A stretch of DNA of 49,837 nucleotides, the filler included, from Sphacelaria rigidula (lineage: Eukaryota), in NCBI GenBank assembly GCA_964200075.2. It is 2 parts of 2 records of this genome, joined end to end, with 100 filler letters (N's around TTAATTAATTAA, not from the genome) between each part and the next. Parts side by side here need not be neighbours in the genome. Positions count along the whole stretch, not along the records: positions 1 to 24,878 come from CAXNAA020000187.1; 1 more part is not named here. The stretch is one strand, 5' to 3'. A program made the translations under genes and the position numbers. This document shows, piece after piece, positions 1-49,837 of this stretch; the first letter of the stretch is position 1, and each line of letters opens with the position of its first letter. The notes below the pieces were generated by a model. It made no database searches and was not told the origin of the DNA. It was given only the letters and a program-made list of their open reading frames with translations.

Positions 1-867
1 CGATTACCACTATCGCTCGAGAGACTCGCATCATCGATGATACTAGCATGTACCCAATTTTCCATGTATGTTGTCCCGGAACACCGACAGCTGCGGAGAA
101 ATTTCGCCTCTTCTTGCTTTCTTGATGCGAGATCAATTACTCTCTGCCTCTCTGTTTGGACAAGACGCGCGTCTGTGCAGTGAAGAACACGTTGAAAAAC
201 ATGGCAATGTTCCCGTCACCGCTACTACTGTACTCTGTCACACACATGCCAGCATGGGTGGTACTGCGGCAATAACAACAGATAGATCAAAATTTGAACT
301 TGAGGGGTGTTATTTATCGTTGATCTGCTCCGACGTCCCCAAGTCGGGCAGGCGAGCAGAACAGCGTGCCACACGCCAGTTGAGGGGGGTTCTTGAGATC
401 GAACACTCTAGGGACCTCTTAGACATGCAGAGTGAAGAAATATACCTATGGTGGTGACTCAACTGTTGCTAGCGTGGCGCATGGGCAATCTGCAACACAC
501 ATACGGTAGTCGCGTGGACGGCTCGGTACAGCACGAGTAGCTTCCCATGAGTAATAATTATTCCGATGTCAGAAGGGCATGGATTATCACAACTAGGGAG
601 GAGAGACGAGAGTGCTCTACGATCAACCGCATGTCGTTGCATTCGAGATCGGTAGCAGTTGTTGTTAGTGATTATGATGATGATGGAGGCAGTGGTCGTG
701 TTGTTCGTGTTGTTATTGTTGTTGCCTGTAGTTGCGGGCAGCCATGCGTGCACACGTGATCATGAAACGAGTGCCGATGATAACGGAGTAGCAATGGTTC
801 TGCGAGCCGTTGTATTGCGTGAGAGAACCGCGTGCTTAGAGGACCGCATCGGAATATCAACAACCCT

Positions 868-913
868 ATGGTTAGGGTTAGGGTCGGTGTAGGTGTTGGG
901 GTTAGGGTCAGGG
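868..913 (+). repeat. Degenerate interstitial telomere-like (TTAGGG)n tract
   Basis: ggttagggttagggtcggtgtaggtgttggggttagggtcaggg. Confidence 0.7.
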
Positions 914-954
914 ACGTTGTACCTGCAGGGACTGACCCGATTGGTTTTGAAAAA

Positions 955-1112
955 TGTAATGACTCGAGCGCACGAGTCATGCTTGTTGTAAAAAAAAGTA
1001 ATGACTCAAGCGCACGAGTCATGCTGTAAAAAAGTAATAACTCGAGCGCACGAGTCATGCTCGTTGTGTTTTCGAAAAACATCAACGAGTGCACACGTCT
1101 CGACGAGTGATG
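955..1112. repeat. ~40-bp tandem repeat of a palindromic unit, 3 copies plus a degenerate copy
   Basis: AATGACTCGAGCGCACGAGTCATGC repeated; the unit contains the inverted pair ATGACTCG/CGAGTCAT. Confidence 0.85.
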
Positions 1113-2551
1113 GCTCGTCCGACGTATGAAACCTTCATTCCAGAGTGGGATGACCCAGCCGAGACCATTCCGCTCTCACCACCGGAAAACTCGATTGAGC
1201 TGGTCTGGCATGCATTGATATCTGTGAACATCGTCGTACAGTAAGTACCGTAGGTACGCGACTTTTGAATGTATCCGATAGAACCGAACTCAGGACGAGA
1301 TGTCTTTCAAACCAGCACGAGATCCCTACCCCTCCTACAGTGCCTGTGCAAATTCCTCCACTAGAAGCTAATCGCAATTTTGACCATTATCAACGTTCAA
1401 CATCCGTAGTCTTGGCGCTGGTGGGGAAAATGCAAATCCCCACCTCGTATGTCTTTTCTCATCATGAAATGAGTTCTTCTTGGTCTTACATATCATCTAC
1501 ACGTAGTGATCAAGAGTTGACGGCATTTTCGGTAGATCCAAGAGAAGAGCGCTGCTGTGAGAGTGGCTTTCGTCATTCACCTTAACTTGGCCATTTCCTC
1601 CTTCCCTTGCCGTGCCTACACCACAAGTGCTCACATAACACGTCAATACCCTGCTCAAGGACATGAAGTACTCCAGCGGCAAGCTACTGCAGAAAGCTTA
1701 CCAGGCCTCACGGAAGGATATTACGAAACCGAAGGGATATATTCACTAGTTGACCACTTCCTGTCTCAATCGTATCCTCTACTCTCAACCTCGAAAACAA
1801 TTGTAGTCATGCTCCGAAGACGTATGTAACTGAAACCACAATTTACGTTTACATCAAACATGATACCCACGCCATGAGGACGTTGAACGTTCACCTCAGG
1901 AACACGACGACATACCATGCGTGCACGACGCATGCTCATCAGGCGAACAGTATATACACGTCTGTCGACACAATTGGACGGGGATCCGAACTCTTCGCTC
2001 TCAGATTCACGATGTCTGCGGGCTTGATGAGAGGGGAGAAAAACAACCCGTCGAGGGCGAAGAGGGGAGAAAAATAACCCTCGAAATATGTGAGAGCGTC
2101 AAAGTCACCTACTCCCATCTGATTAGTCATTGCTGCAATGTCCAGGATTTCCTTGACGTGCTGTAATCTTTGCTCCCGTCTTCATAAATAATAATACGGG
2201 AGGCATTTTCTGCGCAGGGAGCTTCAACCTGCACTTCGACACATTCATGGCGACTCATCATCAGAAACATCCTCTTCATGAAAACCAGAAGTGAATGTTC
2301 AATTGGTAACAACCTCCAATGATACCGCGCTCACGCACAAGTATCGCAATTCTCATTTCTACGGAACGCATGCCCGGGTCAAAAATCACCACAGAGTATT
2401 CATCATCATCTCTCAAGAGGCACATCCTGACCAAACCAAGAAGTTATTTTTTACAGTGCAACACTACACGTGATGGTAACAAGAATTTCACCCCAAAAAA
2501 TGAACAAAAGCAATCAAAGTGAAGCATACTACACCACATTTTAGTCTAAAA

Positions 2552-2776
2552 TCATAAAGCCCACTCGAGATCTTTCGGTCGACTTTGCCGCACCGCTGCT
2601 CGCGCGTCCAGGAAGTAATCTTCGCCTAATGCTACGGTTACGGTCCCCGCCCCAACAGTCAAATCCAACGACGGCTTCGCCTCGTTTCGCAACCTGTCGT
2701 AGTCGAGCGACGACAACAGTTGCGATGCCACCGTCGGATCCACCCCGGCAGCGGAACACTTCACTTCGAGGGTGGC
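2552..2776 (-). CDS. IARS1: IleRS exon 24 (terminal)
   Basis: ATLEVK...LLSSLDY...VALGEDYFL...EWAL*; cag| acceptor, TGA stop. Confidence 0.85.
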   Translation of the reverse strand, partial: ATLEVKCSAAGVDPTVASQLLSSLDYDRLRNEAKPSLDLTVGAGTVTVALGEDYFLDARAAVRQSRPKDLEWAL

Positions 2777-5700
2777 CTGGACATTCGAGTGGTTGAGAAC
2801 ATCGGGAGTGTTTCGCGTTAGAGAAGGGGAGGGGTGGAAGCACGGCTCATGAAATTCGCCAGGCAGCAGATCCGGCACCATTACACTGAGAACTATTTCA
2901 CGGCCACCCTGCTTCGGCACTGGGTACTAACGGCGTTACAGTCAAACGAGAGATACATGGACCATTACTACTTCGATGCAACTCAAAAAGCTGGAGCAAA
3001 AAAAATAAAAACGTGTCGATGACGCAAATAGAAGCACTGCATCATATATGAAGAAGCACCATGTGAACTCACAGTTAAACGTGACGTTGCTCACCTTGTT
3101 GATCGACACGCATGGTCTGGTCAAGAAAGTGGTGAAATCCTCAACTCCAGACTCTTCCGTCACCGAAAAACTATCTCGCCCAACGGCTACCGCGTACGGA
3201 GGCATAAGAGACACAGGCAAGGGCAAGCACCGCACAGCATCCGCCACCAGAGCTGCGTTCGCCGCCACGGCTTTTTTCGCTGCTTTCCCTTTCGTATCGT
3301 CTTGGAAGAACACCTGTGGACAAGAAAGACGCGGATTGATTCGTCACGTTTTGCGGCCAAAATCACTATATTTTGGACGATGAAACCAACGTCCAGCGAG
3401 GGAAAAACTCATTTACGTAGTACGAGAAGTTATCTCACCTCCACGACCTCGCCGACTTGTAGACCAGCTTTTTTGCGCAGTTTCTGGATACGACTGACGA
3501 TCTCCCGTGACAGCTTTTGAGAGAGCAACTGCTCAAGGACACCACGAAAAAGGCGACGCACGTGACAATGTTTGTAATTGATCATGACGGAGGGAGTAGA
3601 GGAGTGGAGAGGAGGCCAGCTCGGAAATATCATGTCAACATATGATATCATACCAGGTGGCATGATTTGAACGGCCAGCCAAGAGTACTGCATCAAGCAG
3701 TGAAAAATAAATCACAGCGGCACACATGTGCGACGATCTTTCTCATCTCCTGTGAGGATGGTATTACTCCTGCTAGGATACGGCATACGTTTGAGTTTGG
3801 TTCTTTGTGAGGATTTTTTCAAGGATAACATGGAGCTCGTTGTACGGGGTTCACTCCATGTGACTTTCTCGGTCAATGAGGTATGTACCAAGAGGTGAAC
3901 AAAACATCATTCGCCAACCCTGTCGGGATACACGACCAAGAAAAAACAGTCATACATGTGAGCCATGTGCATCGCGTGGTGGTGCTTCCTCTGGCACTTT
4001 GACTCGGTCACCTTTTCGTCTTGCCGGGTGTCCAATACAACCATGAGTTTCCCATCCTCAGACACGGCCGCCTCGTACACTTCTTCATCCCCGTTGAACC
4101 CACGCTTCAGCATCAAGTCATCTCCTGCCAGCGTTTCCCCGCTCACTTCAATGCTGCCTCCCTGTTCCATGTACAAAACGTTCGTGTACACATGCAGGAG
4201 CGAGAGGAATGATGCCAAAATTTTGAAGTCGACTCTTGTGATGTATCACAGGTGAGGCGTCGACTCCAGTGGTTGTGTGAGCTCACGAGTGATATAAAAT
4301 CACTTGCTCCAAATGCAATGCGCCACAGTCATATCATGTGGTTACCTCCAGCAACGGCCACAGAGCGTCCGTACCAAGCTTGGCCAGCTCCTTCTTCACA
4401 CCACCGATCTTGCTGCCTAGCCGCTTGCCCAGCACCTTATTATTCGCCTCTGCCGTAAGCGTGCACCACGCCTTTTCGTCGGCTTCCAACTTCACCTGCT
4501 CCACCAAAATCCACGTGAGGTCGGCGTAACATCAGAAAAAGGAACCCAACACTGAAACAGCATGCGAGTCAGCAAACTGACGGTCATCAAAAAGCCGGTG
4601 GCTGTGGCGTGGCACCCTGGTGTACGAAACCTGCATGAAACCTGTTTCGCTCACAACATGTCTCTCACACTTTCTCAAATTTGGGCCAGAGGAAGTTGGC
4701 ACGGAGGAAGCGAAGCGTGGTACAATCGAAGTGTCGGACCGAAAACTGTGGGCAGACCGAATTACAGAGTACGCCCTCACCTCCCACGCATTTAGCTCCC
4801 CCTTCACATATAGCTGCAGCTTCTCGAGCGCTTGCAATGTGGTCCCATCCTTGCAAACGATAGTTACTCCTTTCACGGGAGTTTTGAGCGAAATACTGCG
4901 TTTGTCGCGAGCGTTCCGGCCGAGGTTGATGACCGTCTGCATCGAGCCCATGTCGGCTTCCGTTCGCTCGTCCACCCTGCATGAAACGTCATCGAAACAT
5001 GAGAGGGGATATATACCTCACCATCAGATCCTTACGGGAATAAAAAAAACATTAGTGTCATGGGACGGATTCAGGGAACACGAAATCATGGGCGACTCAT
5101 CGGGACGAAACGAAGAGTAAGTTATTACCTAGCCTCGTCGACGGGCGGGATCATCAGCATGTGTACCGAGCTGGCCCGACCGGGGGCATCTTCGGCGACG
5201 GACGTGCTATCTCGATCTGGGTGGCACTTCCGGAGGCTGAGGTATGTGTACTCCGAGAAGAACGGCGTGATAGGAGCCATCAGAACCGACATCGTTGTCA
5301 GCACTTCGTACATGCAGTATAGCCCTGGAAAAAAAATAACGCAGCAAAATCGAGTGTGGACATGATGCCTGATCGTGATCATGACTGTCTCATTTCATTC
5401 ATGTTCACGTCACCGTCGCCCTTTCGGGGTAATCCTCGGAATGACAGAAAAAGGTCTCGAGAATATTCTCATCCCTGTATATATCCCCTATATTACCTGA
5501 GTGTATTATTTCACCACAAAAATGGCCTGTTACGAGGAAAAAGCTCAATCTTTACATGTGTAGATCTCGGACGGCTTTGCTTCAAATTTCGACAGGTGAC
5601 CGTTATCAGCGGTTTTCCGCGTGTCACAGAAGTCATTTTGTGAGCAAATCTTCATCGACCTATATCACTCGAGTGATGAACTTCAATGCCTGAGGCGCCC

Positions 5701-8700
5701 ACGTGATCAACCCTCAGATCAGCGCAAAGATTGCTCTTTCGAAAGAGAACGGCATCACACGCAGGGTGGAGTTCAAGTTTGAGATTCTCACGGCGGGCGA
5801 CGGAAACGGAGCAGACACTTGGTCTCCCAGATCGGAAGGTCTCAGACGACTTTGCTACAAGTATCGACAGGTGACCGTTATCAGCGGTGTTCCGCGTGTC
5901 ACAGAAGTCATTTTTGTGGGCAAATCTTCACCGACCTCACGATTTACACGGTATGAACCAAGTCTGGCACCCAATATGAGTTCGGGACGGCCGAAGACAT
6001 CGCGTCATCTCCGGCCTCAAGAAAGTGAATATGTTGGATTCATGAATTTATACGAATATCTTCGTCCACACAGGCTCGGATTACCACGAGAACCGCAGTC
6101 AAAACTTCGCCGAACTTGCCCATCAGCGCAACACTTTGTAGTGAGATAGGGAGACACGCAGGTAAAGGAAAAGTCCGCCGCCTCCTTCACGAGCTACCGA
6201 CAAGCGGTAGAAATCACGTTTCCCAAATCAGCAGGTCTCAGACGGCTTTGCTTCAAGTTTCGACATGTGACCGTTATCAGCGGTGTTCCGCGTGTCACAG
6301 AAGTCATTATTGTGGGCAAATCTTCACCGACCTCACTATTTTCACGTCTCGAATCAGCATCACGTCGACGTTATGCGGGACGGCCGAACATGTTGGGTTT
6401 CACGAATATCTTCACGGCAGTACACGTGGACTCGAAGAACCCAAAAACGTCGACGTTACGCAGGACGGCCGAGCATGTTCGGTTTCACCAACAGATCCAT
6501 GGCAATGCACATGGACTCGAAAAGCCACAAAAACTGCTGTCAACACGACGGTACGGAAACACGAAATAGGTTGACCCTGACGTAGATCTCAGATGAATGT
6601 GCTCAATCTCTCGATAAGTAACCATCATCTGCGGTATTCCGCGTCGCATAAGTCAAAATTGTACGCAAATCTCGCCCGACCTTAAACTTCTTCATATCTC
6701 GCTCCTCATTTGTCTCACAGATCAAGAAGCAGATATTACTGAATTCCCTCACTTGCACACGTATATACTGGTAATGGAATGGACGTTCCCAGGAATCCAG
6801 GTCCCGGACGAATTTGCGTCGATTCCGCCATTACACCCTGGCTCGAAGAAACACGGCAACCGCTGTCATAACGGCGTTCCCCATGAAACGAAATAGGTTG
6901 ACCATGAGGTAGATCTCAGATGAATATGCTCGAACTCTCGACATGTGCCCGTTATCAGCGGTATTCCGCGTCGCAGAAGTCAAAATTGTACGCAAATCTT
7001 CACTGACCTTATATCCTTCCATCAGATCTCGTAACTCACTGACCTCAAATACATAATATCAACTCAAAACATGACAATAAATCCTCCCTCTCACGCGTCA
7101 ATACCGAGGATGGAATGGACGTTTCCAGAGAATTCACGTCTCAGGGTGAATTTGCGTCGATTCACCCGTCACATCCTGGCTCGAAGAACCACAAAAATCG
7201 CATTCATAACAGCGTTCCCCAAAAAAGAAATAGGTTGACCATGAGGTAGATCTCAGATGAATGTGCTCAAACTCTCGACATGTGCCCGTTATCAGCGGTA
7301 TTCCGCGTCGCAGAAGTCAAAATTGTACGCAAATCTTCACTGACCTTGAATATTTTCATCGAATGTCGTAACTGATTGACCCCAAGTACATAATTTGAGG
7401 ACATGCAATAAATCTTCCCTCTTGCACACGTGAATACTGGGGATGAAATGGACGTTTCCGAGAATTTACGTATCGGATGAATTTGCATCCATCCCCCTAT
7501 TACACCCTAGCTTGAAGTACACCACGAAATCGCTGTCAGAACGGCGTTGCTTAAGAAACGAAATAGATTGATCGTGAGGTAGATCTCAGATGAATGTGCT
7601 CGAACTCTCGACATGTGTCCGTTATCAGCGGTATTCCGCGTCGCAGAAGACAAAATTGTACGCAAATCTTCACTGACCTTGAATGTACCATCTCATCTCG
7701 CAACTCATCAACCTTGAAATATAATGTGAACGTAAGACATGACAATGAATCTCCCCCTCCCACCCGTAGATACTCAAGGTAGAGATGAAAGGAACGTTCC
7801 GAGAGTACGGGTCTGGGGACGAATATCACGGATTCCCTCGTACACCCGGGCTCGAAGCGTCGCAGTAGTCAAACTTGTACGCCAATCTATCAACCTTGAA
7901 TCCTTTCATGAAATCCCTCACCAACTAGCGTCCAAATTGATCAAAAAGACATGACACGACGTTGCCCTCCTCGCACTTGTGAATATATCAGTTGGAGATG
8001 GAAGGAACGTTTCAACAGCGTAGGAAGGTCTCAACGGATTTGCATGGATTCCGGACCTTGTCCAGCGTCACACGAGTCATTCCACGAAAAATCTCGAGTG
8101 ATATGGAACCCCATCAAGCACGATTGCACGTCATAGATCGGAACAGGATTACCAACATGGGATGAAAAGATGGAAAATGGGTTCACGACACGGTTGGAAA
8201 AACAGTTTGTTATACCTGTCGTCGCGCTCTCCGTGCCCTCCGCGCCCTTCAGTCGATTGCGGTTTAATCGAACATACCAGTTGGTGAGTTGCTCAATGAA
8301 TCCCACCAACCGCGGCACAACTGTGTACAGACGGTATGCCTTCATTTCGTTGTGCACGAACTATGTCAGGAACAAGGACACGAACGAGAGAAAGGAGGGA
8401 AGGCGGGCCGGCGATGATCGAGGAACCATGTACTTCATGACATGAGATAATTTGGCGACGACCTTCACTCGTCACATTTTCACGATCATTACTTTCCATC
8501 CATCAAAGGCTGGACCGGATCAGTAGCAAAGCATGACCGCGGGGACTTCACACATATGGGCGCGTTCCGAACAAGACATTCCAAAACTGTCAAGTATCCA
8601 TGGCACTACGCACAGGGTTGCCTGTTGCAGTACACTGCAGCCCATGGTAACACGACATTCCTCCCTGCCCCACACATGAAACGCACATGATACAACATCG

Positions 8701-11700
8701 AATCATGGCTTGGCTACAGGATATTCCAAGTCAAGGTTGGACGAGGAAAACAAATCCAAGAGTGAACAAAGTCAAAACGGTCTGATGAATCACTACACAC
8801 CTGCACGAGACCCTGCAGCGCCGTGAGGATCCAAGCATCCATCACGTTCGTCGACGCCGCAGCAGCCTGAGGGTTTGGCTCGAACTTCTTGCCGCAAGTC
8901 ATTTCCAGCCGACGAGCCTTCCGAGAAAGTGCCACACACATGTGCGGAAAACAACGGTTTTCGAACTTGTTGAAAACTTCAAAGACGAGATTGGTCAAAA
9001 GATGCCTGGGGGATATTGGCGATTCAACTGGCAACACACGTGGTGTTCAGGGGCGAGACTGGAAACTAGGTCACGCCGTCGAACGGTCGCGAGAGGGTAG
9101 GAGTAAAATTGAAGCACAACTACATGGGCTGTACCGGTGGAGATGCGACAGTTGTCATCAGAACACGGGATCCTCTCAAGCCAACAAGTCTGGGTGGAGG
9201 GTACGAGGAGGACTTGAGTCTGCTGCATCGAACAACTGTCAGAAAAAAAAAAAATCACGCCGGACGTCATAGATGTAAATATGTATCCCTGTTGATAACT
9301 GTACACATCTGAAGCAGTGAGTCATTCACGGAACAAGCTTCCGGGAACCAAACAAACCGAGCCGTCGCCGTATCTCGGCACTCGAACGTTCGAGTCCAAA
9401 GTCGGAAGCCGAGTCAGGCAGCAAAACGTCACACCTGCTGCACGAAGAACCGGAAGGCATTGAACCATGGCAGCAAAACGTCTCGGACGGTCGCCTGCAC
9501 TCCCTCTTCCTTGAACTTCAGCGTCTCCGCACGGACCACAGGAGAGTTGATGAGGTACAGTCGGAGCGCGTCCGCGCCATGCGCGTTGATGACGGTCATG
9601 GGATCTAGATCACAAAAAACAGCGTAACAGGGAAAAGGAGGAAGAAAATACACGAGCCCCACAATATTCGAGTCAGGAAACTGGTCCGTAGTCCACCTAC
9701 CCATTTCGTTATCCACGCCATTTATAGCGAGGTCTTCAGATGGGTTGCAGAAAATTCAAGACTCCCCTCAACTTCAAGGTAAAACTGTTCCAACTGCCAC
9801 GAAAGCCACCTCACGATAGGCTTTCCTATAACATCGATCAAGGAAAGAATTGCATGGGTATTTGAAATATCATCAGGATGTGTCATCACGCCGGGAACGA
9901 CGGGTGCCATTTTCACCTGGATAGTTTTTCAGCCTCTTGCTCATCTTCCGGCCATCTGCAGCAAGCACGAGGCCGTTGACGATGAGGTTCTTGTACGCGG
10001 GTTTGTCGAACAGTGCAGCGGCCAGCACTGTCAAGGTGTAGAACCACCCTCTCGTCTGCACAGGCGTGTCATCATTCACGTCACCGGACACGGGAAAGAT
10101 AAATCTCAACGAATTTTGACAACACCACCACACGGAGAGGCAGAACAAGCAGGTAAATCGAAACTGGCATCAATTTGTTGGGTATGAGTTTAGGCCACCT
10201 CATCAACACGTTCACACGCTTTCACGCACGAACGAATTATCATACGACAGAGGCTAACCTCGATCAACCGACCAACATGTTCAAGCGGTGCTGCCGCGGA
10301 GTATTGTGGCTCTGGTCGCCTCCGTACACACCTGGTCCAGACCCTCGGCCACGAAGTCCGCCGGGAAGTTCCGCTCAAATTTATCCTTGTTCTCGAAGGG
10401 GTAATGCAACTGCGCATACGGCATGGATCCAGACTCGAACCAGCAGTCGAACACCTGCAGCACCAAACCGCGCGACATATGCGAGAGAACCAAAAGAAAC
10501 AGGTCAGGCAAAGCAGTCGATAAAACGATTTCAACCTGGGCTTTCCTGCCGACATCGTGCGTTTGTCAACGATGAAAAAGCGCAGGTCATCTCAGCTCGG
10601 AGACATCCCAGGGATTAATCTTCAGGTTCGACCTCGTCAGGAAGAAATACTAGACTGCAGAGAGTCAGCTGATAAGCTCCCATCATGAAGGTTCGGATCC
10701 TCACCTCATCGACTCTCTTCAGGTCCCCTTTGCCTTCCTTGGAAGGAATCGTAATGTGGTCCACGGACTCCCGGTGAAGATCCGTCACCTGCAGGACACA
10801 CCGGAAACGTCTACAATTTAAGATGGGTGTAGAGCTTTGTTTTCGTGCTTACAACTGGCCCTTTCAACATCTCAGCGCATCGTTGTGCATGTGGTATGGT
10901 CAAAAGACCAGCGAATAGCTGGCTACACCCCGTTCATACTGTCAAACAAGGGTGCTGACGAGCAAAACTGCGGCAGAAAAATGGTGCACGAAGATATCAC
11001 TCGCGACGACGTTCTTGACAATTCCTGCTCGCCAGGACAATGTGACACATCGGGAAAAAAATCGTTTGAAGCAAAAACATCGACTGTTCCACGAAGGTTT
11101 TGCCCAATGTACGCGAGAAATGCCAGGACGTGGCAGAAATCGCACCCAGGGTCACACTCGATTAGAGAATCATTTCTGATTCGCTGCCCCATTCTTACAC
11201 AAGATCCAAAGTTAGATAAGCTCTGCAGAGTTTCATCTTCCTGTGTATTTCAGGTTTAGAAGGTTTCCTGACCTCCACACCAGAGAGTTCCTTGAGCTCA
11301 GCGATAGATCCCACGGCAACCATCTCCTCGCCATCCTCGCTGACCCACATGGGCATCGGTGTGCCCCAGAACCGGTTGCGAGACACAGCCCAATCCTTTG
11401 CACCTTCCAGCCTGCACATCATGAAGGGGAACATGTCGAAACAACAGGTAACAGCGCGAAAGTATATGGTTCTGTGTAAGGGCATGTTAAGTATTTTGTT
11501 AGGCAGCGTGACTCCATGTAGCTACGTCACCATGATGAAAGGCAGCAGATACCCCACGTTTCGCCGGACAAACGAAAATCATCAACAACCTTTGAACTTG
11601 TGCTCGCGAAAAGAGAAAATATCATGAATTCACGGAGGGGATTCGCATGATGACGGGAAAAAATTTCTCACCAGTTTTGGAATCGTTTCTCCTTCACGAA

Positions 11701-14700
11701 AGACGGGACCCAGTACGAGACTTCGTTGCACGCGAGGAGTCTGTCCCGGATGGACTCGACGGCCACGAACCACGATGGCACAGCCTTGTAGATCAGTGGT
11801 GTGTCGGATCGCCAGCAGAACGGGTAGCTGTCGTCACATGAGAATGAGGTGAGGAATGGCAGTTCACATGCATGTGATGCGATGTGAGATCAAGAACTGT
11901 CTCTACCGCGAGGTTTGAGCCGAGTGACTAGTATCTTAGGAAGCATGTTGCACAAGCGGTCTCGATACCCGGTCACGAAGAGGATGCATTCACCACGGGC
12001 ACCAAGACCCGACCATGATGTGATGGGTAAAGTCTCGGAACGAAAAGGGTCGTCGCTTTTCCCAAATACAGCACAAAGCAAGGTAGACTGGGTGTGTGAT
12101 GCTCCGAAAATACTCCTTTCTGCGTTCACAGCATTACTGAAGTAAAACCAGGTGTGCGATGCTCCGAAAACCCGAGCGCCAGAGGTGATTGTTGCGCCGA
12201 GTTCCATAACGTCACTTGTTTTATTTCGCTCCCGAGGCATAACATCAAAAATGTTGGGGGTTGAGCACGATTCATGAGGTCAATAGATCGTTCCCCCCCC
12301 CGCCCGAGCTGGAATATGAGTCGGAAAAATAACTCCGTACACTCCGCGGAAAACCAGCGCGTCTCCCATGCTAGAGATGATGTGAAATCAGCATGCACAC
12401 AAACGCTGGCAGAGCAACGCACCATCATTCGCAGTCGCCGGACCAAGCACTACCCCTGTGTGGCTCGCATCCAGATCCTCATAAATCAAAGCTCAAAAGA
12501 CTCTCGCACAACCACTCGCGTATCCTGACACGCACCTGTGCTTGTAGTTGTCCTTGGAGACCAGCCTGCCATTGCTCTTGATCTCCTCGCACAGAGCCTT
12601 GTCTGCCTCCTTCACATACTGCCCCGCGTACTTGCCCACCTCTGACGTGAAAAGCCTTCACTCGATTTGTCACACATCGTCACAATAAACTGCGGAGGTC
12701 AATGTTTCCATCAAATTTCATGAGGGTATCGAGACGACACCCACAGCACGCGGTAGTCAACCTGCACCGCATATTCCAGCTTTCAAGACTTCATGTTTAC
12801 ACAAACTGGGGGGGGGGTCCAACGTTTCACTATTTAGCGTGTGCTCACCCGTTCGAGTCCACTGGGCACGGGATATCTTCTCCCTTATCGATGACGCCAT
12901 GCGCCAGGCAGACCCGGTAATCATCCTCTCCGAACGCCGGTGCCTTGAGGGGTAAGAGAGCGAACGGATGACAGGTACAGGCAAGTATCATTGATCGTCT
13001 CGTTCGCGGATCGAATGACATGAACCATTAAACATGTTAGCTTAGTTTCTTGACGAGATGTGGAACGAATTTTCATCCAGTCACACGAGGTATCACGAGT
13101 GTTGACAATTTGGGAAAATGGCATCCTTTTATCCGGAGTTCCCTCAACATATGACATACTGGCTATGCCGGTACCAACATTCCGCACAGCAAGATCGTGG
13201 AAAAGACTCCGCTTTGATTTCGTACGAAGAACGCCCTGAGCAAATTAACCGCAGTGCAGACTGATGATATGTCGCGCTTTAGCTGACCCTTCCAGGGGTC
13301 CAACCACGGTCGCATAGTAGACGTACCTCAGAAAAGCAATACTGAAACCCCCCCTGATAAGAGCCGCTCAGCATGTTAATCCTATTATACGAGGGCAACA
13401 CGGGGAACAGTCAGAGAACCTACAGCCATTGGCTCTCATGATGAAGAATCAAGCCGTTTCCTTTGTGAAAGGTTTTCATCATCCTGTTCCCTGTCCCAGA
13501 GTTGTTTTCACCCAGCATCGCACGAATGGTTCAACTTCAACGTCCACAAATGCAGCGCATGGTGAACGGCACAGATGTCAAAAAACGGTCTGCCGTCCCT
13601 TCATGTACGGCGCCCGTGTCACAAGTCTACCAGTAGATCGGCGAATATGTTCAACTGCGGACGAACAGTTATTTGTGCGGGCTCTCGACTGCTGTATGGA
13701 AATTGGGGGACCACGTGAGCAGGAGGCCGAACTCATCCTCGTGTGCTCAACAGTGATCAAAATATGTTGAGGATAGCTCGATGATGCTTCGCCAAACTTG
13801 GGGCACAACGTTAGGCACATCCGAAACAGGAAGTCGCCCTTCGGCTGAGAGGATCCAGTATCTTACAGATATCAATAACGGCAACGGCAACGACGACAGC
13901 CAGAAGGATAAAGACACAAGCGAGAACGACGTTTACCTGGTGAACGATGCCCGTACCGCTGTCATTCGTCACGTAGCTGTCGGAACACACCACAAAAGAC
14001 GTGGCACGGTTGGCGTAGAAGTCGAACATCGGTTCGTACGCCATACCCACCATCGTCGAACCCTTGACCGTCTCCAGTTCTGGAACGTGGGCGCACGTAT
14101 GAAACGGTTCGGGAGCAATTAATCATCAGCGTTGTGATCATCTGATGGCGAATGTGACAAGAAAACGTCAACCGCACGAATGAACCAACAAATATGCGGC
14201 AGTCTACTCCATCTCACTCCCGAAAGTCACCAAATTAGGTTCGTCCTCCGGAGTATCAGTCTCCGATGCAGACGATTGTGTCGGGCACTCATCATGATGG
14301 GTAACAGACATGCGTGACACAATCGGTCCCAGAAGGACACCGACTGCGGACTCCGACGTTATAATGCACAGCTAAGGGGTCCACCGAATTCACCACTCAG
14401 AGCAAATTCCGATGTGCCCCAGGTTTGATGTTGTGACTGCTGGACCTGGGCAACGACGGGCTGTGCAGGCCCAAGTTCAAGATGAGCGAGTTTGATCAAG
14501 CATCCTCGCAAGCGGTATCCGGCCACGTTGTAAAATGGGAGTCCGCCTCGTCAACGTTTGGCAGGCTAGATTAACCACCAAAAATTTGGGGATAAAACCT
14601 TCTCAGGAATACGAACACAGCTAATGAGTGAAAAAAGAACAGCGCTCAGACATCCAAGGAAGATTGGTGCCCCAGGCTCAAACACAGCCCGGCTGGGCGT

Positions 14701-17700
14701 GTGAGCGTCGGCGAGATCACTGCGAATGATTTATGGGAAATATACCGTCATCATTGCGCTAATTCTTGTTTTTTTCATCACCCCGCGAATTCGCCCGGCG
14801 TCACTTGTCCCTGAAAACATGTTCGAACGGCAGCATGAGATATCGGAGCAAGACCAGAACCAGAGCGTCACGTGACACGGTTAAATCCAGTGAACCACAG
14901 AGTGGTCAGGTTTGCGCGACAGAAACGCTGGGATATCCAAAACGTTCGATGCCCAACGCTCGAACATTTACCGCTGTGCGGTGCGTGTGGGTGTCGGCAC
15001 GGTCATTTGCGAATGATTGACTGAGGATGGCATACGCGTGAGACCACAATCGTGGTTGATGGTGTAGCACCGTCCTAGATAGAATTAGGTTCCTGTTCTA
15101 GGGGAGCATGAACACACCCCACCGCTTCCAACCCCTCGATCGAGAGGTGGTCGATGGCAATCCTGTGCGCGTTGAAGGCTGGTTATATCATCCTTCCAGT
15201 CCAGGTGTTGGGACTTGAAAGTACTCTTTCCGCAACGCTACTGGAACGCCACCCTGGGATAGGAATGCGTCTCACGTCTCACGCTCCTCACCTTCCATAA
15301 GATCCGCCTTCATCGCGGGCTTGTACTTCTTCGTGTTCATTACTGGGTATAGCTGGGACAAGCGCTCGGCACCGCAGTAGTATACCTTCCCGCTCTTTTT
15401 ATCCCTGAAATGTGGTGCGCAAACAGTGTCCAGTCAAACGTCAACAGTCGCGAGCCGTGAAGCAGACACACGGGGAATCGATGTCAGTCGTCTCAAACTA
15501 GTGCATCTCCCGTGGAAAATGAGCGTATCCCGACTTTTACTTGTGAAAACCACTCAGATGGCAATTGCGTTACTTGTAACCCGAGAGTGAAGAGCAGCTT
15601 GCGTTTCCATCGGCTCGGTACCATCGAGAGTTCAGGACGTCGAAAGACACGGCGCTCAAATACTACTCGGCGCTCAATTACTACACACAGCGGCATCGCC
15701 AAAGCGGCGTATCGCAGGAGATAGTACCGAGACAAGGAGGGAAGGCACGCATGTAAAACTCTTGGGCTAACGTAGGGGGAATAGTCCACATTAGTAAAAG
15801 TCGTACGCAGTCAAAATGATGGCCTTGGGCTCTCAATTGTAGTGCGACTGCGTGTTGATGTCGACCGTGGAGGCGGCATCTGTTCAATTTCAGGGGTATT
15901 TTCGACGGCCCTCCGGTCGTCGATATATCCGGTCAATATCATCATCCAACCCACAGGCCGAGTCGAGAGGTCTCAGCCACTATTGTTGGGTCCATAATGT
16001 TCCTCCCCGACAAACATCTTCTCCTGATGACACCTCTCGAGAGTTGAGTTCTTACAGCAAGACTATAAATTGGATTCGTATGTCGAGCGTGGTTCACAAA
16101 TCCGAGATATGGCGATGGAAGAAGAGCTGATAGAAGCTCTTCCTCTCACCGCCCTCAGGCTTGCTTGTTATGGCGCCCTCTGTTTCACCAGTTGCTTTTG
16201 GCCGCCTTGTGCGCCGCAAACGCCATTTCTCCGGGGCTGAGCACACGGCCGCCCCGGAGCTTTACGGGCGAGGCAGTGACTCTAATAGGCGGCCGAGTAC
16301 CGTTTCCCATGTTGGTTCCAACAGACCTCAAAGACGTATCCCGCCGTCGCATGAAGATCATATGAGGTGAACATAGGGAGAGAAAACTCTCACTGCATCA
16401 TTACATCAGCTCAGAGCTTGTTCACAAGCCATGGCGCTGTAATCTCGAACTATGGCGCCCTGCCAACTGGTCTCGGATGGCATGGCTGTCATATTGTTCA
16501 AGTGTTGACTAGATCCGGGAAGAACTTCCCAGAAAGAGCCCATCCCTTCGATTTCGTGCTCTTTTCAAAAAAGCTGTCAGATACACTCCCCATCATCAGA
16601 TACTCCATCATCAGATATGTATATGTACGCATGTTCCGTTCACACTAAGCACTCAGATTGTATGTCAAAAGTCTGAAACCCCCAAGCCCGATATCGAGCA
16701 GTGCGGGGATCCTTGACGTATATGACCTCAGCGTTCAATCTCACCTGAGCTTGATGTAGTCAAACTCTGCGTTGACACAAAGAGCCAGGTTAGAGGGTAA
16801 GGTCCACGGCGTTGTTGTCCAAGCCAACAAGCTCGTCTGCAAGCGTTGACGAGGAAAGCAAGGTGCGAAGAAAGGGCAAAGTCAAACACCAATGCTCGAG
16901 ATGAGCGCTAGTTGAAGGAAATGCCCATCGATTCTCAACGTTGTCGACGTGGAAGGGAGGTCGACCGCGCACGGCAGACGAGGGCGGTTCGAGATTACAT
17001 GAAAGAATTTGTTCGGGTAGTTTTCACCATCGAGGTACAGTCCGGTTCCGGCTACGAAGGACGGCTTTTCTGCAGTCCCTCGAGAAGATGGCCGCAAAAG
17101 GTTGCCATAGATTTATCTTCTATTCAGTATACAACACCTGAACGGCTTGTTTTCTCGCGTACATACGGGGGTACCGAATCCGACAACAGTATTTTTCCCG
17201 ACGTGGCAACACCATGGCTTTGCGTTTACCACCGACTGGTGCACCATGCTGCAGATATCGGGCGTGGTTTACACCCCTGAAATTAGACATGAAGGGCGAG
17301 TTAAGAAACCTCGAAGTCCCTCCACGTCGTCAGGTGTGCTTGTCATCGCGCTCGCTGTTCCAACAGTTTATCTCGGCCGCCTTGTGCGCCGCAAACGCCA
17401 TTTCCTCGAGGGTAAGCACACAGCAACCCCCGAGGCTTTACGGGCGAGGCAGTGACTCTAATAGGCGGCCAACCGTCAGGGTTAAACCCCAACAGGGATC
17501 TCGGGTTTTGTTCAAGGTTGTAAAACTAAACTGGAACGAAGAGTTTCAGACAAATTTGTTGTGACTGAACTGTGTCAAATCGTGACGTCGAGGTGTGACG
17601 GTACGGATGGTGGCTACCGTCACGGGGGAAGAGCTGCCGTGTTCTTCATTATAATGAAACAATGACCCAGAAGCAGATCAAACGGGGAACCCTGCGAGCA

Positions 17701-20700
17701 GTCTGTGTACCCAGTACCGACGTGAAAATTTGTGATGGTAATCAAGGATGGAAATTTCCACGAACTGTCGAAACGAAAGTTGGTGATTTCTAATTTGAAC
17801 GTCTTGCTCACACACGTGCCTTCCCGGTCTTCTTCAAAACGTACCTCCGGGTCGTCTTTGAGGGGAAAGGACACAACCACCGCGGGATCCGACACGTCCT
17901 TGTAGTTCAACCCTGCCTCGAAGTTACTGAGCGGTGTGGCGCAGGCCGTCGAGAAAGGCATGACCTTGTATCCGCGGTAGACGAGACCCTTCTCGTGCAG
18001 GGTCTTAAAAACCCACCACACGCTTTCCATAAACCAAGGGTCCTGTTTCCGGAAGCAAATCAAGCACATAATAATGAGACAAATTCAATATTTCCATATT
18101 TGACGGGTACAAGCGTATGTGAAGCTAGGTCAATTCATCGCCTCCTGAAAACGACACCCGGAAGAATTGGAAATCCTCCGGATCCTTGTCGTAGCCACCT
18201 CACCATGGTTTTGTAGTCGTTTTGGAAGTCGATCCACCGTCCCAAACGCTTGATCGTAACTTCCCACTCCTTCGAGTAGCGCGTCACGATGCTACGGCAG
18301 TGCTGGTTGTAGGTCTTGATTCCCATCTCAAGGACCTGGTCGCGGTGTTTGATGTTGAGCGCCTGATCGATCTCGTATTCCACCGGCAGACCGTGACAAT
18401 CCCAACCGGCTCGTCGAGAGACGTAGTGACCCGACTGGTGGGCGTATCGCGTCACGGCATCCTTGATGGTGCCTGGACATACAAGGGTTACCAACATTAC
18501 CCAACAGTTAGCTGCAGTTTCCCGGCCCATGCTGGAACTCAACGCCCTCGCATTCCTTTGGTTGATACGTCGAAAGTAGTACATCACGTACGCACGTCAT
18601 GAGTGACTGCACACATTTCGGAATAAAATGCGAATATCAACTGAAACCGCGGTGCTCGGAGAGGACGAGCCGCAGCCTCACAACAACGAGCGGAAAAAAG
18701 AGGCACACGCGCACTTCCGTGCATTCCGCAGTGGGGGGATTTGGGAGTATCACAATAGATGTGCTCCTGCGCGGTCTACATCTCTACAACACTGCTTGGT
18801 GTGAGGCTAGTAGGTTCACCCCCTGCGGAAAGAGCGGCGATCTGGTTCGCAGAAGTCACTCAAACGATTTCACATTTGCATGGCTACACTGGCTCGTTCA
18901 TATCCGACGGTCACTGCTCAAGTGAAGGTGATGCCAGCTCGGCATGGAGTCGACGTTGAGCATTCCACAGCCCACACAAAATGCATGCTCTCACGCACTC
19001 GCAGGTTTTACATTTAGTATTTCAAAACCACATCTATCGCTGACACACTGGCATCAACACCACGCAGGGTGATGTAAGATTGAACGGTTGGCCGACACTG
19101 GCGGATGACAGCAGATCTTCTCTGATTATCCTGGGCACGAAGCTGAGGGGCCACAGTTATGTTCGGTTTCACACGGAAGAATCTTACCGTGGGCGGCAAA
19201 AAAATGTGTGCCTTCCAGGACGAAGCGGACATGAGACGATAGCTCAGTTCAAACTTCCAGCCTGCTTAGAATGCGCACTGTGCGGAGACAACTTGAACGA
19301 ACACAGGCGGGATCGAGTTCCCGCAGCTACTGCGGCCCGTGTATACCATGACAGAAAACATACGTTTATTCGGACACCACGGCAGACTTTTACGCTCATC
19401 AGCCGTCATGGTACGGGGCCATTCCCGAGATATCAAGATTATTAAGGGACATTCGTGAACTGTTCATCCTAGACTAGTGTGCCATCGCCTCGGGGCAGCG
19501 CCAGCCTTGGGAATATCAAGAGGCGGGTCTGCACGGTAAGCAAAGGCATCCGCGTACCTGCCACCCGTCCCACCCGAAAATGGGCGGGACGAGGGAGGCG
19601 TCCACGGTCTTTCATGTTCCTGCGTTTTCAGAGTTGCGTTCACGGCGACGCCGGCTCCGTCCAAACAAAGTTTGACGAAGACAGCGGGCTAACGCAGCCT
19701 CAAGTTTCTGACAGGGTTTCGTTGAAACAATCATGGTACGCTCCCACGTGAATACACGCAGAAAGAGAACAAGACGATGCGGGTATGGCAGCTCCTGGAC
19801 GATCAAGGACTACAAACATTTCTCAGCATCCGTACACCCCTCCACCTAGATGACACCGTTTTTTTGCACGTTTTACGGATCATTAGCGATCCGTTCATAA
19901 AAGTAGTGCTGATCAGAAATTAAATGAGACGGATGATATGTAACAAGGTAATCTTCGGGGTTAAACATGTCTAGGTGACACCATCTCACCGGCGAGAATG
20001 TGCCCGTAATGGGGCAGCCCTGTGGCGAACGGTGGCCCATCGTAGAAGGTGAACTCCGGCCGTCCTTCACTGAGCCTCAAGGTCTCTTTAAACGTGCCAT
20101 TTTCCTCCCACGACGCCTTGTTTTTCATCGATCACGTGAAGAGAGTCCCAGTCATTTCTCAGAACACAAGAATTTTGTGGAGTTGATATATCGGGCTGCG
20201 ATGTGTCTACGGTTGATTTCACTTGGTTCGAGTGTAGACAGGCCAAAGCCGCATCTTCAGTGGGGCTGACAACGCCGTGGGCTCATGGGGAGCGCAGAAA
20301 GCAATTTCGTTCAAATCGGCGTCAACGCCGCACTTCGCCTGGGGAATCTCGTGCGTCTCCCTTGCCCGAGAGTACTTGGTACGCCTCCGGTTGGGGTTGG
20401 GGTTAAAGTCAACGATAGCTGTCAAATGTGTCAACCACGAAAGGACTGCAGCGGCGACGCCGGTTCCACCACCTCCATGAGTGAGTCAAAACGACAGGGC
20501 AATCAAGATCGAAATGCGGGAAAATCAGTCAGATTGCGAAACGAAAAGCGGACCCACCACGGACGAACTGGGGCTTCCATGTGCTGTTTATGCGTCTGGA
20601 GCAACAGCAAACACCTGATAAAACTGTTAGCTGATGTACGTGACGTTGGATGCGGTGAGATCGGTCAAGAAGGATAGCGAAAGGCGACAGAAACACCCAC

Positions 20701-21575
20701 TCGGACCACGAATAACTCATCCGAATATTTCACAGACCAAGCTGCGAGGCATTGATATCCGAGTTCCAGGTGGTATCGGTGCCACTTGTTCCACATACGT
20801 CATGGAGTTGAGCGGAGGGTGTAAGTAATTTTCAAGAGCGACCAAAGTGTGCCATCGCCTCGGGGCAGCGCCAGCCTTGTGATCGGTAATAGAGGCAAGT
20901 CTGCACGGTAAGCGAAGGCTTCCGCGTACCTGCCGCCCGTCCCGCTCGGTACGAGGGGGACGGGGGAGGCGTCCACGGGTTTTCATATTCCTGCGTTTTC
21001 AGAGTTGCATTCACGGCGACGCCGGCTTCGTTCAAACGGAGTTAGACACCGCCAGCGGGCTAATGCAGCCTCAAGTTTCCAACAGGTGTTTGCGAATTTT
21101 GCTACCCTCACATTCTACGAATTTTCGTCCGCGTAAAAAATCAACTCCACTGTACTTGATGGTGCGGGGGTATTGCAGTACACGCCTTGAAGACGTCACA
21201 AGGGTGCACGACTGACCCGACTGCCGGCACAGATGAGATAGACGACATGCGTAGGCAGAAACCGGGACAAACCTGATGGTTAACGTGAGACCCGTTCAAG
21301 TTTTCAGAGGCAGTAATGGAGGAAGAAACCGTTTATTAGAATGCAGGACAGCTGGCAGCAAGCGACTCTCATTGCACGTTGCCAAACCTTTCGATCCGAC
21401 AGAACTAGAGGCAACAGAACCCTCCCTTGTGCGCTCGAAAATATTTGCTCCGTTACGGACAAATGCGGGGAAATAGTGTTGCTACGGGACTGACAGCCAA
21501 TCTCCATTCTTGCCGACTCACCGCAATTTTCGCCTCTTCTGCTGAAAAGTTGATCGCACCCTCGATGTCCTCCAT
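2552..21575 (-). CDS. IARS1: Cytosolic isoleucine--tRNA ligase (class I aaRS), spliced gene of 24 coding exons, ~1169 aa
   Basis: Joined exons give [20 protein letters not shown] (HIGH motif), [21 protein letters not shown] and [16 protein letters not shown] (editing domain), [24 protein letters not shown] and [12 protein letters not shown] (KMSKS motif). All introns are GT-AG, phases match, total 3510 nt, stop TGA at 2552-2554. An alternative in-frame ATG at 21593 adds MKGIAF. Confidence 0.96.
3095..3313 (-). CDS. IARS1: IleRS exon 23
   Basis: [10 protein letters not shown]...RPCVSINK; cag|, |GTGAGC. Confidence 0.85.
3439..3528 (-). CDS. IARS1: IleRS exon 22
   Basis: [30 protein letters not shown]; cag|, |GTGAGA. 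Confidence 0.93.
4012..4161 (-). CDS. IARS1: IleRS exon 21
   Basis: [11 protein letters not shown]...[10 protein letters not shown]; cag|, |GTGACC. Confidence 0.9.
4346..4495 (-). CDS. IARS1: IleRS exon 20
   Basis: [27 protein letters not shown]...; cag|, |GTAACC. Confidence 0.91.
4781..4976 (-). CDS. IARS1: IleRS exon 19
   Basis: VDERTE...[16 protein letters not shown]...ELNAWE; cag|, |GTGAGG. Confidence 0.93.
5129..5324 (-). CDS. IARS1: IleRS exon 18
   Basis: LYCMYEVL...[10 protein letters not shown]...SVHML; cag|, |GTAATA. Confidence 0.94.
5558..8060. repeat. Intronic tandem array, ~330-bp period, about 7 diverged units plus a partial unit
   Basis: Core ...CCGTTATCAGCGGT.TTCCGCGT...AGAAGTCA...GCAAATCTTCA..GACCT recurs at ~5560, 5840, 6235, 6563, 6890, 7228, 7560 and partially at 7855. 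Confidence 0.9.
8216..8360 (-). CDS. IARS1: IleRS exon 17
   Basis: [18 protein letters not shown]...[15 protein letters not shown]; tag|, |GTATAA. Confidence 0.94.
8801..8917 (-). CDS. IARS1: IleRS exon 16
   Basis: ARRLE...[18 protein letters not shown]; aag|, |GTGTGT. Confidence 0.9.
9435..9604 (-). CDS. IARS1: IleRS exon 15
   Basis: [26 protein letters not shown]...FFVQQ; tag|, |GTGTGA. Confidence 0.95.
9917..10055 (-). CDS. IARS1: IleRS exon 14 (KMSKR motif)
   Basis: TRGWFYTL...[20 protein letters not shown]; cag|, |GTGAAA. Confidence 0.95.
10332..10454 (-). CDS. IARS1: IleRS exon 13
   Basis: [13 protein letters not shown]...[11 protein letters not shown]; cag|, |GTGTGT. Confidence 0.95.
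10705..10788 (-). CDS. IARS1: IleRS exon 12
   Basis: [28 protein letters not shown]; cag|, |GTGAGG. Confidence 0.94.
11273..11411 (-). CDS. IARS1: IleRS exon 11
   Basis: [22 protein letters not shown]...; cag|, |GTCAGG. Confidence 0.95.
11672..11827 (-). CDS. IARS1: IleRS exon 10
   Basis: [21 protein letters not shown]...KEKRFQNW; cag|, |GTGAGA. Confidence 0.95.
12536..12655 (-). CDS. IARS1: IleRS exon 9
   Basis: [19 protein letters not shown]...NYKHS; aag|, |GTGCGT. Confidence 0.92.
12849..12943 (-). CDS. IARS1: IleRS exon 8
   Basis: [12 protein letters not shown]...CPVDSNG; aag|, |GTGAGC. Confidence 0.93.
13403..13491 (-). ncRNA. Box C/D snoRNA, target unassigned, in IleRS intron 7
   Basis: 8-bp terminal stem GGGAACAG/CUGUUCCC directly flanks box C AUGAUGA and box D CUGA. 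Possible internal D' UUGA. 89 nt, sense to the host. Confidence 0.72.
13937..14079 (-). CDS. IARS1: IleRS exon 7
   Basis: [18 protein letters not shown]...[15 protein letters not shown]; cag|, |GTAAAC. Confidence 0.93.
14641..14760 (-). ncRNA. U14: U14 box C/D snoRNA in IleRS intron 6
   Basis: Terminal stem AGCGC/GCGCU, box C AUGAUGA, domain A CAUUCGCAGU (antisense to 18S ACUGCGAAUG), domain B UUCCUUGGAUGU directly before box D CUGA. These are the diagnostic U14 elements. Sense to the host gene. Confidence 0.93.
15292..15404 (-). CDS. IARS1: IleRS exon 6
   Basis: [20 protein letters not shown]...; cag|, |GTGAGG; phases fit both neighbours. Confidence 0.88.
16078..16294 (-). ncRNA. Long H/ACA snoRNA family 1, copy in intron 5
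   Basis: Hairpin closed by GGCCGCCU/AGGCGGCC, H box AAAGCA, second hairpin, ACA+3 nt. Paralog at 17253-17470 has compensatory stem changes. Confidence 0.75.
16745..16836 (-). CDS. IARS1: IleRS exon 5
   Basis: [22 protein letters not shown]; cag|, |GTGAGA. Confidence 0.95.
17253..17470 (-). ncRNA. Long H/ACA snoRNA family 1, copy in intron 4
   Basis: Same 5' hairpin and pocket, H box AGAUAA, 3' end GUAAACCACGCCCG-AUA-NNN (AUA variant of the ACA box). Confidence 0.72.
17845..18042 (-). CDS. IARS1: IleRS exon 4
   Basis: [13 protein letters not shown]...TPLSNFEA...DDPE; cag|, |GTACGT. Confidence 0.95.
18204..18472 (-). CDS. IARS1: IleRS exon 3
   Basis: [10 protein letters not shown]...[10 protein letters not shown]...NDYKTM; cag|, |GTGAGG. 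Confidence 0.95.
19475..19705 (-). ncRNA. Long three-hairpin H/ACA snoRNA family 2, copy in intron 2
   Basis: 5' hairpin, H box ACAUGA, internal hairpin, 3' hairpin with pocket ACCGU/CCCG 14 nt from ACA+3. Paralog at 20845-21076. Confidence 0.75.
19990..20116 (-). CDS. IARS1: IleRS exon 2 (HYGH motif)
   Basis: ASWEENGTF...[21 protein letters not shown]; aag| acceptor, |GTGAGA donor. Confidence 0.93.
20845..21076 (-). ncRNA. Long three-hairpin H/ACA snoRNA family 2, copy in intron 1
   Basis: Paralog of 19475-19705. H box AUAUGA, identical 3' pocket and ACA box, differences concentrated in apical stems and loops. Confidence 0.75.
21522..21575 (-). CDS. IARS1: IleRS exon 1 ([18 protein letters not shown])
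   Basis: ATG ... GCG|GTGAGT strong donor. Joins in frame to exon 2 (ASWEE) and resembles the F.EE..I..W N-terminus of IleRS. Confidence 0.8.
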
Positions 21576-24500
21576 GAATGCAATCCCCTTCATTTCACAT
21601 CAATATTCCGGGGCGGGAGGAAGAGGGAGGGAGGGGGGGGGGGGTATAACGACGCGGCGGTCAAGACGGGGTACACATGAGAACGACAGACACTTCAACT
21701 TCCGACGAAAATGGGGATATGATGACTAGGAGCTCATTAAAGAGGGGCCTTGCGCATGCATGCTCCCCTCTCGAGTGTGATGTCTGGTTCAACCTCAACA
21801 GGGGTCGCCAACTGATCATCATTAGGTCCACGACGTGGAGAATGGTTGTAGGAAGTACAGTGCCCATGACGGTCAGATCCCAGTGCCTATTCCAAGAGAT
21901 CTTGTATGTGCGGCATACGAAGGGATTCCGCGTTCGTTGCACCCCTCCGTAGTCACGCGTCAGATGAGAGACTCGGGCGGGGCTTGATTTCCAGTCCCTC
22001 AAGAGTGAGCCGCGACAGTTGTAGTGCAATTATGGAAACGAGGATATCGTATAGCACAACAGTGAGATGAGAAGGATACGGTGAGGCGAACACGGCTACG
22101 ATGAATTTCGACCGCAACAAGGGTGTTCCGCACCGTGGTTAATACGACAGAACTGTCAACAATGGGCTGGGCTGTACGGTAGAAGTTTGAAGTTTTGTTT
22201 CCGTGAAAATCTCTGGCTCCATCAAATCGAGTTGGAAACTCGGTGTACGCGCAGTGGGGTGGAGGTATTTTGAAGATTTTTTATTTCATTCATCTCATGC
22301 CTCACTCTCGTGCTGGAGGAAGGCGGCGGGCACACTTTCTTCTCCATACACGGGGCATTTTCCGTCAGGGCCTTTTCACTTGCGGCTCAGGGAGGATGGT
22401 CATAGAAACGACACGGAATCTTTCGACTTCGAAAGTTTTTTTTCCAACCAACTGCCATGTCTACCGTACTGGATGGAGTGGACAAGATCATTTCTCACGT
22501 GGGGGTTGGCAGGGTGCAGATTTACACTTCGTTGATGGACGTACCGACGGACGGTACAGTGAACGGCACAGTGGTGGCGACGTACAGGCGGCGAGATGGA
22601 GTTGTTTTTGTAGTAAAATCTTGGTGTTAGGAGGGCACATCAGCCGCCGATGCATGCATCGGTTGACGATCACATGCATCTCCCGATCAAGGATGTAGTG
22701 ATGAATCATGAACATCCACAGACGGGTCTGAGATACGCAACGTTTAGAACCGGTCTTCTTGGCACCCTGAGGCCGAAGGCAAGCGTGTGGACGTCCGCCG
22801 TTCAAGAGAAAAAAACACGGTACGCACAACTTGTACGCAATTTTCTTTTCACGTTTTGTCGGTAGGGTCGTGACGAAAGATGCGGCTAGGGTTTATGCTT
22901 GAATCATTTCCCCGAGTTGCGCGACACAGCTATTCACACCAACGCATCGCAAAAACGAGTACGTACTGCACGCCAACGTGCCGCACACACAAGGGCTAGT
23001 GGTGGTTGTGTTGCATTCGCAGTAGAGGGAAAAAACGAATAATTCGTGTTCGAAAGACTGGACACGATGACAAGACAAACATACGAATCGATCCTTGACC
23101 GACTCGACACGATTTTCGCCGGTGCACTATACCTTTCCTGCATGCTCTTCTTCCGCCATGTTGTAGCCCGTGATCCAATTCTCACCCACCACTTGCGATG
23201 CAGCACGGACTACCCAGCCGCTCGTGTCCAGTATGTACAGTGCGCAGACGGGGGTGGGCTTGTGCGTGAACAACAGACTAAATGCAGTTGATAAGACGCA
23301 TTGTAAAAGTCGTTCTTTAAATCCATTCGCATTTCTGTCATTATTTATGATTACTTAATTTTCCTTAGGATTTTCCCACCACGGAGGTTTGACACTCGCA
23401 GGTGCCTTTTCTTTCTAGAACTCCTCTCTTGGCAAATACTGGAGAGCGTAACTCATTAGATGGCGTTACTCTGATGTGATGTATACAGTGTTTGATTGGC
23501 ACCTTTAACCTTCCTTTCGATGACAGAATAATGGATACTGCAGGGTGGTGTGAACGAAACTCTACGGCTATCCTTTTGGATCTTGATTTTATCCAAAGCA
23601 ATTGCACTTCACTACATCGACCATAATCTACTCTGACTAAGAGCTTCAAGCCTATCGTAGAGTTTATTCTTTTTCCTGGCATAAATTACTGCACGCGATT
23701 TGATTGGACTTACGGACACTGCGGCCAACGGGACTACAATAGCCTGTAGTCAAATGTTATGAGGAAAATCAAGAAGAAGTGAGCCAGCCACAAGCGTCCA
23801 TCTCGACTAGCAGTTGGCTCTAGCTGTTCCAACATGGCTTCTTGGGTGGACGAGTCGCCGGAGGGAATCTCCGCCAACATTTCCATCACTAGTACCGATA
23901 AGTTCACCGTTCTAGATGCAGCTTCCCAGTTGCAAGCTACCAGTATAACCGACACCGGCGCAACAGTAGCGGATCGCGCTATGCCAGCAGCCAAAAGCAC
24001 TGCGGATAAGGGTAAGGGCAAGGGCAAATCCAAGGCTTCAGGCGCGACTGGAGGAGGTGGTGCTGCTAAATCACTTGCGGATGCTGCACCGGGGAAAAAA
24101 GGCAAGTTGTTGCACTGCCAAGCACCGGTACTGTGAACTGTAAATGTGCTGCTGCTGAAAAATTGCGCGAACGTTTTTAGGAACACTTTAGTTGTTTCTC
24201 CCTGAAGTGTAGGACTTGTGGTTGCCAGCAGCACGGCAACGCCGGTAGATACACCTGTCTGTGCGGAGCGCATGTGGGTACGGGCAGACGGATAACAGTG
24301 GTCATGCTAAACGAACGCGTTAAGCACCACAAGAGCGTAGTAGTTGAGCAAATCAAGAAGCAGCGAAGCTCAACCAATCGACACCTCAATCTTGAGCTGC
24401 TGTTGGCCGTGCTGCTATTAAATATTTACCGCAGCGCACAGCACAATCCATGGCGAGGATGATCCTGTAACTCCCCCTGTCTGCACTGTGGTTTTTTTAT

Positions 24501-24878
24501 TCGTCGCTGAGTGATTCGTCGCTCTGCACGAGGTTTCATGAGTTTTGCTAGACAAGGTTTTGACAATTGGTGCGTACTCGACTGCAGAGCGTGTGCTGTG
24601 GCATGTGGCACGTGCAGTATATTGCACAGAGATTCCGTTCCGTTACCTGGCATGCGGACGTCTATCTTATAATCGCGGTTGAACTTTGACCGGATTGGAT
24701 AATGTGCGACAGTCGAGCGATTGATCACTCAAATGTGCGGCTAGACTACCGAGTATTGCGAAGTAACTTGTTGCATTATACCATAGGTAACCGCGGATAA
24801 CTCCCCCCCCCCCCCCCCCCCCCCACAATTCTTCTAAAAAAAAAGTTTCCCCCCGCGAAACACCCGCAATCCCAAAAA

Positions 24879-37319: not shown

Positions 37320-38620
37320 TCTAAAATTCCCCCCGCCCAGCCGTTCATTGCCGTTCTATTATTATCGCACACACGGCCGTTTGGCTACCTCTCAAAATGC
37401 CTCCGGAGGGATGCGCAGCCCTCCAGAGGGTAAACAAGCCTCCGGAGGCCTTCAATCCCTCTCGAGGAAACCAAACACTACCGACCTGGAGGGCCGCGCA
37501 CCCCTCCGGAGGAATTTGGGGGTATGCGCGGCCCTCCAGAGGCGAAAAAAAAGCCTCCGGAGGCGATTAATTCCCCTGGAGGAAACCAAAAAATCTCCTC
37601 TGGAGGGCCACGCACCCCTCCGGAGCCGTTTAATACCTCTGGAAATGTACACACCTGGAGGAATTTTGGAGGTAGCCAAATGGCCGCGTGTGCGCCCTTC
37701 TATCATTATCCCTTGCACCTTTAATTTTCACACTACGCCACACTTCCCTACTTCCGTTCTACTCATTCTGTGAGGCGTTCCTGACCAAAACTACCGCGAA
37801 ACAGCGCCGGGCGATCGACGAATGCGAGATATAGTCGATAACATTTCGCACTCGTCGGTTGCCCGGCGCTGTTTCGCGGTAGTTTTTGGTGACGAACGCC
37901 TGGCAGAATGAGAACGGAAGGAGTGATGTATGGTGTAATGTGACAAGTGAAGGTGTAAGTCCGACTCTAGTGGGAGGCGTCCAAAATTTCTGTCTAAAAC
38001 TGCCTTGTCAGATCTTCTCCGTCGTTTTACGCCAGAAAATAGGGCAAGGCGGATATTGACGCCTTGGAATGACTTGCTCTACTCGTTGAGGCCATCCCAG
38101 GGCAACTTTGCATTTCCCGCTGACCGCACTTTCATTTTTGGCCGAACACGGATTTCAACAAAAAACGGTCCAGCGATCGAAAAAATGGGGGAAATTTCGA
38201 TCACACTTAACCGTTTTTCACTGGAAATCCGTGTTTGGCCTCATTTGGCCAAAAGTGAAAGTACGGCCAGCGGGATATGCAAAGTTGCCCTGGAACGGTC
38301 TCCACGAGCAGAGCAAGTCATTCTAAGGCGTCAACATCCGCCTAGCCCTTTTTTCGGGTGTAAATCGACGGAGAAGGGCCCAAAAGGCAGTTTTCGACAG
38401 GAATTTTCAACGGCTCCCAATAGACTTGGCCTAGGGGCGATAAGATCTGGAACTCGTCCATTGCCCGGCTCTTTTTCGCGGTAGTTTTTGTGACGAACGC
38501 CTGACAGAATGAAAAAAACGTAAGTAGGGAAGTATGGTGTAGTGGTAAATTTAGAGGTGTAGGGGATAATAATATCCATAGAGCGGTGATGAAAGGTAGG
38601 GCGAGCGGATAGATTTGATG
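37320..38620. mobile_element. Non-autonomous element with long (~160-bp) inverted termini and an internal inverted copy
   Basis: 37320-37365 plus 37710-37825 is the reverse complement of ~38455-38620. A third copy at 37845-37960 forms a hairpin with the left arm. Confidence 0.7.
37366..37694. mobile_element. 329-bp TIR element with internal CCTCCGGAGG-type palindromes, nested in a larger element
   Basis: ~38-bp TIRs CGCACAC.CGGCC.TTTGGCTACCTC; flanking 15-bp direct repeat (13/15 identical). Confidence 0.85.
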
Positions 38621-41600
38621 CTGCACGCAGTACACTTCTTGAAAATGTAATTTATTCCGCATTTGCAAGAAACTATTCCGAGATTCAGGTGGGAGATGTT
38701 AAGCCTTTGACAGCGAGCGTCGCCTCGGAACAGTTTCACGGGCTGACAGTCCGGAAACATTCGGGGGTTTCCAGTGGCCGGGGGGGGGTGGTTTCTGGGC
38801 GGGGGGGGGTCTATCCGCAGAGCAGCCGAAGAGCTCATCAAGCCAACCATGTGTGTTTGGAAGTTTCCCGCCGAAGATTCTAAGCCAGGGACGAGGCCCG
38901 AGAGGCGCGGGATCACGATTATGACCAATCGCGGCCGTCAAAATGACCACGTAGTTCCCCTGCAGGTGGACTACTTTGCTGTCTGCTGGCATATCTCATT
39001 TTGGTCATGGCAATTCAACCATAGATTGCGTGGGTACAGATAACTTGTTTTGTACTCTGCTCAAACGTCTGTGCCGTCTGTTTGGCGCCTCGTGTTTGCC
39101 AGCACATCTTCACACTGTCTACAGTGTTTTTGTACACTGAGCAGAGGCATTTGCAGCATGCAGTGAAATGTGTTCGGTGGGGAGCGATGGCACACTGACT
39201 ATTTTTTGGCCATTCTTGTGCCAGAAAATATCCCCCAAAATTACTCAATGTATCCGCATATTCTCGCATAGATATTCCAGATATGATATATCTTGCCCAA
39301 ATATACCCAATATATCCAATAGTATATATGTGGAATATGGATGCGGATATCACGCGATATGTCTTGTTAAATACCAGAATCAGCCTTATTTTATGTCGTC
39401 TCCAGACTCCAGATCCTTGGCGCGCATGTAACAGTGGTTTCAGTGCACCACACGCGTGCACACAAGAAACAACCACTGCACACTATACACCATACACCGC
39501 ATACCACACATGTGCGATGCGCAACTCCCAGTCGACACCCCCAGTTGACAGCACTGCATCTGGACAGCAAAGTAATGTCGCGAGTATAGTAACAGGGGAG
39601 GAAAAGTTGACAACAACAACAACTACCGTCACTTGAAGGCGTGTCTTGTTTCCACTTGTTCGCTTTGCTTGTTAGCGTTTGAACGTTTGGACGCGTCGTC
39701 CCTCTAGCGCTGTCGTGTCTGCCTCTATGCAGTATGCTTGGCACGTGCATAGGCGTATGCAGCTCACTGATGAGACACGTAACTCGTCACTCGTTACACC
39801 AGGGGGCAGCGTAAAAACAAACTCTGGACACCTCGGCCCCCCGAGATCGAAAAATTGAGTTTTTGAGGGGGGCTGGACACTCAGCCATCTATCCCCTGGT
39901 TTATTGCCAAAGCGTTGGCAGATGCGGTCAGCTGCCGCGGACAGAGATCCTTTTTTTTTTTGTTGGACAGAGTGAGCAAGGAGCAGAAGCAAATATATAA
40001 ACCTCGAGACTTTTGTGTTTTTGTCGGTGTCAAGACCGACTCTAATGGGAGCCGTTCAGATGATCTTTTTTCGAATTTTTTTGAACAGGTGATCACGAAA
40101 CCGACCATTATGGAACAAAATCGTCAAGATTTTGACCTCCTAAAACCTGAATGGACCCCAAAAAATGCAAAATTGTGGCCAAGTGTTCAGGATTGGGGGA
40201 CGATTCTGAACGCTTGAGGACTTGTTCAAAAGTAGGCACAAGAAGTTGAATAGGACATGTCATGTTTTGTTGTACAACAGGACACGCAAACGGCCTGGGG
40301 CTCTCTCATGTGCGGCACGTATCACTGCACAATCGTGTATTCAAACCTTGCCAAACTTGTCCACTGTAGTCTCTGCTGGATTACCTGAGCTGCTGTACTA
40401 CTATTGCATTTCGAACAACTGCAGTTGGAAGGCAGTACTCCCTTCCCAAGATGAAAATGCAATGCTGTTGACACGAAGTTATAAAATTTAATGTCACGTG
40501 GCTATTCATGGGCAAACAGCTGGTTTCCATCGCCATCAGTAGCCACGCTGGCTTCAATCCCATCAGCAGCAGTAGCCACGCGTGAGACACACTCGACGTG
40601 CACAGCTCCCACAGAGAGATGCGCACAGCTATATTCTCCAGCACTTCGCCGAGTGAGCAAGCATGGGCCCATCGGCGGATAGTAGGGACTAGCGCTTTCC
40701 GGCACGGTGGCTATCACGCGCAAGGTGAGTGGGCGTTGTCGCACGATCGAAACGCGGACTGTCCCTCGCACGAGTAAGAGCCAGCAACAGCAGCACCAGC
40801 AGCACCAGCAGTATCGGCGCCGGCTGATTCAGACCCACCCACAGCAGTATTTTTTCACTGGGACTAAAGATGCTGCTGCCGCCGCTGCTGCTGCTGCTGC
40901 TGCTGCCTCTATTGCTTCTTCTCCTCGAGCTGGACGCCGTCCGCGTTTTTACCGGCGACAATGTCCATACACCCTTGCGCGTGATTGCCGCCCCGCCCGA
41001 AGTCGCTGGTCTCTTCCGTGTGCTGTTACCGTCATTACATCACTCGTCTCTCCCCCTAGATTGGAACGGCGTGTGATTTCTTGTGAAAATGAATTTGTAA
41101 ACCGTCATGTCACTACCACTATATCACGAAATGATTCTCGCTTTCCTTGTTTCGTCAAAATGCCGCCTCATGTTATATATCTTTTGCGGGTGTTGTTGTA
41201 GAGATGCACACCTCCTAGGTCACGCCAACTTTAGCATCCATGTACGACTCCAAATTTATGCCATTATAGTCGCTTTTTGGTACCGGTTCAGAATCGTGGC
41301 AGAAAAAAAATACGCGTTCGAAATCCTTGAAAGATGAAAATTTGAACGGCTTCCATTAGAGTTGGCCTAGTTGATCATTTTTTTGCAACAAAAATAACGA
41401 GAAAAAAATAAAATAAAAAACATTTTCGAAAAAAGCACATCCTGGACAACAGAATCTCTGGTCCAGGGTATGGAAAAAAGTCCTCCGGCATCTGAGGTCA
41501 TTGGGACAGAGAGGGCAAGGAGCAGAAGCACATATTATACGAACCCCGCAAAGCCTACCAGACTTTGCGGTTTTTGTCAGTGATTATTGATGAACTTCTT

Positions 41601-42403
41601 GCAACAAAGTTGACAAAAAAAAAACATGACAGATTTCGAGAAAATGTCCTCTGGTACACACATATAACACACGTATACCACACCCTCAGAGTAAATCTGT
41701 ATAATCTGAGCGGCTCATCCCCATGTCCAGAGATGTCTGGAGGGATATCGGGTGCAATCTCGGATACGCATAGGATAGTCCAAGTATCCGCATATGATAT
41801 TTCTTATGCGAGATTGCAGATATATGCAATAATTTTTTACCCAATATATATATATTTATCCTATTGACACCATTTTTAGACCCAATACCGAACTTTACAG
41901 GTGGGGGAGGGTGGTAAACTGGGTACCGATGATATACGACTAGAGTACGGCGGACTGTACCCCGAGTATGCTCGATGTTAGCAATACACTACGCAAGGTC
42001 TGCCGGCTGTACAAGGTCGACCGGTCGCCCTATTTCATGTGTATCCCATTATAGATGTATATGCCTCAGACCGTTTCTTACGGCTCGTGTTTTTTGGGGT
42101 CGTATCTTGCACTTTCGAGACATTTGACACGATTTTTGGTCCCCAAACACGGAATATCTTCATCGCATGTCCTTGCATCGCCCCATCGGGGGGCGCCTAG
42201 CCCACTTTTGAGATCCGCTTGGCTCCTAGTTTTCGAGAACGGCCTCTGGACAAAAGACGGCTGGAAAATAACATGTCTCACAAGTGCGAAATACGAGCCG
42301 TAAGAAACGATCTCATGTTTGATTATGAGTAAAACAGCCGTTTTTTTGCGAGTGCACCTGAGCTGGTCGTCCCGGTGGCGTGGTTGGTAACCGCGAAACC
42401 GTG

Positions 42404-42533
42404 CATACCCTGGACAATATATGGTCAATAGATGCAATAGACCTCAACTGTACTGAATTAAGAATATATCTATACTTAATCCGGTACATTTTTGGTGTGT
42501 TGTATCTATTGACCATATATTGTCCAGGGTGTG
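42404..42533. mobile_element. ~130-bp MITE (CACACCCTGGA TIR family, 8-bp TSD)
   Basis: ~33-bp TIRs CA.ACCCTGGACAATATATGGTCAATAGAT.CAA; TSD AAACCGTG/AAACTGTA. Confidence 0.85.
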
Positions 42534-42542
42534 AAACTGTAT

Positions 42543-42830
42543 GACGGTTGGGACGTGAGGTCGAATTTCGGTGAAGTCACACTATCTGGGATTTTTTCGC
42601 ACCTTGCCCGTCGGTGGAGTGCGACTATGTCGTGGGTATACAAAGTTCGAACTCACCGATGACGAGGATAAAAGACCGTTACACCCTTCTCGCGATTAAA
42701 ACGAAAAAGGCACGCACAACAAAAGGCAGGCCGAATCCTAAACACGGAAGAAAAAAGCGCGAACTCCTGTGTGACCCCGGCTGATACGCCCACATGTACA
42801 GAAAGGTGTAGACCGGCGTTCACAATAGAG
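42543..42830 (+). repeat. Dispersed repeat; inverted copy at ~49505-49810
   Basis: Shared ATCTGGGATTTTTT, GCGACTAT.TGTCGTGGGTA and CTCCTGTGTGACCCCGG.TG blocks. Confidence 0.8.
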
Positions 42831-42888
42831 GGGCCGTTTTTTTGGTTGGACACCGATACTTGTTGAGTGATGAAGGAGGATCCAAATC

Positions 42889-42890
<2 letters not shown>

Positions 42891-42950
<60 letters not shown>
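42891..42950. repeat. (AC)30 microsatellite
   Basis: Perfect AC run. Confidence 0.97.
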
Positions 42951-42951
<1 letters not shown>

Positions 42952-43490
42952 GGTTTGGGGGTGGCAAAGCTCTGGGAAGGAGCGATATTTATATATTGCG
43001 CATGATGACTTTGGGCCACGCGTTTCTGGTGCTGCTACCATGCTTCTAGAGATGGCCACCTACGGTTACGTATGCCGTTTTCTGGGTCGGACACCGATAC
43101 TTGTTGAGCGAAGGAGGATCCAACTCCTGTACCGTAGACAACTAGTTACTTTCGTGAGTCAGGTAGGGTTTTGCGGTTTGCGAGCGGGTCTGAATACAAC
43201 CGCTGCAAACAGTGTTTTTTGCGGCAGAGCTTTATGCATTTGTCGTGAAAATGGTTGATTGTTGATACTCGATTTTAGAGTGAATACTGATGTTCGGATC
43301 TTGAGAAGTCCTAGCAGTCCTGCGTGCTCCTGGCTTGTCCAAATCGGCGCCGATTTGAGGTCTGCCAATACGCACTTTGCCTGCAAGTAGGGCCCCTTTT
43401 TCACCCCCCTTGCCCGCGTATCCTCGTATGCCTTGGGTTGGGGCAAGGGTTATGATTTGCATTACTTTTTTTCGTGTGTCACGATTTGAA

Positions 43491-43781
43491 TCCCTCCCCT
43501 TCCTCGGGACGAGTCCGTGGTCTCAAGGGATTTACCCGTCTCTCCACCGATACACGCCTTGCATTCTGGTCTCGTGGATTGGATCATGACCATCAGTACT
43601 CCCGCACCGCGTCAACTCACGTCAAACAAACTTAGTCGACTACTTTGTTTACTCGCGTTCTCACGCTTTCCACGGTGGAAATCACATGCTACGAAGGAAA
43701 ATCCCGACACGTGGGGAATCGAACCCTCGTCCTCTCCACCCTAACGGCGACGGTCGGACCATTACACCACCGGGGCGCGGC
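43491..43781 (-). mobile_element. tRNA-derived SINE, copy 2
   Basis: A box TGGTGTAATGG, B box GGTTCGATTCC. The 3' part GAGACCACGGACTCGTCCCGAGGAAGGGGAGGG also appears at ~45525 and ~45822. Confidence 0.75.
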
Positions 43782-44216
43782 GTTACAATAGATCAAAGTC
43801 ATAGTTTTCCCGAGAACGCTCTGTCAAGAATTTTTCGTGCGGAAAAATGCGTAAGCACAACTCGTTTTTTGCTGCAAAAACGTTTCAGTCGGGTGTGATC
43901 GACCGCTGCCCCACCTGCTCTGAAGTGTGTGTGTGTGTGTGTGTATTTGCATGTTCGTGTTTGTTTTTTCGTCATACGGAACTTGTAATTTCGTCAATCC
44001 GCCGAAATAACGTGAGCGAGTTCCAAGAGTCGGACGAATAATGATCAATCTGGAAATTACTTGCTTTTAGTGCAGTTGATTCGTACCGTACGAATCAATC
44101 CCCGGGCTTGGTTTTCAGCATTGCACTGCACACGAGGGACGCGACCTCCAGACACGTGGAATAGCGCACACTATAGATACCGTAGAGATTTTTTAACCGC
44201 GGTCGACTTTTTTTTC

Positions 44217-44349
44217 CACGCCCTGGATAATGGCAACAGGTTACATCCCCAAAAGGTGTACTGCGTACAGTATTGCAAAAGCCAATAGATCCCATACTGT
44301 ACGCAGTGCATTTTTGACAATGCAATCTATTGTCATAATCTAGGGTGTG
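44217..44349. mobile_element. MITE, CACACCCTGGA family
   Basis: CACGCCCTGGATAATGGCAA ... TTGTCATAATCTAGGGTGTG; perfect 8-bp TSD TTTTTTTC. Confidence 0.75.
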
Positions 44350-45021
44350 TTTTTTTCTCTCTTTCGATCAATTGGGCCTCAGAAATCGTAGATTTGGAGA
44401 TTCGCACCAGCGATGATTTGTCCGAACGTTGAGATCTTTTGCGTTTTTCAGTTATATCACCGGGGCATGTTCGTGAGCTGGTTTGACGGTCGAGCATACC
44501 ACGATAATAGCTTCTTCACTCGTGAACAGAGCACGTCAGTGAGGTTACCTTTGTCCCTCCATAATAGGGTAGTACAGTAGTACCGTGGATATCGACTACC
44601 GAAAGTACCGAATGTTCAGAGTATTATTGTTGGTATCGGCCAGGAGAAGAAAAAAAATCGAGCGCAGAACGGGTCCCACTAAAGTGCGGTCACAATCACC
44701 TTGTCACAAGCCCGATTTGCTGTATGGGTAACACGTAGTTGCATTATACCAGTAAAATGTCGCCGTGACCCGGTTTTCTGATGGTACAAGTGTTACCGGT
44801 CGGCCGTGTTTTAACGAGACAAAAAAATGAGAACGCGCCGTGAGAGTGACAGTTATTCTGGCCGTTTGGGTGACTCTTTCTTTCCTGTTCTTCCAATTGG
44901 TTGCCCATCAGCTCTCAACCACTTGGAAGGGCGGAGAAACAAAAAAATAAGACTAAGCCGCCAGAATCACTCTCACTCGCACGGCGCGTTCTCGCTCTTC
45001 TTTTCTCGCTAGAATGGGCCC

Positions 45022-45325
45022 TTGGGGTACTCATGATCATGCACGCCATAGTCATCAGACCATTGACCTCGTATCCCTACAAAGCCGGGACGTCACACGC
45101 CGGGTTTTGGCTGGACCAGGCTCTCACTCAATCACCTAGCGCGAAGCGCCGTGGTGTTCGGCGAGTCGCATGAAGGGTGAACTGCATCCTGCTAAGATTT
45201 GACCGAAAGCCTACTGATTATCTTGCATTTGGATGACAGCCTCCAATGAGTTGCTTTATTTTCTGGTATCGCCACTTCCAGAGACCGCCATGGCTTGTAC
45301 ACTGCGTCATGGGTGTCTCGAAATG
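45022..45325 (-). repeat. Dispersed repeat; inverted copy of 25230-25545
   Basis: Reverse complement aligns by eye across ~300 bp. Confidence 0.8.
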
Positions 45326-45768
45326 AGAACACGGCTTCCGTTCCCGCCATATGCGTGCGTTTTTTTTTTTTTCAAGTGTATCTGATTGCTGCCGTTCATT
45401 GCCCGAGGGCGTGGGTAGCAAAGAGGAGCATGTTTGACTGAGTTTGTTTGACTAGAAAGGACGCGGTGCGGGAGTGTTTGGTCATGATCCAGTCCGCGAG
45501 ATCAAAATGCAAGGAGTGTGCCGGGGGCCACGGACTCGTCTCGAGGAAGGGACGGGATCAACGGCGTGAAGAAAAAGTGCGGTGTCCCAGATCAGTGCCG
45601 TCTCACGAGGCTGGCGATCTACCAAAGTATTTCTGGCACCGCCTACCGTTTCACAGATTACCCCGCAAAAGTGAGTCATATCCGTCCGTTCCTGTACCCT
45701 CCCTGCCTCGCCGAGGAGGATCCACCCCAGTTTGCCTCCAAATTAACGATGGTTGATACATTTCAATT

Positions 45769-45820
45769 CTAACCCCAACCCTACCCTAACCCTAAACCTA
45801 ACCCTAAAACCCTAACCCCA
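45769..45820 (-). repeat. Interstitial telomere-like (CCCTAA)n tract
   Basis: ctaaccccaaccctaccctaaccctaaaccctaaccctaaaaccctaacccc. Confidence 0.85.
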
Positions 45821-46321
45821 AGCCCTCCCCTTCCTCGGAAGGAGGCCGTGGTCTCAAGGGATCACACCCTGAACAATATATGGTCAAAATATGCAACAAA
45901 CCAAAAACAAATACGTTTTTGTGAGATTGAGAGCAGAGGGTACGATCGAGAGTGAGAAGCGGTCAAATAGTGAACAAATCGTTTCAGTTCCGAAATGCCC
46001 CTCCACGGGGCCCGAAACGCTTTCTGTAGTAGCTTGCCACTAAAGCCCTTGATATCCCTGAGTAGGATATCGACGTGTAGCTGTAAGCTAACTACGCCAG
46101 TGTTACAGGCAAACACACACAGAGTGTAAAATTTGTCACGTTAAAGCGAATGATGAAATCCACTCTCAATGAACGCTCTACTCTCAATCTCACGAAAATA
46201 TTGTTCAACGTAATATACCTATTGCAACTGTTGTCGATCGACAATAGTCGTAATAGGCCTATACTTAACCCAGTTCGTTTCTCGTCTATTGAAACTATCG
46301 TCGGACCGTCTACAGAGCACA

Positions 46322-46427
46322 CACACCCTGGATAGTATATGGTCAACAGCTGCAGCAGACAGAAAGAAATGTACTGCATAAAGTGCAGGCCTAGTGTAAC
46401 TTTTGACCATATATTGTCCAGGGTGTG
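46322..46427. mobile_element. MITE, CACACCCTGGA family (solo TIRs also at ~45863 and ~46480-46505)
   Basis: CACACCCTGGATAGTATATGGTCAA ... TTGACCATATATTGTCCAGGGTGTG. Confidence 0.8.
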
Positions 46428-47161
46428 ACGGAGCGATAGTTGTAATAGGCGTATACTTTACGCAGTTCATTTCCTTGTTATTGCATCTATTGACCTCTCC
46501 AGGGGCATGGATAACTTGAAAAAACACTCGAACTTGTACATCTGTCGGAGACCTAACCCGCTTGTCCCTCGGCGTAATTGTGTAAGTTTTACCGTTTGAA
46601 CTTGGACCATCGGGGCACAGTCAGTAGTACCATAGGAAAACACCGTGCGTCTTGCATGTCACCTCCTTATCGTCATCGGTCGGACTTTGCTCTATAGATC
46701 ATGAGGGGGTCGGGGTGGGGGAGCGGGGTAATTTCCATGACGACGCTGCCTCTAGCCGATAGACCATAGATTGACGAATTTGATGGATTGTGCAAGGGCA
46801 GGTCGAGTAGAGTATACTCAATTGCGGGGTATTCTGAAAGTCGTACTTGAAAGTGCACAAATTGGGGGTGGGGGTTTTAGGGATCTCTTTTCAGTTATTT
46901 TTTGGGTACAACTCCTAACACTCTACCCTAATGTGAGTACCTTCAGTACGTATTTCAAAATGCCCCATAATCGAGTATACTCCACTCGACCTGCCCCTGG
47001 TGGATTGATGGCCTCGCGTTGACTGACTCCACCCCTGCGAGTCTAGATCACAGCCAATCGACAATTTCCGTGTGTTTTTTCTTATCGTGAGCGCTATCCA
47101 CCCTCACACCGAACCCTGGTATTGTTGTTGTTCCCCCTTGTCTTTTTGTTCCCCGTTGACG

Positions 47162-47202
<41 letters not shown>

Positions 47203-49139
47203 CCTCTCTATGGCCAAGCAATAGAGAGTAGAACTCATGTAGTGGCAGGGTGTGAAATATAAACGGGGGAACGGAATGCGTTGGAAGTGGAGATGTGAAA
47301 AGGAAGCGCAGGTGGCATGAAATCGTTTGGTACACTGTAACAGATGGTAGCGAGAATACGATCGCTTTGCTAGGAGATAGAGGGTGGCCATAGACGGCGG
47401 GATAGGGAGGGGATGAGGTGTGTAGAAGGTTAAGGTTTTCGTGTTGTGCGCGGAAAAAAAGTATTGAGCGCCCAAATGTTGGAGGTGTCTCCATCAGGAG
47501 TAGGAACGGTGCTCCGTCTCGAAGGGAGTGCGTAGTCGACGGTCAAATGACTAGGGCAAGCAAGATACTAGTACCGCCCCCCCCCCCCTCGCCCCCCTAC
47601 CCTCTCTCTCGTGCCATCTCAGCACAATGGGGTGTTGCACAGCTACAGTGTTCACGCTGTACCCTTTTTATTTGCCGCAAACCGCTGTCCATGCTCACAT
47701 CATACTCGTACCCTGAACTGAACCTGTTTTCTTTTATCCTTGTTCCTTGACCTCTTTTTGTTTCTCTGTCGTGTCCTGTCAGCACAACAGGGCGGTCACG
47801 AGCCGGATATATATATTCACATACAAAATTGCTGCGGGTCATTACCGTCATTGGTCGCGCGCAGGGGGAAAGCGGGCAGGGGAGAGTGACGGACATTGTT
47901 GACCAGGCGTTTTTGTCAGAAGTAATCCTCTCGACTCAGTAGTGTGCGAGTTTAGTGAGATAAAAGACGGCGGGGCTGTGAGGCGTGCAACGAGTTGACG
48001 CGGGGAACAAATAGAAAGGCGACGCTTTTTTTTTTTTTTCGTTCCTCCGCCCGCTTTTTTGGAAGGAGGCGTGTTTTGAGTTCCCTCGGTGAAGGAACCT
48101 CTGCTTTTCGGTTCGTCACCAGGTGAACCGAAAAGGAGAACCGGTATTTTTTTGTTCTGTCCCTCGCCGGTGTTGGTCGTTGGAAAGGGACCGCCAAGGG
48201 ATCACGCGTCGGGGACAACTCACAACAGGCAGGGTGGATTCCGGAGGCAAACCCCCTAGTTTATACGGTATCGTGGGACGTTACTTTGTTCTAGGACGCG
48301 CAACTGGCTGTTCGCTGGTGTCTGAGAGAGGGAGAGCTTGTGAGAGGAACGGCTAGTGGGACAAATTATATTTTAGGGCCACTCCTAGAGATCGAGTCCT
48401 GTGCAAAGGAGGGAGGGCTTTTGCAAGCTTTTTCAAAAGGGGGGGGTATTTCAAAGGCCGTGTGGCGAAAAAGACGGAGAGCAACCAGACAGCCGAGGGC
48501 CTGCGAGACTCTACTTCTCATATACTCCAGATTGAACGAGGACATCTCAGGGGAGGGCTACTAGGCTGAACTCGCTGGTACAGGTAGGCAGTCAGATAGG
48601 CAGATGTGAAGGCCTGGGGCAGCAAGCAGAGCTCAAGAGCTGTTTTGCCTCTCGTGTACAGCTACTAGCTCACCACTTCGCAACCGCATTGTTTTGTTGG
48701 AACCTGCCGCAGTGGTCCCACGGACTGTTCCAAGGAACGGTCCGCTTGAAGGCGTGGGAGGAAGAGCAGGAGAAACGAACGGCCTGAAGCGTATCGTCAT
48801 AATCCACGAGAGGGGTCGTGGATAAAAAATGAGCGCACATCAACACCAAAATGGGGTGACGTTGGCGGAGGACGATGCAATCTCGACCAATATTCTGCAT
48901 GCGGCTTATGCAGGCGCCTTCGAGACTGTAAAAAATCTGGTAAATGTGAGTGGTGGGTACAGCGGGGTGCCATGATGAGATATGAATTAGGTACGAACGT
49001 CGGGGAGGCTACGTGCCGCATGCGTGCTTGTCAAATTGAGGGAGATTCGGGGGGGAAACGTGAAGAAAAAACGTCTTGTTTTCTTCTTTTCTGCTAACTC
49101 ACCAATCTCATGACTTTGATGGTTTTTTCGAGAACCTGG

Positions 49140-49166
49140 AATATATATATATATATATATATATAT
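49140..49166. repeat. (AT)n microsatellite
   Basis: Perfect AT run. Confidence 0.9.
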
Positions 49167-49504
49167 TCTCGGCTTGTTGTGTATCACATCGCATGTGCTG
49201 TTGGGCGTGCGACAATAAGTTGAAGAAAAAAAAAGAGAGAAAGTTTTCGAAAGTGTGTCAACTTCATGAGATATATCGTTATATACGCTCACAAACGTCA
49301 AGCTGACCTAGAAAAAAAAAACTTTGCCCCGAAACTCTTCGTTGCGCGGTTTCTGCTGGTGCTGCTGCACGCCCTGAGATGCCGGGTGAGTGTTTCGAGC
49401 TTTTATGTAATGGGGTAAATTTCCCGGTATCTACTCTTCCGAATTTGGTGTTGCGATGGTCCGATCTCCAAACCCTACCCAAAAACTGTGTGTGCGTTGT
49501 CGTC

Positions 49505-49810
49505 ACATCTATTCTGGGCGCCGGGCTACACCTTTCGGTATATGTGGGCGCACCAACCGGGGTCACACAGGAGGAAGGTCAACACACGAGCTTTTTTTAT
49601 TTTTTATTTGTTTTTCGTACCCGACCTTCCTTCTGCGGTGCTTGCCTTTTAATTTTTATCGCGAGAGGGGTTCAGCAGTCCCTTTTCCTCGTCGACCGTT
49701 AAGTCGAATTTTGTGTACCCACGACATATAGTCGCTCTCCATTGTCGGGCATGGTGTGAGAAAAAAATCCCAGATCGCTCCGAAATTTGAAGCCACGACC
49801 CAACCGTCAG
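49505..49810 (-). repeat. Dispersed repeat; inverted copy of 42543-42830
   Basis: Reverse complement aligns by eye. Confidence 0.8.
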
Positions 49811-49837
49811 AAGGTTTCGAGGTTACCAACTGAGCCA

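What the first reader, a model, noticed from the sequence alone, without database searches (positions are those of the whole stretch)
13403..21076. IleRS gene is a multi-snoRNA host: six structured RNAs, one per intron, in introns 1, 2, 4, 5, 6 and 7
Seen in sequence: U14 (intron 6), a C/D RNA with an 8-bp terminal stem (intron 7), and two duplicated H/ACA-type RNAs (introns 1+2 and 4+5). All are sense to the host and all lie in the long 5' introns. Established: intronic snoRNAs are typically hosted by translation and ribosome-biogenesis genes; vertebrate U14 sits in HSPA8 and RPS13 introns. Inference: this aminoacyl-tRNA synthetase transcript couples tRNA charging with rRNA processing, a host arrangement I do not know to be described in this lineage. 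None of it appears in the ORF track.
Basis: partly seen in the sequence, partly recalled or inferred. Interest (0 to 1): 0.85.

Follow-up and report, generated by a model that had tools for sequence, protein, structure and literature searches.

The report
Six snoRNA genes in IleRS introns
A brown-alga gene for isoleucyl-tRNA synthetase carries six small nucleolar RNA genes, one in each of six introns; this is the ordinary way many eukaryotes package such RNAs, seen here in a lineage where it has hardly been described.

Summary
RNA contigs with seven GT-AG joints define a minus-strand cytosolic IleRS gene. Each of six introns carries one sense-strand structured unit.

- U14 (14760-14641): Rfam 50.4 bits, E 1.7e-8, below the curated 64. 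Both of its 18S-complementary domains pair with real 18S sequences.
- C/D RNA (13491-13403): C box, D box and an 8-bp terminal stem. None of 200 shuffles gave such a stem.
- Two A copies (~241 nt) and two B copies (~218 nt): hairpin, ANANNA hinge, hairpin(s), then ACA or AUA 3 nt before homology ends. Substitutions avoid the stems or preserve pairing. B has 10 compensatory pairs of 57; A has 2 of 71.

Not shown: mature RNAs, conservation in orthologous introns, genome-wide copy number, or targets other than U14's. A and B match no Rfam family.

Verdict: a real multi-snoRNA host gene of the classical one-snoRNA-per-intron type, so a new member of a known kind. Interest is modest (0.3), not 0.85.

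The parts
23133..23159 (-). Coding part of IleRS exon 1 (ATG at 23159-23157; GT donor at 23132-23131).
   Evidence: The loose end of the RNA contigs at 21590 reads, reverse-complemented, as the window sequence at 23159-23133.
21522..21587 (-). IleRS exon 2
   Evidence: Joint 20115/21521 (cut +1) and the loose end at 21590. The spliced frame is open.
20845..21086 (-). H/ACA-type RNA A, copy 1, in intron 2 (20117-21521). H box ATATGA at 20988-20983; ACA at 20850-20848.
   Evidence: RNA contig X2 record 8 covers 20821-21133.
19990..20116 (-). IleRS exon 3
   Evidence: Joints
19475..19715 (-). H/ACA-type RNA A, copy 2, in intron 3 (18473-19989). H box ACATGA at 19617-19612; ACA at 19480-19478.
   Evidence: RNA contig X3 record 13 (229 nt, depth 8.4) spans 19480-19708, nested in the unit.
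18204..18472 (-). IleRS exon 4 (PF00133, 104 bits)
17845..18042 (-). IleRS exon 5. Intron 4 (18043-18203, 161 nt) holds no RNA unit.
17253..17470 (-). H/ACA-type RNA B, copy 1, in intron 5 (16837-17844). H box AGATAA at 17373-17368; AUA at 17258-17256.
16745..16836 (-). IleRS exon 6
16078..16294 (-). H/ACA-type RNA B, copy 2, in intron 6 (15405-16744). H box AAAGCA at 16198-16193; ACA at 16083-16081.
15292..15404 (-). IleRS exon 7
14641..14760 (-). U14 (SNORD14) box C/D snoRNA in intron 7 (14080-15291)
   Evidence: Rfam RF00016: 50.4 bits, E 1.7e-8. 5-bp terminal stem. Domains A and B pair with 18S.
13937..14079 (-). IleRS exon 8
13403..13491 (-). Box C/D snoRNA candidate (89 nt; AUGAUGA, CUGA, 8-bp terminal stem) in intron 8 (12944-13936). 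Target unknown.

Best explanation
The minus-strand gene is the cytosolic isoleucyl-tRNA synthetase of a brown alga, and it doubles as a snoRNA host gene. Six of its first eight introns each carry one snoRNA gene in the sense orientation:
- two paralogous ~241-nt H/ACA-type RNAs (A) in introns 2 and 3;
- two paralogous ~218-nt H/ACA-type RNAs (B) in introns 5 and 6;
- U14 in intron 7;
- an 89-nt box C/D RNA in intron 8.

Inferred mechanism, from established knowledge of intronic snoRNAs and not shown here: RNA polymerase II transcribes the host. The C/D proteins (Snu13, Nop56, Nop58, fibrillarin) or the H/ACA proteins (Cbf5, Nop10, Nhp2, Gar1) assemble on the boxes in the nascent intron. After splicing and debranching, exonucleases trim the intron down to the protected snoRNP.

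U14 then pairs with 18S rRNA through its two domains. Those pairings are shown here. Its roles in 18S processing and in methylation at the fifth pair upstream of box D are inferred from the family.

A and B would guide pseudouridylation through their pockets, and the C/D RNA would guide a 2'-O-methylation. Their substrates are not identified.

The A/A and B/B pairs most likely arose by duplication of a snoRNA into the neighbouring intron. They were then kept by selection while the surrounding intron sequence diverged beyond recognition.
For: Gene and introns:
- There are 7 of 7 GT-AG joints in RNA contigs of 3 runs from one study.
- The spliced frame is open.
- Exons 4 and 5 match PF00133.
- The closest named proteins are Ectocarpus and Pylaiella IleRS at 92% identity.

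U14:
- Rfam gives E 1.7e-8 over the full model.
- Domain B pairs over 14 bp (13 Watson-Crick) with 18S in 5 rDNA loci. Domain A pairs over 11 bp in 7 loci.

C/D candidate:
- It is one of only 2 C/D architectures in the window, both in these introns. None of 200 shuffles gave a stem of 8 or more.
- 8 of 9 weak Rfam hits are C/D families and 7 of 9 hits lie on the minus strand.

A and B:
- Homology has sharp edges, and no other copy exists in the 49.8 kb.
- All 57 (B) and 71 (A) predicted pairs are kept in both copies. There are 10 (B) and 2 (A) double-sided changes, against 0-2 (B) and 0-1 (A) when the 3' partners are slid.
- Differences avoid the stems. For A, 8 of 142 paired columns differ against 31 of 101 unpaired columns (p 2e-7). 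For B, 25 of 114 against 42 of 104 (p 0.003).
- The H boxes keep A at positions 1, 3 and 6 while the N positions differ between copies: AGATAA versus AAAGCA, and ATATGA versus ACATGA.
- ACA or AUA sits 3 nt before the point where homology ends.
- In B the boxes lie about 13 and 16 columns from the base of the upper stem. In A the H box lies 14 columns from it.
- The B 3' hairpins fold on their own with z -3.2 and -5.0.
- The minus strand folds better than the plus strand for B4, B5 and A2.
- 5 of the 9 most stable 120-nt windows, out of 488 across the gene, fall in A or B.

Weak hint of expression: one RNA contig (229 nt, depth 8.4) lies nested inside A copy 2.
Against: - No mature RNA is shown. 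The RNA data are contigs, which cannot give ends or levels.
- U14 scores below Rfam's curated cut-off (50.4 against 64).
- A and B match no Rfam family, even in a 241-276-nt search at E up to 10.
- For A, the shuffle control is not significant (128 of 500) and only 2 pairs are compensatory.
- All structures were predicted from the same two sequences on which they are scored.
- No significant rRNA target was found for the C/D RNA, A or B against heterologous 18S and LSU rDNA.
- The C/D RNA has no clear C' or D' boxes.
- A has an extra internal hairpin, B has an unusually long conserved hinge, and B copy 1 ends in AUA rather than ACA.
- Orthologous introns and genome-wide copy number could not be examined.
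Confidence: 0.75

Rival explanations
1. A and B are copies of a short mobile or repetitive element (SINE-, MITE- or snoRNA-retrogene-like) that landed in neighbouring introns. They are not functional snoRNAs. Only U14, and perhaps the C/D RNA, are real.
For: - The units have sharp edges inside otherwise unrelated introns.
- They match no Rfam family.
- No target was found.
- Genome-wide copy number is untested, because no genome is held.
Against: - There are only two copies of each in 49.8 kb. Both are sense, and both lie in adjacent introns of one gene.
- The repeat finder reported no inverted repeat bounding either unit. No A-rich tail is visible at the edges in the sequence.
- Substitutions avoid the stems or compensate.
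- The box positions are kept while the N positions vary.
- The B 3' hairpin has diverged in sequence but not in structure. That pattern indicates selection on the RNA rather than neutral decay of a repeat.
Confidence: 0.08
2. A and/or B are structured intronic RNAs of another class. Possibilities are Cajal-body (sca) RNAs acting on snRNAs, an H/ACA-domain RNA with a non-guide role like U17/snR30, or hairpin precursors of small RNAs. In this reading they are not rRNA pseudouridylation guides.
For: - No significant rRNA complementarity was found.
- The sizes (218-241 nt) and the extra hairpin are atypical.
- Brown-alga miRNA loci are mostly intronic and sense (PMC4513859, passages read).
- There is a weak miRNA-model hit on the B 3' hairpin (E 5).
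Against: - The B 3' hairpin differs in sequence between the copies, which is unlike a conserved mature miRNA.
- The rRNA used was heterologous, so a missing target is weak evidence.
- By eye I saw no CAB-like motif (recalled as UGAG) shared by the apical loops in the alignments.
Confidence: 0.12
3. The C/D candidate at 13403-13491 is a chance box-and-stem combination, and the locus hosts fewer snoRNAs than six.
For: - No rRNA duplex of 11 bp or more with proper geometry was found. The best match is a 10-nt stretch to LSU that is not next to a D' box.
- Its fold is not unusually stable (z -1.52).
- Only generic, weak Rfam hits were found.
Against: - None of 200 shuffles of the window gave an 8-bp stem flanking C and D boxes. 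The mean was 0.125 for a stem of 4 or more.
- It lies sense, in the next intron after U14.
- C/D RNAs are not expected to have low folding energy.
Confidence: 0.05

Closest known systems
U14 / SNORD14 (Rfam RF00016), intron-encoded in vertebrate HSPA8 and RPS13 (hosts recalled, not from a call)
   Same: It has C and D boxes and a terminal stem. It has two 18S-complementary domains, both verified here against real 18S. It is intronic and sense to a highly expressed housekeeping host.
   Different: - The host is IleRS.
- Its variable middle region lowers the Rfam score to 50.4, below the cut-off of 64.
- It lies about 560 nt from the 3' splice site, not the ~70-80 nt recalled for vertebrate intronic C/D RNAs.
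Animal-type protein-coding multi-snoRNA host genes (one snoRNA per intron, several occupied introns, translation-related hosts; review PMC6619189, passages read)
   Same: There is one unit per intron, with six occupied introns. All units are sense, and the host encodes a translation component.
   Different: - The lineage is a brown alga.
- An aminoacyl-tRNA synthetase serves as host. Two searches for IleRS or tRNA synthetases as snoRNA hosts listed 10 papers. I opened two of them, and in both the synthetase term occurs only in the reference list. The rest I judged from titles only.
- Neighbouring introns carry paralogous copies.
Canonical box H/ACA snoRNAs (hairpin-H-hairpin-ACA)
   Same: - A and B have an ANANNA hinge box.
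- They have ACA or AUA 3 nt from the inferred end.
- They have internal pockets roughly 13-16 nt upstream of the boxes.
- The stems covary while the pockets are invariant between paralogues.
   Different: - They are larger than the usual ~130-150 nt (size recalled).
- A has an extra hairpin between the H box and the 3' hairpin. This resembles yeast snR30 in layout only, and that comparison is recalled.
- B has a ~20-nt conserved hinge with a mini-hairpin.
- They match no Rfam family and no target was identified.
Ectocarpus intronic miRNA loci (PMC4513859)
   Same: They are sense-strand structured RNAs in the introns of brown-alga protein-coding genes.
   Different: The units here carry snoRNA boxes and multi-hairpin architecture. 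They are not single ~100-nt hairpins with a conserved 21-nt arm.

Membership tests
SNORD14 / U14 (RF00016) | Match to the family covariance model | tested here: inconclusive
   50.4 bits, E 1.7e-8, model positions 1-111 of 111. This is below the curated gathering score of 64, and a gathering-threshold scan of the window lists nothing.
SNORD14 / U14 (RF00016) | Box C, box D and a terminal stem | tested here: met
   AUGAUGA, CUGA and a 5-bp stem AGCGC/GCGCU (alignment).
SNORD14 / U14 (RF00016) | Two stretches complementary to 18S rRNA (domains A and B), with domain B abutting box D | tested here: met
   TCTTCCTTGGATGT pairs with ACATCCAAGGAAGG (14 bp) in 5 rDNA loci. TCATTCGCAGT pairs with ACTGCGAATGG (11 bp) in 7 loci.
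Box C/D snoRNA (13403-13491) | RUGAUGA near the 5' end, CUGA near the 3' end, and a flanking terminal stem | tested here: met
   8-bp Watson-Crick stem; none of 200 shuffles reached that.
Box C/D snoRNA (13403-13491) | An antisense element of 10-21 nt ending next to box D or D' | tested here: inconclusive
   No duplex of 11 bp or more with proper geometry was found against heterologous 18S and LSU. The best is a 10-nt perfect match to LSU CTTTGTGAAA that does not abut a D' box. The alga's own rRNA was not available.
Box H/ACA snoRNA (A and B) | Hairpin-hinge-hairpin-tail fold | tested here: met
   The RNAalifold consensus keeps 71 of 71 (A) and 57 of 57 (B) pairs in both copies. A has one extra hairpin.
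Box H/ACA snoRNA (A and B) | H box ANANNA in the hinge | tested here: met
   ATATGA and ACATGA in A; AGATAA and AAAGCA in B. Positions 1, 3 and 6 are kept, while N positions vary (alignments).
Box H/ACA snoRNA (A and B) | ACA (ANA) three nucleotides from the 3' end | tested here: inconclusive
   ACA (A1, A2, B5) or AUA (B4) sits 3 nt before the point where paralogue homology stops. The real 3' ends are not mapped.
Box H/ACA snoRNA (A and B) | Pocket whose top lies about 14-16 nt upstream of the H or ACA box, complementary to a substrate around a U | tested here: inconclusive
   The geometry is roughly met: 14 columns from the H box in A, and about 16 and 13 columns in B. Substrate pairing is not significant. 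In the best case, the B 5' pocket against LSU TTGAGC-TT-GACTCTAGT, 12 of 60 shuffled pockets score as well.
Intronic snoRNA host gene | The units lie within spliced introns, sense to the host | tested here: met
   7 of 7 GT-AG joints in RNA contigs bracket the units.
Intronic snoRNA host gene | Stable mature snoRNAs are released from the introns | not testable with these tools
   Only contigs of RNA runs were available. One 229-nt contig nested in A copy 2 is a weak hint.

The most novel reading that the evidence does not exclude
A and B would be two brown-alga-specific H/ACA families with unusual, enlarged architectures: a three-hairpin A, and a B with a long conserved hinge. Each would be kept as two paralogues in neighbouring introns. 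Together with U14 they would make the IleRS gene a conserved, co-regulated ribosome-biogenesis module across brown algae. An alternative transcription start inside intron 2, seen in run X2, would allow copy A1 to be switched off independently of the enzyme and the other five RNAs.
Probability: 0.2. Interest if true: 0.5.

Novelty: new member of a known kind. Interest (0 to 1): 0.3.

Why it matters
The organisation of snoRNA genes differs between lineages. From recall, they are independent genes in yeast and polycistronic clusters in plants. The review read describes one per intron in animals.

For brown algae, an independent multicellular lineage with intron-rich genes, the papers I found give only a computational snoRNA prediction for Ectocarpus (PMC4513859). 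None describes host genes.

This locus is a clean, splice-verified example of the animal-like arrangement. It also yields two candidate H/ACA families that are absent from Rfam. It is useful for annotation and as seed material for covariance models, but it changes no concept.

Tried and rejected
- RNA runs: no RNA holder was listed as such by the look-up of sequencing runs. Runs X1-X3 proved to be RNA only through their spliced contigs.
- Uncovered parts: in X1-X3 the bin holding U14 has no contig cover. In the low-depth run X8 several bins holding A copies have none. These uncovered parts are recorded here only and are not used as evidence.
- Orthologous introns: the metagenome scan with the exon-4 protein gave 80 loci at 81% identity or less. 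68 of 80 matched as one uninterrupted stretch, meaning cDNA or intron-poor organisms. None of the 80 holds the U14 motif pair. Ten intron-bearing loci gave 0 Rfam hits at gathering threshold. No brown-alga DNA was obtained, so conservation stays untested.
- Exact-motif scans: A against genome contigs and B against viral contigs both gave 0 hits.
- Whole genome: none is held, so copy number stays untested.
- Targets: eukaryotic rDNA was found as contamination in prokaryote assemblies and used for guide searches. U14 worked as a positive control. The C/D RNA and the A and B pockets gave nothing beyond shuffled controls.
- U17/snR30-like m1/m2 motifs (recalled) were looked for by eye in A and B. 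Only partial resemblances in the wrong topology were seen, and Rfam found nothing.
- Other stable spots: 8600-8719 is not significant with dinucleotide shuffles (z -0.17). The hairpin at 14240-14355 is only noted.
- The genome search with the LSU family failed twice on the server side.
- Supplementary tables of PMC4513859, which may list predicted Ectocarpus snoRNA loci, could not be seen.
Full report
**Gene model**

The ORF listing shows IleRS-like peptides on the minus strand. Three runs of one study hold spliced contigs. They give seven joints, all with CT..AC ends on the plus strand, which is GT..AG on the minus strand. A loose end at 21590, once reverse-complemented, equals the window sequence at 23159-23133. 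That stretch starts with ATG and is followed by GT.

The exons, after applying the tool's 'cut +1' where it was flagged, are:

| Exon | Coordinates |
|---|---|
| 1 (coding part) | 23159-23133 |
| 2 | 21587-21522 |
| 3 | 20116-19990 |
| 4 | 18472-18204 |
| 5 | 18042-17845 |
| 6 | 16836-16745 |
| 7 | 15404-15292 |
| 8 | 14079-13937 |
| 9 | from 12943 downwards |

Joining exons 2-8 gives an open frame. Exons 4 and 5 match PF00133 at 104 and 56 bits. A full-length IleRS ORF from a metagenome contig maps further exons down to about 4800. The closest named proteins to exon 4 are IleRS of Ectocarpus and Pylaiella at 92% identity, then other ochrophytes at 84% or less.

**U14**

Rfam at its gathering threshold finds nothing in the window. 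An E-value scan of 12500-22000 finds SNORD14 at 14642-14759(-), with 50.4 bits and E 1.7e-8 over the whole model. The curated cut-off is 64. The loss of score is in the variable middle region.

I obtained real eukaryotic rDNA as contamination in prokaryote assemblies. Against it, the stretch next to box D pairs over 14 bp with 18S in 5 loci. The 5' domain pairs over 11 bp in 7 loci. With C and D boxes and a 5-bp terminal stem, this is U14.

**Second C/D RNA**

The unit at 13403-13491(-) reads: an 8-nt stem strand, G, AUGAUGA, 61 nt, CUGA, then the complementary 8 nt. A simple scanner for RTGATGA, then 45-160 nt, then CTGA with a flanking Watson-Crick stem finds only this unit and U14 on both strands of the whole window. 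Two hundred block shuffles gave a mean of 0.125 hits with a stem of 4 or more, and none with a stem of 8 or more.

A 126-nt Rfam scan gives nine weak hits, the best at 23.4 bits. Eight are C/D families and seven lie on the minus strand. All reflect the generic architecture only.

No rRNA duplex of 11 bp or more with correct geometry was found. A 10-nt perfect match to LSU is about what chance gives, and it does not abut a D' box. It is a well-formed C/D RNA with an unknown target.

**Units A and B: extent**

The repeat finder and blastn show exactly two copies of each unit, at 84% identity, with unrelated flanks. For B, similarity resumes after a divergent stretch. The full units are 17470-17253 and 16294-16078.

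**Units A and B: structure of B**

- A 96-nt 5' hairpin with an invariant internal loop and a covarying apical stem.
- A hinge that starts with AGATAA in one copy and AAAGCA in the other. A is kept at positions 1, 3 and 6, and all three N positions differ.
- A 3' hairpin whose upper part has changed in sequence but not in pairing. Each copy folds alone with z -3.2 and -5.0.
- AUA or ACA, followed by 3 nt, after which homology stops.
- All 57 consensus pairs are kept in both copies. 10 pairs show double-sided changes, against 0-2 when the 3' partners are slid by 1-3 columns.

**Units A and B: structure of A**

- A 5' hairpin with a 9+7-nt pocket whose top lies 14 columns from the H box (ATATGA or ACATGA).
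- Two further hairpins, then ACA, followed by 3 nt, where homology stops.
- All 71 pairs are kept, with 2 compensatory and 4 one-sided (to G-U) changes. The shuffle control is not significant (128 of 500).

**Units A and B: other evidence**

- Differences avoid the paired columns. For A they fall in 8 of 142 paired columns against 31 of 101 unpaired columns (p 2e-7). For B they fall in 25 of 114 against 42 of 104 (p 0.003).
- The minus strand folds better than the plus strand for B4, B5 and A2. For A1 the two strands are equal.
- Several kept pairs are G-U, which would be A-C on the other strand.
- In a scan of 488 windows of 120 nt across the gene, 5 of the 9 lowest z-scores lie in A or B.
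- No Rfam family matches either unit.

Caveat: the structures were derived from the same two sequences on which they are scored.

**Expression**

Exons have contig depths of 178-531 and intronic contigs about 2-8. One contig (X3 record 13, 229 nt, depth 8.4) spans 19480-19708, nested inside A copy 2 (19715-19475). It is the deepest of the intronic pieces listed, but 49 further pieces were not shown. Contigs cannot define ends or levels, so this is only a hint.

**Targets**

With 18S and LSU from the contaminant rDNA, a bipartite pocket search gave no hit above shuffled pockets. For the six pocket variants tested, between 4 and 58 of 60 shuffled pockets scored at least as high as the real one.

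The best lead is the B 5' pocket on LSU TTGAGC-TT-GACTCTAGT: 9 bp on one side and 5 bp with one mismatch on the other. 12 of 60 shuffles scored as well. The 10-nt C/D match lies about 15 nt downstream in the same LSU stretch. The alga's own rRNA is needed to settle this.

**Conservation**

The single metagenome scan returned 80 IleRS loci. All were at 81% identity or less to exon 4. 68 of them were uninterrupted across the region that carries introns here. None held U14, and 10 intron-bearing loci gave no Rfam hit. No brown-alga genomic DNA was reachable.

**Comparison and verdict**

One snoRNA per intron, with several occupied introns in a translation-related host, is the arrangement described for mammals in the review PMC6619189 (passages read). 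The same review notes that snoRNAs can move between hosts with suitable expression.

For Ectocarpus I found only a computational snoRNA prediction with ACAseeker and CDseeker, without host-gene analysis (PMC4513859, passages read). Searches for snoRNAs in brown algae, Phaeophyceae or stramenopiles and for IleRS or tRNA synthetases as hosts listed no paper whose title describes this locus type. Of the two I opened from the host searches, both cite a tRNA synthetase only in the reference list.

The finding is real, and it is a tidy annotation result. It adds U14, one orphan C/D RNA and two probable new H/ACA families. As biology it is a new member of a known kind.

Noticed in passing
window 19989-20544 (-): In run X2 the main RNA contig (depth 178) runs unspliced from 20544 through exon 3, and the exon 2-exon 3 joint is absent from that run. 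X1 and X3 do show the joint. An in-frame ATG lies at 20128-20126. This suggests an alternative start inside intron 2, downstream of A copy 1. Such a transcript would make an N-terminally different IleRS without producing that snoRNA.
   Followed up: partly
window 14240-14355 (-), intron 7: A long (~110-nt), nearly perfect hairpin lies downstream of U14 (MFE -49.5, z -2.27, 4 of 200 shuffles as stable). It contains an internal AUGAUGA...CUGA only ~30 nt apart. It has no snoRNA architecture. It might be a small-RNA precursor or nothing.
   Followed up: partly
window 16575-16618 (-), intron 6: A tandemly repeated CUGAUGAUGG motif is followed by CUGA. It gives a weak archaeal sR2 hit (16.3 bits, E 6). 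It has no terminal stem and is too short, so it is probably not a snoRNA.
   Followed up: no
window 24879-24922, 24935-24978, 36460-36461: Runs of N (assembly gaps or masked stretches) lie just upstream of the IleRS gene.
   Followed up: no
L081-L142 and L143-L145 (prokaryote assemblies): At least 62 contigs filed under bacterial isolates or MAGs carry eukaryotic LSU rDNA. Five of the longer ones end about 2,180-2,220 nt into the LSU. One 8,971-nt contig looks like a circularly permuted whole rDNA unit. This is eukaryotic contamination in those assemblies.
   Followed up: partly
window 14880-14999 (-), intron 7: A second unusually stable 120-nt window lies upstream of U14 (z -4.1 with mononucleotide shuffles). 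I saw no boxes in it.
   Followed up: no

Follow-up and report, generated by a model that had tools for sequence, protein, structure and literature searches.

A probable intron-encoded box H/ACA RNA family in the brown alga Sphacelaria rigidula with a 5′ pocket predicted to guide pseudouridylation at the LSU rRNA site equivalent to yeast U2416

Do two similar stretches of about 217 nt, lying in neighbouring introns of one gene of the brown alga Sphacelaria rigidula, encode a box H/ACA guide RNA, and which RNAs would its two pockets address? We analyzed a window of 49,837 nt (the whole stretch of DNA under study, assembly GCA_964200075.2), in which a first-pass annotation had placed a duplicated long H/ACA RNA in introns 4 and 5 of a gene. 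Both copies were found where that annotation had put them, on the minus strand and within the first 24,878 bases of the window (contig C187): copy A at 17253..17470 (~218 nt) and copy B at 16078..16294 (~217 nt), each a two-hairpin RNA. Their host locus is a minus-strand isoleucyl-tRNA synthetase (IleRS) gene, a name that rests on the protein matches of the exon at 18203..18471 (-), which shares 92% identity with Ectocarpus and Pylaiella proteins and 74-84% with the other 116 of the 120 matches listed, save one unnamed match at 91%. Exon joints were taken from the contigs of four sequencing runs presumed to be RNA, which connect 21590-21521, 20115-19989, 18471-18203, 18041-17845, 16836-16744 and 15403-15292, the exon at 16744..16836 (-) separating the two introns that hold the copies. 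RNA contigs also join to this chain an upstream exon at ~23136, opening with MAEEEHAGK, so copies A and B lie in introns 5 and 6 and the intron numbers first given have to be raised by one. Both copies are in sense orientation, 374-674 nt from the splice sites.

The same gene carries further features. A U14-like C/D snoRNA (SNORD14) at 14642..14759 (-) occupies intron 7, the next after that of copy B; its match (E 1.4e-8, 50.4 bits) falls below the gathering score of 64, so that routine annotation would miss it. A second duplicated structured RNA of ~240 nt lies at 19476-19715 (intron 3) and 20846-21086 (intron 2), both on the minus strand and ~87% identical to each other. This pair has an ANANNA word and a final ACA and no Rfam match, and a rough pocket scan made without controls ranked first an LSU uridine ~185 nt downstream of the 2416 site discussed below. 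Also in intron 2, a spliced contig of run X4 runs on for 429 nt (20117-20544) and does not join the exon at 21521, reflecting either intron retention or an alternative start. In the 3′ part of the gene (window ~5500-7700, minus strand) the reading frames contain several repetitions of a similar motif, which suggests a tandem repeat inside an intron.

A DNA search of the genome located a third copy at G000:C362:17071-17270 (+), hereafter the C362 copy, which is likewise sense in an intron, here of an unrelated gene whose reading frames resemble an EH-domain/dynamin-type GTPase (a label given by eye). The reciprocal search with the C362 copy as query returned the same three places; these 3 matches in 244 Mb, obtained from two different queries, are lower bounds. 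A covariance model (R1) was run over 71,874 bases and matched nothing there beyond the 3 copies it was trained on, and a pattern search for paralogs based on the 3′ pocket gave 63 matches against 52 for the control, too small an excess to be informative.

All three copies have the hairpin-hinge-hairpin-tail fold of a box H/ACA snoRNA. Folding z-scores against shuffled sequences are -4.29 for copy B, -3.62 for copy A and -2.07 for the C362 copy, and 93.8% of the 129 cells in the three-copy alignment are paired, a U-U in the lower stem of the C362 copy notwithstanding. In each copy an H box of the form ANANNA stands in the hinge, one nt past the first stem; the boxes proposed earlier, AAAGCA in copy B (16193..16198, -) and AGAUAA in copy A (17368..17373, -), both sit exactly there. 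The terminal box follows the second stem, the 3′ ends being predicted: an ACA had been assumed throughout, and copy B (16081..16083, -) and the C362 copy do carry one, whereas copy A ends in the variant AUA (17256..17258, -). A 3-bp mini-hairpin after the H box (16180..16191, -, in copy B), also claimed in the first-pass annotation, is present in the two window copies but not in the C362 copy, which lacks the CUG/CAG mini-hairpin as well as the RAACCA word considered below; both elements are thus limited to the window copies. Two-sided changes occur at 7 of 43 pairs, a count reached by 1 of 500 shuffles and compared with 0-1 pairs in slid controls, which is limited evidence, as it comes from three related sequences and from a structure that is the RNAalifold consensus of these sequences less the pocket pairs. 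Among the changes are those of the apical stem for which covariation had been proposed, and these are compensatory at pairs 37-66 and 38-65. Fold, boxes and the pocket geometry described below together support the H/ACA reading, as do the sense position within introns of both host genes and the U14-like RNA one intron further on.

Conservation is uneven along the RNA. Identity between copies A and B is 88.7% in the 5′ hairpins and 66.9% in the 3′ halves, while their 150-nt flanks (52.7% and 50.7%) are no more alike than random intron pairs (mean 51.4%, n=100). A duplication that placed one copy in the adjacent intron is the most likely origin of the pair. Could they instead be a non-functional repeat, such as a MITE or SINE remnant, or snoRNA pseudogenes? 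Copies at two loci and 3′ halves drifted to 67% identity would suit this explanation, and contigs from the presumed-RNA runs are equivocal: contigs at depth 2-3 span most of copy B in 2 of the 4 runs, one of them (16083-16278) wholly inside it, and similar contigs occur elsewhere in introns; among the contigs listed, the bin of copy A is covered in 1 of 4 runs and that of the U14-like RNA in 0 of 4. Against a repeat, the two different queries found just 3 matches (a lower bound) in 244 Mb, the copies are not flanked by terminal inverted repeats, each copy has the sense orientation within an intron, and boxes, spacing and pocket are kept while the stems covary. A transposon family, which the first-pass annotation had named as one outcome that would overturn its proposal, is unlikely with three copies as a lower bound and no bounding inverted repeats, and we regard a repeat or pseudogene explanation as very improbable. 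We retain the reading of a structured H/ACA family.

The 5′ pocket is made of a left strand (16278..16286 in copy B and 17454..17462 in copy A, both -) and a right strand (16207..16212 and 17382..17387, both -). In either copy the left strand forms 9 bp, one of them G-U, with LSU rRNA 3′ of the target, and the right strand, which starts 14 nt before the H box, forms 5 of 6 possible pairs with LSU rRNA 5′ of it, so that 14 of 15 positions pair around the uridine equivalent to yeast U2416. The distance of 14 nt from pocket to H box is the same in all three copies. The target rule for such guides asks for a U at ~14 nt from the box and for bipartite pairing of 8 bp or more; the 5′ pocket has 14 nt and 9+5 bp.

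For the target scan, another eukaryote's rRNA served as a proxy, since the assembly yielded no intact nuclear rDNA but only decayed nuclear fragments on several contigs; a target in a variable region could escape the scan for this reason. Organelle-type rRNA genes were seen on contigs C1, C13 and C5, and U2 and U5 genes lie ~0.5-2.3 kb apart on three contigs (C20114, C24969 and C25777). The scan covered 18S, ITS/5.8S, 28S, U2, U5 and U6. Proxy rDNA came from eukaryotic rDNA contaminating public prokaryote assemblies. Since 31 of these loci were fetched by a pattern containing the target, that they carry it is circular; 12 further contigs were fetched by a different LSU pattern, of which 4 show the exact site and 8 are without that landmark in the DNA examined.

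In each of the 6 LSU sequences scanned a single uridine was set apart by its score of 11.5-12.5, the next reaching 8.5 or less. By energy, the 2416-equivalent scored -19.7 kcal/mol against -12.6 for the next site, and 6 of 200 shuffled pockets reached the top value; by pair count, 4 of 60 shuffles reached the observed score. This shuffle support (3-7%) is modest by itself, although the best of ~1,500 uridines coincides with a known pseudouridine site, which would give the assignment weight beyond the shuffle figure. We anchored the numbering on 16 positions from the yeast modification table (PMC8307265): 14-16 of the 16 agree in 5 of 5 rRNAs with the target taken as yeast 2416, and a shift by 1-2 leaves 2-7. 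In yeast, Psi2416 of 25S rRNA is guided by snR11 (PMC8307265, PMC5699541). The one flaw in the duplex is an A-A mismatch 3 nt from the target. H/ACA pairing has a minimum of 8 bp and tolerates single internal mismatches (PMC6049503), and double mismatches near the target strongly slow the reaction in vitro (PMC6800473). Two decayed remnants of the target site in the alga's own genome carry 1 and 2 substitutions, and both retain the A facing the guide's A.

The functional group of snR11 and SNORA3 is defined by a pocket that can pair with LSU rRNA at the equivalent of yeast U2416, as this 5′ pocket can. The closest counterpart we found is Ot-HAsno108 of the green alga Ostreococcus tauri, which the PMC7671301 supplement lists with SNORA3 and snR11 and reports as expressed at 216-260 TPM. 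It is likewise a long H/ACA RNA (199 nt) with a 5′-hairpin pocket near-identical on both strands: compared by eye, the upper stem of Ot-HAsno108 is preceded by UAGAGUCAC and followed by GCGG-CGCUCA, and that of the S. rigidula copies by UAGAGUCAC and GCGG-CGCACA. The GCUCA of its right strand matches the rRNA, unlike the GCACA of our copies; it is a single copy in an intergenic cluster, whereas ours are three and intronic; and no clear likeness of the 3′ hairpins was apparent by eye. Its targets in that supplement are predictions, with the site numbered two ways (U2259 and U2251/2252). The claim made earlier for the 5′ pocket, an LSU target in the snR11/ACA3 region with one mismatch, is thus borne out by pocket geometry, the target scan, the numbering anchor and this Ostreococcus counterpart. 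SNORA3, given in the same supplement for the snR11 site and so for the site of the alga's 5′ pocket, guides human 28S Psi3899 and, as a second target, Psi3938 (ACA3; PMC12931454). In Neurospora, ACA11 matches snR11 (PMC5824354) and was first listed as an orphan of 176 nt (PMC2780460); the accessible text of PMC4247016 and PMC3511168 has little bearing on these RNAs.

The likeness to snR11 lies in the target, 25S Psi2416, and is not a demonstrated sequence homology. Yeast snR11 is independently transcribed and ~258 nt long. Searched against Rfam, the window gave 0 matches at gathering, and positions 14000-22000 gave only SNORD14 at E up to 5. The specific comparison that the first-pass annotation had proposed came out negative, with no SNORA3, snR11, SNORA73 or snR30 match for either window copy at E up to 10; the 4 weak matches of one copy and the 1 of the other at that level include no H/ACA family, and the C362 locus has no SNORA3/snR11 match at E up to 5. 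We therefore file these RNAs as working like snR11/SNORA3 and not as members of an Rfam family. A pattern search for orthologs returned 10 metagenome matches, which we attribute to chance since 0 of 10 has the lower stem or the H box, and 0 in viral contigs and 0 in prokaryote genome contigs.

Is the RNA rather the alga's snR30/U17 processing RNA, or a hybrid with an m2 element? The first-pass annotation had likened RAACCA, next to the terminal box, to the m2 motif of U17/snR30, while remarking that no m1 was visible. Copy length is near that of U17, for which the table of PMC7601244 mostly gives 203-240 nt; in A and B the 3′ strand of the 3′ loop does carry RAACCA; and a pattern search identified no canonical snR30 elsewhere in the genome: it gave 8 matches against 4 in the control, the best-looking of which was rejected as it does not fold (z +0.79), and 5 of the 8 loci, compared with Rfam, had no snoRNA match. 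According to PMC2664660 and PMC7601244, m1 and m2 are both needed on the basal sides of the snR30/U17 3′ loop, and the first of these gives an m2-to-ACA spacing of invariantly 7 nt, a shortening by 2 nt almost abolishing 18S processing. In A and B, m1 (AUAUUCCU-type) is absent, as first remarked; the word reads (R)AACCAC where m2 has AAACCAU, and 5 nt separate its end from the box. The C362 copy lacks the word altogether, and the one AUUCC that it has lies in the apical stem and not in the loop. With a guide-type 5′ pocket and the Rfam result added, the resemblance to m2 was rejected, and an snR30/U17 identity or hybrid is extremely improbable; the 2416-type guide remains the preferred reading.

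The 3′ pocket is conserved in part, with ACRAGCA on its left strand (16162..16168, -, in copy B) and the m2-like word within its right strand (16090..16098, -). It had been called an orphan, and so it stands: no target in the scan exceeded the shuffles. The top score for the three copies jointly, -16.3 kcal/mol, was reached by 22 of 200 shuffles, whose best scores average -14.1 kcal/mol, and the site concerned was not seen in the best lists of the other rRNAs; taken singly, the copies had top scores reached by 35, 24 and 14 of 60 shuffles. U5 and U6 provide no 3′-pocket target among the top six, nor does the equivalent of Psi3938, the second target of SNORA3, figure among the top 3′-pocket matches in the proxy rRNAs, where it falls in a variable region.

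Two conserved sites rank second and third for the three copies jointly, the LSU U2822-equivalent (-15.5 kcal/mol), four bases before Psi2826 in the peptidyl-transferase loop, and the 5′ end of 18S near U27 (-15.3 kcal/mol), and would make the RNA a dual-function guide that adds one of them to Psi2416. By eye, the left strand forms 6 of 6 bp at U2822, pairs also form at the GU and CC that are invariant in the right strand, and the distance from the box is 14, 14 and 15 nt; the numbering anchor holds for 8 of 8 positions in 4 of 5 rRNAs and for 7 of 8 in the fifth. For U27 the left strand forms 7-8 bp, at 15, 15 and 16 nt from the box. Neither score rises above chance, however, given the 22 of 200 shuffles that reach the top value; U2822 needs two mismatches on one side (right strand 5 of 7), and U27 has only 2 bp on the right strand where the known minimum is 3 (PMC6800473). 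U2822 is also absent from the available portion of the yeast table (PMC8307265), a literature search on it returned nothing, and the accessible part of a Chaetomium paper (PMC12723226) holds no usable site list for it. We consider a dual function of this kind doubtful. Equally doubtful is the notion that the conserved 3′ pocket truly acts as a second guide, for a pseudouridine at the U2822-equivalent that is missing from the tables consulted and would be reached through a mismatched right strand, or that it acts as a folding chaperone by holding the 18S 5′ helix; in the latter case one RNA would have both an LSU modification role and an SSU assembly role.

The 3′ pocket of the C362 copy differs from that of A and B, and it alone fits U39 of U2, which may be divergence to a new target or chance. 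A past or present U2-targeting pocket that survives in the C362 copy and has decayed in the other two would account for the pairing of the C362 copy with the alga's own U2 at U39 (8 of 9 and 5 of 5 positions, at 14 nt from the box); U2 U39 is a listed target of a SCARNA4 counterpart in Ostreococcus (PMC7671301 supplement). The score is nevertheless reached by 14 of 60 shuffles, copies A and B have three adjacent mismatches at this site, which lies at 13 nt in them, the right strand of the C362 copy can pair within its own lower stem, and no CAB-like loop was seen by eye. We judge such a U2 function quite unlikely, and keep to a 5′ pocket with an LSU target beside a 3′ hairpin that is structurally kept, with no demonstrable rRNA or snRNA target.

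From the observed sequence, intronic sense position, covariation, boxes and complementarity, we infer that the three copies are very probably an intron-encoded box H/ACA snoRNA family whose 5′ pocket guides pseudouridylation at the LSU site equal to yeast U2416, with expression, RNP assembly, catalysis and origin among the inferred parts. After splicing, the RNA would be freed from its intron and bind the core of Cbf5/dyskerin, Nop10, Nhp2 and Gar1 by way of the H and ACA/AUA boxes, and the 5′ pocket would hold LSU rRNA in place for conversion of the yeast 25S U2416 equivalent to pseudouridine.

Our literature searches returned no description of a brown-algal snR11/SNORA3 guide; a catalogue of Ectocarpus non-coding RNAs, which reportedly exists, may already list an ortholog. 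The pocket motif common to this alga and a green alga suggests, as far as sequence comparison goes, that the guide-target pair is old, but convergence on a conserved target would also yield similar pockets. The locus presents IleRS as a host of multiple snoRNAs, two of them belonging to a three-copy family with a diverging 3′ pocket. In this way the snR11/SNORA3 guide would be extended to brown algae, where Rfam models miss it. This is useful annotation, and would amount to new biology only if one of the unusual targets turned out to be that of the 3′ pocket.

What the first reader, a model, noticed from the sequence alone, without database searches (positions are those of the whole stretch)
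19475..21076. Duplicated ~230-nt three-hairpin H/ACA RNA with a predicted SSU rRNA target
Seen: the two copies in consecutive introns keep stems, the H box (AYAUGA), the pockets and ACA+3, while apical loops diverge. For example the middle hairpin keeps CGUCCC/GGGACG with a wholly different top. It is much longer than the canonical two-hairpin ~130-nt H/ACA RNA. Inference, using rRNA sequence recalled from memory: the 3' pocket ACCGU/CCCG lies exactly 14 nt from ACA and fits SSU CGGG-UA-ACGG (region of human 18S psi406, guided by SNORA71). The extra hairpin suggests an additional function.
Basis: partly seen in the sequence, partly recalled or inferred. Interest (0 to 1): 0.75.

Follow-up and report, generated by a model that had tools for sequence, protein, structure and literature searches.

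The report
Twin intronic H/ACA snoRNAs, brown alga
Two diverged copies of a ~240-base RNA gene lie in neighbouring introns of a brown alga's isoleucyl-tRNA synthetase gene and look like ordinary pseudouridine-guide (H/ACA) snoRNAs with one extra stem-loop: a sound but unsurprising new gene family whose rRNA target is still unproven.

Summary
The repeat is real. Two ~240-nt copies (84% identical) lie on the minus strand at 19476-19717 and 20846-21088, and they are the only two in the window. Spliced RNA contigs show that they sit in two consecutive GT..AG introns of a cytosolic isoleucyl-tRNA synthetase gene, in sense orientation. The closest IleRS proteins are from Ectocarpus and Pylaiella, so the organism is a brown alga.

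Both copies can fold into the same layout: 5' hairpin with a 9/7-nt pocket, H box (ACAUGA/AUAUGA), a 58-nt almost fully paired internal hairpin, 3' hairpin with a small pocket (ACCGU/CCCG), then ACA. Both pocket tops lie 13-14 nt from their box. Similarity stops 2 nt after ACA. Stems, pockets and boxes are 89-94% conserved, apical loops 42% and flanks about 30%.

I read this as a bona fide intron-encoded box H/ACA snoRNA pair (confidence 0.75). It matches no Rfam family.

The proposed 18S target exists in 36 of 39 surrogate eukaryotic 18S sequences, but it gives only 4+4 bp (shuffle p about 0.03-0.1). A plant-type LSU site pairs better. The organism's own rRNA was not available. The 5' pocket has no surrogate rRNA match.

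The "third hairpin" has neither pocket nor box. Internal hairpins are already known in snR30/U17. No orthologs were found, and expression evidence is only a weak hint.

The parts
19475..19717 (-). Copy 1 of the predicted H/ACA snoRNA (about 240 nt), inside intron 18473-19989
   Evidence: model R1, 297 bits
19619..19715 (-). Copy 1, 5' hairpin. Lower stem CCUGU/GCAGG. Pocket strands at 19702-19710 (CAGAAACUU) and 19624-19630 (UGAAAAC). Long upper stem.
19612..19617 (-). Copy 1 H box ACAUGA (ANANNA), 1 nt after the 5' hairpin
19550..19607 (-). Copy 1 internal hairpin: 58 nt, almost fully paired, no pocket, no box
   Evidence: fold z = -4.9
19481..19547 (-). Copy 1, 3' hairpin. Pocket strands at 19533-19539 (UUACCGU) and 19489-19494 (CCCGAG).
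19478..19480 (-). Copy 1 ACA box. The predicted RNA 3' end is 3 nt further, at 19475.
20845..21088 (-). Copy 2 of the predicted H/ACA snoRNA, inside intron 20117-21521
   Evidence: 295 bits
20990..21086 (-). Copy 2, 5' hairpin. Pocket strands at 21073-21081 (UGGAAACUU) and 20995-21001 (UGAAAAC).
20983..20988 (-). Copy 2 H box AUAUGA
20922..20978 (-). Copy 2 internal hairpin. The apex differs from copy 1 but is still paired.
   Evidence: z = -3.9
20851..20919 (-). Copy 2, 3' hairpin. Pocket strands at 20905-20911 and 20859-20864, identical to copy 1.
20848..20850 (-). Copy 2 ACA box
17845..23159 (-). 5' part of the host gene, cytosolic isoleucyl-tRNA synthetase. An exon ending near 23136 holds the ATG at 23159. 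Further exons are 21522-21590, 19990-20116, 18204-18472 and up to 18042.
   Evidence: spliced contigs; translation; homologs 92% to Ectocarpus/Pylaiella IleRS; upstream exon

Best explanation
These are two paralogous, intron-encoded box H/ACA snoRNA genes of a brown alga.

Inferred steps:
- Each copy is transcribed as part of the isoleucyl-tRNA synthetase pre-mRNA and released from the spliced intron.
- It is trimmed by exonucleases to the borders protected by the H/ACA proteins (Cbf5/dyskerin, Nop10, Nhp2, Gar1), giving a ~240-nt RNA that ends 3 nt after ACA.
- The 5' and 3' hairpins each carry an internal loop that would hold a target uridine 14-15 nt from the H or ACA box for isomerisation to pseudouridine.
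- The 3' pocket (ACCGU/CCCG) most plausibly guides the U of the conserved 18S motif CGGG-U-R-ACGG. Alternatively it guides a large-subunit site, if the alga's LSU resembles the plant type there.
- The 5' pocket (GAAACUU/UGAAAAC) has an unknown, possibly lineage-specific target.
- The very stable hairpin between the H box and the 3' hairpin is an accessory insert, not a guide unit.

Shown: sequence, fold, boxes, spacing, selection pattern, intron position and strand.
Inferred: RNP assembly, processing, and pseudouridylation of any particular site.
For: (1) Architecture. RNAalifold on the two copies gives 5' hairpin, hinge with ANANNA, internal hairpin, 3' hairpin, ACA. There are 71 pairs, none broken, 2 compensatory and 4 wobble changes. 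The best fold containing these pairs is within 1.6 kcal/mol (copy 1) and 0.2 kcal/mol (copy 2) of the MFE.

(2) Spacing. Counting columns, the 5' pocket top is 13 nt from the H box and the 3' pocket top is 13-14 nt from ACA. The review PMC7601244 gives 14-16 nt as the conserved distance.

(3) Selection pattern:
- stems 134/142 identical
- pockets 21/23
- boxes 8/9, the one change at an N of ANANNA
- apical loops 10/24
- flanks 28-31/100
Similarity ends at ACA+2.

(4) Context. Both copies are in sense orientation in consecutive GT..AG introns of a gene for the translation apparatus. RNA contigs bridge both introns.

(5) Not a mobile repeat. Only 2 copies are in the window. There is no target-site duplication or A-tail. 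Nothing else in the two introns is similar.

(6) Weak hint of a discrete RNA. One contig in a spliced-RNA run covers 20841-21092, which is copy 2 plus 4-6 nt. Contigs from two studies cover 19525-19706 and 19540-19704 inside copy 1 and stop 2 nt apart, where a DNA run continues.

(7) Target. CGGGURACGG is present in 36/39 surrogate 18S loci. 13-14 of 500 shuffled pockets match SSU as well.
Against: - There is no Rfam match at gathering thresholds and no relevant one at E<=10.
- No ortholog was found: 0 hits for the 3'-hairpin pattern in metagenome contigs, and 0 hits in 80 IleRS loci of other organisms by blastn, nhmmer, descriptor or covariance model.
- Covariation from two sequences is not significant (119/500 shuffles).
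- The two guide hairpins are not unusually stable on their own (z = -1.5 to 0).
- The contigs over the copies have low depth (3.6-4.2), like other intronic pieces, and contigs cannot show RNA ends or levels.
- The 3' pocket is small, with an 8-bp duplex for 18S. In SSU+LSU, 37-55 of 500 shuffled pockets do as well.
- The 5' pocket has no better-than-chance match in 7 surrogate rDNA units (80-168 of 300 shuffles equal it).
- The alga's own rRNA and snRNAs were never examined.
Confidence: 0.75

Rival explanations
1. It is an H/ACA snoRNA, but the 3' pocket guides a large-subunit rRNA uridine (in the helix after the conserved GGGAUGAAC stretch), or another RNA, rather than 18S.
For: In the two plant-like rDNA loci (L028, L044) the site GCCGGG-UU-ACGGUG gives 4+6 bp. 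It is the best hit of the whole rDNA unit, and only 12/500 shuffled pockets reach it. By recalled sequence spacing this U is the homolog of yeast 25S psi1110, which the table in PMC5699541 lists as guided by snR82.
Against: The site is variable. Of the other LSU loci examined (L011, L020, L024, L039, L045, L048, L050) none has the ACGGU arm. The brown-algal LSU sequence is unknown here. The mapping to psi1110 rests on recall.
Confidence: 0.15
2. The conserved unit is, or also is, an intronic small-RNA (miRNA-type) precursor. The internal hairpin, a ~23-bp near-perfect duplex whose arms are conserved and whose apex diverges, would be diced into 21-22-nt RNAs.
For: The internal hairpin is far more stable than shuffles (z = -4.9 and -3.9, 0/200 shuffles each). 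Its arms are conserved and its loop is not. In Ectocarpus 75% of miRNA loci lie in protein-coding genes, mostly in introns and on the host strand (PMC4513859, passages).
Against: Conservation covers the whole 240 nt, including the two flanking pocket hairpins, the H box and ACA, which a miRNA precursor does not need. No small-RNA data were available. No matching string was found in the main text of the Ectocarpus miRNA paper, and its supplements could not be opened.
Confidence: 0.07
3. It is a non-modifying, snR30/U17-like processing snoRNA whose internal hairpin recruits extra factors.
For: snR30 and U17 carry an internal hairpin, which crosslinks to Utp23, and U17 RNAs are 203-240 nt (PMC7601244, passages). 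Copy 1 has an 8/9 match to motif m1 (AUAUUCCCA).
Against: The m1-like string lies in the apical loop, not the pocket, and is not kept in copy 2. m2 (AAACCAU) is absent. The pocket strands are ACCGU/CCCG. There is no Rfam U17 hit.
Confidence: 0.03
4. It is a functionless duplicated intron segment or decayed mobile element that happens to fold.
For: No expression proof, no orthologs, no Rfam family.
Against: The 84% identity is confined exactly to the structured unit while the flanks are random (28-31/100). Substitutions avoid stems, pockets and boxes and pile up in apical loops. There is no target-site duplication or A-tail, and only two copies.
Confidence: 0.06

Closest known systems
Canonical eukaryotic box H/ACA snoRNAs (hairpin-H box-hairpin-ACA pseudouridylation guides)
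   Same: Two pocket-bearing hairpins, ANANNA in the hinge, ACA directly after the 3' stem, pocket tops 13-14 nt from the boxes, intronic location in sense orientation.
   Different: About 240 nt instead of ~130-200. A 58-nt fully paired hairpin is inserted between the H box and the 3' hairpin. No Rfam family matches.
snR30 / U17 (SNORA73)
   Same: An H/ACA RNA with a third, internal hairpin. Total length is similar to U17 (203-240 nt) (PMC7601244).
   Different: Lacks m1/m2 in the 3' pocket. Has a normal pocket in the 5' hairpin, which snR30 lacks.
Human SNORA71 paralogs (several introns of SNHG17; 18S psi406)
   Same: Several diverged copies in different introns of one host gene (PMC12776523). 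The predicted 18S target U appears to be the homologous position, by recalled numbering.
   Different: No detectable sequence or structure similarity: no Rfam hit at E<=10. The host is a protein-coding aminoacyl-tRNA synthetase gene. There is an extra hairpin.
Multi-hairpin H/ACA RNAs of archaea and some eukaryotes
   Same: More than two hairpins in one H/ACA RNA. The review states that one- and three-hairpin forms exist (PMC7601244).
   Different: In those, as I recall, each hairpin is a guide unit with its own box. Here the extra hairpin has no pocket and no box.

Membership tests
box H/ACA snoRNA | Hairpin-hinge-hairpin-tail secondary structure | tested here: met
   The consensus fold of both copies has 71 pairs, 0 broken. 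It is within 0.2-1.6 kcal/mol of the MFE. There is one additional hairpin in the hinge.
box H/ACA snoRNA | H box ANANNA in the hinge just 3' of the 5' hairpin | tested here: met
   ACAUGA / AUAUGA, 1 nt after the stem. The only difference is at an N position.
box H/ACA snoRNA | ACA exactly 3 nt from the mature 3' end | tested here: inconclusive
   ACA directly follows the 3' stem, and copy similarity ends at ACA+2. The real RNA end was not observable from contigs.
box H/ACA snoRNA | Internal-loop pocket whose top lies about 14-16 nt from the H/ACA box | tested here: met
   13 nt (5' hairpin) and 13-14 nt (3' hairpin) lie between the upper-stem base and the box. The rule is as stated in PMC7601244.
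box H/ACA snoRNA | Bipartite complementarity of the pocket to rRNA/snRNA around an unpaired U-N | tested here: inconclusive
   3' pocket: 4+4 bp to the 18S motif present in 36/39 surrogate loci, and 4+6 bp to a plant-type LSU site. 5' pocket: nothing above chance. The organism's own rRNA was not available.
box H/ACA snoRNA | Stable RNA bound by Cbf5/Nop10/Nhp2/Gar1 | not testable with these tools
   Only low-depth contigs over the copies.
Any curated Rfam H/ACA family (incl. SNORA71, SNORA73/U17) | Score at or above the family's gathering threshold | tested here: not met
   0 hits in the window. At E<=10 there was only a spurious IRES_TrkB hit.
snR30/U17 | Motifs m1 (AUAUUCCUA) and m2 (AAACCAU) on opposite strands of the 3' hairpin pocket | tested here: not met
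   The pocket strands are UUACCGU / CCCGAG. An m1-like 8/9 string occurs only in the apical loop of copy 1. There is no m2.
SINE / retroposed snoRNA copy | Target-site duplications, A-rich tail, many dispersed copies | tested here: not met
   The longest flank repeats are 6-7 nt and lie 35 nt away from the element ends. There is no A-tail. 2 copies in 49.8 kb. The whole genome was not held.
miRNA precursor | Hairpin yielding a discrete 20-24-nt duplex | not testable with these tools
   The internal hairpin is a suitable duplex, but no small-RNA reads were available.

The most novel reading that the evidence does not exclude
The conserved, unusually stable internal hairpin gives the RNA a second job besides pseudouridine guiding. 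It could be a Dicer substrate, which would make this a snoRNA-embedded miRNA in the brown-algal lineage that evolved miRNAs independently. Or it could be a docking site for a ribosome-assembly factor, as in snR30. The orphan 5' pocket would then serve a non-rRNA or lineage-specific target.
Probability: 0.1. Interest if true: 0.55.

Novelty: new member of a known kind. Interest (0 to 1): 0.3.

Why it matters
Brown algae are an independent multicellular lineage. In the papers I could search, their snoRNAs are known only from bulk computer predictions (Ectocarpus: ACAseeker/CDseeker, PMC4513859). Two searches turned up no characterised brown-algal H/ACA RNA.

A well-delimited paralog pair with two conserved pockets gives three things:
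- a concrete probe for mapping rRNA pseudouridines in this lineage;
- a seed model (R1) for finding the family in other stramenopiles;
- a small natural experiment on what an internal hairpin adds to an H/ACA RNP.

It does not challenge current understanding of snoRNAs.

Tried and rejected
- Whole genome not held, so the alga's own rRNA and snRNAs and the genome-wide copy number could not be examined.
- Rfam calls with several loci failed internally. A single-locus call worked.
- Sequencing runs: no RNA holder listed. Four runs were marked 'RNA?' only by guess. Two of them, once laid, held spliced contigs.
- In those runs parts of the introns next to the copies had no cover.
- Positions of the roughly 2% differences in the related-strain DNA run (X7) inside the copies were not shown (54 rows cut).
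- Metagenome scan for the 3'-hairpin pattern: 0 hits.
- Metagenome scan for IleRS relatives: 80 loci kept, best 81% identity, so no close brown-algal relatives. No snoRNA-like element was found in them by blastn, nhmmer, pocket descriptors (3 chance hits, none a hairpin candidate) or model R1.
- Surrogate rRNA: 47 contaminant eukaryotic 18S loci from prokaryote assemblies, fetched with primer NS3, and 3 LSU-bearing viral-collection contigs. None could be assigned to brown algae.
- A brown-alga-specific primer (DICI) is named in a preprint, but its sequence is not given there.
- U17/snR30 identity rejected (no m1/m2 in the pocket).
- scaRNA reading not supported: I saw no UGAG (CAB box, recalled motif) in the apical loops read.
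- K-turn in the internal hairpin rejected by eye: no tandem G.A pairs next to the 3-nt bulge.
- SNORA71/406 check: PMC8522698 held nothing on site 406.
- One search ('box H ACA' + 'internal hairpin' + snoRNA) found 0 papers. Searches were syntax errors and were re-sent.
Full report
**Observation.**
The window holds two copies of a ~240-nt element on the minus strand.
- Copy 1 is at about 19476-19717 and copy 2 at about 20846-21088.
- The repeat finder gives three collinear ungapped blocks, 87-97% identical, 1370-1372 nt apart.
- blastn gives 84.3% identity over 242 nt and no further copy in the 49.8-kb window.
- A covariance model built from the pair finds only these two, at 297 and 295 bits. 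It also hits the antisense of the near-palindromic middle hairpin.
- The alignment shows that similarity starts a few nt before CCUGU and stops at ACACU.
- The next 100 nt on either side are 31/100 and 28/100 identical, which is random.

**Context.**
- No whole genome is held for this window.
- Minus-strand ORF pieces encode a class I aminoacyl-tRNA synthetase.
- The 89-aa exon 18204-18470 is 92% identical to isoleucyl-tRNA synthetases of Ectocarpus fasciculatus, E. siliculosus and Pylaiella littoralis. It is 82-83% identical to those of other ochrophytes. The organism is therefore a brown alga.
- Two runs that the tool labels 'RNA?' by guess hold contigs that skip 18042/3-18202/3, 18472/3-19988/9 and 20116/7-21520/1, each with CT..AC ends on the plus strand.
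- Read on the minus strand these are GT..AG introns. The joined exons translate into an uninterrupted IleRS N-terminus.
- A loose end at 21590 joins to an upstream exon ending near 23136 that carries an in-frame ATG.
- Copy 2 therefore lies 434-676 nt into the 1405-nt intron. Copy 1 lies 273-514 nt into the next intron, which is 1517 nt long. Both are in sense orientation.
- Nothing else in the two introns is alike.
- One run's main contig instead runs unspliced from 19989 to 20544. That may be intron retention or an alternative start.

**Anatomy.**
RNAalifold on the two copies gives three hairpins with 71 pairs.
1. A 97-nt 5' hairpin.
   - Its 5-bp lower stem is CCUGU/GCAGG.
   - Its internal loop has 9 nt (CAGAAACUU in copy 1, UGGAAACUU in copy 2) and 7 nt (UGAAAAC in both).
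   - It has a long upper stem.
   - One nt later comes ACAUGA (copy 1) or AUAUGA (copy 2), both fitting ANANNA.
2. After 4 nt, a 57-58-nt hairpin.
   - It is paired almost throughout. Its only internal loop is 3x1 nt.
   - No ANANNA or ACA follows it.
3. After 2 nt, a 67-69-nt 3' hairpin.
   - Its lower stem is GCCUUYGC(UU)/(AG)GCGAUGGC.
   - Its pocket strands are (UU)ACCGU and CCCG(AG), identical in both copies.
   - ACA follows directly.

The upper-stem base is 13 nt from the H box in hairpin 1 and 13-14 nt from ACA in hairpin 3. A review gives 14-16 nt as the conserved distance for H/ACA pockets (PMC7601244, passages).

Energetics:
- The best fold containing these pairs is -101.0 against an MFE of -102.6 kcal/mol for copy 1.
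- It is -92.4 against -92.6 kcal/mol for copy 2. This explains why the plain MFE of copy 2 looked different.
- On their own the two pocket hairpins are not exceptional (z = -1.5, 0.0, -1.5, -0.9).
- The middle hairpin is (z = -4.9 and -3.9, 0 of 200 shuffles each).

**Selection pattern.**
Identity between the copies, sorted by structural class:
- stems: 134/142
- pocket strands: 21/23; the two changes are at the distal end of the 5' pocket
- boxes: 8/9; the change is at an N of ANANNA
- apical loops: 10/24
- other unpaired positions: 20/32 and 11/17

Of the 71 pairs, 2 changed on both sides and stayed paired, 4 changed to or from G-U, and none broke. With two sequences this is not statistically significant: 119 of 500 column shuffles do as well. 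The argument therefore rests on where the substitutions fall, not on formal covariation.

There is no target-site duplication. The longest words shared by the flanks are 6-7 nt and lie about 35 nt from the element ends. There is also no A-rich tail.

**Expression.**
- No listed holder was on record as RNA. Contigs cannot show ends or levels.
- One contig of a spliced-RNA run covers 20841-21092, which is copy 2 plus 4-6 nt. Another covers 19525-19706 within copy 1.
- A run of a second study, labelled as another organism, holds from this 4.2-kb stretch a 165-nt contig (19540-19704) identical to copy 1, plus two short poor matches elsewhere.
- The two copy-1 contigs stop 2 nt apart where a DNA run continues.
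- Depths are 3.6-4.2, no higher than other intronic pieces.
- I count this as a weak hint only.

**Targets.**
The alga's rRNA could not be obtained. As surrogates I used:
- 47 eukaryotic 18S-bearing contaminant contigs from prokaryote assemblies. One has a complete rDNA unit and six have partial LSU.
- Three LSU-bearing contigs from the viral collection.

For the 3' pocket:
CGGGURACGG is present in 36 of 39 loci that cover the region.
- The looser GGGURACGG occurs in 38 loci.
- The duplex is 4+4 Watson-Crick pairs.
- In a fungal-like locus the U is at position 360. Using recalled yeast and human 2'-O-methyl positions as rulers, this is yeast U358 and human U406.
- A preprint passage says the SNORA71 copies, spread over introns of SNHG17, guide 18S-406 (PMC12776523).
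- Shuffled pockets reach the same score in 13-14 of 500 trials on SSU alone, and in 37-55 of 500 on SSU+LSU.

A better duplex occurs in the two plant-like LSU loci:
- CGGG-UU-ACGGUG gives 4+6 bp and is reached by 12 of 500 shuffles.
- From recalled spacing to psi1124 and Am1133, this U should be the homolog of yeast psi1110. All three positions are listed in PMC5699541.
- That stretch varies among the other LSU loci examined (L011, L020, L024, L039, L045, L048, L050). None of them has the ACGGU arm.

For the 5' pocket, no site in 7 surrogate rDNA units exceeds chance: 80-168 of 300 shuffles do as well.

So the 18S prediction is plausible but unproven. An LSU target is a live rival. The 5' pocket is an orphan for now.

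**Comparison with known RNAs.**
- Rfam gives nothing at gathering scores in the whole window. At E<=10 it gives only a spurious IRES hit. The RNA therefore belongs to no curated family, SNORA71 and U17 included.
- The review PMC7601244 states that eukaryotic H/ACA RNAs with one or three hairpins exist. It also states that snR30, U17 and some other H/ACA RNAs carry an internal hairpin. In snR30 this hairpin is dispensable for viability and crosslinks to Utp23.
- The present RNA is not U17. m1/m2 are not in its pocket. An 8/9 m1-like string sits in the apical loop of copy 1 only.
- In Ectocarpus, snoRNAs have only been predicted in bulk. Searches found no characterised brown-algal H/ACA RNA in the library.
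- Ectocarpus miRNA loci are mostly intronic and on the host strand. This keeps a small-RNA role for the internal hairpin open as a minor rival.

**Orthologs.**
None were found.
- The 3'-hairpin pattern has 0 exact matches in metagenome contigs.
- The 80 best IleRS loci from metagenomes are at most 81% identical in the exon. They contain nothing resembling the RNA.
- The related-strain DNA run holds both copies, but the positions of its differences were not listed.

**Verdict.**
- The H/ACA reading is well supported by anatomy, spacing, selection pattern and intronic context (0.75).
- The specific 18S target is possible (about 0.3) but rests on 8 bp and on surrogate rRNA.
- The 'third hairpin' is an accessory insert with precedent, not a third guide unit.
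- I class this as a new member of a known kind, of modest interest.

Noticed in passing
window 20117-20544: In one RNA run the high-depth IleRS contig runs unspliced from exon 19990-20116 up to 20544, instead of splicing to 21521 as in the other run. This may be intron retention or an alternative start downstream of copy 2.
   Followed up: no
window 20357-20437: A short GGGTT/GGGGTT-type (telomere-like) degenerate repeat inside the copy-2 intron. It attracts many partial matches with loose ends from metagenome and RNA contigs, so it is a dispersed simple repeat.
   Followed up: no
window 21591-23135 and 23136-23159: A further ~1.5-kb intron lies upstream of the two snoRNA-bearing introns. The exon before it carries an in-frame ATG (MAEEEHAG...). 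The three successive introns are of similar length (1545, 1405, 1517 nt), but only the snoRNA is shared between the latter two.
   Followed up: partly
window 21618-21645: A run of G (about 11) within a purine-rich stretch just upstream of exon 21522-21590 on the plus strand. A short contig from the second organism's run ends in Gs there.
   Followed up: no
window about 24879-24978 and about 36460: 90 N in the window in at least two blocks, which are assembly gaps.
   Followed up: no
L045 5472-5734: The complete contaminant rDNA unit in a Saprospiraceae MAG carries a group I intron in its 18S gene.
   Followed up: no
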